Source of the DNA: Heterodontus francisci
Lineage: Eukaryota
Reading direction: 5' to 3'
Length of the DNA: 64,000 nucleotides
NCBI RefSeq assembly: GCF_036365525.1
Contig: NC_090415.1
Location: 9,052,001-9,116,000, forward strand
A model generated the notes under the pieces. The model did not search any database, was not told the DNA's origin, and saw only the letters and a list, made by a program, of their open reading frames with translations. The position numbers and the translations under genes are program-made. Positions 1 to 64,000 of this stretch are shown one piece after another; position 1 is the stretch's first letter; each line of letters begins with the position of its first letter.

Positions 1-105
1 CACATGGACTGCAGCGGTTCAAGAAGGTTCGACAGCAATTCGTGATGGGCAATAAAATGCTGGCATAGCCAATAATGCACACATCCAACAAATGAATAAA
101 AAATA
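1..105 (+). mobile_element. 3' end of a CR1/L2-group LINE (tail ending in AATGAATAAAAAA)
   Basis: GATGGGCAATAAAATGCTGGCATAGCC...CACATCC...AATGAATAAAAAA resembles a common fish LINE 3' terminus; recognised by eye only. Confidence 0.45.
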
Positions 106-129
106 ATAACAATTTGGCACCGAGTCACT

Positions 130-700
130 AAAGGGGAGACCACTGGAGGGACAGAGACAGAGAGAGAAGGGGAGAGATGGAGTGACAGGGAGGGAAGGAC
201 AGATGGAGGGAGAGAGAGAGAGAGACAGAGATAGAAGGAGAGAGAGGGAGTGTCAGGAAGGGAAAGACAGATGGAGGGACAGAGTGAGAGACAGACAGAG
301 AAGGAGAGAGATGGAGTGTCAGGGAGGGAAAGACAGATGGAGGGATAGAGAGAGAGAGAGAGGCAGAGAGAGAAGAAGAGAGAGGGAGAAATAGACAGGG
401 AAAGACAGATGGAGGTAGAGAGAGAGAGAGAAGGAGACAGATGGAGTGACAGGGAGGGAAGGACAGATGGAGGGATAGAGAGAGAGACAGAGATAGAAGG
501 AGAGAGAGGGAGTGACAGAGAAACAGGCAGAGACAGAGATAGAAGGAGAGAGAGGGAGTGACAAGGAGGGAAAGACAGATGGAAAGACAGAGAGAGAGAC
601 AGAGAAAGAAGGAGAGAGAGGGAAAGACAGATGGAGGGACAGAGAGAGAAGGAGCGAGAGGGACTGTCAGGGAGGAAAAGACAGATGAAGGGACAGAGTG
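130..700. repeat. GA-rich degenerate minisatellite/microsatellite
   Basis: Recurring GAGTGACAGGGAGGGAAAGACAGATGGAGGGA(GA)n units about every 60 bp; almost all purine on +. Confidence 0.9.
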
Positions 701-729
701 TTCGGTGCTGTATCACTCCATGACTCTAA

Positions 730-1645
730 GTACTTCAGATGAGCCTCACCAAGGCCTTGTATAACTGCAGTAAAACATCTGTGCTCCTGTACTCAAATCC
801 TCTTGCAACGAAGGCCAACATACCATTTTCCTTCCTAATTGCTTGCTGCACCTGAATGCTTGCTTTCAGCGACTGATGTACAAGGACACCCAGGTCTCGT
901 TGCACCTCCCCCTTTCCCTATCTATCACTATTCAGATAATAATCTGCTTTACTGTTTTAAAACCAAAGTGGATAACTTCACTTTTATCCAATTTATATTT
1001 CATCTGCCACACAGTTGCCTACTCACCCAACTTGTCCAAATCACATTGGAGCCTTTTGCATCCTCCTCACAGCTCACAATCCCCCCCCAAACCCCACCCC
1101 CAGCTCTGTGTCATCTGCAAACCTGGAAATGTTACATTTACTTCCCTCACCCAAGTCTGTAAGATATATTGTGAATAGCTGGGGCTCAAGCACAGTTTCC
1201 TGCAGTACCCCACTGGACACTGCCTGCCACCCAGAAATATACCCATTTATTCCTACTCTGTTTCCTGTCTGTCAACTAATTCCCAATCCCTGCCAGTATA
1301 TTACCCCCAATCCCATGTGCTTTAATTTTGCACACTAACCTCTTATGTGGGACCTTGTCAAAAGCCTTCTGAAAATCCAAATACACCACATCCACTAGTT
1401 CTCCATTATCGAGTCTGCTAGTTACATCCTCAAAAAACTCCAGTGGATTTGTTAAGCATGACTTCCCTTTCGTAAAACTATCACATCCTTTATAATAGAC
1501 TCCAGCATTTTCCCCACCACTGATGTAAGGTTCTGTCTGTAATTCCTTTTTTTTTCTCTCCCTCCTTGTTTTAAATAGTGGGGTTACATTTTCCACCCTC
1601 CAATCTGTACGAACTGCTCCAGAGTCTACAGCATTTTGGAATATC
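730..1645 (-). mobile_element. Decayed CR1 LINE ORF2 (RT) fragment
   Basis: Translation FTKGKSCLTNPLEFFEDVTSRLDNGELVDVVYLDFQKAFDKVPHKRL; frameshifted. Confidence 0.9.
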
Positions 1646-2834
1646 CGGTACTTCATATGTATCTCAGACATTGTGTTGACAACTCTTTGTTTCACACGTT
1701 AATGTATCAATATGTGTTTACTTGTGTTTAATTTAAAATATGGATTAACAATGTTTTATTGCTGTAGGTTTTATTCAATTCTTGTTTGTGAGTTGTGCTT
1801 TTTATCCAATTTGTATCTCTGCAAAAGCAATTGTGAATGACAATCTTTCAATTTCAGAGTATGACCTGACATGTAATGTTAAATTCCATCGGTTTGTAGT
1901 AAATGAATTAATCCTGTATGTTTTTGTTTGACCCTTAGTGACATGTTTACACTGGTGTGTAATTTGTAGCTCAGTTTATATTGTGGGGTACGTTATTGGG
2001 ATTCATTCTGTAGCTTTCAATCAGGTACATTTTGTCTGTTCTGTTTAAGGTTTGGTATTTGAATTGGAGCCAAAGTGACACAGTGTATTTAAATCAGATA
2101 ATGTGTGTGTTTTTGGACTGTGATTCATGTATCTACCAGTCAGTTGGAGAGAAATAGAAACAAATACTATCTCTACTGCTCTGTTTGACTATTGGATTGA
2201 TAATGTGTCTCTTTGGGATCAGTCTGGGTCTGACTACTTCTTTTGTTTGTTACAGTGGAAACGATGACCTGACCGTGTCACTGTGCTTTGTGACTGATAC
2301 TGTACCTAATATGTGTTGGAACGAGCTGGAGGTACTTTTCCATCTATTGATGAGTCATGACTTTCGTTCTGGTTCCTTCGAGTGTTTGCCTGGCAGAAAA
2401 AAAAGGTAACTCTTACACTTGAAGAACAGGTGAGTGAGAAGACACAAAAGTGATTAATGTAATATTTTCAAGAATAATCATTCTGAGCAAATCACAAAAG
2501 GAAAGTTCACACATAAGCAGTGTCAGTGTCTGAGTCCACTGCAGTACTGCAGCACTCTGCTTCTGTTTCCCAGGTATTTGGAGCAGTTTTACAGCAATGT
2601 TGTGACATTCAGAAACAACACATGCCCCGCAGTGCACAATGACTCGGACGACTCAATGGAGAAGTGACATTTGCACAAGCCAGAGTTCTATTTCCATGTC
2701 CAATTTATCAATGGACAAGAAGTAATAACTGTTTAAAAAAGTGTCCTTAATCTCCTCACCTGATCCTGCAATAGACAGTCTTTGAAAATCTTCCGTGTCT
2801 TCATTATTCAGCCATTTTTCCCCCACCATTCATC

Positions 2835-3170
2835 GAGAGATACAATACCCAAACAAGCCCTTCAGCCCATCGAGTCCATGCTGACCACCAACCACCCATT
2901 TATACCAATCTATATTAATCCCATTTCTACCTCTAAAGTCCCCACTATTCTCCTACAACATACATACACCAGGGGCATTTTATTTTAACAATGGCTCATT
3001 TACCTATCAACTTGAAAGTCTTTGGCATGTGGAAGGAAACCAGAGCACCCAGCGGAAACCCATGCAGTCACAGGGAAAACTTGCAAAATCCACACAAGCA
3101 GGACGAAGAACCATACCAATGTCACTCGAGCTGAGAGGCTGCGGTGCTGGTCACTGTGCCACTCTGCCAC
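2835..3170 (-). mobile_element. V-SINE (HE1-like), diverged
   Basis: Reverse complement has tRNA-like head GTGGCACAGTG, V-domain TGGGTTTCCGCTGGGTGCTCTGGTTTCC and a CR1-like tail. Confidence 0.8.
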
Positions 3171-3419
3171 CCACTTCACTATCCAACAACAACAAACAGT
3201 GAGATATTGAATCCGAACCAGGAACATTCATTACAGTTTGGAGAGAGAAATCAGAAATGATTTTGAAAAAGGGAGTTCATCATATTCTGTCTCTCTCTCC
3301 CTGTCTAGACACTGCCCGTGAAAGACCTCTCCCTTTCCCCTGGCTCAGTCCACATTCCGGGACCAGTTCCTGCTTCACAGTGCATATTACAAACAGTCCC
3401 CCAGTCCTGCTGAATTAGC

Positions 3420-6400
3420 AGAAGTAGACCATTCAGCCGCTCGAGCTTGCTCCGCTATTCAATTTGTTCATGGCTGATCAATTTCTGAGTTGAATTCCAC
3501 ACTCCCATCTATGCCTGATAATCTTTGATTCCCTTGCCTAACAAGAATCTATCTACCCCTGCCTTAAAAATATTCAATTACCCCACCTCCACCACCTTCT
3601 GAGGCAGAGAACTCCAAAGTTGCACAACCCTCGGAGAGAAAAAAATCTCATCTCTGTCCTAAAATGGCGACCCTAATTCTAAAACAGCACCCCCGAGTTT
3701 TGAACTCATCCACAAGAGGAAACATCCTTTCCCCATCCACTTGTCAAGACCATTCAGGATCTTATACACTTCAATCAAGTCTCCCCTCACTCTTCTAAAC
3801 TCCAGTGAAGAAAAGCCCAGTCTGTCCAACCTTTCCTCATAAGACAACCCACTCATTCCAGGTATCAATCTAATAAACCTCCTGTGAAACGCCTCCAACA
3901 CATTTACTTCCTTCCTGAAATATGGAGACTAAAACTGCACGCAGTATTCAAGATGTGGTCACACCAATGCCCTGTATAACTGAAGCATAACATTCTTCCA
4001 TTTATTTTCAATTCCTCTCATGATAAAGGATAGTATTCCATTTTCCTTCTTGATGACTTGCTGTACCTGCATACTAACTTTTCATGACTCATGCACCAGA
4101 ACACCTAGATCCCTCTGCACCTCGGAATTATGCAGTTGTTCTCCATTTAAGTAATACTTTGTTTTTTTAATCTTCCAGACAAAGTGAACAACTTCACATT
4201 TTTTCACATTATACTTCATCTGCCAGATTTCTGACCACTCACTCAACCATCTATCAAGGTCTGCAACCTCCTTCTGTCCTCTTCACAACACACTTTCCTA
4301 CCGATCTGTGTGTCATCTGCAAATTTAACTGCCATGCCATTGCTCCCCTCATCTAGGTTATGGATATAAATTGTAAAAAGTTGTGGGCCCAGCACAGACC
4401 CCTGTGTTACTCCACCTATCACATCCTCCCGATCAGAATGTTTTCTGTCAGCCAGCCAATCTTCTATCCATGCTAATTAAGTTACCCACTACACCATGAA
4501 CTCCTGCTTTGCACAATAACCTTTCATGTGGCACCTTGACAAAGGCCTTCTTGAAAACCAAATACTGTATGTCAATGGGCTCCCCTTTATCCCCAGTGCA
4601 TTTTCCTCCTTGAAAGAACTCGAACACTTTGATTAACCATGATTTCCCTTTCACATAGCCATGCTGAACATTTCCAATGACATTGTGTTTTTCTAAATGC
4701 CCAGCTATAGCCTCCTTAATGATCAATTCTAATGCCTTCCCTGAATCCAGGGTCAAGCTAACTGGCCTTTAGTTACCCAATTTCTGCCACCACACCTTCT
4801 TGAATAGAGGGGTTATATTTGCTACTTTCCAGTCTGATGGAACCTTTCTAGAATCTTGCAAATCTTGAAAAAATAACGAGTCAACTATTTCAGCAGCCAT
4901 AACTTTAAGGACCCGAGGATGAAGCCCATCAGGACCCAGAGACTTGTCAGCCAGCAGCTCCATCAGTTTATTCAGTACCACTTCCCTGGTGATTATAACT
5001 TCACCAAGTTCCTCTCTTCCTTCCACCTCCTGATTTACTGCTATTACTGAAATATTTTGTGTATCCTCTAGTGAAGACAGAAGCCAAATAATTGTTCATT
5101 TCAACCACCATTTCCTTATTCGCTACTATTAACTCCCCATTCTCATTCTCTAAAGGACCAACACTCACTTTACTTACACTTTTCCTTTTTAAATACCTAT
5201 GGAAACTCTTGCGATCCGTTTTTACATTTCTAGCTAGTTTGCTGTCATAATCTAATTTATTTTCCCCTGATTAACCTTTCAGTCATTCTCTGCCATTCAT
5301 TATATTCTGACCAATCATCTGACCTGCCACTCGTCTTTGCACTGTTATATGCATTTTCTTTAAGGTTGAGGTTATCATTAACTTCTTTAGTTAACCATGG
5401 ATGGTGGGTCCTCCCCTTGGAATTTTACTTTACTGTAAGAGTATACTTTGAGTATTCTGAAATATCCCCTTAAATGTCTGCTACTGCTTCTCTATTAATT
5501 TATCTCCAAGCCTAGAAACCCAGTTCAATTCAGCTGGCTCAGCTTTCATGCCCACATAGTTGTCCTTATTGAAGTTTAAAATACTCGTCTTGGACCCAAT
5601 CCTCTCAATTTCAAACTGGATGCAAAATTCAATCATATTGTGGTTGCTGCTACCTCGAGGTTCCTTTACTCTGAGGTCATTAATTAACCCTGTTAAATTA
5701 CACAATACCAAATCTAATATAACCCTGGCTGGATGGTTCCAGAATGTACCGCTCTCAGAAACTATCTCAAAAAGCATTCTATGAACTCCTCGTCCAGGCT
5801 GCTATAACCAATCTGAATTTTCCAGTTGAAATGTTAAACAAAATCCTCATTATTATTTCTATCCCTTTATCACAAGCACCCAAAATTCGTTCTTGTATAC
5901 TTCACCCTACATTGTCATTATTGCTTGGGGGCCTGTACACAACTCCCACGAGTGACTTCTTTCCCCGACTATTCCTCATCATCACCCAAACCGATTCTAC
6001 ATCCTGATCTCCTGAAGCAAGGTCATCTCTAACTATTGCACCAATGCCATCCTTGATTAACATTGCAACCCCTCCACCTTTACCTTGCTTCCTATTCTTC
6101 TTGAATGCTGTATATGCCTCAGTATTCAGGACCCAACCATTGTTATCTTGTAACCATGTCTCTGTAATGGCTATTATATCACATTTATTTACTTCAATGT
6201 GCACTATCTGTTCCTCTACCTTGTTATGAATGCTATGTGCATTCACATACAGAGCCTTAGATTTTTATTATCTTTGTAACCCATCGTGTTGACTGTTGCT
6301 GTGTTCTTAGGTTTTTTTCTCTCTGTCCCTTCCGCCATTCACTGGTCTTCATTTCCCATATTACTATTCTGCTCTCTTGCCTTGACTCTACCCCTTGATT

Positions 6401-6590
6401 TGTTGCATCTACCCAAGCTTGATCCCTCTGTTTAGTTCAAAGCCCTCTCTATTTCCCTAGTTATGCAGTTTGCCAGAACACTGGTCCAAGCCGTTTCAGG
6501 TGCAGACCGTCAGAATGGTACAGCCCCCATTTTCTCCAGTAATGGTGCCAGTGCCCCATGAACTGAACCCCACTTCTCCCACACCAGTCT
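3420..6590 (-). mobile_element. Decayed CR1 LINE: end of ORF1, APE endonuclease and RT
   Basis: NAHSIHNK..IIAITETWL..GGGVA..VVYRPP (EN), GPDGLHPRVLK..DWKVANITPLFKK (RT), FRRVRGDLIEVYKIL (C-terminus); many stops and frameshifts. Confidence 0.92.
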
Positions 6591-6599
6591 TTTGGAGTG

Positions 6600-7140
6600 T
6601 AAGTGTCAATGTATACCTCTCAATTCCCTAGTCTACAATTTATCACTGTCAGTTTCTGATTTTGAGTGTGAGTTTTTCTGTACCTGTTTTATGTGGGAAT
6701 CATCTTATTCTGACCCTTTCAAATTTTGATGTGTCTGTGTGTCTGGCTTGTACTTTATTCCCATCAGTTTAGGGTATGTGAGTGTGGATTTGACTGTTAA
6801 TGTTACATTCTTGGGAATATATATATTAAAAAAAAGATATGGGGGTTCACATTTCATCTTTGATTGTCTAGAAGGCCAATTTAAGGTTTAACCTGTGCCC
6901 TTAAATTTCTAACATGTAGCTGTGGTTTTTAACCTGTCATTGTCACTATCTGTTATAAGAGTAAGGATATCATTCTGGTTTTTAACTGTGGATTTTTCAC
7001 CACATCTCTACATTGTCTCGGAAGTGAATGTGATCTTCAGTCTGTACATGCCTGTTTCTAACATATGGCTCTGAGGTTTAATTTGTACATGTCATTCCCT
7101 GGTATGTGACGGCCAATTCTATTCTGAACCTGTCAGTTTT
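6600..7140. repeat. Degenerate 40-bp tandem repeat (T/G-rich on +)
   Basis: Recurring TCTGTACCTGTCAGTTTCTG..TGTGAGTGTGG-like motifs at about 40-bp spacing. Confidence 0.7.
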
Positions 7141-7410
7141 TGTCTGTGCGGAGTTTGCAAGTTCTCCCTGTGACCGCATGGTTTTCCGCCGGGTGCTCTG
7201 GTTTCCTCCCACAGCCAAAGACTTGCAGGTTGATAGGTGAATTGGCCATTGTAAATTCCCTCTAGCGTTGGTAGGACAATGGTGGGGATGTGGTAGGGAA
7301 TATGGGGTTATTGGTATTGGTATAAATGGGTGGTTGTTGGTCGGCAGAGACTTGGTGGGCCGAAGGGCCTGTTTCAGTTCTGCATCTCTAAATAAATAAA
7401 ATAAATAAAT
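7140..7410 (+). mobile_element. V-SINE, 5'-truncated, (TAAA)n tail
   Basis: TGTGCGGAGTTTGCAAGTTCTCCCTGTG...GGGCCGAAGGGCCTGTTTCAG..CTCTAAATAAATAAA. Confidence 0.85.
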
Positions 7411-8763
7411 ATATGCAAGCTACTGATACTGTGTCTGTATATTTGATTCATTCCTGATCTGTGAGGCTCTGGCACCCTGGTTGAGTGTAGGATTCACTCT
7501 GCATCTATGTGTCTTTGTGCTGTATGTGAGTTGAGATCCTGCTGTATTCAGGACTTAATATATGTCTCAGGCACTGTGTTGTCATCGCTTTGTTTCACAC
7601 GTTAATGTATCAATATGTGTTTAATTTAAAATATGGATAAACAAAATTTTATTGCTGTAGGTTTTATGCAATTCTTGTTTGAGTTGCAGTTTGGTATCCA
7701 ATTGTAGCTCTGCAAAAGCAATTATGAATGACGAGCTTTTAATTTTAGAGCATGACCTGATATGCAATGTCAAATTCCATCCGTTTGTAGAAAATGAATT
7801 AATCCTATGTGTTTTTGTCTGACCCTGAGTGACATGTTTGGACTGGTGTGTAATTTGTAGTTCAGTTTATATTCTGGGGTATGTTATTGGGATTCATTCT
7901 GTAGTTTCAATCAGGTACATTTTGTCTGTTCTACTTAAGATTTGGGAATTGATTTGTAGTCAAGGCAACACAATGTATTTAATTCTGATAATGTGTGTGT
8001 TTTTGGACTGTGATTGATGTATCTACCAGTCAGTTGGAGTGAAATAGAAATGACGACTATCTCTACTGCTCTGTTTGACTATTGAATTGATAATGCGTCT
8101 CTTGGGATCAGTGTTGGTTTGACTACTTCTTTTGTTTGTTACACTGAAAATGATAATCTGACCATGTCACTGTGCTTTGTGACTGATACTGTACCTACTG
8201 TGTATTGGAACGAGTTGGATGCACATTTCCTTCTGTCGAGGAGTCATGCCTTTCCATCTGGTTCCTTCAACTGTTTGCCTGCAGGAAAAGAAAGGTAACT
8301 CTTATACTTGAATAACAGCTGAGTGAGAAGACAGAAAAGTGATCAAAGTAATCTTTTCAATAATAAACATTCTGAACAATCACAAAAGGAAAGTCAACAA
8401 CACAAGCAGTGTCAGTGTCTGAGTCCACTGCAGTATTGCAGAACTCTGCTTCTACTTGCCAGATATTTGGAGCGGTTTTATAACAATTTTGTGACATTCA
8501 AAAACAACCCAAGCCCCGCACTGCTCCATGAATTGGAATACCCGATCAAGTAGTGACATTTGTGTAAGCCAGATTTCTATTTCCATGTCCCATTGTTCAA
8601 CGGACAACAAGTAAGCACTGTTTAAAAAAAGTGTCTTTAATCTTCTCACCTGATCCCTTCAAATCTGCCGCATCTTTATTGTTCAGCCTTTTTTTTTTCT
8701 GCTGTTCACTATCTATTAACAATAAATAGTGAGATACTGGATCTGAACCAGGAACATTCATTA

Positions 8764-9238
8764 CTGAAGAAGGGTCACTGACCTGAAACGTTAACTCTAT
8801 TTCTCTCTCCAAAGATGCAGCCAGACCTGCTGAGTTTAGTTTAGTTTAGCTTAGAGATACAGCACTCAAACAGGCCCATCGGCCCACCGAGTCTGTGCCG
8901 ACCATCAACCACCCATTGATACTAATCCTACACTGATCCCATATTCCTACCACATCCCCAACTGTCCCTATATTTCCCTACCACCTACCTATACTAGGGG
9001 CAATTTATAATGGCCAATTTGCCCACCAACCTGCAAGTCTTTTGGCTTGTGGGAGGAAACCGGAGCACCCGGAGAAAACCCACGCAGACACAGGGAGAAC
9101 TTGCAAACTCCACACAGACAGTACCCTGAATTGAACCCGGGTCGCTGGAGCTGTGAGGCTGCGGTGCTAACCACTGCGCCACATTTCTTGTTTTTATTTC
9201 AGATTTCCAGCATCCGCAGTATTTTGCTTTTTATTGTC
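8764..9238 (+). mobile_element. Penelope-like element terminal fragment with hammerhead-like motif, interrupted by a SINE
   Basis: CTGAAGAAGGGTCACTGACCTGAAACGTTAAC..GATGCAGCCAGACCTGCTGAG, the same tail as the GIY-YIG element at 18176; flanked by duplicated ACATTCATTACT. Confidence 0.75.
8834..9182 (-). mobile_element. Full-length V-SINE (HE1-like) with (TAAAC)n tail
   Basis: Reverse complement TGGCGCAGTGGTTAGC (A box)..GGGTTCAATTC (B box), V-domain, CR1-derived tail. Confidence 0.9.
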
Positions 9239-9599
9239 ACATTCATTACTGTTTGGAGAGAGAAATCAGCAATGATTTTCAATAGTGAGTTCATCATATT
9301 CTGTCTCTCTCTCCCTGTCCAGACACTGCCTGAGAAAGACCTCTCCCTTCCCCCCCAGCTCACTCCATGTTCCAGGACCAGTTCCTGCTCCACAATGTAC
9401 ATTACAAACTGTCCCCCACTCCCGCTGAATGTACCCGGTAATCAATGCTAATCTATGAGCACATCGGCAGACGCGGGCCCAAATCTGTTGTACTGCTGTG
9501 AGCAGATACTGTTTGTTCACTTACCCCAGGCTTGTAATGTCTCCATTTGCAGCTGATTTAAACAATCACAGTGAATGGCGCTCAGAGGCAGAGCTGGGG

Positions 9600-9665
9600 G
9601 ATGGGGTGCGCATGCGCTCTTCTCCGCGTTATGACGTCACATTCGACTGTCCTTTCTCGCGCGTG
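9600..9665. promoter_or_regulatory. Candidate promoter: NRF1 site plus full CRE
   Basis: TGCGCATGCGC at 9607-9617 and TGACGTCA at 9632-9639 in a CpG-richer patch. Confidence 0.5.
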
Positions 9666-12269
9666 AGCAGATCTCTGCAATAATTCAGCAAATAAACATC
9701 AATGGGAACTTTCCCCAATGTCCACATTGAAAAGTCAAACATGGGGTTAGGGTGGAGGGAGGGAGGGGAAGTGTGGGGGAACATGGAACATAGAAAACTG
9801 GCAGCTGGTCCCATTTAGATGCTCAAATTGCGGACTCTGTCTGCAGGGTGTTTGTTACTATTGAGCCCCTCTTCTCAAAGCGACAGAAACATGGGAAGAA
9901 TGAGGGAGCCGGTGTGTTTGCTGGGACTTTGCAGAGTTAATATCAGCCAGCAACATTTTATTTTACCCGAGTGAAAACCCAGGTCAATGAGAGTAATACC
10001 GGACGGCAATCTTCATCGTTTTATTTTAAACAAGAGACACGCGATTACACCGGACACACAAGCACAGTGAGAATAGAGCTGGACCGTCCCAGAGTCCCAG
10101 CTCCCGGTTGTTAAATGTCCTCATGTACACAGTCTTTGCTGTGATTTTCAGGGGTTAGTTGCCGATGCCTAGGTCTGTATCCCTTAAACACTCTGAGACA
10201 GGAGATTCTCGCAGTCCCTGTTGTAATATTGATGGACGGGGATTTTTCCAATCTTTGGCCGAGTCGATCATCACCTGCTGTTCAATCATGTTATTATGCA
10301 AAGAATTAATGAGACATTCTGTTCACTACTCAGGCCTTGAACTCGGTTTGAGCAGACCAAAAACTGAAAGGTTCAGCACTTTTCCAGATAGAGCAGGTAA
10401 AGCTGGATAGAGGGACTCAGGGTGAATCCTACACACACAGGATAGAAGCAGTGACAGGTACTCAGGGAGGGGAACTGGTCTCCTTTCTGTTACCTCCTCA
10501 CCCAAAAAGAGACAGTTAGAGACTGATTAAACATCCACCCCACTGCAATTCAGTACTGGAGAAAGACATAGACTCATCTACTCCATCCTTCCTTACTGTA
10601 TCTGTGACATGGTACAAGGGAAAGTTTTCCAAAGCCCCTCACTCACAGACAGCAACTGACGTGTGTTCAGTCAGTATTCGTCTATCACTTAGTCTGAACA
10701 GGGGTCTCTCCAAAAACCTGCAAATGCAGAATCCGGAAGCAGCTGTTTTGCTCAGAAATTGGTCGTTGCAGGAGAACCCCTGGCTGAGTGTGGAAACATT
10801 TTAGATATGTCCTCAAATCATCTCTCATTTGGGAAGATAGTTTACAGTTCAGGGAAATTTGTCGGTAACATGTGAAGTCGAGGCTCGAAGGCAGCATCCA
10901 TACCTCCAAACGGGTCATTTACCTGAACCCTTCTAACACCACCTAACCCTCATGTGGCAGAGTCTGCAGATCATGCATTGGATTTATCAGCTATTTCAGA
11001 ACCCATCAAACTGGAGTGTAAAAAGTCATCCATAATCGCAGGGGACTGTCTGAGATGGAGGAGAATAAATAGGTCAATATGACGATCATCAATAATAATA
11101 AAGTGCATAGGGAGGAGAGCGAGAGGAGGGAGATAGAATAGAGAGGGGAAGTGGAGACAGAAAATGTCCTGTGATTATTGGCCAAAATAGACCTACAAGG
11201 TACAAACTCAAGTTCTGTGATCAAGTCTGAGAGTTTATTAAGCTTAACTAAGATAGATAAAGTGAATGTTTAACAACAGCAATAGGTTTACAGCATCACT
11301 CAGCACCGGTTCTTGTTTCTGTGCTTGCTGGGGCGTGGACTTCTCTCTTTCTGCTTCCCTTGCTGTTTTCTTGACCGTACTCTATCTTCTCCTTCTAAGT
11401 GTGATAATGATGTTCCGTGGACCCCTCTGTAAGTGCCGACAATGTCCCGTAACACCCTTTCTTTTACCCTTCTTTGGGTGCAAGGATGTCACCATATTAG
11501 CTTTGAATTGTTTGAAGTATCCTAATTGGACCAAGTTGACATCATTGTTTGACCCTAGTTAGTTAATGGTTCAATCTACACACATTACAGATACTTCCTG
11601 TTCCTTTCTATTTTAACAAGGATACTAAAGGTCACATTCTTGCTGATAGAAGCCATTTTTTGAAATTCTACAGTGTCCTATTTCTCTCATCTCACCCCCT
11701 GTAAGGATGCTGTGGTCTTCAACCTATCTCTCCCATTGTCCTTACATAGAGGTTTTAACGGACTATAGCCTTGTAATGTCATTTCATAATGAAGCAAGCA
11801 TTAGCTCAAACAGACTGTAATATATTGATGTACATAGCATACAATTAGTCCTATTATTGTAGCTGTCCTTATTATTCACAAAGGTAAAATATGTCATGAT
11901 CCATCACCCCCACATTGTGGGCCCCCTCCTGCTGCATGACTTTTCCTTTATGTCGTGACTCAGTGCATCATCCACACAGACACATCTCTCAACATGGCAT
12001 TTTGACATATTCCTGTGAAGATGACCGTCATGCTTTGCCATCCAGCCTTGACATAGCAGTTCTTGCATAAATGTAAGCCATGGAAATGCTCTAACCTTTA
12101 CACAGAGTATAGCAGTGTTCAGGTGATACAGAAAATCCAGTGAATTGGGCAGAGACAATCAGTTGATCTATCAAAGTCTCTTAGTTTGATGCTCCTATCT
12201 ATACTACTTAATACACAACTATTCATTTGCACCTGAAAAGCTTGGATAGATGACTCTGGATTGTGTTCT

Positions 12270-12600
12270 GTAAGTAAGGGGTTGTTCTCCTTAGCGAAAT
12301 GGAGATTGAGAGGAGGTTTGATAGAGGTGTATATAAGTTAGACAAGGATAACCTGTTCCCATTAGCTGATGGTACAAGGACTAGGAGACACAGACTGATG
12401 GTTTATGGCAAGAGATGGAAGGGAATGTGAGGAAGAACTTTTTCTGTTTTACCTGCTGGACCTCGCTGTCCACAAGTGTGGTGGAAGGAGAGACAATCAA
12501 TGATTTCAATAAGAAACTGGATAAGCACTTGAAGGAAACAAACTTGCTGCAGGGCGACGCTGATCAAGCAAGGAAGTGAATCTGATTGGATGTTGAGAAT
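12270..12600 (+). mobile_element. Old CR1 3' fragment
   Basis: GGGTTGTTCTCCTTAG..GAGATTGAGAGGAGGTTTGATAGAGGTGTA..ACAAGGACTAGGAGACACAG, typical of the CR1 ORF2 end. Confidence 0.65.
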
Positions 12601-13009
12601 ATTTTGGAAGCTTTCTTTCTGAATTTGCATTGACATTTTTTAAACTGCAAAATTCCACAGCACACTTGACCATCAACTTTAAGGGAGAAGAACATAATGT
12701 TGAGAATATTTGTCGACTTCAATTCAGTCATGGCTTTTCATTTGTAACATTCTATGGCAAGGTTGCAGAAATATATGTGACCGCGAGTGGACATTGCGAT
12801 GACCGGGAATCTAATCTGGGTCAATTGTTTGGAAGGCAGATATACTCACCACTATACCAGCATCGCTGGCATACATGTAGCTCGTCATTTATACAGTATA
12901 CAGACCAGAGCTCATTGGAACTCAAATGTCATTTCAACCATTTCAATCTGCACCTTAACACCACGTTCATGTTCCCATTGGAGGATAGAATCATGGAATG
13001 GTTACATCA

Positions 13010-13240
13010 TCTCCGAGAAACCGACAAAATTCTAACAGGACTGGACAGACTAGATGTAGGAAGGATGTTCCTGATGGCGGGGGAGTCCAGGACCAGGGGT
13101 GACAGTCTAAAGATAAGGGGTAAGACATTTAGGACTGAGATGAGGAGGGATTTCTTCACCCAGGGAGTGGTGAACCTGTGGAATTCTCTACCACAGAAAT
13201 GAGTTGAGGCCAAATTATTAAGTAAATTCATAAAAGAGTT
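13010..13240 (+). mobile_element. CR1 ORF2 C-terminal fragment
   Basis: ETDKILTGLDRLDVGRMFLMAGESRTRGDSLKIRG..RRDFFTQGVVNLWNSLP. Confidence 0.85.
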
Positions 13241-13367
13241 TGTACTACTGGATTCGGGCATTTAGATGCTCATCAGATGAAATGCATTTTAATTTCCTCT
13301 TATATTTGTAAGGCTTTTTTTAAAAAACAGTACTACCTTTTAGGGCCAAACAGTGATGAACACCGCA

Positions 13368-13680
13368 AACTCACAGCCCCAGCGACCCGGGTTCAGTTCT
13401 GGGGACTGCCTGTGCGGAGTTTGCAAGTTCTCCCTGTGACCGTGTGGGTTTCCACCAGGTGCTCCGGTTTGCTCCCACAGCCAAACACTTGCAGGTTGAT
13501 AGGTAAATTGGCCATTGTAAATTGCCCCCAGTGCAGGTAAGAGAATTGAGGGAAGAATTGAGGGAATGTTGCAGGCAATATGGGATTAATATAGGAAGAG
13601 TATTAATGGGTGGTTGATGATCGGTACACACTCGGTGGGCCGAAGGACCTGTTTCAGTGCTGGATCTCCCTATGTACTAC
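13368..13680 (+). mobile_element. V-SINE
   Basis: CTCACAGCCCCAGCGACCCGGGTTCAGTTC, V-domain, tail GGGCCGAAGGACCTGTTTCAGTGCTG. Confidence 0.85.
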
Positions 13681-13719
13681 TAAAGCGTGACTTTAGTTCT
13701 AAAATGATCGCCGCTTATT

Positions 13720-13840
13720 TCAAAAGGGATCAAGGAAGACGCGGACAAAGCGAGAACAGGGTACTGAGTTTGGATGATCAGCCATGATCGTATTGACTGG
13801 CGGTGCAGGGTGGAAGCGCCGAATGCTCCTGTTCCTATCT
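13720..13840 (+). mobile_element. CR1 3' UTR remnant
   Basis: GGATGATCAGCCATGATCGTATTGACTGGCGGTGCAGG..GCTCCTGTTCCTAT. Confidence 0.6.
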
Positions 13841-14151
13841 TTCGATATTTCTATTAAGTTGGTCATTCGGCCCGTCGTGTCGCGGCCGGATCTCAGCAAG
13901 ACCAGCTCACCTCGTCCCACCGACCCGCCTTTTCTCCATTGCTCTGCAGTTTTGTTTTATTCTTGATATAATTATCCAATTCTGTTTTCAGGGTCTCGAT
14001 TGAATCTGCCCCCAACACACTCGATGTTATTCCTCTCCAATTTCAGATATTTCTGAAGGAATGGGAATATTCTTGCATGACTCACTTTTAACCAGTAGAT
14101 GGCATCAGTCTACAATCATTTGGATCTTGTGATTTGTGTACACACATATCG

Positions 14152-14244
14152 ACCGCAATGGGTCTGCTGCTGCCCGGGGAGTTCTCCAAGCACGCCGCCT
14201 TGGCAGGGACAAAAACACTGACGAATTATCCCAGTTCCTTGTAA
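14152..14244 (+). pseudogene. Histone H2B C-terminal remnant
   Basis: Reads TAMGLLLPGEFSKHAALAGTKTLTNYPSSL* against H2[31 protein letters not shown]; no 5' part; decayed 3'UTR follows. Confidence 0.8.
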
Positions 14245-14332
14245 ATCTCCAGAGTGTACAAAAATAAAACACGGAGCGCAACATCTCTTTAAATTCGCCT
14301 TCAGCTTCTTTGAAACAACTGCCCTGAAAAAA

Positions 14333-14425
14333 AAACTGACCCTGCCCGGAACTGAGTTTGACATCAGATAACACAACGGCTCTTCAAAGAGACATCAAAT
14401 TGGCAAAAGATAGAGCTGTTATCTC
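14333..14425 (+). pseudogene. Orphan histone H3 3'UTR with degenerate stem-loop and HDE; coding region absent
   Basis: AACTGACCCTGCCCGGAACTGAGTTTGACATCAGATAACACAACGGCTCTTCAAAGAGAC matches the H3 3'UTR at 26323-26382. Confidence 0.8.
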
Positions 14426-14832
14426 TTGTTGATTCCAGCACATAAACGTCTCAGAAGGATTTGACCACCCTCTTTCCTATCCACTGATAACTCTCGAAGC
14501 AGAGTGACCCAGATTCCTTTGTCTCCATATTGCAGCTGGGAATTTCAGGACCTTACAGTTCGCAGTGTGAGAGCAGTGACACCATTGTATACAAGTCATT
14601 TTATCAGAGTAGCTCATTTTAGAACTCAAGACACGCCTTAGTGGTATATAAACGGTAGAATTGTAAAAAAAAAAGCCTTATAAATATGGCAAGAGAAAAT
14701 TAAAATGCATTCCATCTGATGAGCAGATAAATGCTTGACTCCAGTACAATTCATACCAACACAAAATAACGCGAACAGTATAACATTACCGTCTCTCAGA
14801 CAGTAACCAGCCCTTTCACAGATGAAGTGGGT

Positions 14833-14848
14833 GGCTCTGAAAAGAGCC
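14833..14848 (-). terminator. Histone 3' stem-loop (H2A copy 1)
   Basis: GGCTCTTTTCAGAGCC followed by ACCCA and a purine-rich HDE GAAAGGGCTG. Confidence 0.95.
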
Positions 14849-14878
14849 TTTGGGTTGACAAATTCAGGTCTGGCAGCT

Positions 14879-15515
<637 letters not shown>

Positions 15516-16208
15516 TATATTGGGGCGGCTTCAATATAAAATATCACATTTCTAGTTCTTTTTTTACGGTTAAATAAATAAAACCTTTTTCATATTGTGT
15601 TATTCTACATTTGGTAACAAGTTCCAGATTGGCTTTTACATTCTGACATCTATTCGGGTTTACTCTCTGTCCTTTTTGAAACCAGCGGGCAGAAAGTCTC
15701 TTTCACAACATTCTCCAACCGGGCACATTTCATGTCAATTTTCATAATAATACCGCATCACTGATGAACGATTGTTTGTTATTCGTGGAAGACAACAGCG
15801 GAGTGTAGATTTTCAGTGTCAGGTGTCAGCGTGTGAGGAGGGTTCCGACACCACCGGGGGGTTCTAGATAATGTAATTATTAATTTTTGAGGTCAAACTT
15901 GAACTAGGGAAATAAGTGACTGCGAACTGATGTATGTGCGTTAAATCAGCTTTTATTGTCGAAATACAGAAAAGGGGCCGAATATGAACACGTCCGAGAA
16001 CAAACCTCACAAATGGTCAGTGGCCAGTAATTTATGTACGGGACATTATTAGTTGGAGACAGAAAGATCGCACGGGCAGTGAAACTGCATTAACCAGAAT
16101 CTATGGGAGTAAAACAGAGATCACAAAGGCAAGGACACTTGATATATAAATCAATATAAGTCGACACTACACAGACAATGTTGTAGCTTTTTCAGAGAAG
16201 TTGTGGGT

Positions 16209-16224
16209 GGCTCTTAAAAGAGCC
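16209..16224 (-). terminator. Histone 3' stem-loop (H2B copy 1)
   Basis: GGCTCTTTTAAGAGCC ACCCA. Confidence 0.95.
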
Positions 16225-16263
16225 TTTTTGTGTTTTGGGTGTGTTTCAGTACATTGCGGATAT

Positions 16264-16644
16264 TTACTTGGAGCTGGTGTACTTGGTGACCGCCTTTGTA
16301 CCTTCCGACACGGCGTGTTTGGCCAGCTCCCCGGGCAGCAGCAGGCGCACGGCGGTCTGGATCTCCCGGGAGCTGATGGTGCTGCGTTTGTTGTAATGGG
16401 CCAGGCGGGAAGCCTCACCCGCGATTCGCTCGAAAATATCATTCACAAACGAATTCATGATGCTCATGGCCTTGGAGGAGATGCCGGTGTCAGGGTGAAC
16501 CTGCTTCATCACTTTGTACACGTAGATGGAGTAACTTTCTTTCCTGGATTTTCTCCGTTTCTTGCTGCCCTTCACTGGCGCCTTCTTCAGAACTTTCTTG
16601 GCGCCCTTCTTGGAAGGTGCTGCAGTTTTCTTCTCGTCAACCAT
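16264..16644 (-). CDS. H2B: Histone H2B, 126 aa
   Basis: [45 protein letters not shown]; ATG at 16644. Confidence 0.97.
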
Positions 16645-16697
16645 GATCACGATCAATTTCAGACACAGAATTACCGAAATTTCGCTCCAAGCTCGCA

Positions 16698-16830
16698 TTT
16701 TATAGACATCCCCAGAACCCTATGCAAATAAAGGATGGGAGAAGGCCATGTTCATGATTGGCTGGTTTACAATGATGTCACTGCCTGATGTTCTGTATCT
16801 ATCTGACTGGGTATCTAAAGCAACCAATCA
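16698..16830 (-). promoter_or_regulatory. H2B promoter: TATA, octamer, CCAAT
   Basis: TATAAAA at 16698-16704, ATTTGCAT at 16722-16729 (the H2B-specific Oct-1 site), CCAAT at 16757-16761. Confidence 0.85.
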
Positions 16831-17214
16831 CATTTTGTGCTTCTCACAGTCACAAACTGTCGCAGCAGTCAGATCGTCCAAACCCCTTTGCCGGCCCTTA
16901 TCCATCTACATCAGTGACTTGCTGAGTCCCTCTTCCTCATCAACCATTTCTATTTTGCTAGTACGAACTCGTCTCTTTTTTCACTCTACGTATAATTTCT
17001 CTATAGTTCCCTTCCTTATCAGGATGTAGCGCCCCTCTGCACTTCCGTCCATCAACAGGACCGAATCGTCCAGTATAGTGGGTGTCAGAGTGGGGCAAAT
17101 GCGAGCATTGAAGTGCAAGTCCTTATCTCCATGTAGCGTGCCAAATAAGGTTGGTCAGCTGCAGTCACAAGTAACCACATGAAAGATTTATATGACAGCA
17201 CTTCTGATATGTCT

Positions 17215-18275
17215 TCCTTTTTCCTCAACCGAGGATACCCTTGTCCTCACTTTCCACCCCATCAGCCTCCACATCCAAAGAATCATCCTCCGCCATTTCT
17301 GCCACCTCCAGCGTGATGCCACTACCAAATACATCTTCCCCTCCCTTCCCCTGTCAGCATTCCGAAGGGATCGTTCCCTCCGCGACACCCTCGTCCACTC
17401 CTCCATTACCCCCACCACCTTGTCCCCTTCCCACGGCACCTTCCGCTGCAATCACAGGAGGTGTAATGCCTGCCCCTTTACCTCCTCTCTTCTCACAATC
17501 CCAGGCCCCAAACACTCCTTTCGAGTGAAGCAGCGATTTACTTGCACTTCTTTCAATTTAGTATACTGTATTCACTGCTCACAAAGTGGTCTCCGCTACA
17601 TTGGGGAGACCAAACGCATACTGGGTGACCGCTTTGCACAACACTTCTGCTCAGTCTGAACGCATGACCCCGATCATCAGGTTGCTTGCCATTTCAACAC
17701 TCCCCCCTGCTCTCATGCTCATATCTCTGTCCTGGGATTGCTGTAGTGTTCCAGGGAACATCAACGCAAGCTCGAGGAACAGCATCTCATTTACTGATTA
17801 GGCACAATACAGACTGCCAGACTGAGCATTGAGTTCAATAATTTCAGAGCATGATGGGCCCCCCATTTTACTTTTATTTTTAGTTATTCTTTCTTATTTA
17901 TATTTATTTTTCTGTTTATTTTATATCATATTAGTTGGTACAGTTTGCTTACCCACTTTTTTTTCCATGTTGGTACTTGTGGCTATTCAAATTTCATCCA
18001 TTAACACCCTATCTGTACTAACGCTTTGTCTTTCAACACACCATTAACATAATGTTTGCCTTTGCTCCATGACCTTCTGTGACGTTGTCCTTTCTACACC
18101 TTCTCCTTTGTTATCTCGTGCCCCACCCCCGCTTTACTTGCTTAAAACATTTCACATTTCTAATATTTACCAGTTCTGAAGAAGGGTCACTGACCTGAAA
18201 TGTTAACTCTGCTTCTCGCTCCACAGATGCTGCCAAACCAGCTGAGTATATCCAGCATTTCTTGTTTTCATTATG
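17215..18275 (+). mobile_element. Penelope-like element 3' part: GIY-YIG endonuclease remnant and tail with hammerhead-like motif
   Basis: CNHRRCNAC..FTCTSFNLVYCIHCSQSGLRYIGETKRILGDRFAQH; absent from the paralogous site near 29080. Confidence 0.88.
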
Positions 18276-18769
18276 AAAGATTGAGATCGTGACCATTACA
18301 TATTTCTGGCTGAAACTAGGCGAGGCAAGGGAACTTATTATTACTGGCAACAAATATTCAGGAAAGATAGGTTTGAAAAATATGGAGGGTTGTGGAGTGG
18401 AAAGAGTTGATCAAATATAATATGATGACACTGACAGGGATGATGTTTCTGAGGTGTTAACAAAAGAATCTATTTGGTCATATATGCGGAATATGGCAGG
18501 AGGAAATGCATGGACATTCTGGGTCGTGAAATATTTGTCCTTCCCTGCCGGACATGTGAGTGTGGGTTTCATTCTGTGCCTGTCAGTATGTGATATTTAA
18601 CTGTGGCTTTTACTCCGTATCGGTCAATCTATGGTCAATGATTTGGTGATTTCGTTCATTAATTTGAATCTTCAATAGGTGATTCTGTTTTTTTTTAATT
18701 CTCCGTAACATTCAATTTCTAAATGGGTGATGATGGGTTTTGTTCTGTCCCAATGAGCTGCTACTTGTA

Positions 18770-19555
18770 ACAGAGAATGGTAGATCTGATTGAAATGTGT
18801 TAGATTTTGAGAGGCCTGGATAGAGTGGAGGTCAAGGGCCTATTTACCTTCGTAGAGAGGTCAGTGACTAGGGAACACAGACTTAAAGTGTTTGGTAGAA
18901 AGATTAGAGGGGAGATAAGGGAAAGTTTTCCCCACCTAGCAATGCAAAACTGGGCATTCATGAGGGTCTGTGGGCCATTCGGATTAATGTGTACAGTACT
19001 GGTCTCCTTATTTAAGGAATGGTTTAAATGCGTTGGAGGCAGTGCAGAGAAGGTTTACTAGGCTAATGCCTGGAATGGACGGGCTGTCTTACGAGGAAGG
19101 ATTGGACAAGCTAGGCTTGTATCCACTGGAATTTAGAAGAGTAAGATGTGACTTGATTGAAACATATAAGATCCTGAGGGGTCTTGACAGGGTGGATGTG
19201 GAAAGGATGTTTCCCCTTGTGGGAGAATCTATAACTAGGGGTCACTGTTTAAAAATCAGGGGTCGCAAATTTAAGACAGAGATGAGGAGATTTTTATTTT
19301 CTTTCGGAGGGTCGTGAGCCTTTGGAATTCTCATCCTCAAAAGGCAATATAAGCGGAGTCTTTGAATATTTTTAAGGCAGAGTAAATAGTTTCTTGACGA
19401 GCAAGGGAGTGGAGGATTACCGCGGTGGGGGGGGTGGGGGGGGGCGGTGGAAATGTGAAGTAATCAGTTCAGACTTAAACTTATTGAATGGCATGGCAGA
19501 GCAGGCTCGAAGGACCGAGTGGCCTACTCCTGATCATAATTCGTATGTTCGTACA
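18770..19555 (+). mobile_element. CR1 3' fragments (two joined)
   Basis: EAVQRRFTRLMPG..FRRVRCDLIETYKILRGLDRVD; tail GGCCTACTCCTG..TCGTATGTTCGTA. Confidence 0.85.
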
Positions 19556-19559
19556 TGAG

Positions 19560-20800
19560 GATCGAGTTACCAACAGCAGCAGAATTGTACTCAACTGCAA
19601 TCTGTAATCTCATGGCCCGGCAAATCCCCCACTCTGCCATTACCATCAAGGCAGGAGACCAAACGTGGTTCAATTAAGAGTACAGCAGGGCATGCCTGGA
19701 GCAGCACCCGGCATACCTCAAAATGAGGTGTCAACCTGGGGAAGCTACAACACAGGATTATTTGGGGGCCAAACTGCATAAGCAGCGTGCGATAGACAGA
19801 GCCAAGTGATCTCATAACCAACAGATCAGATCTAAACTCTGCAGTCTTGTCACATCCAGCCATGAATGGTGGTGCACAATTAAAAGACTAACTGAAGGAG
19901 GTGGCTCCACAAATACCCCATCTTCAATGATGAGGGAGCCCAACACATCAGTGCGAAAGATAAGGTTGAAGCATTTGCAACAATCTTCGCTCGAGGTGCC
20001 GAGTTGATGATTCATCTCAGACTCCTCCTGAATGCATCAGCTATTTCGATTCACTCCATGTGACATCAAGTAACGACTAAAGGCACTGGAGACTGCAAAG
20101 GCTCTGGGCTCCAACAATGTTCTGGCAATAGTTCTGAAGACCTATTCTCCAGAACTTGATCTGCCCCTAGCCAAGTTGTTCCAGTACAGCTACAACATTG
20201 GCATGTACCTGACAATGTGGAATATTCCCCAAGTATGTCTTTGACACCAAAAGCAGGTCATGTCCAAGCTGGACAATCAGCCCACTCTCAATCATCATAA
20301 AAGTGATGGAAGATGTCATCAACAGTGCCATCAAACGGCACTTGCTTTGTAATAACCTACTCAGTGACGCTCAGTTTGGGTGCGCCAGTGCCACTCAGCT
20401 CCTGACCACATTACAGCCTTAGTTCAAACATGGACAAAAGAGCTGAATTCAAGAAGTGAAGAGAAAGTGACTGGCCTTGACATCAAGGCAGCATTTGACC
20501 GAGTATGGCATCAAAGAACCCTTGCAAAACTGGGGTCAATGGGAATCAGTGGGAAAACTCTCCGCTGGCTGGAGTCATACCTAGCACAAAGGAAGATGGT
20601 TGTGGTTGTTCAAGGTCAATCATCTCAGCTCCAGGATTTCACTGCAGGAGTTCCTCAGGGTAATGTCCTCGGCCCAACCATCTTCAGCTGCTTCATCAAT
20701 TACCTTCTTTCAATCATAACGTCAGAAGTGGGGATGTTCACTGATGATTCTCCAATGTTCAGCATGATTCGTGACACCTCAGCTACTGAAGCAATCCGTG
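19560..20800 (+). mobile_element. Decayed RT of a second CR1/L2-group LINE family
   Basis: HSAPDHITALVQTW..LDIKAAFDRVWH..GVPQGNVLGPTIFSCFIN..MFTDD. Confidence 0.85.
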
Positions 20801-20902
20801 TCGAAAAGATGAAGCACTTGAGGAATATAAAGACAGTAGGAAGGAACTTAAGCAAGGAGTTAGGAGGGCTAAAAGGGGTCATGAAAAATCATTGGCAAGC
20901 AA

Positions 20903-21175
20903 TGGGCGCAGTGGTTAGCACCGCAGCCTCACAGCTCCAGCGACCCGGGTTCAATTCTGGGTACTGCCTGTGTGGAGTTTGCAAGTTCTCCCTGTGTCTG
21001 CGTGGGTTTCCTCCCACATGCCAAAGACTTGCAGGTTGATCGGTAAATTGGCCATTATAAATTGTCCCTAGTATAGGTAGGTGGTAGGGAAATATAGGGA
21101 CAGGTGGGGATGTGGTAGAAGTATGGAATTAGTGTAGGATTAGTATAAATGTGTGGTTGATGGTCGGCACAGACT
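20903..21175 (+). mobile_element. V-SINE, 3'-truncated
   Basis: GGCGCAGTGGTTAGCACCGCAGCCTCACAGCTCCAGCGACCCGGGTTCAATTC plus V-domain. Confidence 0.88.
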
Positions 21176-21964
21176 TATGATTATTGTGAAACTGGACGTC
21201 TCTCCTTCTTGAGAATGGGATGTCTAGGACACCTAGAAAAAAATATGGATGGAATGTAGGGACAGACAGGGCATAATTTGTATTTTCACCGTCAGGAATC
21301 ATGTTTGTGTGTGATCAATATAATAACATCAAAGCCGATATTGGTTTGAACACATTCAAAGCTGTGATTTGCTCTTGCCGTCGAACCTGATAAACAGACA
21401 ACATTCGCAGCGCCAGTCTCCGAGTGTTTAACACTTACTGAGTCTAGAAAATGCAAATACCCGCCGCGAATCCGCAGCACAGGCCGAGCGGAGGGGAAAT
21501 CCTGTCCTGGAAACGCTAAATTTAACGAACATTTCGGCCTGAGATTGTGTGGATGTGAATATTGTGGAAGAGAGTGTATTAAAGGGGCGGGCGCGTTAGT
21601 CTAATGCCACTGTGTTTGTGGGTCTGGTCTCATCGCCGGATTTCCGAATCCCTCTTGTGTAAAATAACAAGATTCTTCAGTCAAAGAAGCACTTTGCTCC
21701 CCTTCTAATCCTCAAAGTGGGAATTCAGTGTTGTTTGTTTGTTGATTTCAAGATTTTAGTCGAAAAGTATGGAACATGTCAGCGATCGGCTGAGAGAGAG
21801 TCATCAGTGCAGCAATGAAACGGGTTTCAGTCGAAAATGGAGTCTTTACTTCAAGTGAAACCTTTGTGACAGCAAACATTCTGATGTCAGAGACAGGAAG
21901 GATCTAGCCTGGGACTCTGGAATACCCGAATTTCAGTGGAATTGGAGAGTTTAGGACCAGAGAG

Positions 21965-22040
21965 AAACACAGAGAGGCAGCAGGAGCCGGGAGCTGACAG
22001 CAGTTTGTCTCCGCCCCGTCCGCTCACTGCCTTTAAGTTG
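21965..22040 (+). promoter_or_regulatory. H1 promoter: H1 (AC) box, GC box, TATA-like
   Basis: AAACACA at 21965-21971, CTCCGCCCC near 22009, TTTAAG near 22032. Confidence 0.65.
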
Positions 22041-22115
22041 CTCAGTGCCGCCACCACCAGCTTCATTTCTGACCCAGTTCTGGCTGACAGAGAGACTTTG
22101 TGCAGAGTCCTGGAC

Positions 22116-22793
22116 ATGACCGAGACTGCAGCCGCCGAAACGGCTCCTCCAGCCGCCGCCGCTCAAGTCAAGACTCCTAAGAAGAAGAAGGCGGCTCCTC
22201 GGAAAGGGTCAGGCGGTCCCAAGTTGGGCGAGCTGATCCTCAAGACTGTGGCGGAATGCAGTGTCCGCAGTGGGATGTCACTGCAGGCAATAAAGAAGGC
22301 TCTGCGTGTTAAAGGTGTCGATGTGGAGAAGAGCAAGTTCCAAATCAAGCAAAGTATCAAGCGGCTTGTGGCGAAAGACTTCCTGGTGCAGACGAAGGGC
22401 ACGGGGGCCTCCGGCACCTTCAAAATCGCGAAACAGGAAAAGAAGGGAAATGTGGTGAAGAAGACAGGAGCAGCCAAGAGATCTTTAGTGAAGAAAACAG
22501 CTGCCAAGAAACTGATCACAAAGAAAACAGCCAAAAAATCCCCAGGGAAGAAAATAGTCGCCAAGAAAGTGAGCAGCAAGAAGACAGCAGCCAAGAAAGT
22601 GAGCACCAAGAAGGCGGCAACGCCAAAGAAGGCGGTAAAGAAAGCAACGCTTCCAAAAAAATCTCCAGCGAAGAATGCCAAAAAAGCCAAGAGGGCCACG
22701 GGCGGAAAGCCGCCCAAGAAAGTTCAATCATCAAGGGGCGGGAAGAAGCCGAAAGCAGCAAAGGCTCAGAAAGCAGCCCCAAGAAAGAAGTGA
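22116..22793 (+). CDS. H1: Linker histone H1, 225 aa
   Basis: MTETAAAETAPP..; globular domain ..GMSLQAIKKAL..LVQTKGTGASGTFK; K/A/P-rich tail; stem-loop. Confidence 0.95.
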   Translation: MTETAAAETAPPAAAAQVKTPKKKKAAPRKGSGGPKLGELILKTVAECSVRSGMSLQAIKKALRVKGVDVEKSKFQIKQSIKRLVAKDFLVQTKGTGASGTFKIAKQEKKGNVVKKTGAAKRSLVKKTAAKKLITKKTAKKSPGKKIVAKKVSSKKTAAKKVSTKKAATPKKAVKKATLPKKSPAKNAKKAKRATGGKPPKKVQSSRGGKKPKAAKAQKAAPRKK

Positions 22794-22829
22794 GACAGCA
22801 CGGGAAACTTGTAGACATCTGAACCCAAA

Positions 22830-22870
22830 GGCTCTTTTCAGAGCCACCCACGTCTCTCAGGAAAGAGCTG
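22830..22870 (+). terminator. Histone 3' stem-loop and HDE (H1)
   Basis: GGCTCTTTTCAGAGCC at 22830-22845, ACCCA, AAAGAGCTG at 22862-22870. Confidence 0.95.
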
Positions 22871-23469
22871 ATCCCCCGATCAAATGATCCCTGTCCCGCA
22901 GTCGTGTGCACATTTCACCTAGAAATGATTTGAAGTAAATCCAAGTTCCCTGGTGACTCTCAACCCAGCCCTTCCTCACTCTCTGTAACCAATCAGGGAT
23001 GTCCGGGCCTCACTGTACCCGGGTATATGTTCGGTGAAGTCTCAGTTCATGCTCGTTTCAGGGTGACAGCCTGTAACACAGTAACACGGGCGAGATACCC
23101 CGCGTCACATCTCAAACCCCAATACATGATTTTGCATAATTCAGCTGGGGTTCGGTTTCAGTAAACTGCTCATTCCGTCTGGGAGGAGAGGTGTGCCGAA
23201 ACAGGTTGACTTGTGATCGGAAGCACTGCACTTAGGCTTGTATATTACTAACTTTTATTTGTTCCAGATCCGTATTTAGACCGCCGGTTTTTGTTATCAT
23301 TGGCGATAAAGGCCGAATCTCCATGTTTTATGCTGAGCTCTTATGTCGAGAACTGTTTTTTCTTGAATTGGTGGTTCGAGCAAGTGGGAGGCGGAGCGAG
23401 AGGATCAAAGACATTTCTCTGCTTTGTCTGTCACTCAGTTTCCTCCAGACCCGCCTCTGGCTCTCTGTC

Positions 23470-23505
23470 CCTTTCACAGTCAGGTCGGGGCAGGCTGTAT
23501 AAAAA
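23470..23505 (+). promoter_or_regulatory. H4 promoter: site II-like element and TATA
   Basis: CTTTCACAGTCAGGTCG then TATAAAA at 23498-23504. Confidence 0.65.
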
Positions 23506-23550
23506 GGCAGCAGAAACTGCTTGTTTCTCATTCAGAATCGGTTTGTCTGA

Positions 23551-23871
<321 letters not shown>

Positions 23872-23901
23872 ACAAATCCACCCTTTCTACCAAAAACAAA
23901 A

Positions 23902-23917
23902 GGCTCTTATAAGAGCC
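23902..23917 (+). terminator. Histone 3' stem-loop (H4), loop variant UAUA
   Basis: GGCTCTTATAAGAGCC ACCCA. Confidence 0.9.
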
Positions 23918-24084
23918 ACCCAAAACCTCATATAGAGATAACTGACCTCGAAACTGCAGCGGGGATGTCTTGGGATGTGAAATTGTTGCAGCTCATCCAA
24001 TGTTATGTGGACTTTATCAGATCAGTATTGCATTCTCTTATAGTCACTTTACGTGTCGCATATTTTTTCACTGTCTTCTTCTGT

Positions 24085-24425
24085 TCCATGCTTAATAACC
24101 GCGTCATGAATTAAAAGGTTGCATTTGATAATGTCCATTGCCGACCTGAACTGCCGGTAAAGATGTAGAAAAGGATTTGCTCCCGTTAGAGTAAGAAATG
24201 GCCGGAGCTTTATTCCCACCAGAGACCGAACAGGGAATGAATCCCTATTCAAACCGTGTTGGAAGACACAGAGGGGGATCTAGGGCGGAAAAAAATTATG
24301 CTAAAAGCACTGAGATTTTATAATCGTTCCCGCCAAATTAGATTTACTTTAATCTTTGCGTCGTTTACTAATTTGAAAATGGCGGGCTTTTTGAAATTGA
24401 TTCAATTTCAGTTGCAGTTCAACCG
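24085..24425. repeat. Duplicate of the H3 distal upstream region (about 25405-25737)
   Basis: Collinear match from CGCGTCATG..GGTTGCATTTGATAA to CAGTTGCAGTTCAACC. Confidence 0.85.
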
Positions 24426-25400
24426 GATGTTGCCGGGACTGGAAACAATGCAGCTATGAGGAAAGATTGAATGGTCCGTGGTTGTTTTCTGTGGCACAGA
24501 GAATGCTGAGGAGAGATCTGATTGAATTGGATAACATTTTGAGAGGCCTGGATAGAGTGTCGGTGAAGGGCCAATTTACCTTAATACAGAGGTCACTGAC
24601 TAGGGGTCAAAGACTGAAAGCGTTTGGTAGAATGATTAGAGGGAAGATGAGGACAAGGTTTTTTTTCCCTCTCATCTAGAGGATGGTGGGGGTCTGGAAC
24701 TCAATGTCTGAAAGGGTAGTTGAGGCAGAAATCTTCAAATGATTCAAAAGAAGTCTGGATATGCACCTCAAGTGCATATTCTACAGGATTACAGACCAAA
24801 TGCTGGCAGGTGGGATTAGAATGGGTGGAGAGCTTTCCGGCTGGCACAGACACGATGGTCCAAGTGGCTTCTTTCTGTGCCATAAACTTTCAATGATTTT
24901 CAGAAAAGAGAAGGCTGAGGGGGGACATGATTGAGGGATCCAAAATTATGAAGGTCATTGATAGGTTAGACAGGAGGAAACATTTTGTTTTCCCTCAGCG
25001 GAGGCATCAATAAGTAGGTAAGGGGCAGGAGGTTTAATGGAGATGTGAGGGGGAAAGAAACACTCATCATGTGGTTGGAATCTGGAACACACTGCCTGAA
25101 TAGGTGGCAGAGGCAGGAACCCTCACAACATTTAAGAGGTATTTAGATGAGCACTTGAAACGCCATAGCATACAAGAATACGGGCCAAGTGCTGGAAAAT
25201 GGGATTAGAATAGTTAGATGCTTGAAGAAATACTTGCAGGTTTATAGGTAAATTGCCCCCAGTGTAGGTAGATGGTAGGAGAATGGTGGGGATGCCGTAG
25301 GGAATATGGGATGAATGTAGGATTAGTATAAATGGGTGGTTGTTGGTCGGCACAGACTCGGTGGGCCGAAGGGCCTGTTTCTGTGCTGTGTAACTCCATG
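24425..25400 (+). mobile_element. Stacked CR1 3' fragments and a V-SINE 3' half
   Basis: RMLRRDLIELDNILRGLDRV..; second fragment from about 24900; SINE tail at 25235-25400. Confidence 0.75.
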
Positions 25401-25729
25401 ATTCGATGTTTAGTTATCGCGTCATGGATTGAACGGTTGCATTTGATAAAGTCCATTGACGACCTAAACTGCCGGTGAAGATGATGGATTTATTCCCGTT
25501 CGAGTAAGCAATGACCGGAGCTTTATTCCCGCCTGAGACCGAACAAGGAATGAACCCCAATTCAAACCGTGTTGGAAGAAACGGAGGTGGAATCGAGGGC
25601 CGAAAGATGAAGCTCCAAGCAATGAGATTTTATAATTGTTCCCGCCGAATTCGGTTTTATTTAATCTTTGAGTAGTTTGCTAATTTGAAATTGGGGGGCT
25701 TTTTGAAATTGATGAAATATCAGTTGCAG

Positions 25730-25860
25730 TTCAACCAATCAGGGAGCAGCAATTCCCACCGCCCTTTTCCATCCCAGACATCGTTTCAAATTGGATGATG
25801 GACGGTGTTTCATCCAATCACAACATTAGGGCGGTCCTTCGACTGTCTTAAATAGGCAGT
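25730..25860 (+). promoter_or_regulatory. H3 promoter: CCAAT boxes and TATA-like
   Basis: CCAAT near 25735 and 25814, ATTGG near 25790, TTAAATA near 25848. Confidence 0.65.
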
Positions 25861-25909
25861 CCCTGAGCAGCTTCAGCATTAAACGTGGCATTGTGTAACG
25901 ACCCCGTAG

Positions 25910-26323
<414 letters not shown>

Positions 26324-26366
26324 ACTGACCCTGCCCTGAACTGAGTTCGGCATCAAATACCACAAC

Positions 26367-26382
26367 GGCTCTTTTAAGAGCC
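26367..26382 (+). terminator. Histone 3' stem-loop (H3)
   Basis: GGCTCTTTTAAGAGCC, HDE AAAGAGTTG near 26399. Confidence 0.95.
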
Positions 26383-26800
26383 ACCAAATCGACAAAAGAA
26401 AGAGTTGTGATCTCTTGTTCATTCCAGCACATAAACGTCTCAGAAGGTTTTGACCACTTATGTACTCAAAGCCGGGAGACACAAATACTTTTGTCTGCAT
26501 CCGGTAGCTGGAGATTTAATGACGTGTCAGTTGTAAGATCGAGAGTAGCGATACCAATGTGCACAGCGCATTTTAATAGACCGGCGATCGTTTTAGGACT
26601 GAACAAATGTTTGTGGTACATAAAGGGTAGAATGGTAAAAGTGCCTTTCCAATAGGGTCTGAGGGAATTAGAATGTATTTCATCTGATGAGCAACTAAAT
26701 GCCAAAATCCAGTACACGTCATTCCATCATAAAACAATGATAACAGTGTAATATTACAGTCTTTCAGACAGTAACCAGCCCTTTCACAGATAAAGTGGGT

Positions 26801-26816
26801 GGCTCTGAAAAGAGCC
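26801..26816 (-). terminator. Histone 3' stem-loop (H2A copy 2)
   Basis: GGCTCTTTTCAGAGCC ACCCA. Confidence 0.95.
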
Positions 26817-26831
26817 TTTGGGTTCACAGAT

Positions 26832-27356
<525 letters not shown>

Positions 27357-28105
27357 TCATTGTGCTGTACATGTAATCAATCAGAGAGCTGCTCAATTCA
27401 CCAATCACAAGAAGACAGTGAGTTGAGAGCGGAAAATAAGAGCGCGAAATGGTCAGGCTCCCAACGATATTTCACATTTGAAAAGCCCGCCAATATATTT
27501 GTAAAACAAGGGGCGGCTTCAATATAGAATATCACATTTATAGGTTATATTGTTTTACAGAAAACATTGCAAAAACGTGTTCATTTTTTTGTTCCACATT
27601 TTGTCCCAGATTCGCTTTTGTAATCCGCCATGTATTCTGCTTTATTCTTTTTCATGATACAGTCTAACCAGCGGCTGAAAGACTCATTCACAGCATTTTG
27701 TAACCGGACACATTTCAGGTCAATCTTCGTAATTATACTGTATCACTGATTCTAGATTGATCCCTTTTCGTGGGAGACAAAAGCGGAGTATAGATTTTCA
27801 GTGTCACGGGTTAGAGACTGAGGGTGCCTAAACCAACGGGGTTTCTTAACAATGTACTTATTCATAAAGATAGCCAAACTTCAACACGGCAACCAAGTAA
27901 CTGAGAACATCTTTAAATCATGCGTTAAATCAGCTTTCATTTTCGAAATATAGCAAAGGGGCCGAATGAATCTGTATTAACCTGAACTGACCGGATTTAA
28001 ACAGAGAATACAACCACCATCAAAAATTTGCAGAGTGTTCGTATTAACATAAAAAGAATTCGATAATCATGATGATGTTGTAGCTATTTCAGAGAAGTTG
28101 TGGGT

Positions 28106-28121
28106 GGCTCTTAAAAGAGCC
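28106..28121 (-). terminator. Histone 3' stem-loop (H2B copy 2)
   Basis: GGCTCTTTTAAGAGCC ACCCA. Confidence 0.95.
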
Positions 28122-28159
28122 TTTTTTGTATATTGTGTTTTTCAGTCCATGGCGGATAT

Positions 28160-28540
28160 TTACTTGGAGCTGGTGTACTTGGTGACCGCCTTTGTACCTT
28201 CTGACACGGCGTGTTTGGCCAGCTCCCCGGGCAGCAGCAGGCGCACGGCGGTCTGGATCTCCCGGGAGCTGATGGTGCTGCGTTTGTTGTAATGGGCCAG
28301 GCGGGAAGCCTCACCCGCGATTCGCTCGAAAATATCATTCACAAACGAATTCATGATGCTCATGGCCTTGGAGGAGATGCCGGTGTCAGGGTGAACCTGC
28401 TTCATCACTTTGTACACGTAGATGGAGTAACTTTCTCTCCTGGATCTTCTACGTTTCTTGCTGCCCTTCGTTGGCGCCTTCTTCTGAGTTTTCTTGGCGC
28501 CTTTCTTGGAAGGTGCTGCAGTTTTCTTGTCGTCAACCAT
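28160..28540 (-). CDS. H2B: Histone H2B, 126 aa
   Basis: [30 protein letters not shown]; ATG at 28540; TATA near 28594-28600. Confidence 0.97.
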
Positions 28541-29329
28541 GATCACGATCAACTTCAGACACAGTATAACCTAAATTTTGCTCGTAGCTCGCATTTTATA
28601 GGCATCTCCAGAAACCTATGCTAATGAAGGATGGGAGAAGACCATGCTCATGATGGGCTGGTTTACAATGATGTCACTGGCTGAAGTTTGGTATCTGTCT
28701 GATTGGATATCTAAATTAATCAATCACACTTCATGCCTATCACAGCCACAAACTGACGCAGCAGTCAGATCGTCCAACCCCCTTTGCCCGCCCTTAACCA
28801 TGACTTTCTGAGTCCCTCTGCCTCTTCAACCATTTCCATTTTGCTGGTACGAACACATCTATTTTTTCACTCTGTACATATAATTTCTCGACACTTCCAT
28901 TCCTTATCAGGATGTACCGCCCTGCTGCACTTCCGTCCATCACCAGGACGGAACCGTCCAGTATAGTTGGGATCAGACATGGGCAAGTGCAAGCATTGAA
29001 GTGCAAGTCCTTAAATCTATGTTGCGTGCCAAATAAGTTTGGTCAGCTGCAGCCACAAGTAACCACATGAAAGATTTATATAGTGGCAATTACATAATTC
29101 TGGCTGAAACTCGGCGAGCATGGGAACTTATTATTACTGGCTACAAATATTCAGCAAGACAGGTCTGAAAAAATATGGAGGGTTGTGGAGTGGAAAGAGT
29201 TGATCAAATATAATATGACAACACTGGCAGCGATGATGTTTTTGAGCTGTTAACAAAAGAATCTATTTGGTCATATATACGGAATATGGCAGGAGGAAAT
29301 GCATGGACATTCTGGGTCATGTCATGTTT

Positions 29330-30320
29330 GTCTTTCCCTGCAGGACATGTGATTGTGGGTTTCATTCTGTGCCTATCAGTATGTGATATTTAACTGTGGC
29401 TTTTACTCCGTATTGGGCAATCTATGGTCAATGATTTTGTGATTTAATTCAGTAACTTCAATCTTCAATCGGTGATTCTGTTTTTTCTTTCTCTGTAACA
29501 TTCAGTTTCTAAGTGGATGATTATGGGTTTTGTTCTGTACCTATGAGCTTCTGCTGAGTGAGTGTGGGTTTTGCTATGTATCTGTTAATATCTGCTTTTG
29601 GAGTCTGGGCGTTTCTCTTTATCTGTCAATTTCTGAATTGTGAATTTGGATTTTAATCTGCATCTGTCAGTTTCTGGTATGAAATGTTGTTTGATTTTGT
29701 CTCTGTACCTGTTAGTAAGTGACATTTTTGTGTAGCTTTACACAGCACATGTTAATTGATGACACGTCAGCGTTGTTTTCACTCTACATGTCAGTCTCTG
29801 GTTTGGAGCCTCACCTGTGTTCTGTACCCATCAGACGTCTTCATATAAGGATGGGTTTTAACCTGTTCCTTTCAATCTGTTGTATGTAAGTACTGTTTAT
29901 TATCTGTATCTGTAAGTTTCTGATGAATGAATGTGGTCTGTATCACGTCCCTGTCAGTGGTTCATTAAGAGATATTTTACACTGTACCTGCCTGTTCTGA
30001 TATGTGAGTGTGGGTTGTGATCTACGGCTGGCCGTTTCTGGTATGAGACATGAGCATTGTTTTTACTCTGTGCATGTTAGCCTCAAGTGCAGAAGCTGGG
30101 TTTAATAGTACAGCTCACTCTCTGCTGTATGATTATGGATTTTCATCTGGACAAGTTAATTTCTGGTACGGGCATGTGAATTTTATTCTCTATGCCAATT
30201 TATGGTATGTGATAATGTGTTCTTTCTGTTCTGTCAGTTTCTGCTGAACTGTATGGTGGATTTGCTTTCAATCTGCCAAGTTCTGCGATGTGAATGTTGG
30301 TTTTACATTGTATTTGTCAT
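29330..30320. repeat. Degenerate 40-bp tandem repeat
   Basis: Repeated TTTT.TCTGTA.CTGTCAGTTTCTGGTATG-like units. Confidence 0.75.
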
Positions 30321-32280
30321 TGAGAGATAGAGTCATAGAGTTATACAGCACAGAAACAGGCCCTGAGACACATTGATGGCCGGCACAGGCACAATCAGTG
30401 ATCTATTCTAATCCCATTTTCCAGCACTTGGCCCATCGCCTTGTATGCTATGGCCTTTCAAATGTATATCTAAATACTTCTTAAATGTTGTGTGGGATCC
30501 TGCCTCTACCACCCCTTTCAGGTAATGTGTTCCAGATTCCAACCACCATTTGGGTGAAAATGAAATTTAAAAAAAAATTCTCAAATCCACTCTGAACCTC
30601 CTGCTTCTTACATTAAATCATGGCTGATCTGTTTCTGACTTGAATTCCACACTCCTATCTCCTCCCAATAATCTTTGATTCCCTTGCCTGACAAGAATCT
30701 ATCAATACCTGACTGAAAAATAATATATTCATTAACACCGCCTCCACCACATTCCAAGGCACTGAATTTCAAAGTCTCACAAACCTCAGAGGGAAAAAAA
30801 GTCTCCTCATCTCGGTCCTACAAGTGTGACCCATACTTTTAAAGCAGCACCCCCGATTTCTGAACTCATCCACAAGAGGAAGCATCCTTTCCCCATCCAC
30901 CTTGTCAAGACCATTCAGGATCTTATACACTACAATCAAGTCTCCCCTCACTCTTCTAAACTCCAGTGAAAACTAACCCAGTCTGTCCAACCTTTCCTCA
31001 TAAGACATCCACTCATTCCAGGTATCAATCTAATAAACCTCCTCTGAAACACCTCCAACACATTTACTTCCTTCCTTAAATATGGAGACCAAAACTGCAC
31101 ACAGTATTCGAGCTGTGGTCTCACCAAAGCCCCGTATAACTGAAGCATAACATCCTTAGATTAATTTTCAATTCCTGTTGTAATAAAGGATAACTTTCCA
31201 ATTGCCTTTGTGATTTGCCATACCTGCACAAGAACACCGAGATCCCTCTGCACCTCGGAATTCTGCAGTTATTCTCCATTTAAGTAATACTCTTTTTTTT
31301 GTCTTCCTGACAAAGTGAAAACTTCACAATATCTCACCTTGTCCTCCATCTGCCTGATTTCTGCCCACTCACTCAACCTATCTATGTCAGTCTACAACCT
31401 CCTTTTGTCCTCTTCACTACATACTTTCACCAATCTTTGTTTCATCTGCACATTTAGCTGCCATGCTATCGCTCCCCACCCACCACCCCCCCCCACCCCC
31501 ATCCCCACCATCTAAGCCATTGATATAAAATGTAAAAAGTTGAGGCCCCAGTACAGACCCCTGCAAGTCTCCACTTGTCACATCCTGCCAATCAGAAAAG
31601 GAGCCCTTTATGCATTCTCTCTTTTTATCACCATCCAGCTAAAATTCTATCCATGCTGATATGTTACCCCCTACTTACTGCATGAGCCCTACTTTCCACA
31701 AAATTCCTTTATGTGGCATCTTGTCAAATGTATTCTGGATACCCAAGTACTGTATGTCAACGGGCTCCCCTTTATCCAGCGGGCATGATACTTCTTCAAA
31801 GAACTCCAATAAATTGGTTAAACATGATATCCCTTTCACAAAACCATGCTGACTATTCGTGATGACCTTGCATTTTTCTAAATGTCCAGCTTTCGCCTCC
31901 TTATTGATCAATTCTAACATATTCCTCATGACAGGGGTCAAGCCAATTGGCCTTTAGTTAGCCTTTCTCTGCCTCCCTGCCTTCTTGAATCGATGGGTTA
32001 TATTTGCTACTTTCCAGTCCAATGGAACCTTTCCAGAATCTAGCGAATCTTGAAAAATTAACATGAACGAATCTACTGCATCAGTAGCTACCAATTTAAA
32101 AACCCGAGGATGAAGCCCATCAGGATCCAGGGACTGTCAGCCAGCAGCTCTATCAGTTTACTCAATACCACTTCCCTGGTGATTGTAATTTCACCAACTT
32201 CTTCTCTTGCTTCCAACTCCTGATTTATAGCTCTTACTGGAATGTTTTTGCATCATCTATAGTCAAGAAAGAAGGGAAAT
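30320..32280 (-). mobile_element. Decayed CR1 ORF2 (RT to 3' end) with a second CR1 tail
   Basis: SQHGFVKGISCLTNLLEFFEE; LVRPQLEYCVQFWSPYLRK; RGDLIVVYKIL. Confidence 0.9.
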
Positions 32281-32819
32281 ATGAGTAGAGGTTCACACTT
32301 TGATTGTCTAGTATGCCAATTTAAGGTTTAACTTGTATCCTCAAATTTCTAAGGTGCAGGTGTGGTTTTTAATCTGTCTCTGTCATTGTCTTGTACAGGA
32401 GTAAGGGTTTCAGTCAGTTTTTTGAGTGTGGATTTTACACATCTCTCCATTGCCTCGGATGTGAATTTGATTTATAATCTGTACATGCCTGTTTCTGACA
32501 TGTGGCTCTGAGTTTCAGTTTGTACATTGCCATTCTCTGATATGTGACTGCCAATTTTATTCTGAACCTGTCAGTTTCTTGTCTGTGTGTCTGAGTTTTG
32601 GTCTGTATCTGTCAGTATCTGGTATATGAGTCTTCTTAATTATGTTTGTGTTGCTCTGTATCTGTCAGTGTCTGAAGTGCAATTGTCAGGTTTTCTTTGT
32701 ACCTGTCACTAACTGTTATGGATGAGAGACTTTCAAATCGAACTGTAAATTTCTTGCAATACACGATGGATTTGACTCTGTGTCTGTCAGTCTCTGGTAG
32801 TTAAGTGTGTCAAATTGCC

Positions 32820-34180
32820 CTGGGCACTCATCCAATCCTCTATTTCCCTTGACATCCAGGGTTTCCTGGACAAGTTCATCCTACCCTGCACCTTTATAGG
32901 AACATGTTGGCACTAAACTCTCATTATTTCCTTTTTGAATGACTCCCACTGGTCTGATGCAGACTTTCCTACAAGTAGCTCTTCCCAGTCCACTTTGGCC
33001 AGATCCTCTTTTATCATATTGAAATTGGCCTTCTCCCCCATTCAGTACTTTTATTTCCAGTCCCTCTTTGTCATTTTCCATAACTACCTGAAATATGTAG
33101 AGATATGGTCACTATCCCCGAAATGCTTCTCCACTGACACTTCGACCACTTGTCTGGCTTCATTCCCTAGGATTAGATCCAGCATGGCTCCTTCTCTTGC
33201 TGGACTTTCTACTTGCTGGCTCAAAAAGCTCTCCTGTATGCACTTTAAGAGTTCTGCCCCCTTAAAGCCTTTTGCACGAGGTCTGTCCCACTTGATATTG
33301 GGCAAGTTGAAATCCCCTACTATTATTACCCTATTATGTTTACACCTCTTTGAGATTTGCCTTCATATCTGCTCCACTATCTCTCCCTGACCATTTGGAG
33401 GCCTGTCGTACACTCCCACCCCAGTGGTGCCCCCTTTTTGTTTTTAGGTTCTCCCCATATGGCCTCATTTGAGGAATCTTATAAGATATCATCCCTCCTG
33501 ACTGCAGTAATTGACTCCTTGATCAACAGTGCACTGCCATCTTCTCTTTTACACCATCCCCTGTCACGCCTGAAGATTCTATAACATGGAATATTGAGCT
33601 GCCAGTCCTGCCCCTCCCTCAATTATGTCTCTGTGATAGCAGTAATATCATATTCCCATGTGTTAATCAATGCCCTCAATTCATTTGCCTCACTAGTAAG
33701 ATTCCTTGCATTAAAATAGACGCAAGCCAGCCTTGCATTCTTTGTTGTGCCTGAACAGGTCAATACTTGCTTTGCCTTCCAGACTGACACAGTTTCTCTT
33801 CAATATTTGACTGTGCATCACCCCTTAGTGTGCCTCCACTTCTTATCCCACCCTCCTGAAAATTATTTTACAACCTCTGCCCCCTCCCCCGCACAGCAGA
33901 AGCAAGTCTCCCAGCAAGAATGTTGGTCCTGCTCCGTTTCAGGAAACCAGTCTAAATTGTACAGGTCCCACCTTCGTCAGAAACAGACCCAGTGATCCAG
34001 GAAACTAAAACACTTCATCCTGCACCATTTTTTCAGCCATACATTCATCTTCTCTATCCTTCTATTCTATTTTCACTAGCACGTGGCACTGGAGAAATCC
34101 AGAGTTTACAGCCTTTGAGGTCCTCCTTTTTAATCTGCTACCTAGCTGTCTAAAATCTTTTTACAGGACATCATTGCTCT
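32820..34180 (-). mobile_element. Decayed CR1: ORF1 end and APE endonuclease
   Basis: CIQESFLSQQVESPAREGAMLDLILGNE..HFGDSDH. Confidence 0.85.
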
Positions 34181-36690
34181 TTGCACCTGTCAGTTTCTGG
34201 TCTGGAATAAATGTCTTTACTCTGTACCTGCTAGTTACTGGCAGGTGATTGTGACATCATTCCATATCTGTCAGAGTCTGATGTGACTTCAGATTTTATT
34301 CTTCAGCTGTCAGTTTCTGACACGTGAATATGGATTTTCCTGTGTTCCAGTCACTTACTGCAATCTACATCGCTCCTTTATTCTATGCCTGTCAGTTTCT
34401 GGTCTGGAAAAAAGATTTTTTCATTACCTTTTATATTCTGGCAAATGAATGCGAGATCACCCTGTATCAGTCTGTTTGTGACCAGTTACTGTGGTTTTTA
34501 CTCATCAACTGTCAATTTCTGATACGTGAATGTGGATTTTATTCTTTAACCATCAGTCTCGACAATGCAAGTATGTATTTTATTCTTAACCTGTTGGTTT
34601 CTTTCAACTGATTGTAGCTTTTTACTCTTTATCTGTCAGTCTCTGGTATGTGAATGTGGCTATTACTCTCTGTGTCTGTCTGTATTGGATTTGCCAGCAA
34701 GTGTTTTGCTTTGCCTTTCTGTTCCTGACATGTGAATGTGAATGTTACGATGTACCTCTCAGTTATTGGTATGTGATTGTGGGTTTTATTCTGTATCCAT
34801 GAGCCTATGATTTGTGATTGTGTCTTGTGTCCTTGGCATGTCAGTATCTTGTTTGTATTTACCCATTATTATGTGCATGTTGCTTTATGGGAAATGATGA
34901 TAGGATTAACTCTTCTTTTTTGCCATATTACCACTATGGCCTCAAGAGCTGCTCAGAGGCTGGGAATTCTGTGATGGGTAACTCATGTCCTAACTCCCCA
35001 AAGTCTTTCCACCACCAACAAGCTAGAAGTCAGAATTCTGATGGATTACTCTCCACTTGCCTGGATGAGTGCTCAAACAACACTCAAGAAGCTCAATACC
35101 GTCCAAGGCAAAGCAACAGGCTTGATTGGTTTACCTTTCACCAGTTTAAGCATTTACTCCCTCCACCAGCAGTGCACAGTGTTTACAGGTGTGTATATGC
35201 ATGATATTCGTTCTGTGTCTGTTCATCACTGGTACAGTATGAGTGTGGAAGTCATTCTGCATCTGTTACTCTGAAAGGTGGGATCTGTTTGTTTATAAAT
35301 AAGGAACAATGAACCGGCTCTTATACACCTAGATCTGTCAAAATACATGTCCCTCTTTGTATGGAATGTGAGTGAGGGATTCATTCTTTATCTCTGAATG
35401 TGGAATGTGACTGTTGGTATTACTATGTACCTGCCAGCTTATGATATGTAACTAGGGCTCTTTATCTGTATCTGTCACATACTGATAAGTGCATGTGTTC
35501 TTTCCATTCGACCTGCCAGCTTCTGATGTGAGTGTGGGTTTTATTAAGTACTGATCAGCCTCTGGTATGCATGTGTTTCTTTTATAATGTACCTGCCAAT
35601 TTCTGCTGAATTGAACGGGGCTTTTGATTTGAATCTGTTACCTTCTGTTATGTCAATGTGAGTGTTCCTTTGTACTTGTCAATTTCTTCTCCTGAAGAAA
35701 GGTGTTAAAACTGCAACTAATACAAAGCAACATACTGTGAATGCTGGAGATGTGAAATTAAAACAGAAAATGCTGCAAATACTCAGCAGGCCTGCCAGCA
35801 TTTGTGGAGACAGAAACAGAGATAACCATTCAGGTCAATGGTCTTTCATCAGAAAGGTCCGTTCTGATCGAAGGTCATTGACCTGAAATGTTAACTCACT
35901 TTCTCTCTCTACAGGTGCTGCCAGACTTGCAGATTATTTCCAGCATTTTCTGTTTTCATTTCCACTGCACATCGTATATTCTGGCAAATGAATGTGTGAT
36001 CAGTCTTTAACCTTTGGTTTCTGATATGTAAATGTGGATTTTACCTAGCATGTTGTCAGTTACTGCAATGCAAATATCTGTTTTATTCTGTAACATTTTG
36101 TTTGTGGTAATTGATTGTGGGTTTTACTCTGCATCTGCCAGTCTCTGTAATGTGAATGTGGCTTTTGTCTGTGCATGATTTGTGAGTATGTGTTTTACTT
36201 TCCCTGTATGTTTCTCAATGTGGATTTTGCTATGTACCTCAGTAACTTTATGTGTATATGTTGTATTCTGTTTCTGTGCATCTATGGTGAGTGTAACATT
36301 TCCCCTGTATCTATCAGAATCACTCTTGTGAGGATGGTCATTATTCTGTACATGTTGGTTTATGGTAGTGCTTGATTTACACTTTTACGGTCACTCTCTG
36401 ATATGCCACTATCCAGTTTGCTCTGCACTTGTCAGATTCTGCGATGTGATATTGTCTTTTATCTATCTGTCTGTGTCTGGTATCCTATTGCAAGTTTTAC
36501 TGTATACCCATCAGCTTCTGGTATTTAAGTATGAGGGTCACATTGTATCTTTCATCTTGTTCTGTGTGAATCTGCTTCTGCCTTGAACTGACAGTTTCTA
36601 CTCTGTGAGTGTACATTTGAAGGGTGCTTGTTAACTTCTGCTAAATAGATGATAGTTTTACTCTGTGCATGTCAGTCACAGCAATGGGAA
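34180..36690. repeat. Degenerate 40-bp tandem repeat with embedded TE fragments
   Basis: Same unit; LINE piece at 34930-35180 (ASRAAQRLGIL..YSPLAWMS). Confidence 0.75.
35722..35961. mobile_element. Inverted pair of Penelope tails (palindromic remnant)
   Basis: Left arm ..TTCAGGTCAATGGTCTTTCATCAGAA is roughly the reverse complement of right arm TTCTGATCGAAGGTCATTGACCTGAAATG.. Confidence 0.75.
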
Positions 36691-36744
36691 GTTGGGATTC
36701 ATGCTGTCTCTGCCATTTGATTTATTGATCTATTCTGGTTTTTG

Positions 36745-37780
36745 GCTGGCCCATAGAAGACAGAGGGTGGTAGTAGATGGAAAGTATTCAGCATGGAGCT
36801 CGGTGACCAGTGGTGTTCCGCAGGGATCTGTTCTGGGATCTCTGCTCTTTGTGATTTTTATAAATGACTTGGATGAGGATGTGGAAGGCTGGGTTAACAA
36901 GTTTGCCGATGACACAAAGATTGCTGGAGTTGTGGATAGTGTGGAAGGCTGTTGCAGGTTGCAATGGGACATTGACAGGATGCAGAGCTGGGCTGAGAAG
37001 TGGCAGATGGTGTTCAACCTGGAAAAGTGTGAAGTGATTCATTTTGGAAGGTCGAATTTGAATGCAGAATACAGGCTTAAAGACAGGATTCTTGGTAGTG
37101 TGGAGGAACAGAGGGATCTTGGGGTCCATAATCCATAGATTGCTCAAAGTTGCCACCCAAGTTGATAAGGGTTGTTAAAAGGCGTATGGTGTGTTGGCTT
37201 TCACTAACAGGGGGATTGAGTTTAAGAGCCGCGAGGTTCTGCTGCAACTCTTTAAGGCCCTGGTTCGACCACACTTGGAATATTGTGTTCAGTTCTGGTC
37301 ACCTCATTATAGGAAGGATGTGGAAGCTTTAGAGAGGGTGCAGAAGAGATTTACCAGGATGCTGCCTGGACTGGAGGGCATGTCTTACGAAGAAAGGTTG
37401 AGGGAGCTAGGGCTTTTCTCATTGGAGCAAAGAAGGATGAGAGGTGACTTGCTAGAGGAGTACAAGATGATGAGAGTCATAGATAGAGTGGATAGCCAGA
37501 GACTTTTTCCCAGGGTGGAAAGGGCTATCACCAGGGGGCATAATTTTAAGGTTGGAGGAAGGTTTCGTGGAGATGTCAGAGGTAGGGTCTTTACACAGAG
37601 AGTGGTGGGTGCGTGGAATGCACTGCCAGTGGTGGTAGTAGAAGCAGATACATTAGGAACATTTAAGCGACTCTTGGATAGGTACATGGATGAAAGTAGA
37701 AAGAAGGGTACGCAGGTAGTTTGATCTTAGAGCAGGTTAAAGGTTCGGCACAATATCGTGGGCCAAAGGGCCTGTACTGT
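36745..37780 (+). mobile_element. 5'-truncated CR1 (RT C-half to 3' end), fairly young
   Basis: SGVPQGSVLG..FINDLD..KFADDTK; LVRPHLEYCVQFWSPHY; frameshifted near 37130. Confidence 0.93.
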
Positions 37781-38123
37781 TTAGTTTAGTTTAGAGATAC
37801 AGCACTGAAACATGCCCTTCGGTCCACCGAGTCTGTGCCGACCATCAACCACCCATTTATACTAATCCTACACGAATCCCATATTCCTACCACATCCCCA
37901 CCTGTCCCTATATTTCCCTACCACCTACCTATACTAGGGGCAATTTATAATGGCCAATTAACCTATCAACCTGCAAGTCTTTGGCATGTGGGAGGAAACC
38001 AGAGCACCCGGAGGAAACCCACGCAGACACAGAGAGAACTTGCATACTCCACACAGGCAGTACCGAGAATTGAACCCGGGTCGCTGGAGCTGGGAGGCTG
38101 CAGTGCTAACCACTGCACCACTG
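37780..38123 (-). mobile_element. V-SINE inserted in the CR1 tail
   Basis: (TTTAG)n then SINE body; ACTGT on both sides; CR1 tail GCTGTACTGTTCTA resumes after it. Confidence 0.9.
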
Positions 38124-38139
38124 TGCTGTACTGTTCTAT

Positions 38140-39690
38140 ACCCCGTATCCTGAGACTGTGACCCCTGGTTCTGGACTCCCCAGCCATCGGGAACATCCTC
38201 CCTGCATTCAGCATGAATCCTGTTAGAATTTTATTGGTTTCTATGAGATCCCCTCTCATTCTTCTAAACCAAAGTAAATGTAGGCCTACTTGACCCAATC
38301 TTTCCTCGTACATCAATCCTGCCATCCCAGGAAACAAGGCGAGAACAAAATTCCGAAGATAAATAGACCAAAACTACACACAATACGGTGGCACAGTGGT
38401 TAGCACCACATCCTCATAGCTCCAGCGACATGGGTTTGGTTCTGGGTACTGCTTGTGCGGAGTTTGCAAGTTCTTCCTGTGACCATGTGGGTTTCCGCTG
38501 GGTGCTCTGATTTTCTCCCACAGCCAAAGACTTGCAGGTTGATAGGTAAATTGGCCATTGTAAATTGCCCCGAGTATAGATTGGTGGTAGGGAAGGTGGG
38601 TAGAGGTAGGGAATATGGGATTAATGTAGGATTAGTATAAATAGGTGATTGTTGGTCGGATGGGGTTAATGTAGGATTAGTATAAAAATGGGTGGTTGTT
38701 GGTCAGCACAGACTCGGTTGCCCAAAGGGCCTGGTTCAGTGCTGTATCACTCTATGACTCTAAATACTCCAGATGAGTCTCACCAAGGCCTTGTATAACT
38801 GCAGTAAGACATCTGTGCTCCGATACTCAAATCCTCTTGCAATGAAGGCCAACATACCATTTTCCTTCCTAATTGCTTGCTGCACCTGAATGCTTGCTTT
38901 CAGCGACTGATGTACAAGGACACCCAGGTCTCGTTGCACCTCCCCCTTTCCCTATCTATCACTATTCAGATAATAATCTGCTTTACTATTTTAAAACCAA
39001 AGTGGATAACTTCACTTTTATCCAATTTATATTTCATCTGCCACACAGTTGCCTACTCACCCAACTTGTCCAAATCACAATGGAGCCTTTTGCATCCTCC
39101 TCACAGCTCACAATCCCCCCCCACAAACCCCACCCCCAGCTCTGTGTCATCTGCAAACCTGGAAATGTTACCTTTACTTCCCTCACCCAAGTCTGTAAAA
39201 TATATTGTGAATAGCTGGGGCTCAAGCACAGTTTCCAGCAGTACCCCACTGGACCCTGCCTGCCACCCAGAAATATACCCATTTATTCCTACTCTGTTTC
39301 CTGTCTGTCAACTAATTCCCAATCCCTGCCAGTATATTACCCCCAATCCCATGTGCTTTAATTTTGCACACTAACCTCTTATGTCGGACTTTGTCAAAAG
39401 CCTTCTGAAAATCCAAATACACCACATCCACTAGTTCTCCGTTATCGAGTCTGCTAGTTACATCCTCAAAAAACTCCAATGGATTTGTTAAGCATGACTT
39501 CTCTTTCGTAAAACTATCACATCCTGTATAATAGACTCCAGCATTTTCCCCACTACTGATGTAAGGTTTATTGGTCTGTAAATTCCTTTTTTTTCTCTCC
39601 CTCCTTGTTTTAAATAGTGGGGTTACATTTTCCACCCTCCAATCTGTACGAACTGCTCCAGAGTCTACAGAATTTTGGAATATCCGGTAC
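38140..39690 (-). mobile_element. Decayed CR1 RT fragment interrupted by a V-SINE (38386-38765, +)
   Basis: Paralogue of 730-1645 and 48450-54780; YLDFQKAFDKV. Confidence 0.88.
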
Positions 39691-40869
39691 TTCATATGTA
39701 TCTCAGGCATTGTGGTGACAACTCTTTGTTTCACACGTTAATGTATCAATATGTGTTTACTTGTGTTTAATTTAAAATATGGATTAATGATGTTTTATTG
39801 CTGTAGGTTTTATTCAATTCTTGTTTGTGAGTTGTAGCTTTTTATCCAATTTGTATCTCTGCAAAAGCAATTGTGAATGACAATCTTTCAATTTTAGAGT
39901 ATGACCTGACATGTAATGTCAAATTCCATCGGTTTGTAGTAAATGAACTAATCCTGTATGTTTTTGTCTGACCCTTAGTGACATGTTTACACTGGTGTGT
40001 AATTTGTAGCTCAGTTTATATTGTGGGGTATGTTATTGGGATTCATTCTGTAGCTTTCAATCAGGTACATTTTGTCTGTTCTGTTTAAGATTTGGTATTT
40101 GAATTGTAGCCAAGGTGACACAGTGTATTTAAATCAGATAATGTGTGTGTTTTGGACTGTGATTCATGTATCTACCAGTCAGTTGGAGAGAAATAGAAAC
40201 AAATACTATCTCTATGCTCTGTTTGACTATTGGATTGATAATGTGTCTCTTTGGGATCAGTCTGGGTCTGACTACTTCTTTTGTTTGTTACAGTGGAAAT
40301 GATGACCTGACCGTGTCACTGTAGTTTGTGACTGATACTGTACCTAATATGTGTTGGAACGAGCTGGAGGTACGTTTCCATCTATTGGTGAGTCATGACT
40401 TTCATTCTGGTTCCTTCGAGTGTTTGCCTGGCAGATAAAAAAGGTAACTCTTACACTTGAAGAACAGGTGAGTGAGAAGACACAAAAATGATCAATGTAA
40501 TATTTTCAATATTAATCATTCTGAGCAATCACAAAAGGAAAGTTCACACATAAGCAGTGTCAGTGTCTGAGTCCACTGCAGTACTGCAGCACTCTGCTTC
40601 TGTTTCCCAGGTATTTGGAGCAGTTTTACAGCAATTTTGTGACATTCAGAAACAACCCATGCCCCACACTGCTCAATGACCCGGACGACTCAATGGAGAA
40701 GCGATATTTGCACAAGCCAGAGTTCTATTTCCATGTCCAATTGTTCAATGGACAAGAAGTAATAACTGTTTAAAAAAGTGTCCTTAATCTCCTCACCTGA
40801 TCCTGCAATAGAGAGTCTTTGAAAATCTGCCATGTCTTCATTATTTAGCCATTTTTCCCCCACCATTCA

Positions 40870-41205
40870 TCGAGAGATACTATACCTAAACAAGCTCTTC
40901 AGCCCATCGAGTCCATGCTGACCATCAACCACCCATTTATACCAATCTATATTAATCCCATTTTTGCCTCTAAAGTCCCCACTATTCTCCTACAACATAC
41001 CTACACCAGGGGCATTTTTTTTTTACAATGGCTAATTTACCTATCAACTTGCAAGTCCTTGGCATGTGGAAGGAAACCAGAGCACCCAGCGGAACCCCAT
41101 GCAGTCACAGGGAAAACTTGCAAAATCCACACAAGCTGTACGAAGAACCGGACCAATGTCACTGGAGCTGTGAGGCTGCGGTACAAGTCACTGTGCCACT
41201 CTGCC
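40870..41205 (-). mobile_element. V-SINE, duplicate of 2835-3170
   Basis: Same position in the duplicated unit. Confidence 0.8.
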
Positions 41206-41454
41206 ACCCAATTCACTATCCAACAACAACAAACAGTGAGATATTGAATCCAAACCAGGAACATTCATTACAGTTTGGAGAGAGAAATCAGAAATGATTT
41301 TGAAAAGGGAGTTCATCATATTCTGTCTCTCTCTCCCTGTCCTGACACTGCCCGAGAAAGACCTCTCCCTTTCACCTGGCTCACTCCATGTTCCGGGACC
41401 AGTTCCTGCTTCACAGTGCATATTACAAACAGTCCCCCAGTCCTGCTGAATTAG

Positions 41455-44400
41455 CAGAAGTAGACCATTCAGCCGCTCGAGCTTGCTCCGCTATTCAATT
41501 TGTTCATGGCTGATCAATTTCGGAGTTGAATTCCACACTCCCATCTATGCCTGATAATCTTTGATTCCCTTGCCTAACAAGAATCTATCTACCCCTGCCT
41601 TAAAAATATTCAATTACCCCACCTCCACCACCTTCTGAGGCAGAGAATTCCAAAGTTGCACAACCCTCGGAGAGAAAACAAATCTCATCTCAGTCCTAAA
41701 ATGGCGACCCCTAATTCGAAAACAGCATCCCCGAGTTCTGAACTCATCCACAAGAGGAAACATCCTTTCCCCATCCACTTGTCAAGACCATTCAGGATGT
41801 TATACACTTCAATCAAGTCTCCCCTCACTCTTCTAAACTCCAGTGAAGAAAAGCCCAGTCTGTCCAACCTTTCCTCATAAGACAACCCACTCATTCCAGG
41901 TATCAATCTAATAAACCTCCTGTGAAACACCTCCAACACATTTACTTCCTTCCTGAAATATGGAGACTAAAACTGCACGCAGTATTCAAGATGTGGTCAC
42001 ACCAATGCCCTGTATAACTGAAGCATAACATTCTTCCATTTATTTTCAATTCCTCTCATGATAAAGGATAGTATTCCATTTTCCTTCTTGATGACTTGCT
42101 GTACCTGCATACTAACTTTTCATGACTCATGCACCAGAACACCTAGATCCCTCTGCACCTCGGAATTATGCAGTTGTTCTCCATTTAAGTAATACTTTGT
42201 TTTTTTAATCTTCCTGACAAAGTGAACAACTTCACATTTTTTCACATTACACTTCATCTGCCAGATTTCTGACCACTCACTCAACCATCTATCAAGGTCT
42301 GCAACCTCCTTATGTCCTCTCCACAACACACTTTCCTACCGATCTGTGTGTCATCTGCAAATTTAACTGCCATGCCATTGCTCCCCTCATCTAGGTTATG
42401 GATATAAACTGTAAAAAGTTGTGGGCCCAGCACAGACCCCTGTGTTACTCCACTTATCACATCCTCCCGATCAGAATGTTTTCTGTCAGCCAGCCAATCT
42501 TCTATCCATGCTAATTAAGTTACCCACTACACCATGAACTCCTGCTTTGCACAATAACCTTTCATGTGACACCTTGACAAAGGCCTTCTTGAAAACCAAA
42601 TACTGTATGTCAATGGGCTCCCCTTTATCCCCAGTGCATTTTCCTCCTTGAAAGAACTCGAACACTTTGGTTAACCATGATTTCCCTTTCACATAGCCAT
42701 GCTGAACATTTCCAATGACCTTGTGTTTTTCTAAATGCCCAGCTATAGCCTCCTTAATGATCAATTCGAACGCCTTCCCTGAATCAGGGGTCAAGCTAAC
42801 TATCCTCTCGTTACCCGATTTCTGCCTCCCCACCTTCTTGAATAGAATGGTTATATTTGCTACTTTCCAGTCTGATGGAACCTTTCTAGAATCTAGCGAA
42901 TCTTGAAAAAATAACGAGTCAACTATTTCAGCAGCCATAACTTTAAGGACCCGAGGATGAAGCCCATCAGGACCCAGAGACTTGTCAGCCAGCAGCTCCA
43001 TCAGTTTACTCAGTACCACTTCCCTGGTGATTGTAACTTCACCAAGTTCCTCTCTTCCTTCCACCTCCTGATTTACTGCTATTACTGAAATATTTTGTGT
43101 ATCCTCTAGTGAAGACAGAAGCCAAATAATTGTTCATTTCAACCACCATTTCCTTATTATCTACTATTAACTCCCCATTCTCATTCTCTAAAGGACCAAC
43201 ACTCACTTTACTTACACTTTTCCTTATTAAATACCTATAGAAAATCTTGCTATCCGTTTTTACATTTCTAGCTAGTTCTGTCATAATCTAATTTATTTTC
43301 CCCTGATTAACCTTTCAGTCATTCTCTGCCATTCATTATATTCTGACCAATCATCTGACCTGCCACTCGTCTTTGCACAATTCTATGCTTTTTCATTAAG
43401 GTTGAGGCTATCCTTAACTTCTTTAGTGAACAATGGATGGTGGGTCCTCCCCTTGGAATTTTACTTTACTGTAGGAATATACTTCCTTTGAGTGTTCAGA
43501 AATATCACCTTCAATGTCTGCTACTGCTTCTCTATTGATTTATCTCCTAGCCTAGTAACCCAGTTCAATTCAGCTAGCTCAACTTTCATGCCCACATAGT
43601 TGTCCTTATTTAAGTTTAAAATACTAGTCTTAGACCCACTCCTCTCAATTTCAAACTGGATGCAAAATTCAGTCATATTGTGGTTGCTGCTACCTAGAGG
43701 TGCCTTTACACTGAGGTCATTAATTAATCCTGTCAAATTACACAATACCAAATCTAATATAACCTGGTTCCAGAATGTACTGCTCGAAGAAACTATCTCA
43801 AAAGCATTCTATGAACTCCTCGTCCAGGCTGCTGTAACCAATCTCATTTTTCCAGTTTATATGTTGAATAAAATCCCCATTATTATTTCCATCCCTTTAT
43901 CACAAGCACCCAAAATTTGTTCTTGTATACTTCACCCGACATTGTCATTATTGCTCGGTGGCCAGTACACGACTCCTACTAGTGACTTCTTTCCCCGACT
44001 ATTCCTCATTGTCACCCAAACCGATTCTACATCCTGATCTCCTGAACCAAGGTCATCTCTAACTATTGCACCAATGCCATCCTTGATTAACAGTGCAACC
44101 CTTTCACCTTTATCTAACTTCCTCTTCTTCTTGAATGCTGTATACCCCTCAATATTCAGGACCCAACCATTGTTATCTTGTAACCATGTCTCTGTAATGG
44201 TTATTATATCATATTGATTTACTTCAATGTGCACTATCTGTTCCTCTACCTTGTTATGAATGCTATGTGCATTCACATACAGAGCCTTATATTGTTGTTA
44301 TCTTTGTAACACCTCGTGTTGACTGTTGCTGTGTTCTTAGGTTTTTTTCTCTCTGTCCCTTCCGCCATTCACTGGTCTTCATTTCCCATATTACTATTCT

Positions 44401-44535
44401 GCTCTCTTACCTTGATTCTACCCCTTGATTTGTTGCACCTACCCAAGCTTGATCCATCTACCCCTTTGTTTAATTCAAAGCCCTCTCTGCTTCCCTAGTT
44501 ATACAGTTTGCCAGAAAACTGGTCCCAGCATGTTT
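41455..44535 (-). mobile_element. Decayed CR1, duplicate of 3420-6590
   Basis: ORFs 41685, 42486, 43521 and 43932 give EN and RT pieces. Confidence 0.92.
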
Positions 44536-44539
44536 ACCT

Positions 44540-46025
44540 CTCAATTCCCTAGTCTACAATTTATCTCTCTCAGTTTCTGATTTTGAGTGTGAGTATATCT
44601 GTACCTGTTTTGTGTGAGAACCGTCTTATTCTGTATCTTTCAGATTTTGATGTGTCTGTGTGTCTGGCTTGTACTTGGTCCCCATCAGTTTAGGGTATGT
44701 GAGTGTGGATTTGACTGTTAATATTCCATTCTTGGGAATATGAGTGGGGGTTCACACTTCATCATTGAGTGTCCAGTAGGCCAATTTAAGGTTTAATCTG
44801 TGCCCTTAAATTTCTAATTTGTAGCTATGGTTTTTATCCTGTCACTGTCACTATCTGTTATAAGAGTAAGGGGTACATTCTGGTTTTTGATTGTGGATTT
44901 TTCACCACATCTCTACATTGTCTCGGATGTGAATGTGATTTTTAATCTGTACATGCCAGTTTCTGACATATGTCTCTGAGGTTTAATTTGTACATGTCAT
45001 TCGTAGGTATGTGAGTGCCAATTTTATTCTGAACCTCTCAGTTTCCTTTACCTGTGTGCGAGTTTTAGTCTGTATCTGTCAGTATCTGGTATATGAATCT
45101 TCTTCCTTATGCGTATGTTTTGCTCTGTATTTGTCAGTGTCTGAAGTGCCAATTGTCAGGTTTTCTTTGTACCTGTCACTCTCTGTTATGCATCACAGAC
45201 TTTCCCTCTCTAACTGTAAATTTTTTACAATTCACTGTGGATTTCACTCTGTGTCTGTCAGTCTCTGGTAGTTAAGTGTGGTTTTTATACTTCATCTCCT
45301 AATTTCTGATCTGTGAATGTAGATTTTAATCTGTACCTTTTGGCTTCTAGTGTGCGAGTCTGTGTTTCAATCTGTATCTACCAGTTTCTCAATGTGAGGG
45401 TGGCATTTATTCTGTACCAGTTACTTTCTGAAATGTGTGAAGATTTCAATCTTTCCCTGTCAGTTTCTGGTATGTGAATGTGGGTTTATTCTGGATCTTT
45501 CAATCTTTGGAATTTGACTACATGCTTTATCCTATACCTTTTTGCTTCTGTTAAGTGAATGAAGGATTAGATCTGTACCTGTCCATTGATAGTAAATGAA
45601 TATCTGTTTTAGTCTGTACCTGGCAGTTTATGGCAAAGTAAGGTGGTTTATTTCTCGACCTGCCAGATTCTGATCTGTGACTGTTGTTTTATTCTGTACC
45701 TGTTATTTTCTGTGATATGAATCTGGTTTTTAATCTGTATCTGTCAGTTACTGTTACTTGACTGAGTTTCACTTTGCACCAGTTGGTTTCTGGTATGTGA
45801 GTGTCAGTTTTAAGTTGTACCTGTAAAGTTAAGGTATGACAGTGTGGGTTTATTCTGTATCTTTCAAACTCTAGTGTGTGATATGGGTTTTTTTATCTCT
45901 GAATCTTTTGTTTTCTGGTCTGTAAGTTTGTGTTCTTATCTGCATCTTACAGTTCCTTATAGGTGTCTGTGTGCACATTTCCTTTTTCTGCAGCTATCAA
46001 CGTCTGCAGCGTGAGTATGTGTAAT
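44540..46025. repeat. Degenerate 40-bp tandem repeat (clearest block)
   Basis: TCTGTACC-like motif near 45411, 45451, 45491, 45531, 45572, 45613, 45653, 45693 and 45734. Confidence 0.85.
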
Positions 46026-46029
46026 GTGT

Positions 46030-47965
46030 GAAGACCAAGGCAAAATTTTGGTATAAATTATTTGCCATTTCCCTGTACCACATTATCAGTCCCCCAGTTG
46101 CATCCTCTGAGGTCCCCTCACTCACTTTAGCTGATCTCGTTCTTTTTATATACCCGGAGAAGCTCTCGCTGTTTGTTTATATATTTCTTGGCAATTTACT
46201 GTCAGAATCAATGTTCCCCCTCTTTATTCACTTTTTAGTCATCCGTTGCTGATTCCTAAAATATTCCCAATCCCCTGGCCCACTACTTGTTTTTCCCTCT
46301 TTGTTTGCCTAAGTTTTTAATTGGATATTCTCCTTGACAGACTTTGTTAATCGCAGATGCTTCATCCTTCTCTTTTTGACTGGGGTAAATTTTTGCTCAG
46401 CATTATGAAATATCTGTTTAAATGTCTGCCACTGCTCATCCACTGACCTTCCCCTTAGTCCATTTTCCCAGCCCGCTTTAGACAACTCTTTCTTCATACC
46501 ACAGCAATTGCCCTTGTTTAATTTGAGGACACTGGTTTGAGACCCGAGTTGCTCGCCCTCAAACTGAATTTGAAATTCTACCATGTTGTGATCACTACCC
46601 CATAGAGGATCCTTAACTACAATATCTCTTGTTAATCCTATCACATTACACATTACTAGATCCAAAATAACCTGTTCCTGGGTATGTTCTGCAATGTATT
46701 GATCGAAGTAACAGTCCCTGATACACTCGACAAATTCACCTTCCATATTACCTCTGCCAATCTGATTTCTCCTGTCAATATGCAGATTAAAATCACTCGT
46801 GACGATTGTAGCACCCTTCTTACACAGCTCCATTATTTCCCGATTTATACTTTGTCCTGCAGTGAGACAGCTCTTCAGGGGCCTATGGATGACTCCCACC
46901 CGTGACTTCTTCCCTTTGCTATTCTTTATTTCCACCCAAATCGATTCCACATCATGATCTATTGCACCTATTTCACTACTCAACACCACACTGATACCTT
47001 CCTTTATTAACAAAGCTACCCCACCTCCTTTTCCTTTATGCCTATTTTTCCAGAGCATTGTGTACCCTAGAATATTGAGTTTCCAGTCTTGGTCACCCTG
47101 CAACTACGTCTCTGTAATAGCTATCAAGTCACATTCATTTAGTTCTATTTGTGCCGCCAACTGATCTATCTTGTTACAAATGCTGTGTGCATTCAGATAA
47201 AGAGGCTTTGACTTTTTATCATTATTATTCATTCTGGTTCTAATTTCTGCTGAACTCTGCTGCTTATATTAGCTGCACCTTCCTGTCATACTTTGATTAC
47301 CGTTTGCCTCTTCACTACTCTGTACCTCTGTTCTCTCATTCCTTTTTGATTTTTTAAACTTCCCTTCAATTGAACGCCACCCCCCACCCCACACTAATAA
47401 ATTTAAAGTCCTATCTACAACCCTAGTTATATGATTCGCCAGGACATTGGTCCCAGCATGGTCCAAATGAAGCCTGTCCCAGTGGAACAGCTCTCTCCTT
47501 TCCCAGTACTGGTGCCAGTGCCCCAGGAATTGGAACCCGTTTCTCCCACACCAATCTTTGAGCCATACGTTTACCTCTATAATCTGATTTACCCTACACC
47601 AATTTGCACGTTGCTCTGGTAGCATTCTGGAGAGTATTACCTTTCTGGTTCTGCTTTTTAATTTAGCCCCGAGCTGCTCATAGGCCCTGAGCAGAAGCGG
47701 ATTCCTTGTCCGACCGATGTGGACCAAGACAGCTGGATCCTTCCCCTCCCACTCCAAGTTACATTGGCAACACAGCCTTTGGGACTCCCTGTTATTGATG
47801 CCAGAGAATGGAATCTATTCTCCTAAATCTGCAATCCCCTATTACTAATCTCCCCATTGAATAGCGCTCTGAACCACGGTGCTGTGGACAGTTTGCTCAT
47901 CCTCCCTGCAGCCTGTGCCCTCGTCCACACAGGGAGCAAGAAGCTCATACCTATTGGATAAGGGC
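46030..47965 (-). mobile_element. Decayed CR1: ORF1 SGNH esterase-like domain and ORF2 endonuclease
   Basis: DPAVLVHIG..WLKDWCGRNGFQFLGHWHQYW..DRLHL; KGGGVALLIK..SDFN..ILDLV..SDHNMV. Confidence 0.9.
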
Positions 47966-48179
47966 TAATGATATGTATATGAATGTGGGCCACATTCTGG
48001 ACTTTCAGTCTCTGGTCCTGTGTGTGAATGTAGGGTTTATTCTGAAGTTACTAATACTGTGTTTTTATACTGTGATTCATTCTCAATCTCTGAGACTCTG
48101 GTTCTATTTAAGTGTAGGATTCATTCTGCATCTATGTGTCTACGTGCTGGATGTGAGTGTGGGATCTTGCTGTATTCAG

Positions 48180-51100
48180 AAACATAGAATCTTGGAGCAG
48201 GAGTAGGTCATTTGACCCTGTAGGCCTGCTCCGCCATTCAAATAGGGACCATGGCTGTTTGTCTAATTCAGTGCCCTGTTCCCACATTCTCCCTATATCA
48301 GTTGATCCCTTTGGCATTAAGAAATATATCTATTTCCTTCTTGAATATATCTGATAACTTGGCCTCCACTGCCTTTTGCGGTAGAGAATTCCACAGGTTC
48401 ACCACCCTCTGAGTGAAGAAATTTCTCCTCAACTCAGTTCTAAATTGCATACCCCGTATCCTGAGACTGTGACCCCTGGTTCTGGACTCCCAAGCCATCA
48501 GGAACATCCTCCCTGCATCCAGCATGATTAGTCCTGTTAGAATTTATAGGTTTCTATGAGATCCCCTCTCATTCTTCTGAACTAAAGTGAATATAGGCCT
48601 ACTTGACCCAATCTCTCCTCATACGTCAATCCTGCCATCCCAGGAAACAAGGCGAGAACAACCTTCCTAAGACAAAGAGACCAAAACTGCACACAATACT
48701 CCAGATGAGTCTCACCAAGGCCCTGTATAAATAACTGCAGTAAAACATCCTTGCTCCTGTACTCAAATCCTCTTGCAATGAAGGCCAACATACCATTCGC
48801 CTTCCAAACTGCTTGCTGCACCCGAATGCTTACTTTCACCCAGGTCTCGTTGCACCTCCCCCTTTCCCAATCAATCACTATTCAGATAATAATCTGATTT
48901 TCTGATTTTAAAACCAAAGTGTATAACCTCATTTTTATCCACTTTATATTTCATCTGCCACGCATTTGCCTACTCACCTACCTTGTCCAAATCACATTGT
49001 GGGTCTCTTTGCATCCACCTCACAATCCCACCCAAACCACACCCCCAGCTCTGTGTCATCTGCAAACCTAGAAATGTTACATTTACTTCCCTCACCCAAG
49101 TCATTCAGATATATTGTGAATAGTTGGGGCCCAAACACAGATCCCTGCAGTACCCCACTGGTCCCTGCCTGCCACCCAGAAAAAGACCCATTTATTCCTA
49201 ATCTCTGCTTCCTGTCTGTCAACTAATTCCCAATCCCTGCCAGTAGTCTGCTGGTTACATCCTCAAAAAATCCAGTGGATTTGTTAAGCATGACTTCCCT
49301 TTCGTAAAACCCATGCTGACTTTGCCCAAACCTGTTTATGTTTTCTAGGTGTTCTGCTATCACATCCTTTATAATCGACTCTAGGTGTTCTGCTATCACA
49401 TCCTTTATAATAGACTCTAGGTGTTCTGCTATCACATCCTTTATAATAGACTCTAGGTGTTCTGCTATCACATCCTTTATAATCGAATCTAGGTGTTCTG
49501 CTATCACATCCTTTTTAATAGACTCTAGGTGTTCTGCCATCACATCCTTTATAATAGACTCTAGGTGTTCTGCTATCACATCCTTTATAATAGACTCTAG
49601 GTGTTCTGCTATCACATCCTTTATAATAGACTCTCGGTGTTCTGCTATCACATCCTTTATAATAGACTCTAGGTGTTCTGCTATCACATCCTTTATAATA
49701 GACTCTAGGTGTTCTGCTATCACATCCTTTATAATAGACTCTAGGTGTTCTGCCATCACATCCTTTATAATAGAGTCTAGGTGTTCTGCTATCACATCCT
49801 TTATAATACACTCTCGGTGTTCTGCTATCACATCCTTTATAATAGACTCTAGGTGTTCTGCTATCACATCATTTATAATAGACTCTAGGTGTTCTGCTAT
49901 CACATCCTTTATAATAGACTCTAGGTGTTCTGCCATCACATCCTTTATAATAGAGTCTAGGTGTTCTGCTATCACATCCTTCATAATAGACTCTCGGTGT
50001 TCTGCTATCACATATTTTATAATACACTCTCGGTGTTCTGCTATCACATCCTTTATAATAGACTCTAGGTGTTCTGCTATCACATCCTTTATAATAGACT
50101 CTAGGTGTTCTGCCATCACATCCTTTATAATAGACTCTAGGTGTTCTGCTATCACATCATTTATAATAGACTCTCGGTGTTCTGCTATCACATCCTTTAT
50201 AATAGACTCTAGGTGTTCTGCTATCACATCCTTTATAATAGACTCTAGGTGTTCTGCCATCACATCCTTTATAATAGACTCTAGGTGTTCTGCTATCACA
50301 TCATTTATAATAGACTCTCGGTGTTCTGCTATCACATCCTTTATAATAGACTCTAGGTGTTCTGCTATCACATCCTTTATAATAGACTCTAGGTGTTCTG
50401 CTATCACATCCTTTATAATAGACTCTAGGTGTTCTGCTACAACATCATTTATAATAGACTCCAGGTGTTCTGCTATCACATCCTTTATAATAGACTCTCG
50501 GTGTTCTGCTATCACATCCTTTATAATAGACTCTAGGTGTTCTGCTATCACATCCTTTATAATAGACTCTAGGTGTTCTGCTATCACATCCTTTATAATA
50601 GACTCTAGGTGTTCTGCTATCACATCCTTTATAATCGACTCTAGGTGTTCTGCTATCACATCCTTTATAATCGACTCTAGGTGTTCTGCTATCACATCCT
50701 TTATAATCGACTCTAGGTGTTCTGCTATCACATCCTTTATAATAGACTCTAGGTGTTCTGCTATCACATCCTTTATAATAGACTCTAGGTGTTCTGCTAT
50801 CACATCCTTTATAATAGACTCTAGGTGTTCTGCTATCACATCATTTATAATAGACTCTCGGTGTTCTGCTATCACATCCTTTATAATAGACTCTAGGTGT
50901 TCTGCTATCACATCCTTTATAATCGACTCTAGGTTTTCTGCTATCACATCCTTTATAATAGACTCTCGGTGTTCTGCTATCACATCCTTTATAATAGACT
51001 CTAGGTGTTCTGCTATCACATCCTTTATAATAGACTCTAGGTGTTCTGCTATCACATCCTTTATAATCGACTCTAGGTGCTCTGCTATCACATCCTTTAT

Positions 51101-54100
51101 AATAGACTCTAGGTGTTCTGCTATCACATCCTTTATAATAGACTCTAGGTGTTCTGCTATCACATCCTTTATAATAGACTCTAGGTGTTCTGCTATCACA
51201 TCATTTATAATAGACTCTCGGTGTTCTGCTATCACATCCTTTATAATAGACTCTAGGTGTTCTGCTATCACATCCTTTATAATCGACTCTAGGTTTTCTG
51301 CTATCACATCCTTTATAATAGACTCTCGGTGTTCTGCTATCACATCCTTTATAATAGACTCTCGGTGTTCTGCTATCACATCATTTATAATAGACTCTAG
51401 GTGTTCTGCCATCACATCCTTTATAATAGACTCTAGGTGTTCTGCTATCACATCATTTATAATAGACTCTTGGTGTTCTGCTATCACATCATTTATAATA
51501 GACTCTGTGTGATCTGCTATCACATCCTTTATAATAGACTCTAGGTGTTCTGCTATCACATCATTTATAATAGACTCTAGGTGTTCTGCTATCACATCAT
51601 TTATAATAGACTCTCGGTGTTCTGCTATCACATCCTTTATAATAGACTCTAGGTGTTCTGCTATCACATCATTTATAATAGACTCTAGGTGTTCTGCTAT
51701 CACATCATTTATAATAGACTCTCGGTGTTCTGCTATCACATCCTTTATAATAGACTCTAGGTGTTCTGCTATCACATCCTTTATAATAGACTCTAGGTGT
51801 TCTGCTATCACATCATTTATAATAGACTCTAGGTGTTCTGCTATCACATCCTTTATAATAGACTCTAGGTGTTCTGCTATCACATCATTTATAATAGACT
51901 CTAGGTGTTCTGCTATCACATCCTTTATAATAGACTCTAGGTGTTCTGCTATCACATCCTTTATAATAGACTCTAGGTGTTCTGCCATCACATCCTTTAT
52001 AATAGACTCTAGGTGTTCTGCCATCACATCCTTTATAATAGACTCTCGGTGTTCTGCTATCACATCCTTTATAATAGACTCTAGGTGTTCTGCTATCACA
52101 TCCTTCATAATAGACTCTAGGTGTTCTGCCATCACATCCTTTATAATAGACTCTAGGTGTTCTGCTATCACATCCTTTATAATAGACTCTAGGTGTTCTG
52201 CTATCACATCATTTATAATAGACTCTAGGTGTTCTGCTATCACATCCTTTATAATAGACTCTCGGTGTTCTGCTATCACATCCTTTATAATAGACTCTAG
52301 GTGTTCTGCTATCACATCATTTATAATAGACTCTAGGTGTTCTGCTATCACATCCTTTATAATAGACTCTAGGTGTTCTGCTATCACATCCTTTCTAATA
52401 GACTCTAGGTGTTCTGCCATCACATCCTTTATAATAGACTCTAGGTGTTCTGCTATCACATCCTTTATAATAGACTCTAGGTGTTCTGCTATCACATCCT
52501 TTATAATAGACTCTAGGTGTTCTGCCATCACATCCTTTATAATAGACTCTAGGTGTTCTGCTATCACATCCTTTATAATAGACTCTAGGTGTTCTGCCAT
52601 CACATCCTTTATAATAGACTCTAGGTGTTCTGCTATCACATCCTTTATAATAGACTCTAGGTGTTCTGCTATCACATCCTTTATAATAGACTCTAGGTGT
52701 TCTGCTATCACATCCTTTATAATAGACTCTCGGTGTTCTGCTATCACATCATTTATAATAGACTCTAGGTGTTCTGCTATCACATCCTTTATAATAGACT
52801 CTCGGTGTTCTGCTATCACATCATTTATAATAGACTCTAGGTGTTCTGCCATCACATCCTTTATAATAGACTCTAGGTGTTCTGCTATCACATCATTTAT
52901 AATAGACTCTTGGTGTTCTGCTATCACATCATTTATAATAGACTCTGGGTGTTCTGCTATCACATCCTTTTTAATAGACTCTAGGTGTTCTGCTATCACA
53001 TCATTTATAATAGACTCTAGGTGTTCTGCTATCACATCATTTATAATAGACTCTCGGTGTTCTGCTATCACATCCTTTATAATAGACTCTAGGTGTTCTG
53101 CTATCACATCCTTTATAATAGACTCTAGGTGTTCTGCTATCACATCCTTTATAATAGACTCTAGGTGTTCTGCTATCACATCCTTTATAATAGACTCTAG
53201 GTGTTCTGCTATCACATCCTTCATAATAGACTCTCGGTGTTCTGCTATCACATCCTTTATAATAGACTCTAGGTGTTCTGCTATCACATCCTTTATAATA
53301 GACTCTAGGTGTTCTGCTATCACATCATTTATAATAGACTCTAGGTGTTCTGCTATCACATCCTTTATAATAGACTCTAGGTGTTCTGCTATCACATCAT
53401 TTATAATAGACTCTAGGTGTTCTGCTATCACATCCTTTATAATAGACTCTAGGTGTTCTGCTATCACATCCTTTATAATAGACTCTAGGTGTTCTGCTAT
53501 CACATCCTTCATAATAGACTCTAGGTGTTCTGCCATCACATCCTTTATAATAGACTCTAGGTGTTCTGCTATCACATCCTTTATAATAGACTCTAGGTGT
53601 TCTGCTATCACATCCTTTATAATAGACTCTAGGTGTTCTGCTATCACATCCTTTATAATAGACTCTAGGTGTTCTGCTATCACATCCTTTATAATAGACT
53701 CTAGGTGTTCTGCTATCACATCATTTATAATAGACTCTAGGTGTTCTGCTATCACATCCTTTATAATAGACTCTAGGTGTTCTGCTATCACATCCTTTAT
53801 AATAGACTCTAGGTGTTCTGCCATCACATCCTTTATAATAGACTCTAGGTGTTCTGCTATCACATCCTTTATAATAGACTCTAGGTGTTCTGCCATCACA
53901 TCCTTTATAATAGACTCTAGGTGTTCTGCTATCACATCCTTTATAATAGACTCTAGGTGTTCTGCCATCACATCCTTTATAATAGACTCTAGGTGTTCTG
54001 CTATCACATCCTTTATAATAGACTCTAGGTGTTCTGCTATCACATCCTTTATAATAGACTCTAGGTGTTCTGCTATCACATCCTTTATAATAGACTCTAG

Positions 54101-54780
54101 GTGTTCTGCTATCACATCATTTATAATAGACTCTAGGTGTTCTGCTATCACATCCTTTATAATAGACTCTAGGTGTTCTGCTATCACATCATTTATAATA
54201 GACTCTAGGTGTTCTGCTATCACATCCTTTATAATAGACTCTAGGTGTTCTGCTATCACATCCTTTATAATAGACTCTAGGTGTTCTGCCATCACATCCT
54301 TTATAATAGACTCGAGGTGTTCTGCTATCACATCCTTTATAATAGACTCTAGGTGTTCTGCTATCACATCCTTTATAATAGACTCTAGGTGTTCTGCTAT
54401 CACATCATTTATAATAGACTCTAGGTGTTCTGCTATCACATCCTTTATAATAGACTCTTGGTGTTCTGCTATCACATCCTTTATAATAGACTCTAGGTGT
54501 TCTGCTATCACATCCTTTATAATAGACTCTTGGTGTTCTGCTATCACATCCTTTATAATCGACTCTAGGTGTTCTGCTGTCACATCCTTTATAATACACT
54601 CTCGGTGTTCTGCTATCACATCCTTTATAATAGATTCCAGCATTTTCCCCACTACCAATGTCAGGCTCACTGGTCTGCAGTTCCCTGTGTTTTCTCTCCC
54701 TCCTTGTTTTAAATAGTGGGGTTACATTTACCACCCTGCAATCGGTACGAACTGCTCCAGAGTCTACAGAATTTTGGAAT
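48180..54780 (-). mobile_element. 5'-truncated decayed CR1 hosting the 36-bp satellite
   Basis: NVTPLFK..SLTLVVGKMLESIIKD [array] SQHGF; GVLQGSVFGPQLF..FADDT; 3' tail at 48180. Confidence 0.9.
49346..54637 (-). repeat. Tandem array, 147 x 36 bp, derived from CR1 ORF2 codons ESIIKDVIAEHL
   Basis: Unit CTAGGTGTTCTGCTATCACATCCTTTATAATAGACT; the 1815-aa ORF is 11 + 147x12 + 40 aa. Confidence 0.98.
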
Positions 54781-55994
54781 ATCCAGTACTTCATATGTAT
54801 CTCAGGCACTGTGTTGGCAACGCTTTGTTTCACACGTTAATGTATCAATATGTGTTTACTTGTGTTCAATTTAAAATATGGATTAATATTTTATTTGTAT
54901 AGGTTTTATTCAATTATTTTTTGTGAGTTGCAGTTTGGTACCCAATTTGTAGCTCTGCAAAAGCAATTGTGAATGATGATCTTTCAATTTTAGAACATGA
55001 CCTGATATGTAATGTCAAATTCCATCAGTTTGTAGAAAATGAATTCATCCTGTATGTTTTTGTCTGACCCTTGGTGACATGTTTGAACTGGTATTTGTAG
55101 CTCAGTTTCTATTGCGGGGTAAGTTATTCTGTAGCTATCGATCAGGTATATTTTGTCAGTTCTGTTGAAGATTTGATATTTGAATTGTAGCCAAGGCATC
55201 ACAATGAATTTAAATCAGATAATGTGTGTGATTTTGGACTGTAATTGATGTATCTACCAGTCAGTTGGAGTGAAATAGAAACAACTCCTATCTCTACTGC
55301 TCTATTTGACTATTGGATTGATAATGTGTCTCTCGACCTTGGAATCAGTGTGGGTCTGACTACTTATTTTGTTTTATTACAGTGGAAATGACCACCTGAC
55401 CATGTCAGTGTGCTTTTGTGAGTGATACTGTACCTACTGTATATTGGAACGAGCTGGATGCATGTTTCCTTCTGTCAAGGAGTCATGCCTATCGTTCTGG
55501 TTCCTTCAAGTGTTTGCCTGCAAGAAAAGAAAGGTAACTCTTATACTTGAATAACAGCTGAGTGAGAAGACAGAAAAGTGATCAATGTAATCTTTTCAAT
55601 AATAATCATTCTGAACAATCACAAAAGGAAAGTCAACAGCACAAGTAGTGTCAGTGTCTGAGTCCACTGCAGTACTGCAGAACTCTGCTTCTACTTGCCA
55701 GGTATTTGGAGCGGTTTTATAACAATTTTGTGACATTCAGAAACAACCCATGCCCCGCAGTGCTCAATGACTCGGACGACCCAATGGAGAAGGAACATTT
55801 GCACAAGCCAGAGTTCTATTTCCATGTCAAATTGTTCAATGGACAAGATGTCATAACTGTTTAAAAAAGTGTCCTTAATCTACTCACCAGATCCCTGCAA
55901 TAGACAGTCTTTGGAAATCTGCCGTTTCTTTGTTATTCAGCCATTTTTTTCCCCTGCCATTCACTATCCAATAACAACAAACAGTGAGATATTG

Positions 55995-56130
55995 GAATAA
56001 AAGCAAAATACTGCACATGCTGGAAATCTGAAATAAAAACAAGAAAAACTGGAAATACTCAGTAGGTCTGGCAGCACCTGTGGAGAGAAAAGCAGAGTTA
56101 ACGTTTCGGATCAGTGACCCTTCTTCGGAA
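55995..56130 (-). mobile_element. Penelope terminal fragment with hammerhead-like motif
   Basis: Reverse complement TTCCGAAGAAGGGTCACTGATCCGAAACGTTAAC..; GATATTGGA occurs on both sides. Confidence 0.75.
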
Positions 56131-56364
56131 CTTATATTATACCTGGGATATTGGATCTGACCGAGGAACATTCATTACAGTTTGGAGAGAGAAATCAGCA
56201 AACATTTTCAATAGGGAGTTCATCATGTTCTGTCTCTATCTTCCCCTGTCCAGACACTGTCCGAGAAAGACGTCTCCTTTTCCCCGGCTCACTCCATGTT
56301 CCGAGACCAGTTCCTGCTTCACAGTGCATATTACAAGCAGTCCCCCAGTCCCGCTGAATTAGCA

Positions 56365-59300
56365 GAAGTATTCCATTCAGCCCCTCGAGCTTGCTCCGCC
56401 ATTCAATTTGTTAATAGCTGATCTGTTTTTGACTCAAATTCCACACTCCTATCTACTCCCAATAATGTGTGATTCCCTTGCCTAACAAGAATCGATCTAC
56501 CCCCACCTTAAATATATTCAATGACCCTGTCACCACCACCTTCTGAGGCAGAGAATTGCAAAGTCACACAACCCTCAGAGAAAAAAAACTCCTCATCTCT
56601 GTCCTAAAATAGCGACCCCTAATTCTAAAACAGTGCCCCCGAGTTCTGAACTCATTCACTACAGGAAACATCCTTTCCACATGCATCTTGTCAAGACCAT
56701 TCAGGATCTTATATACTTCAATCAAGTCTCCCCTCACTCTTCTAAACTCCAGTGGAAAAAAAAAACACTCTGTCCAACCTTTCCTCTTAAGACAACCCAG
56801 TCATTCCAGGTATCAATCTAGTAAACCTCCTCTGAACCACCTCCAACATATTTACTTCCTTCCTTCAAGATGCAGACCAGAACTGCACACAGTATTGGAG
56901 ATGTGGTCACACCAATGCCCTGTATAACTGAAGCATATCATCTTACATTTATTTTCAATTCCTCTCGTAATAAAGGATAGCATTCCCTTTGTCTTCTTTA
57001 TGACTTGCTGTATGTGTATACTAAACTTGTGACTCATGCACTAGAACACTTCGATTTCTCTGCACTTCGGAATTATGTAGTCATTCTCCGTTTAGGTAAA
57101 ACTCTGCTTATTAACCTTCCTGACAAAGTGAACAACTTGACATTTTTTCACATTATACTTCATCTGCCAGATTTCTGACCACTCACTCAACCATCTATGT
57201 CAGTCTGCAACCTCCTTCTGTCCTCTTCACAACATACTTTCCTACCTATCTGTGTGTCATCTGCAAATTTAGCTGCCATGCTATTGCTCCCCTCATCTAA
57301 GTCATGGATATAAATTCTAAAAAGTTGGAGGCCCAGCACAGACCCCTGCGTTACTCCACTCGTCACTTCCGCCCAATCAGAAGAGGACCCATTTCTGCAT
57401 ACTCTCTGTTTTATGCCAGCCAGCCAATCTTCTATACATGCAAATGAATTACCCACTACACCATGAACTCCTACTTTTCACAATAACCTTTCATATGGCA
57501 CCTTGACAAAGGCCTTCTTGAAAACCAAATACTGTATGTCAATGGGCTCCCCTTTATCCCCAGTGCATTTTCCTCCTTGAAAGAACTCTAATACTTTGGT
57601 TAACCATGATTTCCCTTTCACATAGCCATGCTGAACATTTCCAATGACCTTGTGTTTTTCTGTATGCCCAGCTAAAGCCTCCTTAATGATCAATTCTAAT
57701 GCCTTCCCTGAATCAGGGGTCAAGCTAACTATCCTCTCGTTACCCGATTTCTGCCTCCCCACCTTCTTGAATAGAAGGGTTATATTTGCTACTTTCCAGT
57801 CTGATGGAACCTTTCTAGAATCTAGCGAATTTTGAAAAATTAACAACGAATTGACTACTTCAGCAGCCATAACTTTAAGGACCCGAGGATGAAGCCCATC
57901 AGGACCCAGAGACTTGTCAGCCAGCAGCTCCATCAGTTTACTCAGTACCACTTCCCTGGTGATTGTAACTTCACCAAGTTCCTCTCTTCCTTCCACCTCC
58001 TGATTTACTGCTATTACTGAAATATTTTGTGTATCCTCGAGTGAAGACAGAAGCCAAATAATTGTTCATTTCAACCACCATTTCCTTATTATCGACTATG
58101 AACCCCCCATTCTCATTCTCTCGATGACCATCACTCACTTTACTTACACTTTTCCTTTTTAAATACCTATAGAATCTCTTGCTCTCCGTTTTTACATTTC
58201 CAGCTAATTTGCTGTCAAAATCTAATTTATTTTCCCCTGATTAACCTTTTAGTTATTCACTGCCGTTCATTATATTCTGACCAATCATCTGACCTGCCAC
58301 TCGTCTTTACACAATTATATGCTTTTTCCTTAAGATTGAGGTTATCCTTAACTTCTTTAGTTAACAATGGATGGTGGGTCCTCCCCTTGGAATTTTACTT
58401 TACTGGAGGAATATACTTAATTTGAGTATTCTGAAATATCCCCTTAAATGTCTGCTACTGCTTCTCTTTAGATCTATCTCCTAGCCTAGTCACCCAGTTC
58501 AATTCAGCTAGCTCAGTTCAATTCAGCTAGCTCAGCTTTCATGCTCACATAGTTGTCCTTATTTAAGTTTAAAATATTAGTCTTAGACCCACTCCTCTCA
58601 CTTTCAAACTGGATGCAAAATTCAATCATATTGTGGTTGCTGCTACCTAGAGGTGCCTTAACTCTGAGGTCATTAATTAATTCAGTCGAATTACACAATA
58701 CCAAATCTAATATAACCTGCTCGCTGGATGGTTCTAGAATGTACTGCTCTAAGAAACTATCTCAAAAGCATTCTATGCACTCCTCATCCAGGCTACTTTT
58801 ACCAATCTGATTTTTTTTCCCAGTTTATATGTTGATTAAAATCCCCATTATTATTTCCATCCCTTTATCACAAGCACCCAATATTTCTTCTTGTCTACTT
58901 CATCCTACACTGTCATTATTGCTTGGGGGCCTGTACACAACTCCCACTAGTGACTTCTTTCCCTGACTATTCCTCATCGTCACCCAAACCGATTCTACAT
59001 CCTGATCTCCTGAAGCAAGGTCATCTCTTAATATTATACCAATGCCATCCTTGATTAACAGTGAAACCCCTCCTCCTTTACCTAGCTTCCCATTCTTATT
59101 GAATGTTAAATACCCCTCAATATTGAGGAACCAATCCTTGTTATCTTTCAGCCATGTCTCTGTAATGGCTATTATATCATATTTCTTTACTTCACCGTGC
59201 ACTATCTGTTCCTCGACCTTGTTATGAATGCTATGTGCATTCACATACAGAGCCTTATCTTTTTAACATCTAGTGTTGACTGTTGGTGTGTTCTTCGGTT

Positions 59301-59590
59301 TTTTCTCTCTGAGCCTTCCCACCATTCACTGGTCTTCATTTCCCATATTACTATTCTGCTCTCTTGCCTTGGCACCACCCCTTGATTTGTTACATCTACC
59401 CAAGCTTGATCCCTCTAACCCTTTGTTTTGTTCAAAGCCCTCTCTACTTCCCTAGTTATGCAGTTTGCTAGAACACTGGTCACAGCACGTTTCAGGTGCA
59501 GACCATCAGAATGGCACAGCCCCCATTTTCCCCAGTAATGATGCCAGTGCCCCACGAACTGAATCCCACTTCTCCCACACCAGTCTGTGG
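56365..59590 (-). mobile_element. Decayed CR1, third duplicate of 3420-6590
   Basis: ORFs 57187, 57478, 58513 and 58900. Confidence 0.92.
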
Positions 59591-59599
59591 GGGTCTAAG

Positions 59600-61380
59600 T
59601 TTCACTGTATATCTCTAAATTCCCTAGTCTACAATTTAACTCTCTCAGTTTCTGACTTTGAGTATATCCACACCTGTTTTATGTGAGATCCGTCTTATTC
59701 TGTACCTTTCAGCTTTTCGTGTGTCTCTGTGTCTGGCTTGTACTTTGTCCCCAACAGTTTAAGGCATATGAGTGTGGATTTGACTGTTAATATTACGTCC
59801 TCGGGAATATGAGTGGGGGTTTGCACTTCATCTTTGATTGTCTAGTAGGCCAATTTAAGGTTTAAGCTGTGCCCTTAAATTTCTAATGTGTAGCTGTGGT
59901 TTTTATCCTGTCGCAGTCACTATCTGTTATAAGAGTAAAGGGTACATTCTGTTTTTTGATTGTGGATTTTTCACCACATCTCTACATTGTCTCGGATGTG
60001 AATGTGATTTTTAATCTGTACATGCCAGTTTCTGACATATGGCTCTGAGGTTTAATTTGTACATGTCATTCTCTGGTATGTGACTGCCAATTTTATTCTG
60101 AAACTGTCAGTTTCCTTTACCTGTTTGCGAGTTTTAGTTGGTATCTGTCAGTATCCGGTATATAAATCTTCTTCCTTATGTGTATGTTTTGTTCTGTCTT
60201 TGTCAGTGTCTGAAGTGCCAATTGTTAGGTTTTCTTTGTACCTGTTAATCTCTGTTACAGATGAGAGACTTTCACTCTCAAACTGTAAATTTCTTGCAAT
60301 TCACTATGGATTACACTCTGTGTCTGTCAGTCTCTGGTAGTTAAGTGTGGCTTTTATATTTCAACTCCTAATTTCTGAGATGTGATTGGAGATTTTAATC
60401 TGTACCTTTTGGTTTCCAGTGTGCGAGTCTGTGTTTCAATCTGAATCTGCCAGTTTCTCATATGTGAGGATGGCATTGATTCTGTACCTGTTACTTTCTG
60501 AAATGTGTGAAGGTTTTAATCTCAGAGATACAGCACCAAAACAAGCTCACAAGTCCACGCCACCCATCAACCACCCATATAAACTAATACTACATTACTC
60601 CCATTCTCCCACCACCTACCTTCACGTGGAGCATTTTTTTTTTACAATGGCCGATTTACATATTAACCGACAATTCTTTGGCATGTGGGAGACAAACAGA
60701 GCACCTGGAGCAGACCCACACAGTCACAGGGAGAACTTGCAAACTCCACACAGGCAGTACCCAGAACTGGCAGTACCCAGAACTGAACCTAGGTTGCTAG
60801 AATTATGAAGGGCTCTGCGGTACTAACCACTGTGCCACTGTCAGTTTCTGGGAGCTGAATATGGGTTTACTCTGGATCTTTCAATCTTTGGAATTTGAGT
60901 ACGTGTTTTACCCTATACCTTTCAGCTTCTGTTAAGTGAATATGGGATTACATCTGTACCTGCCCATTGATAGTAAATTAATATCTGTTTTAGTCTGTCC
61001 CTGGCAGTTTATGGAAAATTTAAGGTGGTTTATTTCTCTACCTGCCAGATTCTGATATGTGACTGTTGTTTTATTCTGTACCTGTTATTTTCTACGATAT
61101 GCTTCTGTTTTTTGATCTGTACCTGTCAGTTGCTGTTAGCTGAGTGAGTTTTACTTTACACCAGTTGATTTCTGGTATGTGAGTATCAGTTTTAAGTTGT
61201 ACCTGTAAAGTTAAGGTATGACAGTGTGGGTTTATTCTGTATCTTTCAAACTCCAGTGTGTGATATGGGTTTTTCCTCTGAATCTGTCGATTTCTGGTCT
61301 GTAAGTTCCTGATAGGTGTATGTCTGCAGAATTCCTTTTTCTGCACCTATTAATGTCTGCTACGTGAGTATGTGTAATGT
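59600..61380. repeat. Degenerate 40-bp tandem repeat, duplicate of 44540-46025, with a V-SINE at about 60520-60840 (-)
   Basis: Collinear with the 44.5-46 kb block; SINE absent there. Confidence 0.85.
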
Positions 61381-61549
61381 GTGAAGACCAAGGCAAAATA
61401 ATAGTATAAATTATTTGCCATTTCCCTGTTCCCCATTATCAGCTCTCCACTCACATCCTCCAAGGTTCCCACACTCACTTTAGCTACTCTCGTTCTTTTT
61501 ATATAACCGGAGAAGATCTCACTGTTCATTTATATATTTCTGGCCAATT

Positions 61550-62105
61550 TAGAGTCACAGAGTCGTATAGTGTAGAAACAGGCCCTTCAGCCCACCGCGT
61601 CCATGTTGACCATAATGCCTATCTATACTAATCCCACCTGCCTGCATTAATTCCATATCCCTCTATGCCTTGCTCATTCAAGTACCTGTCCAGATGCCTC
61701 TTAAATATTGCTACAGTTCCTGCCTCCACCACCTCCTCAGGCAGCTCATTCCAGATATCCAGTATCCTTTGTGTGAAAAATTTACCCCTTTGATCCCCTT
61801 CAAACTTCCTCCCTTTCACCTTAAATCTATGTCCTCTAGTTTTAGTCACCCCTACCATGGGAAACAGACTCTGGCTATCTACCCTATCTATGCCTCTCAT
61901 AAATATATATACGTCTATCATGTCCCCTCTCAGCCTCCTTTGCTACAGGGAAAGCAGACACTGCCTATCCAATCTCTCTTCATAACTCAAGCCCTCCAAA
62001 CCAGGCAACATTCTTGTGAATCTTTTCTGCACCCTCTGTAGCTTAATCACATCTTTCCTGTAGTGCGGTGACCAGAACTACACACAGTACTCCAAATGCG
62101 GCCTA
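61550..62105 (-). mobile_element. CR1 3' fragment nested in an older CR1 (61380-62390)
   Basis: IDVYIFMRGIDRVDSQSLFP..FFTQRILDIWNELP; AATTTA on both sides; absent from the paralogue at 46190. Confidence 0.88.
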
Positions 62106-62391
62106 ATTTACTGGCAGAATCAATTTTCCCTCTCTTTATGAGCTTTTTAGTCGTCTGCTGCTGATTCTTAAAATATTCCCAATCCCCTGGCCAGCCACTA
62201 GTTTTTGCCTCTTTGTATGCCTTAGTTTTTGATTGGATATTCTCCTTGGCAGCATTTATTAACCACAGATGGTTCATCCTTCTCTTTTTGACTGGGATAA
62301 ATTTTTGCTCAGCATTATGAAATATCTGTTTAAATGCCTGCCACTGCTCATCCACTGACCTTCCCCTTAGTCCATTTACCCAGCCCGCTTT

Positions 62392-62758
62392 AGAGGGGGA
62401 GCAGCCAGAGGTCGTGGTGCACATTGGCACCAACGACGTAGGAAGGAAGGGTGGCACAGATGTTAGAAGTGAGTTTAGGGAGTTAGGCTGGAAGCTGAAA
62501 GCTCGGACGGACAGAGTTGTTATCTCTGGTTTGTTGCCGGCGCCACGTGATAGTGAGGCTAGGAATAGGGAGAGAGCACAGCTGAACACGTGGCTGCAGG
62601 AATGGTGTGGGAGGGAGGGCTTCCAGTTCTTGGATAATTGGACTGCATTCTGGGGAAGATGGGACCTGTTCAAACAGGACGGGCTGCATCTGAACCAGAG
62701 GGGCACCAATATCCTGGGAGGGAGGTTTGCTAGTACTGTTCGGGAGGGTTTAAACTAG
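62392..62758 (+). mobile_element. Young CR1, ORF1 C-terminal part (SGNH esterase-like), 5'-truncated
   Basis: GEQPEVVVHIGTND..VVISGLLP..LNTWLQEWCGREGF..DGLHLNQRG; stop TAG at 62756-62758. Confidence 0.92.
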
Positions 62759-64000
62759 TTTGGGAGGGGGATGGGAACCGGACTTGTAGTCCAGGGACCA
62801 GTGGGTCCACTCAGAAAGACAAAGAGTGTAGTGAGGTATTGGGGAAGGTAGCACTGTCGCAGAGGACAGATGGGCACGGAGAAGGGTTAAAGTGCGTATA
62901 CTTCAACGCAAGAAGCATCAGGAATAAGGTGAGTGAATTGAAGGCGTGGATGGGCACTTGGGACTACGATGTTGTGGCCATCACTGAAACGTGGATAGGT
63001 GAGGGGGAGGAATGGTTCTTGGAGGTACCTGGTTATAGATGTTTTCATAAGATTAGGAATGGTGGTAAAAGAGGTGGGGGGGTGGCATTGTTAGTTAGAA
63101 ATAGTGTAACAACTGCTGAAAGAATTTTCGAGGAGGATCTGCCGACTGAGGCACTGTGGGTTGAGGTCAGGAACAGGAAAGGAGCAGTCACCTTGATGGG
63201 AGTTTTCTATCGGCCCCCCAATAGCAGCAGGGAGGTGGAAGAGCAGATTGGGAAACAGATTTTGGAAAGGAGCAGAAGTCACAGGGTAGTAATTATGGGG
63301 GATTTCAACTTCCCAAATATTGATTGGCAACTCTTTAGATCGAATAGTTTGGATGGGGTAGTGTTTGTGCAGTATGTCCAGGAAGCTTTTCTGACTCAGT
63401 ATGTAGACTGCCCGACCAGAGGGGAGGCAATATTGGATTTGGTACTAGGTAATGAACCAGGGCAAGTGATAGAGCTGTTGGTGGGCGAGCACTTTGGAGA
63501 TAGTGATCACAATTCTGTAGCATTCACTGTGGTAATGGAGAGGGATAGGTATGTGCAACAGGGCAAGGTTTACAATTGGGGGAAGGGTAGATATGATGCT
63601 GTCAGGCAGGAACTGAGGAGCATAAGTTGGGAGCATATGCTGGCAGGGAAGGGCACGGTCGAAATGTGGAACTTTTTCAAGGAGCAGATAGTAGGGGCCA
63701 TTGATAAGCATGTCCCTGTCAGACAGGGAAGGGATGGTCATGTGAGGGAACCGTGGTTGACAAGAGAGGTTGAGAGTCTTGTTAGGAAGAAGAAGGATGC
63801 GTATATAAGGTTGAGGAAAAAGGGCACAGGCATAGCTCTGGAGGGATACAAGATGGCCAGGAAGGATCTGAAGAAAGGGATTAGGAGAGCTAAGAGAGGG
63901 CATGAAAAATGCTTGGCGGGTAGGATAAAAGAAAACCCCAAGGCCTTTTACGCGTATGTCAGAAATATGAGGATGACTAGGGGGACCGTAGGTCCGGTCA
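62749..64000 (+). CDS. Young CR1 ORF2 (APE endonuclease and linker), open to the window end; missing from the ORF track
   Basis: Manual translation: LKCVYFNARSIRNK..VVAITETW..GGGVALLV..FYRPP..MGDFNFP..ILDLVL..SDHN..KENPKAFYAY; no stop from 62734 to 64000. Confidence 0.92.

What the first reader, a model, noticed from the sequence alone, without database searches (positions are those of the whole stretch)
62730..62955. CR1 ORF1/ORF2 junction looks like a programmed -1 ribosomal frameshift cassette
Seen: ORF1 ends CGG GAG GGT TTA AAC TAG. This contains two overlapping X XXY YYZ heptamers in the correct phase, G GGU UUA (62746-62752) and U UUA AAC (62749-62755), directly before the stop. ORF2 is in the -1 frame and is open from 62734 to the window end. 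Its first in-frame ATG is at 62950, after the endonuclease motif YFNARS, and the two intervening ATGs (62771, 62870) are out of frame and stop quickly. Six nt after the heptamer come G runs (GGGAGGGGGATGGG) and two hairpins (GGACT-TGT-AGTCC at 62780-62792, GGACC-AGTG-GGTCC at 62795-62808). Established: UUUAAAC is the coronavirus slippery site and GGGUUUA the yeast L-A virus site, whereas L1 ORF2 is made by reinitiation. Inference: this LINE may make an ORF1-EN-RT fusion by frameshifting. Older CR1 copies here keep decayed versions at the same spot on the minus strand (ACTTTAAAT near 47405, GCTTTGAACTAA near 6435). I cannot tell whether this has already been reported for CR1.
Basis: partly seen in the sequence, partly recalled or inferred. 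Interest (0 to 1): 0.75.

Follow-up and report, generated by a model that had tools for sequence, protein, structure and literature searches.

The report
Conserved ribosome-slip site in CR1 retrotransposons
A jumping gene of the CR1 family, abundant in sharks, reptiles and birds, ends its first gene with a virus-style slippery sequence and a stop that relatives from sharks to crocodiles keep, so its second gene is likely made when ribosomes slip back one base, which would answer how these elements produce their copying enzyme.

Summary
In detail: a 5'-truncated shark/ray-type CR1 LINE ends its esterase ORF1 in T_TTA_AAC TAG; ORF2 continues in the -1 frame, and its first ATG lies inside the endonuclease and is ATA in three of four related runs. 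The site is conserved far beyond chance: 68 of 101 distant ORF1 proteins end in LN, GN or KN (background 0.9%), the endings forced by U_UUA_AAC, G_GGA_AAC and A_AAA_AAC, and the residue before them switches as those heptamers demand. One distant locus shows G_GGA_AAC TAG directly; published shark, crocodilian, lizard, frog and fish consensus sequences show TTTAAAC-stop. The two hairpins are neither significant nor conserved; a G-run 6-20 nt downstream is conserved. Against: 3 of 18 consensus junctions have a TAATG stop-start, some relatives have in-frame Met in the linker, and no frameshift was measured. Best reading: programmed -1 frameshifting to an ORF1-ORF2 fusion (0.77). Ten library searches found no CR1 report; three older CR1 papers were unreadable; Dictyostelium TRE5-A is a LINE precedent. 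The scan noted the same idea before in other genomes.

The parts
62393..62758 (+). 3' part of CR1 ORF1 (SGNH/GDSL esterase domain), 5'-truncated; ends ...EGLN-stop
   Evidence: Pfam Lipase_GDSL_2 E 1.6e-13; 58-97% identity to 30 shark/ray-type ORF1 proteins; upstream 62125-62382 is a minus-strand CR1 ORF2 fragment
62749..62755 (+). Main slippery heptamer T_TTA_AAC, in phase, directly before the ORF1 stop
   Evidence: conservation
62746..62752 (+). Overlapping second heptamer G_GGT_TTA (shark-lineage feature, not general)
   Evidence: Gly before LN in 19 of 26 close relatives but 4 of 56 distant ones
62756..62758 (+). ORF1 stop TAG; TAA or TGA in relatives, always directly after the heptamer
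   Evidence: (loose ends)
62762..62779 (+). Conserved G-rich element after a 6-nt spacer (ORF2-frame Gly-x-Gly, both GGG); candidate stimulator, possibly a two-tier G-quadruplex; holds an out-of-frame ATG at 62771
   Evidence: divergent subfamilies align only over about 62726-62779; same register in 7 of 19 supplement junction rows read by eye; top G4Hunter window of 1596 in the element, partly due to the private G at 62764
62780..62808 (+).
   Evidence: z about 0; 62789 G>A in run X4 and 62805 G>T in X16, X19 and part of X14 break pairs; most subfamilies diverge after 62779
62734..63999 (+). CR1 ORF2 frame (-1 to ORF1), open to window end: about 45-codon linker, then APE endonuclease
   Evidence: Pfam Exo_endo_phos E 1.4e-20 from residue 56 = profile position 2; L1 endonuclease and ExoIII matches
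62899..62916 (+). First endonuclease motif YFNARS, upstream of any in-frame ATG
62950..62952 (+). First in-frame ATG of ORF2 (residue 73, aligned to L1 ORF2p residue 31); ATA in relatives
   Evidence: alignment; 62952 G>A at essentially full depth in X14, X16, X19, not in X4

Best explanation
This is the ORF1/ORF2 junction of a CR1 LINE, where ORF1 ends in an in-phase slippery heptamer and a stop, and a minority of ribosomes likely slip back one base there and would go on into ORF2 to make an ORF1-endonuclease-reverse transcriptase fusion. Shown: the heptamer, its phase, the adjacent stop, the open -1 frame, no usable ATG in this copy, and conservation with switches among U_UUA_AAC, G_GGA_AAC and (from protein endings) A_AAA_AAC. 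Inferred: tandem slippage of tRNA-Leu and tRNA-Asn from UUA AAC to UUU AAA, resumption at CUA (62755-62757), most ribosomes terminating to give ORF1p in excess, and help from the adjacent stop and the G-run 6-20 nt downstream. Whether the fusion is later cleaved is unknown.
For: Anatomy. ORF1p C-termini: of the best 150 representatives, 111 align over the DGLHL motif and 101 have a 20-45 aa tail; 68 of 101 end LN (56), GN (10) or KN (2) against 0.9% background, whatever the tail length (24-39 aa); 26 of 28 in the close set. Residue before LN is one that cannot end in U (E/Q/K/M/W) in 1 of 56 (background 18%), but Q in 9 of 10 before GN; after collapsing relatives 1 of 30 vs 6 of 7 (Fisher p 2e-5) at 60% and 1 of 24 vs 3 of 4 (p 0.005) at 50%. 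Locus L001 (35% identical) reads CAG GGA AAC TAG with ORF2 in -1. KN and LN enders nest in the GN clade. These three heptamers are listed among the most shifty for mammalian ribosomes (PMC5009743). TTTAAAC-stop in 18 published consensus rows from sharks, rays, chimaera, coelacanth, bowfin, a teleost, frog, lizard and crocodilians, stop varying TAG/TAA/TGA (motif-selected). Junction is an island of conservation among divergent subfamilies. Terminal EGLN lies outside the last helix of the model, and two tree clades lack the ending.
Against: No frameshift measured. No conserved hairpin or pseudoknot; no meaningful Rfam match. 33 of 101 tails do not end LN/GN/KN (3 have it within the last six residues; two clades of 6 and 3 rows lack it; 34 of 58 and 12 of 21 collapsed clusters have it). 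3 of 18 consensus junctions have TAATG with ATG in the ORF2 frame; L001 has an ORF2-frame ATG four codons before its heptamer and two more before its endonuclease motif; six called ORF2 relatives start at or contain Met in the linker (set biased to proteins with a callable start). One duplicated local copy has TTG AAC. Linker substitutions are synonymous in the ORF2 frame in only 5 of 11 shown rows, weak. 39 of 79 variant rows were not shown, so invariance of 62749-62758 in those runs is not proven. GN and KN codons are seen as DNA in one locus only (GN) or not at all (KN).
Confidence: 0.77

Rival explanations
1. Termination-reinitiation: ribosomes stop at the ORF1 stop and restart on the overlapping -1-frame codon (AUG in a UAAUG stop-start as in SART1, or a non-AUG codon as tolerated by L1 and caliciviruses), giving a separate ORF2p.
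For: TAATG in 3 of 18 consensus junctions (two of them close relatives) and TAGTG in two more; ORF2-frame ATG shortly before the stop in L001; SART1 and L1 use such routes, and restart codon changes are tolerated (PMC5972666, PMC3708506 passages).
Against: Does not explain X_XXA_AAC conservation or the Q-GN / non-Q-LN switch. The codon overlapping the stop is GTT here and varies freely (GGT, AGC, GCT, AAT, ACT, GAA and others). Only 12 of 68 LN/GN/KN enders have the Cys/Trp in their last 15 residues that an upstream -1-frame ATG requires. A scanning ribosome would meet the out-of-frame ATG at 62771 (G at -3 and +4) first (inference).
Confidence: 0.12
2. Mixed strategy: frameshifting is ancestral, but some subfamilies add or switch to stop-start reinitiation or a linker AUG.
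For: Subfamilies with both the heptamer and TAATG; linker Mets in P0195-P0200.
Against: TAATG can arise by a TAG-to-TAA change before a TG already present in sister subfamilies (TAGTG rows); linker Mets are at non-homologous places.
Confidence: 0.06
3. The conserved ending is a protein motif (ORF1p C-terminal LN, or FKL at the start of ORF2p), and ORF2 is reached by internal initiation or splicing at the TAG.
For: Most of the distant evidence is protein-level; TAG could be a splice acceptor in principle.
Against: L, G and K interchange before N while the -3 residue follows codon rules; EGLN is outside the last helix with lower confidence; the stop is also TAA or TGA, which removes the AG; the upstream sequence is purine-rich.
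Confidence: 0.03
4. Transcriptional slippage adds a base at the T3A3 or G3A3 run so that ordinary translation reads a fused frame.
For: Gives the same fused product; three database proteins (P0018, P0029, P0084) run from ORF1 into the FKL frame.
Against: Runs are only three bases long; phase to the ORF1 frame is fixed, as a ribosomal site needs; no indel row at the junction in the four runs laid (table 4; contigs only, they drop rare variants); the three proteins are more simply copies with an indel or bridged gene models.
Confidence: 0.02

Closest known systems
Canonical -1 programmed ribosomal frameshifting at X_XXY_YYZ (coronavirus IBV U_UUA_AAC; retroviral gag-pol type; PMC5009743 passages)
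   Same: In-phase heptamer from the most shifty set, -1 overlap, structural/RNA-binding ORF first and enzyme ORF second, candidate signal starting 6 nt downstream (usual spacer 5-9 nt).
   Different: Host is a non-LTR element with no protease; no pseudoknot or stable stem found; stop directly after the heptamer; conserved 3' element is a G-run; frameshifting not measured.
Dictyostelium TRE5-A and TRE3-A (APE-type LINEs said to require a -1 frameshift for ORF2; PMC5911963 figure legend)
   Same: Non-LTR element with overlapping ORFs and ORF2 in the -1 frame.
   Different: Different clade and ORF1; the passages seen give no slippery sequence or measurement; here a canonical heptamer is conserved and covaries across a large animal clade.
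SART1 UAAUG termination-reinitiation and mammalian L1 unconventional reinitiation (PMC5972666, PMC3708506 passages)
   Same: Bicistronic LINE RNA, low ORF2 output decided at the ORF1 stop; UAAUG occurs in 3 of 18 CR1 consensus junctions.
   Different: This copy has neither UAAUG nor a spacer with an AUG before the endonuclease; product there is a separate ORF2p.
Canonical vertebrate CR1 with esterase ORF1 (type IVB; PMC4120745, PMC13343379 passages)
   Same: Esterase ORF1 followed by APE-RT ORF2; 22% or more of elasmobranch genomes is CR1-group DNA per that paper.
   Different: Those papers show no hit for 'frameshift' or 'overlap'; ORF2 translation is not addressed in the passages seen.

Membership tests
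CR1 LINE with esterase ORF1 | ORF1 with SGNH esterase domain | tested here: met
   Pfam Lipase_GDSL_2 52 bits over cutoff 32.9
CR1 LINE with esterase ORF1 | ORF2 with N-terminal APE endonuclease | tested here: met
   Pfam Exo_endo_phos E 1.4e-20; L1 EN structures
CR1 LINE with esterase ORF1 | Reverse transcriptase domain in ORF2 | tested here: inconclusive
   Beyond the window end; the closest ORF2 relative P0195 (74% over the matched part) carries PF00078
CR1 LINE with esterase ORF1 | Placement in the CR1 clade by RT phylogeny; 3' microsatellite tail | not testable with these tools
   RT and 3' end lie outside the window and no genome is held; rows labelled CR1 in PMC13343379 match the junction region by eye
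Canonical -1 programmed frameshift cassette | X_XXY_YYZ heptamer in phase with the upstream ORF | tested here: met
Canonical -1 programmed frameshift cassette | Downstream ORF in the -1 frame, overlapping the site, without its own usable start | tested here: met
   Met for this copy and its family; not universal among relatives
Canonical -1 programmed frameshift cassette | Evolutionary conservation of the heptamer in phase | tested here: met
Canonical -1 programmed frameshift cassette | 3' stimulatory structure 5-9 nt downstream | tested here: inconclusive
   Hairpins not significant or conserved; conserved G-run, two-tier G-quadruplex predicted for the window but not for L001
Canonical -1 programmed frameshift cassette | Measured frameshifting or transframe product | not testable with these tools
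   needs reporter, ribosome profiling or MS
SART1-type UAAUG termination-reinitiation | Overlapping stop-start with AUG in the ORF2 frame | tested here: not met
   This copy reads TAG TT; present in 3 of 18 consensus rows
L1-type reinitiation | Non-overlapping ORFs with a spacer and an ORF2 AUG before the endonuclease | tested here: not met
   ORFs overlap by 25 nt and the first ATG is inside the endonuclease

The most novel reading that the evidence does not exclude
The whole esterase-ORF1 CR1 clade, the dominant LINE of sharks, reptiles and birds and of unnamed distant hosts, has made its ORF2 protein as a Gag-Pol-like ORF1-ORF2 fusion by -1 frameshifting for hundreds of millions of years, swapping among the three most shifty heptamers, and the stimulator is the adjacent stop plus a conserved G-run folding as a G-quadruplex: a natural G-quadruplex frameshift stimulator, which a 2016 review called anticipated but not known.
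Probability: 0.17. Interest if true: 0.92.

Novelty: new variant of a known kind. Interest (0 to 1): 0.72.

Why it matters
How two-gene LINEs translate ORF2 is called unclear in the literature seen (PMC3708506), with reinitiation as the worked-out route for L1 and SART1. CR1 is the dominant retrotransposon of most vertebrates (PMC13343379). A conserved -1 frameshift would mean its enzyme is born fused to the esterase ORF1 protein at a set ratio, as in retroviruses, that CR1 ORF2 annotations starting at a downstream Met lose part of the endonuclease, and that any CR1 expression construct must keep the junction intact. The signal is about 30 nt long and can be tested with a standard reporter.

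Tried and rejected
No whole genome is held. Viral contigs gave no ORF1 relatives (alignment A4 unusable); plasmids none. Metagenome and genome scans gave 20 loci at 23-40% identity; only 3 of 20 (L001, L003, L011) showed an ORF2 hit behind the esterase, and only L001 has the heptamer layout. The invariant LN in alignment A1 is not used as evidence, because its 18 relatives were picked after their ends were seen; counts come. Hairpins as stimulator rejected. Local older copies rejected as independent support. Rfam: one match at E 1.6, far under its cutoff. Supplement of PMC4316615: 4 passages, all 3'-end or flanking DNA, one file not searched. Supplement of PMC13343379 shows only the first 400 bases of each consensus, so fractions of conserved junctions cannot be counted: the endonuclease-anchored search showed 5 junctions (3 TTTAAAC, 1 cut at TAAAC, 1 degenerate low-quality); the upstream-anchored search showed 7 of 7 with TTTAAAC-stop, but its terms were partly taken from rows already seen. 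The careful tree did not finish; the quick tree is used. Runs with small word shares (X15-X20) are not taken as habitat evidence; only X4, X14, X16, X19 of 24 were laid. No complex prediction was sent.

Full report
1. Observation. The window's last 1.6 kb is a 5'-truncated CR1 LINE on the + strand. From about 62393 an esterase frame (Pfam Lipase_GDSL_2, E 1.6e-13) ends CGG GAG GGT TTA AAC TAG; GGGTTTA (62746-52) and TTTAAAC (62749-55) are in X_XXY_YYZ phase and are the only such heptamers in the 121 ORF1 codons held. The -1 frame is open from 62734 to the window end and encodes an APE endonuclease (E 1.4e-20, from residue 56 = profile position 2). Its first ATG (62950, residue 73) aligns with residue 31 of L1 ORF2p, so starting there would drop the first strand and the Asn of NARS; changing the conserved Asn of the Zorro3 endonuclease cut retrotransposition below 5% (PMC1965478, passages; equivalence of the two Asn is my inference). 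The closest named ORF1 relatives are from sharks and rays. No genome is held.

2. Close relatives. Contigs of four runs from four organisms (X4, X14, X16, X19; 4 of 24 listed) were laid on 62560-63100. Many divergent subfamily contigs align only over about 62726-62779 and leave on both sides; depth peaks there in X4 and X16. ATG 62950 is ATA in X14, X16 and X19. No difference at 62749-62758 is among the 40 rows shown, but 39 rows were hidden. Hairpin 1 is broken in X4, hairpin 2 in X16, X19 and part of X14, and folding is no better than shuffles, so the hairpins are rejected. Position 62764 is C in most relatives. Upstream of the stop 13 of 23 shown differences are synonymous third positions of ORF1; in the linker 5 of 11 are synonymous in the ORF2 frame, none makes an ORF2 stop, and one subfamily's linker differs by 6 bases (table 5): consistent with a translated linker, but weak. 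Three local copies with TTG AAC/AAT lie in segmental duplications and share a linker stop, so they are one dead ancestor.

3. Distant relatives, protein level. phmmer over 50%-identity representatives gave 2702 hits; the best 150 were examined. 111 align over the DGLHL motif; 10 with tails under 20 or over 45 aa were dropped; of 101, 56 end LN, 10 GN, 2 KN (68; background 0.9%), with tails of 24-39 aa; 26 of 28 in the close set end LN. These are the endings forced by U_UUA_AAC, G_GGA_AAC and A_AAA_AAC before a stop, which PMC5009743 lists among the most shifty heptamers for mammalian ribosomes (passage). The heptamer also fixes the last base of the preceding codon: E, Q, K, M, W cannot precede LN, and do so in 1 of 56 (background 18%), while Q precedes GN in 9 of 10 and S precedes KN in 2 of 2. 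After single-linkage collapse the contrast is 1 of 30 vs 6 of 7 (p 2e-5) and 1 of 24 vs 3 of 4 (p 0.005); 34 of 58 and 12 of 21 clusters carry the ending. On a quick tree built without the tested residues, KN and one LN nest within the GN clade, and two clades (6 and 3 rows) lack the ending altogether. Named LN-enders are turtles, lizards, a swallow, a sturgeon and an eel; the GN/KN-enders are unnamed. In an AlphaFold model of a 97%-identical full ORF1p the last helix ends at 290 of 294, leaving EGLN outside.

4. Distant relatives, DNA level. L001 (35% identical) ends CAG GGA AAC TAG with ORF2 in the -1 frame. In Supplementary Table 2 of PMC13343379 (first 400 bases of each consensus only) 18 rows show TTTAAAC plus TAG, TAA or TGA at the ORF1 end, from sharks, rays, elephant shark, coelacanth, bowfin, a halosaur, bullfrog, bearded dragon, alligator and crocodile (found by the motif, so not a fraction; two further junction rows have the heptamer without a stop). 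Searches anchored on other motifs showed 3 intact, 1 cut and 1 degenerate of 5 and 7 of 7 (terms partly chosen from rows seen). In 7 of 19 rows read by eye the ORF2 frame goes on with Gly-x-Gly, both GGG, in the window's register; most others are G-rich but unresolved, two are not. This stretch is the top G4Hunter window of the element and folds as a two-tier quadruplex in ViennaRNA for the window, not for L001; it is a lead only.

5. Results against. TAATG with an ORF2-frame ATG occurs in 3 of 18 rows; L001 has an ORF2-frame ATG four codons before its heptamer; six called ORF2 relatives have Met in the linker at scattered places. A third of the tails lack the ending. No stimulatory structure is established, and nothing here measures translation.

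6. Mechanism. Most likely, ribosomes reaching UUA AAC with a stop next slip back one base and resume at CUA, giving a minority ORF1-EN-RT fusion while most terminate (0.77). A stop near the shift site is needed in pea enation mosaic virus (PMC5009743), so the stop may help; that is inference. Reinitiation, with or without AUG (0.12), or a mix (0.06), remains open but does not explain the heptamer's covariation, and a scanning ribosome would first meet the out-of-frame ATG at 62771.

7. What is known. Ten full-text searches listed no paper on frameshifting in CR1. PMC5009743 has no 'CR1' in the first 300,000 of 449,034 characters and treats L1 as initiation; PMC13343379, PMC4120745, PMC3905857 and PMC3708506 have no 'frameshift'. 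PMC5911963 says Dictyostelium TRE5-A and TRE3-A need a -1 frameshift (legend passage), so a frameshifting LINE is not without precedent. All these were seen as passages; PMC5972666, PMC5633606, PMC4700185, PMC4255032 and PMC13405545 likewise; PMC4316615 as a supplement search only. Kajikawa 1997, Haas 1997 and Kapitonov and Jurka 2003 were not held (nothing seen) and may mention the overlap; subscription papers, Repbase reports and bioRxiv supplements were not searched. The scan's own notes hold the same idea from three other genomes; they are not counted as support.

8. Verdict. Real, conserved, and most likely a programmed -1 frameshift: a known mechanism in the main LINE family of non-mammalian vertebrates, not found in the searchable literature. 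New variant of a known kind; interest 0.72.

Noticed in passing
L011:1326-1331 and L004:1642-1647: Two distant esterase-ORF1 LINE loci end ORF1 in TGA CTA; in L011 the endonuclease frame continues in the same frame, a layout like stop-codon readthrough (UGA-CUA context recalled), though L011 also has Met codons before its endonuclease motif.
   Followed up: partly
L003:1498-2350: Esterase and endonuclease lie in one open frame with no stop between them: natural fusion or a copy with an indel.
   Followed up: no
P0075, P0102, P0141 (tree clade): A sub-clade within the GN group ends FF plus one residue, which could hide a U-run slippery site; no DNA seen.
   Followed up: no
P0001: An ORF1 protein 97% identical to this element is filed in NCBI as Pseudomonas aeruginosa on a 4.2-kb contig; probably animal DNA contamination.
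   Followed up: no
window:49344-54634: Tandem array of a 36-base unit, 147 copies, 96% matches.
   Followed up: no
window:700-7150, 38734-45450, 56144-60520: Three segmental duplicates (88-96% identical) carrying the same old CR1 insertion.
   Followed up: partly
window:21885-22793 and 25910-26323: Histone H1-like and histone H3 reading frames, recognised by sequence; the window seems to include part of a histone gene cluster.
   Followed up: no
PMC13343379 Suppl. Table 2, row AldAff_Crack-2: A consensus labelled Crack carries an esterase-like ORF1 end and the CR1-type TTTAAAC-stop junction; possibly a CR1.
   Followed up: no
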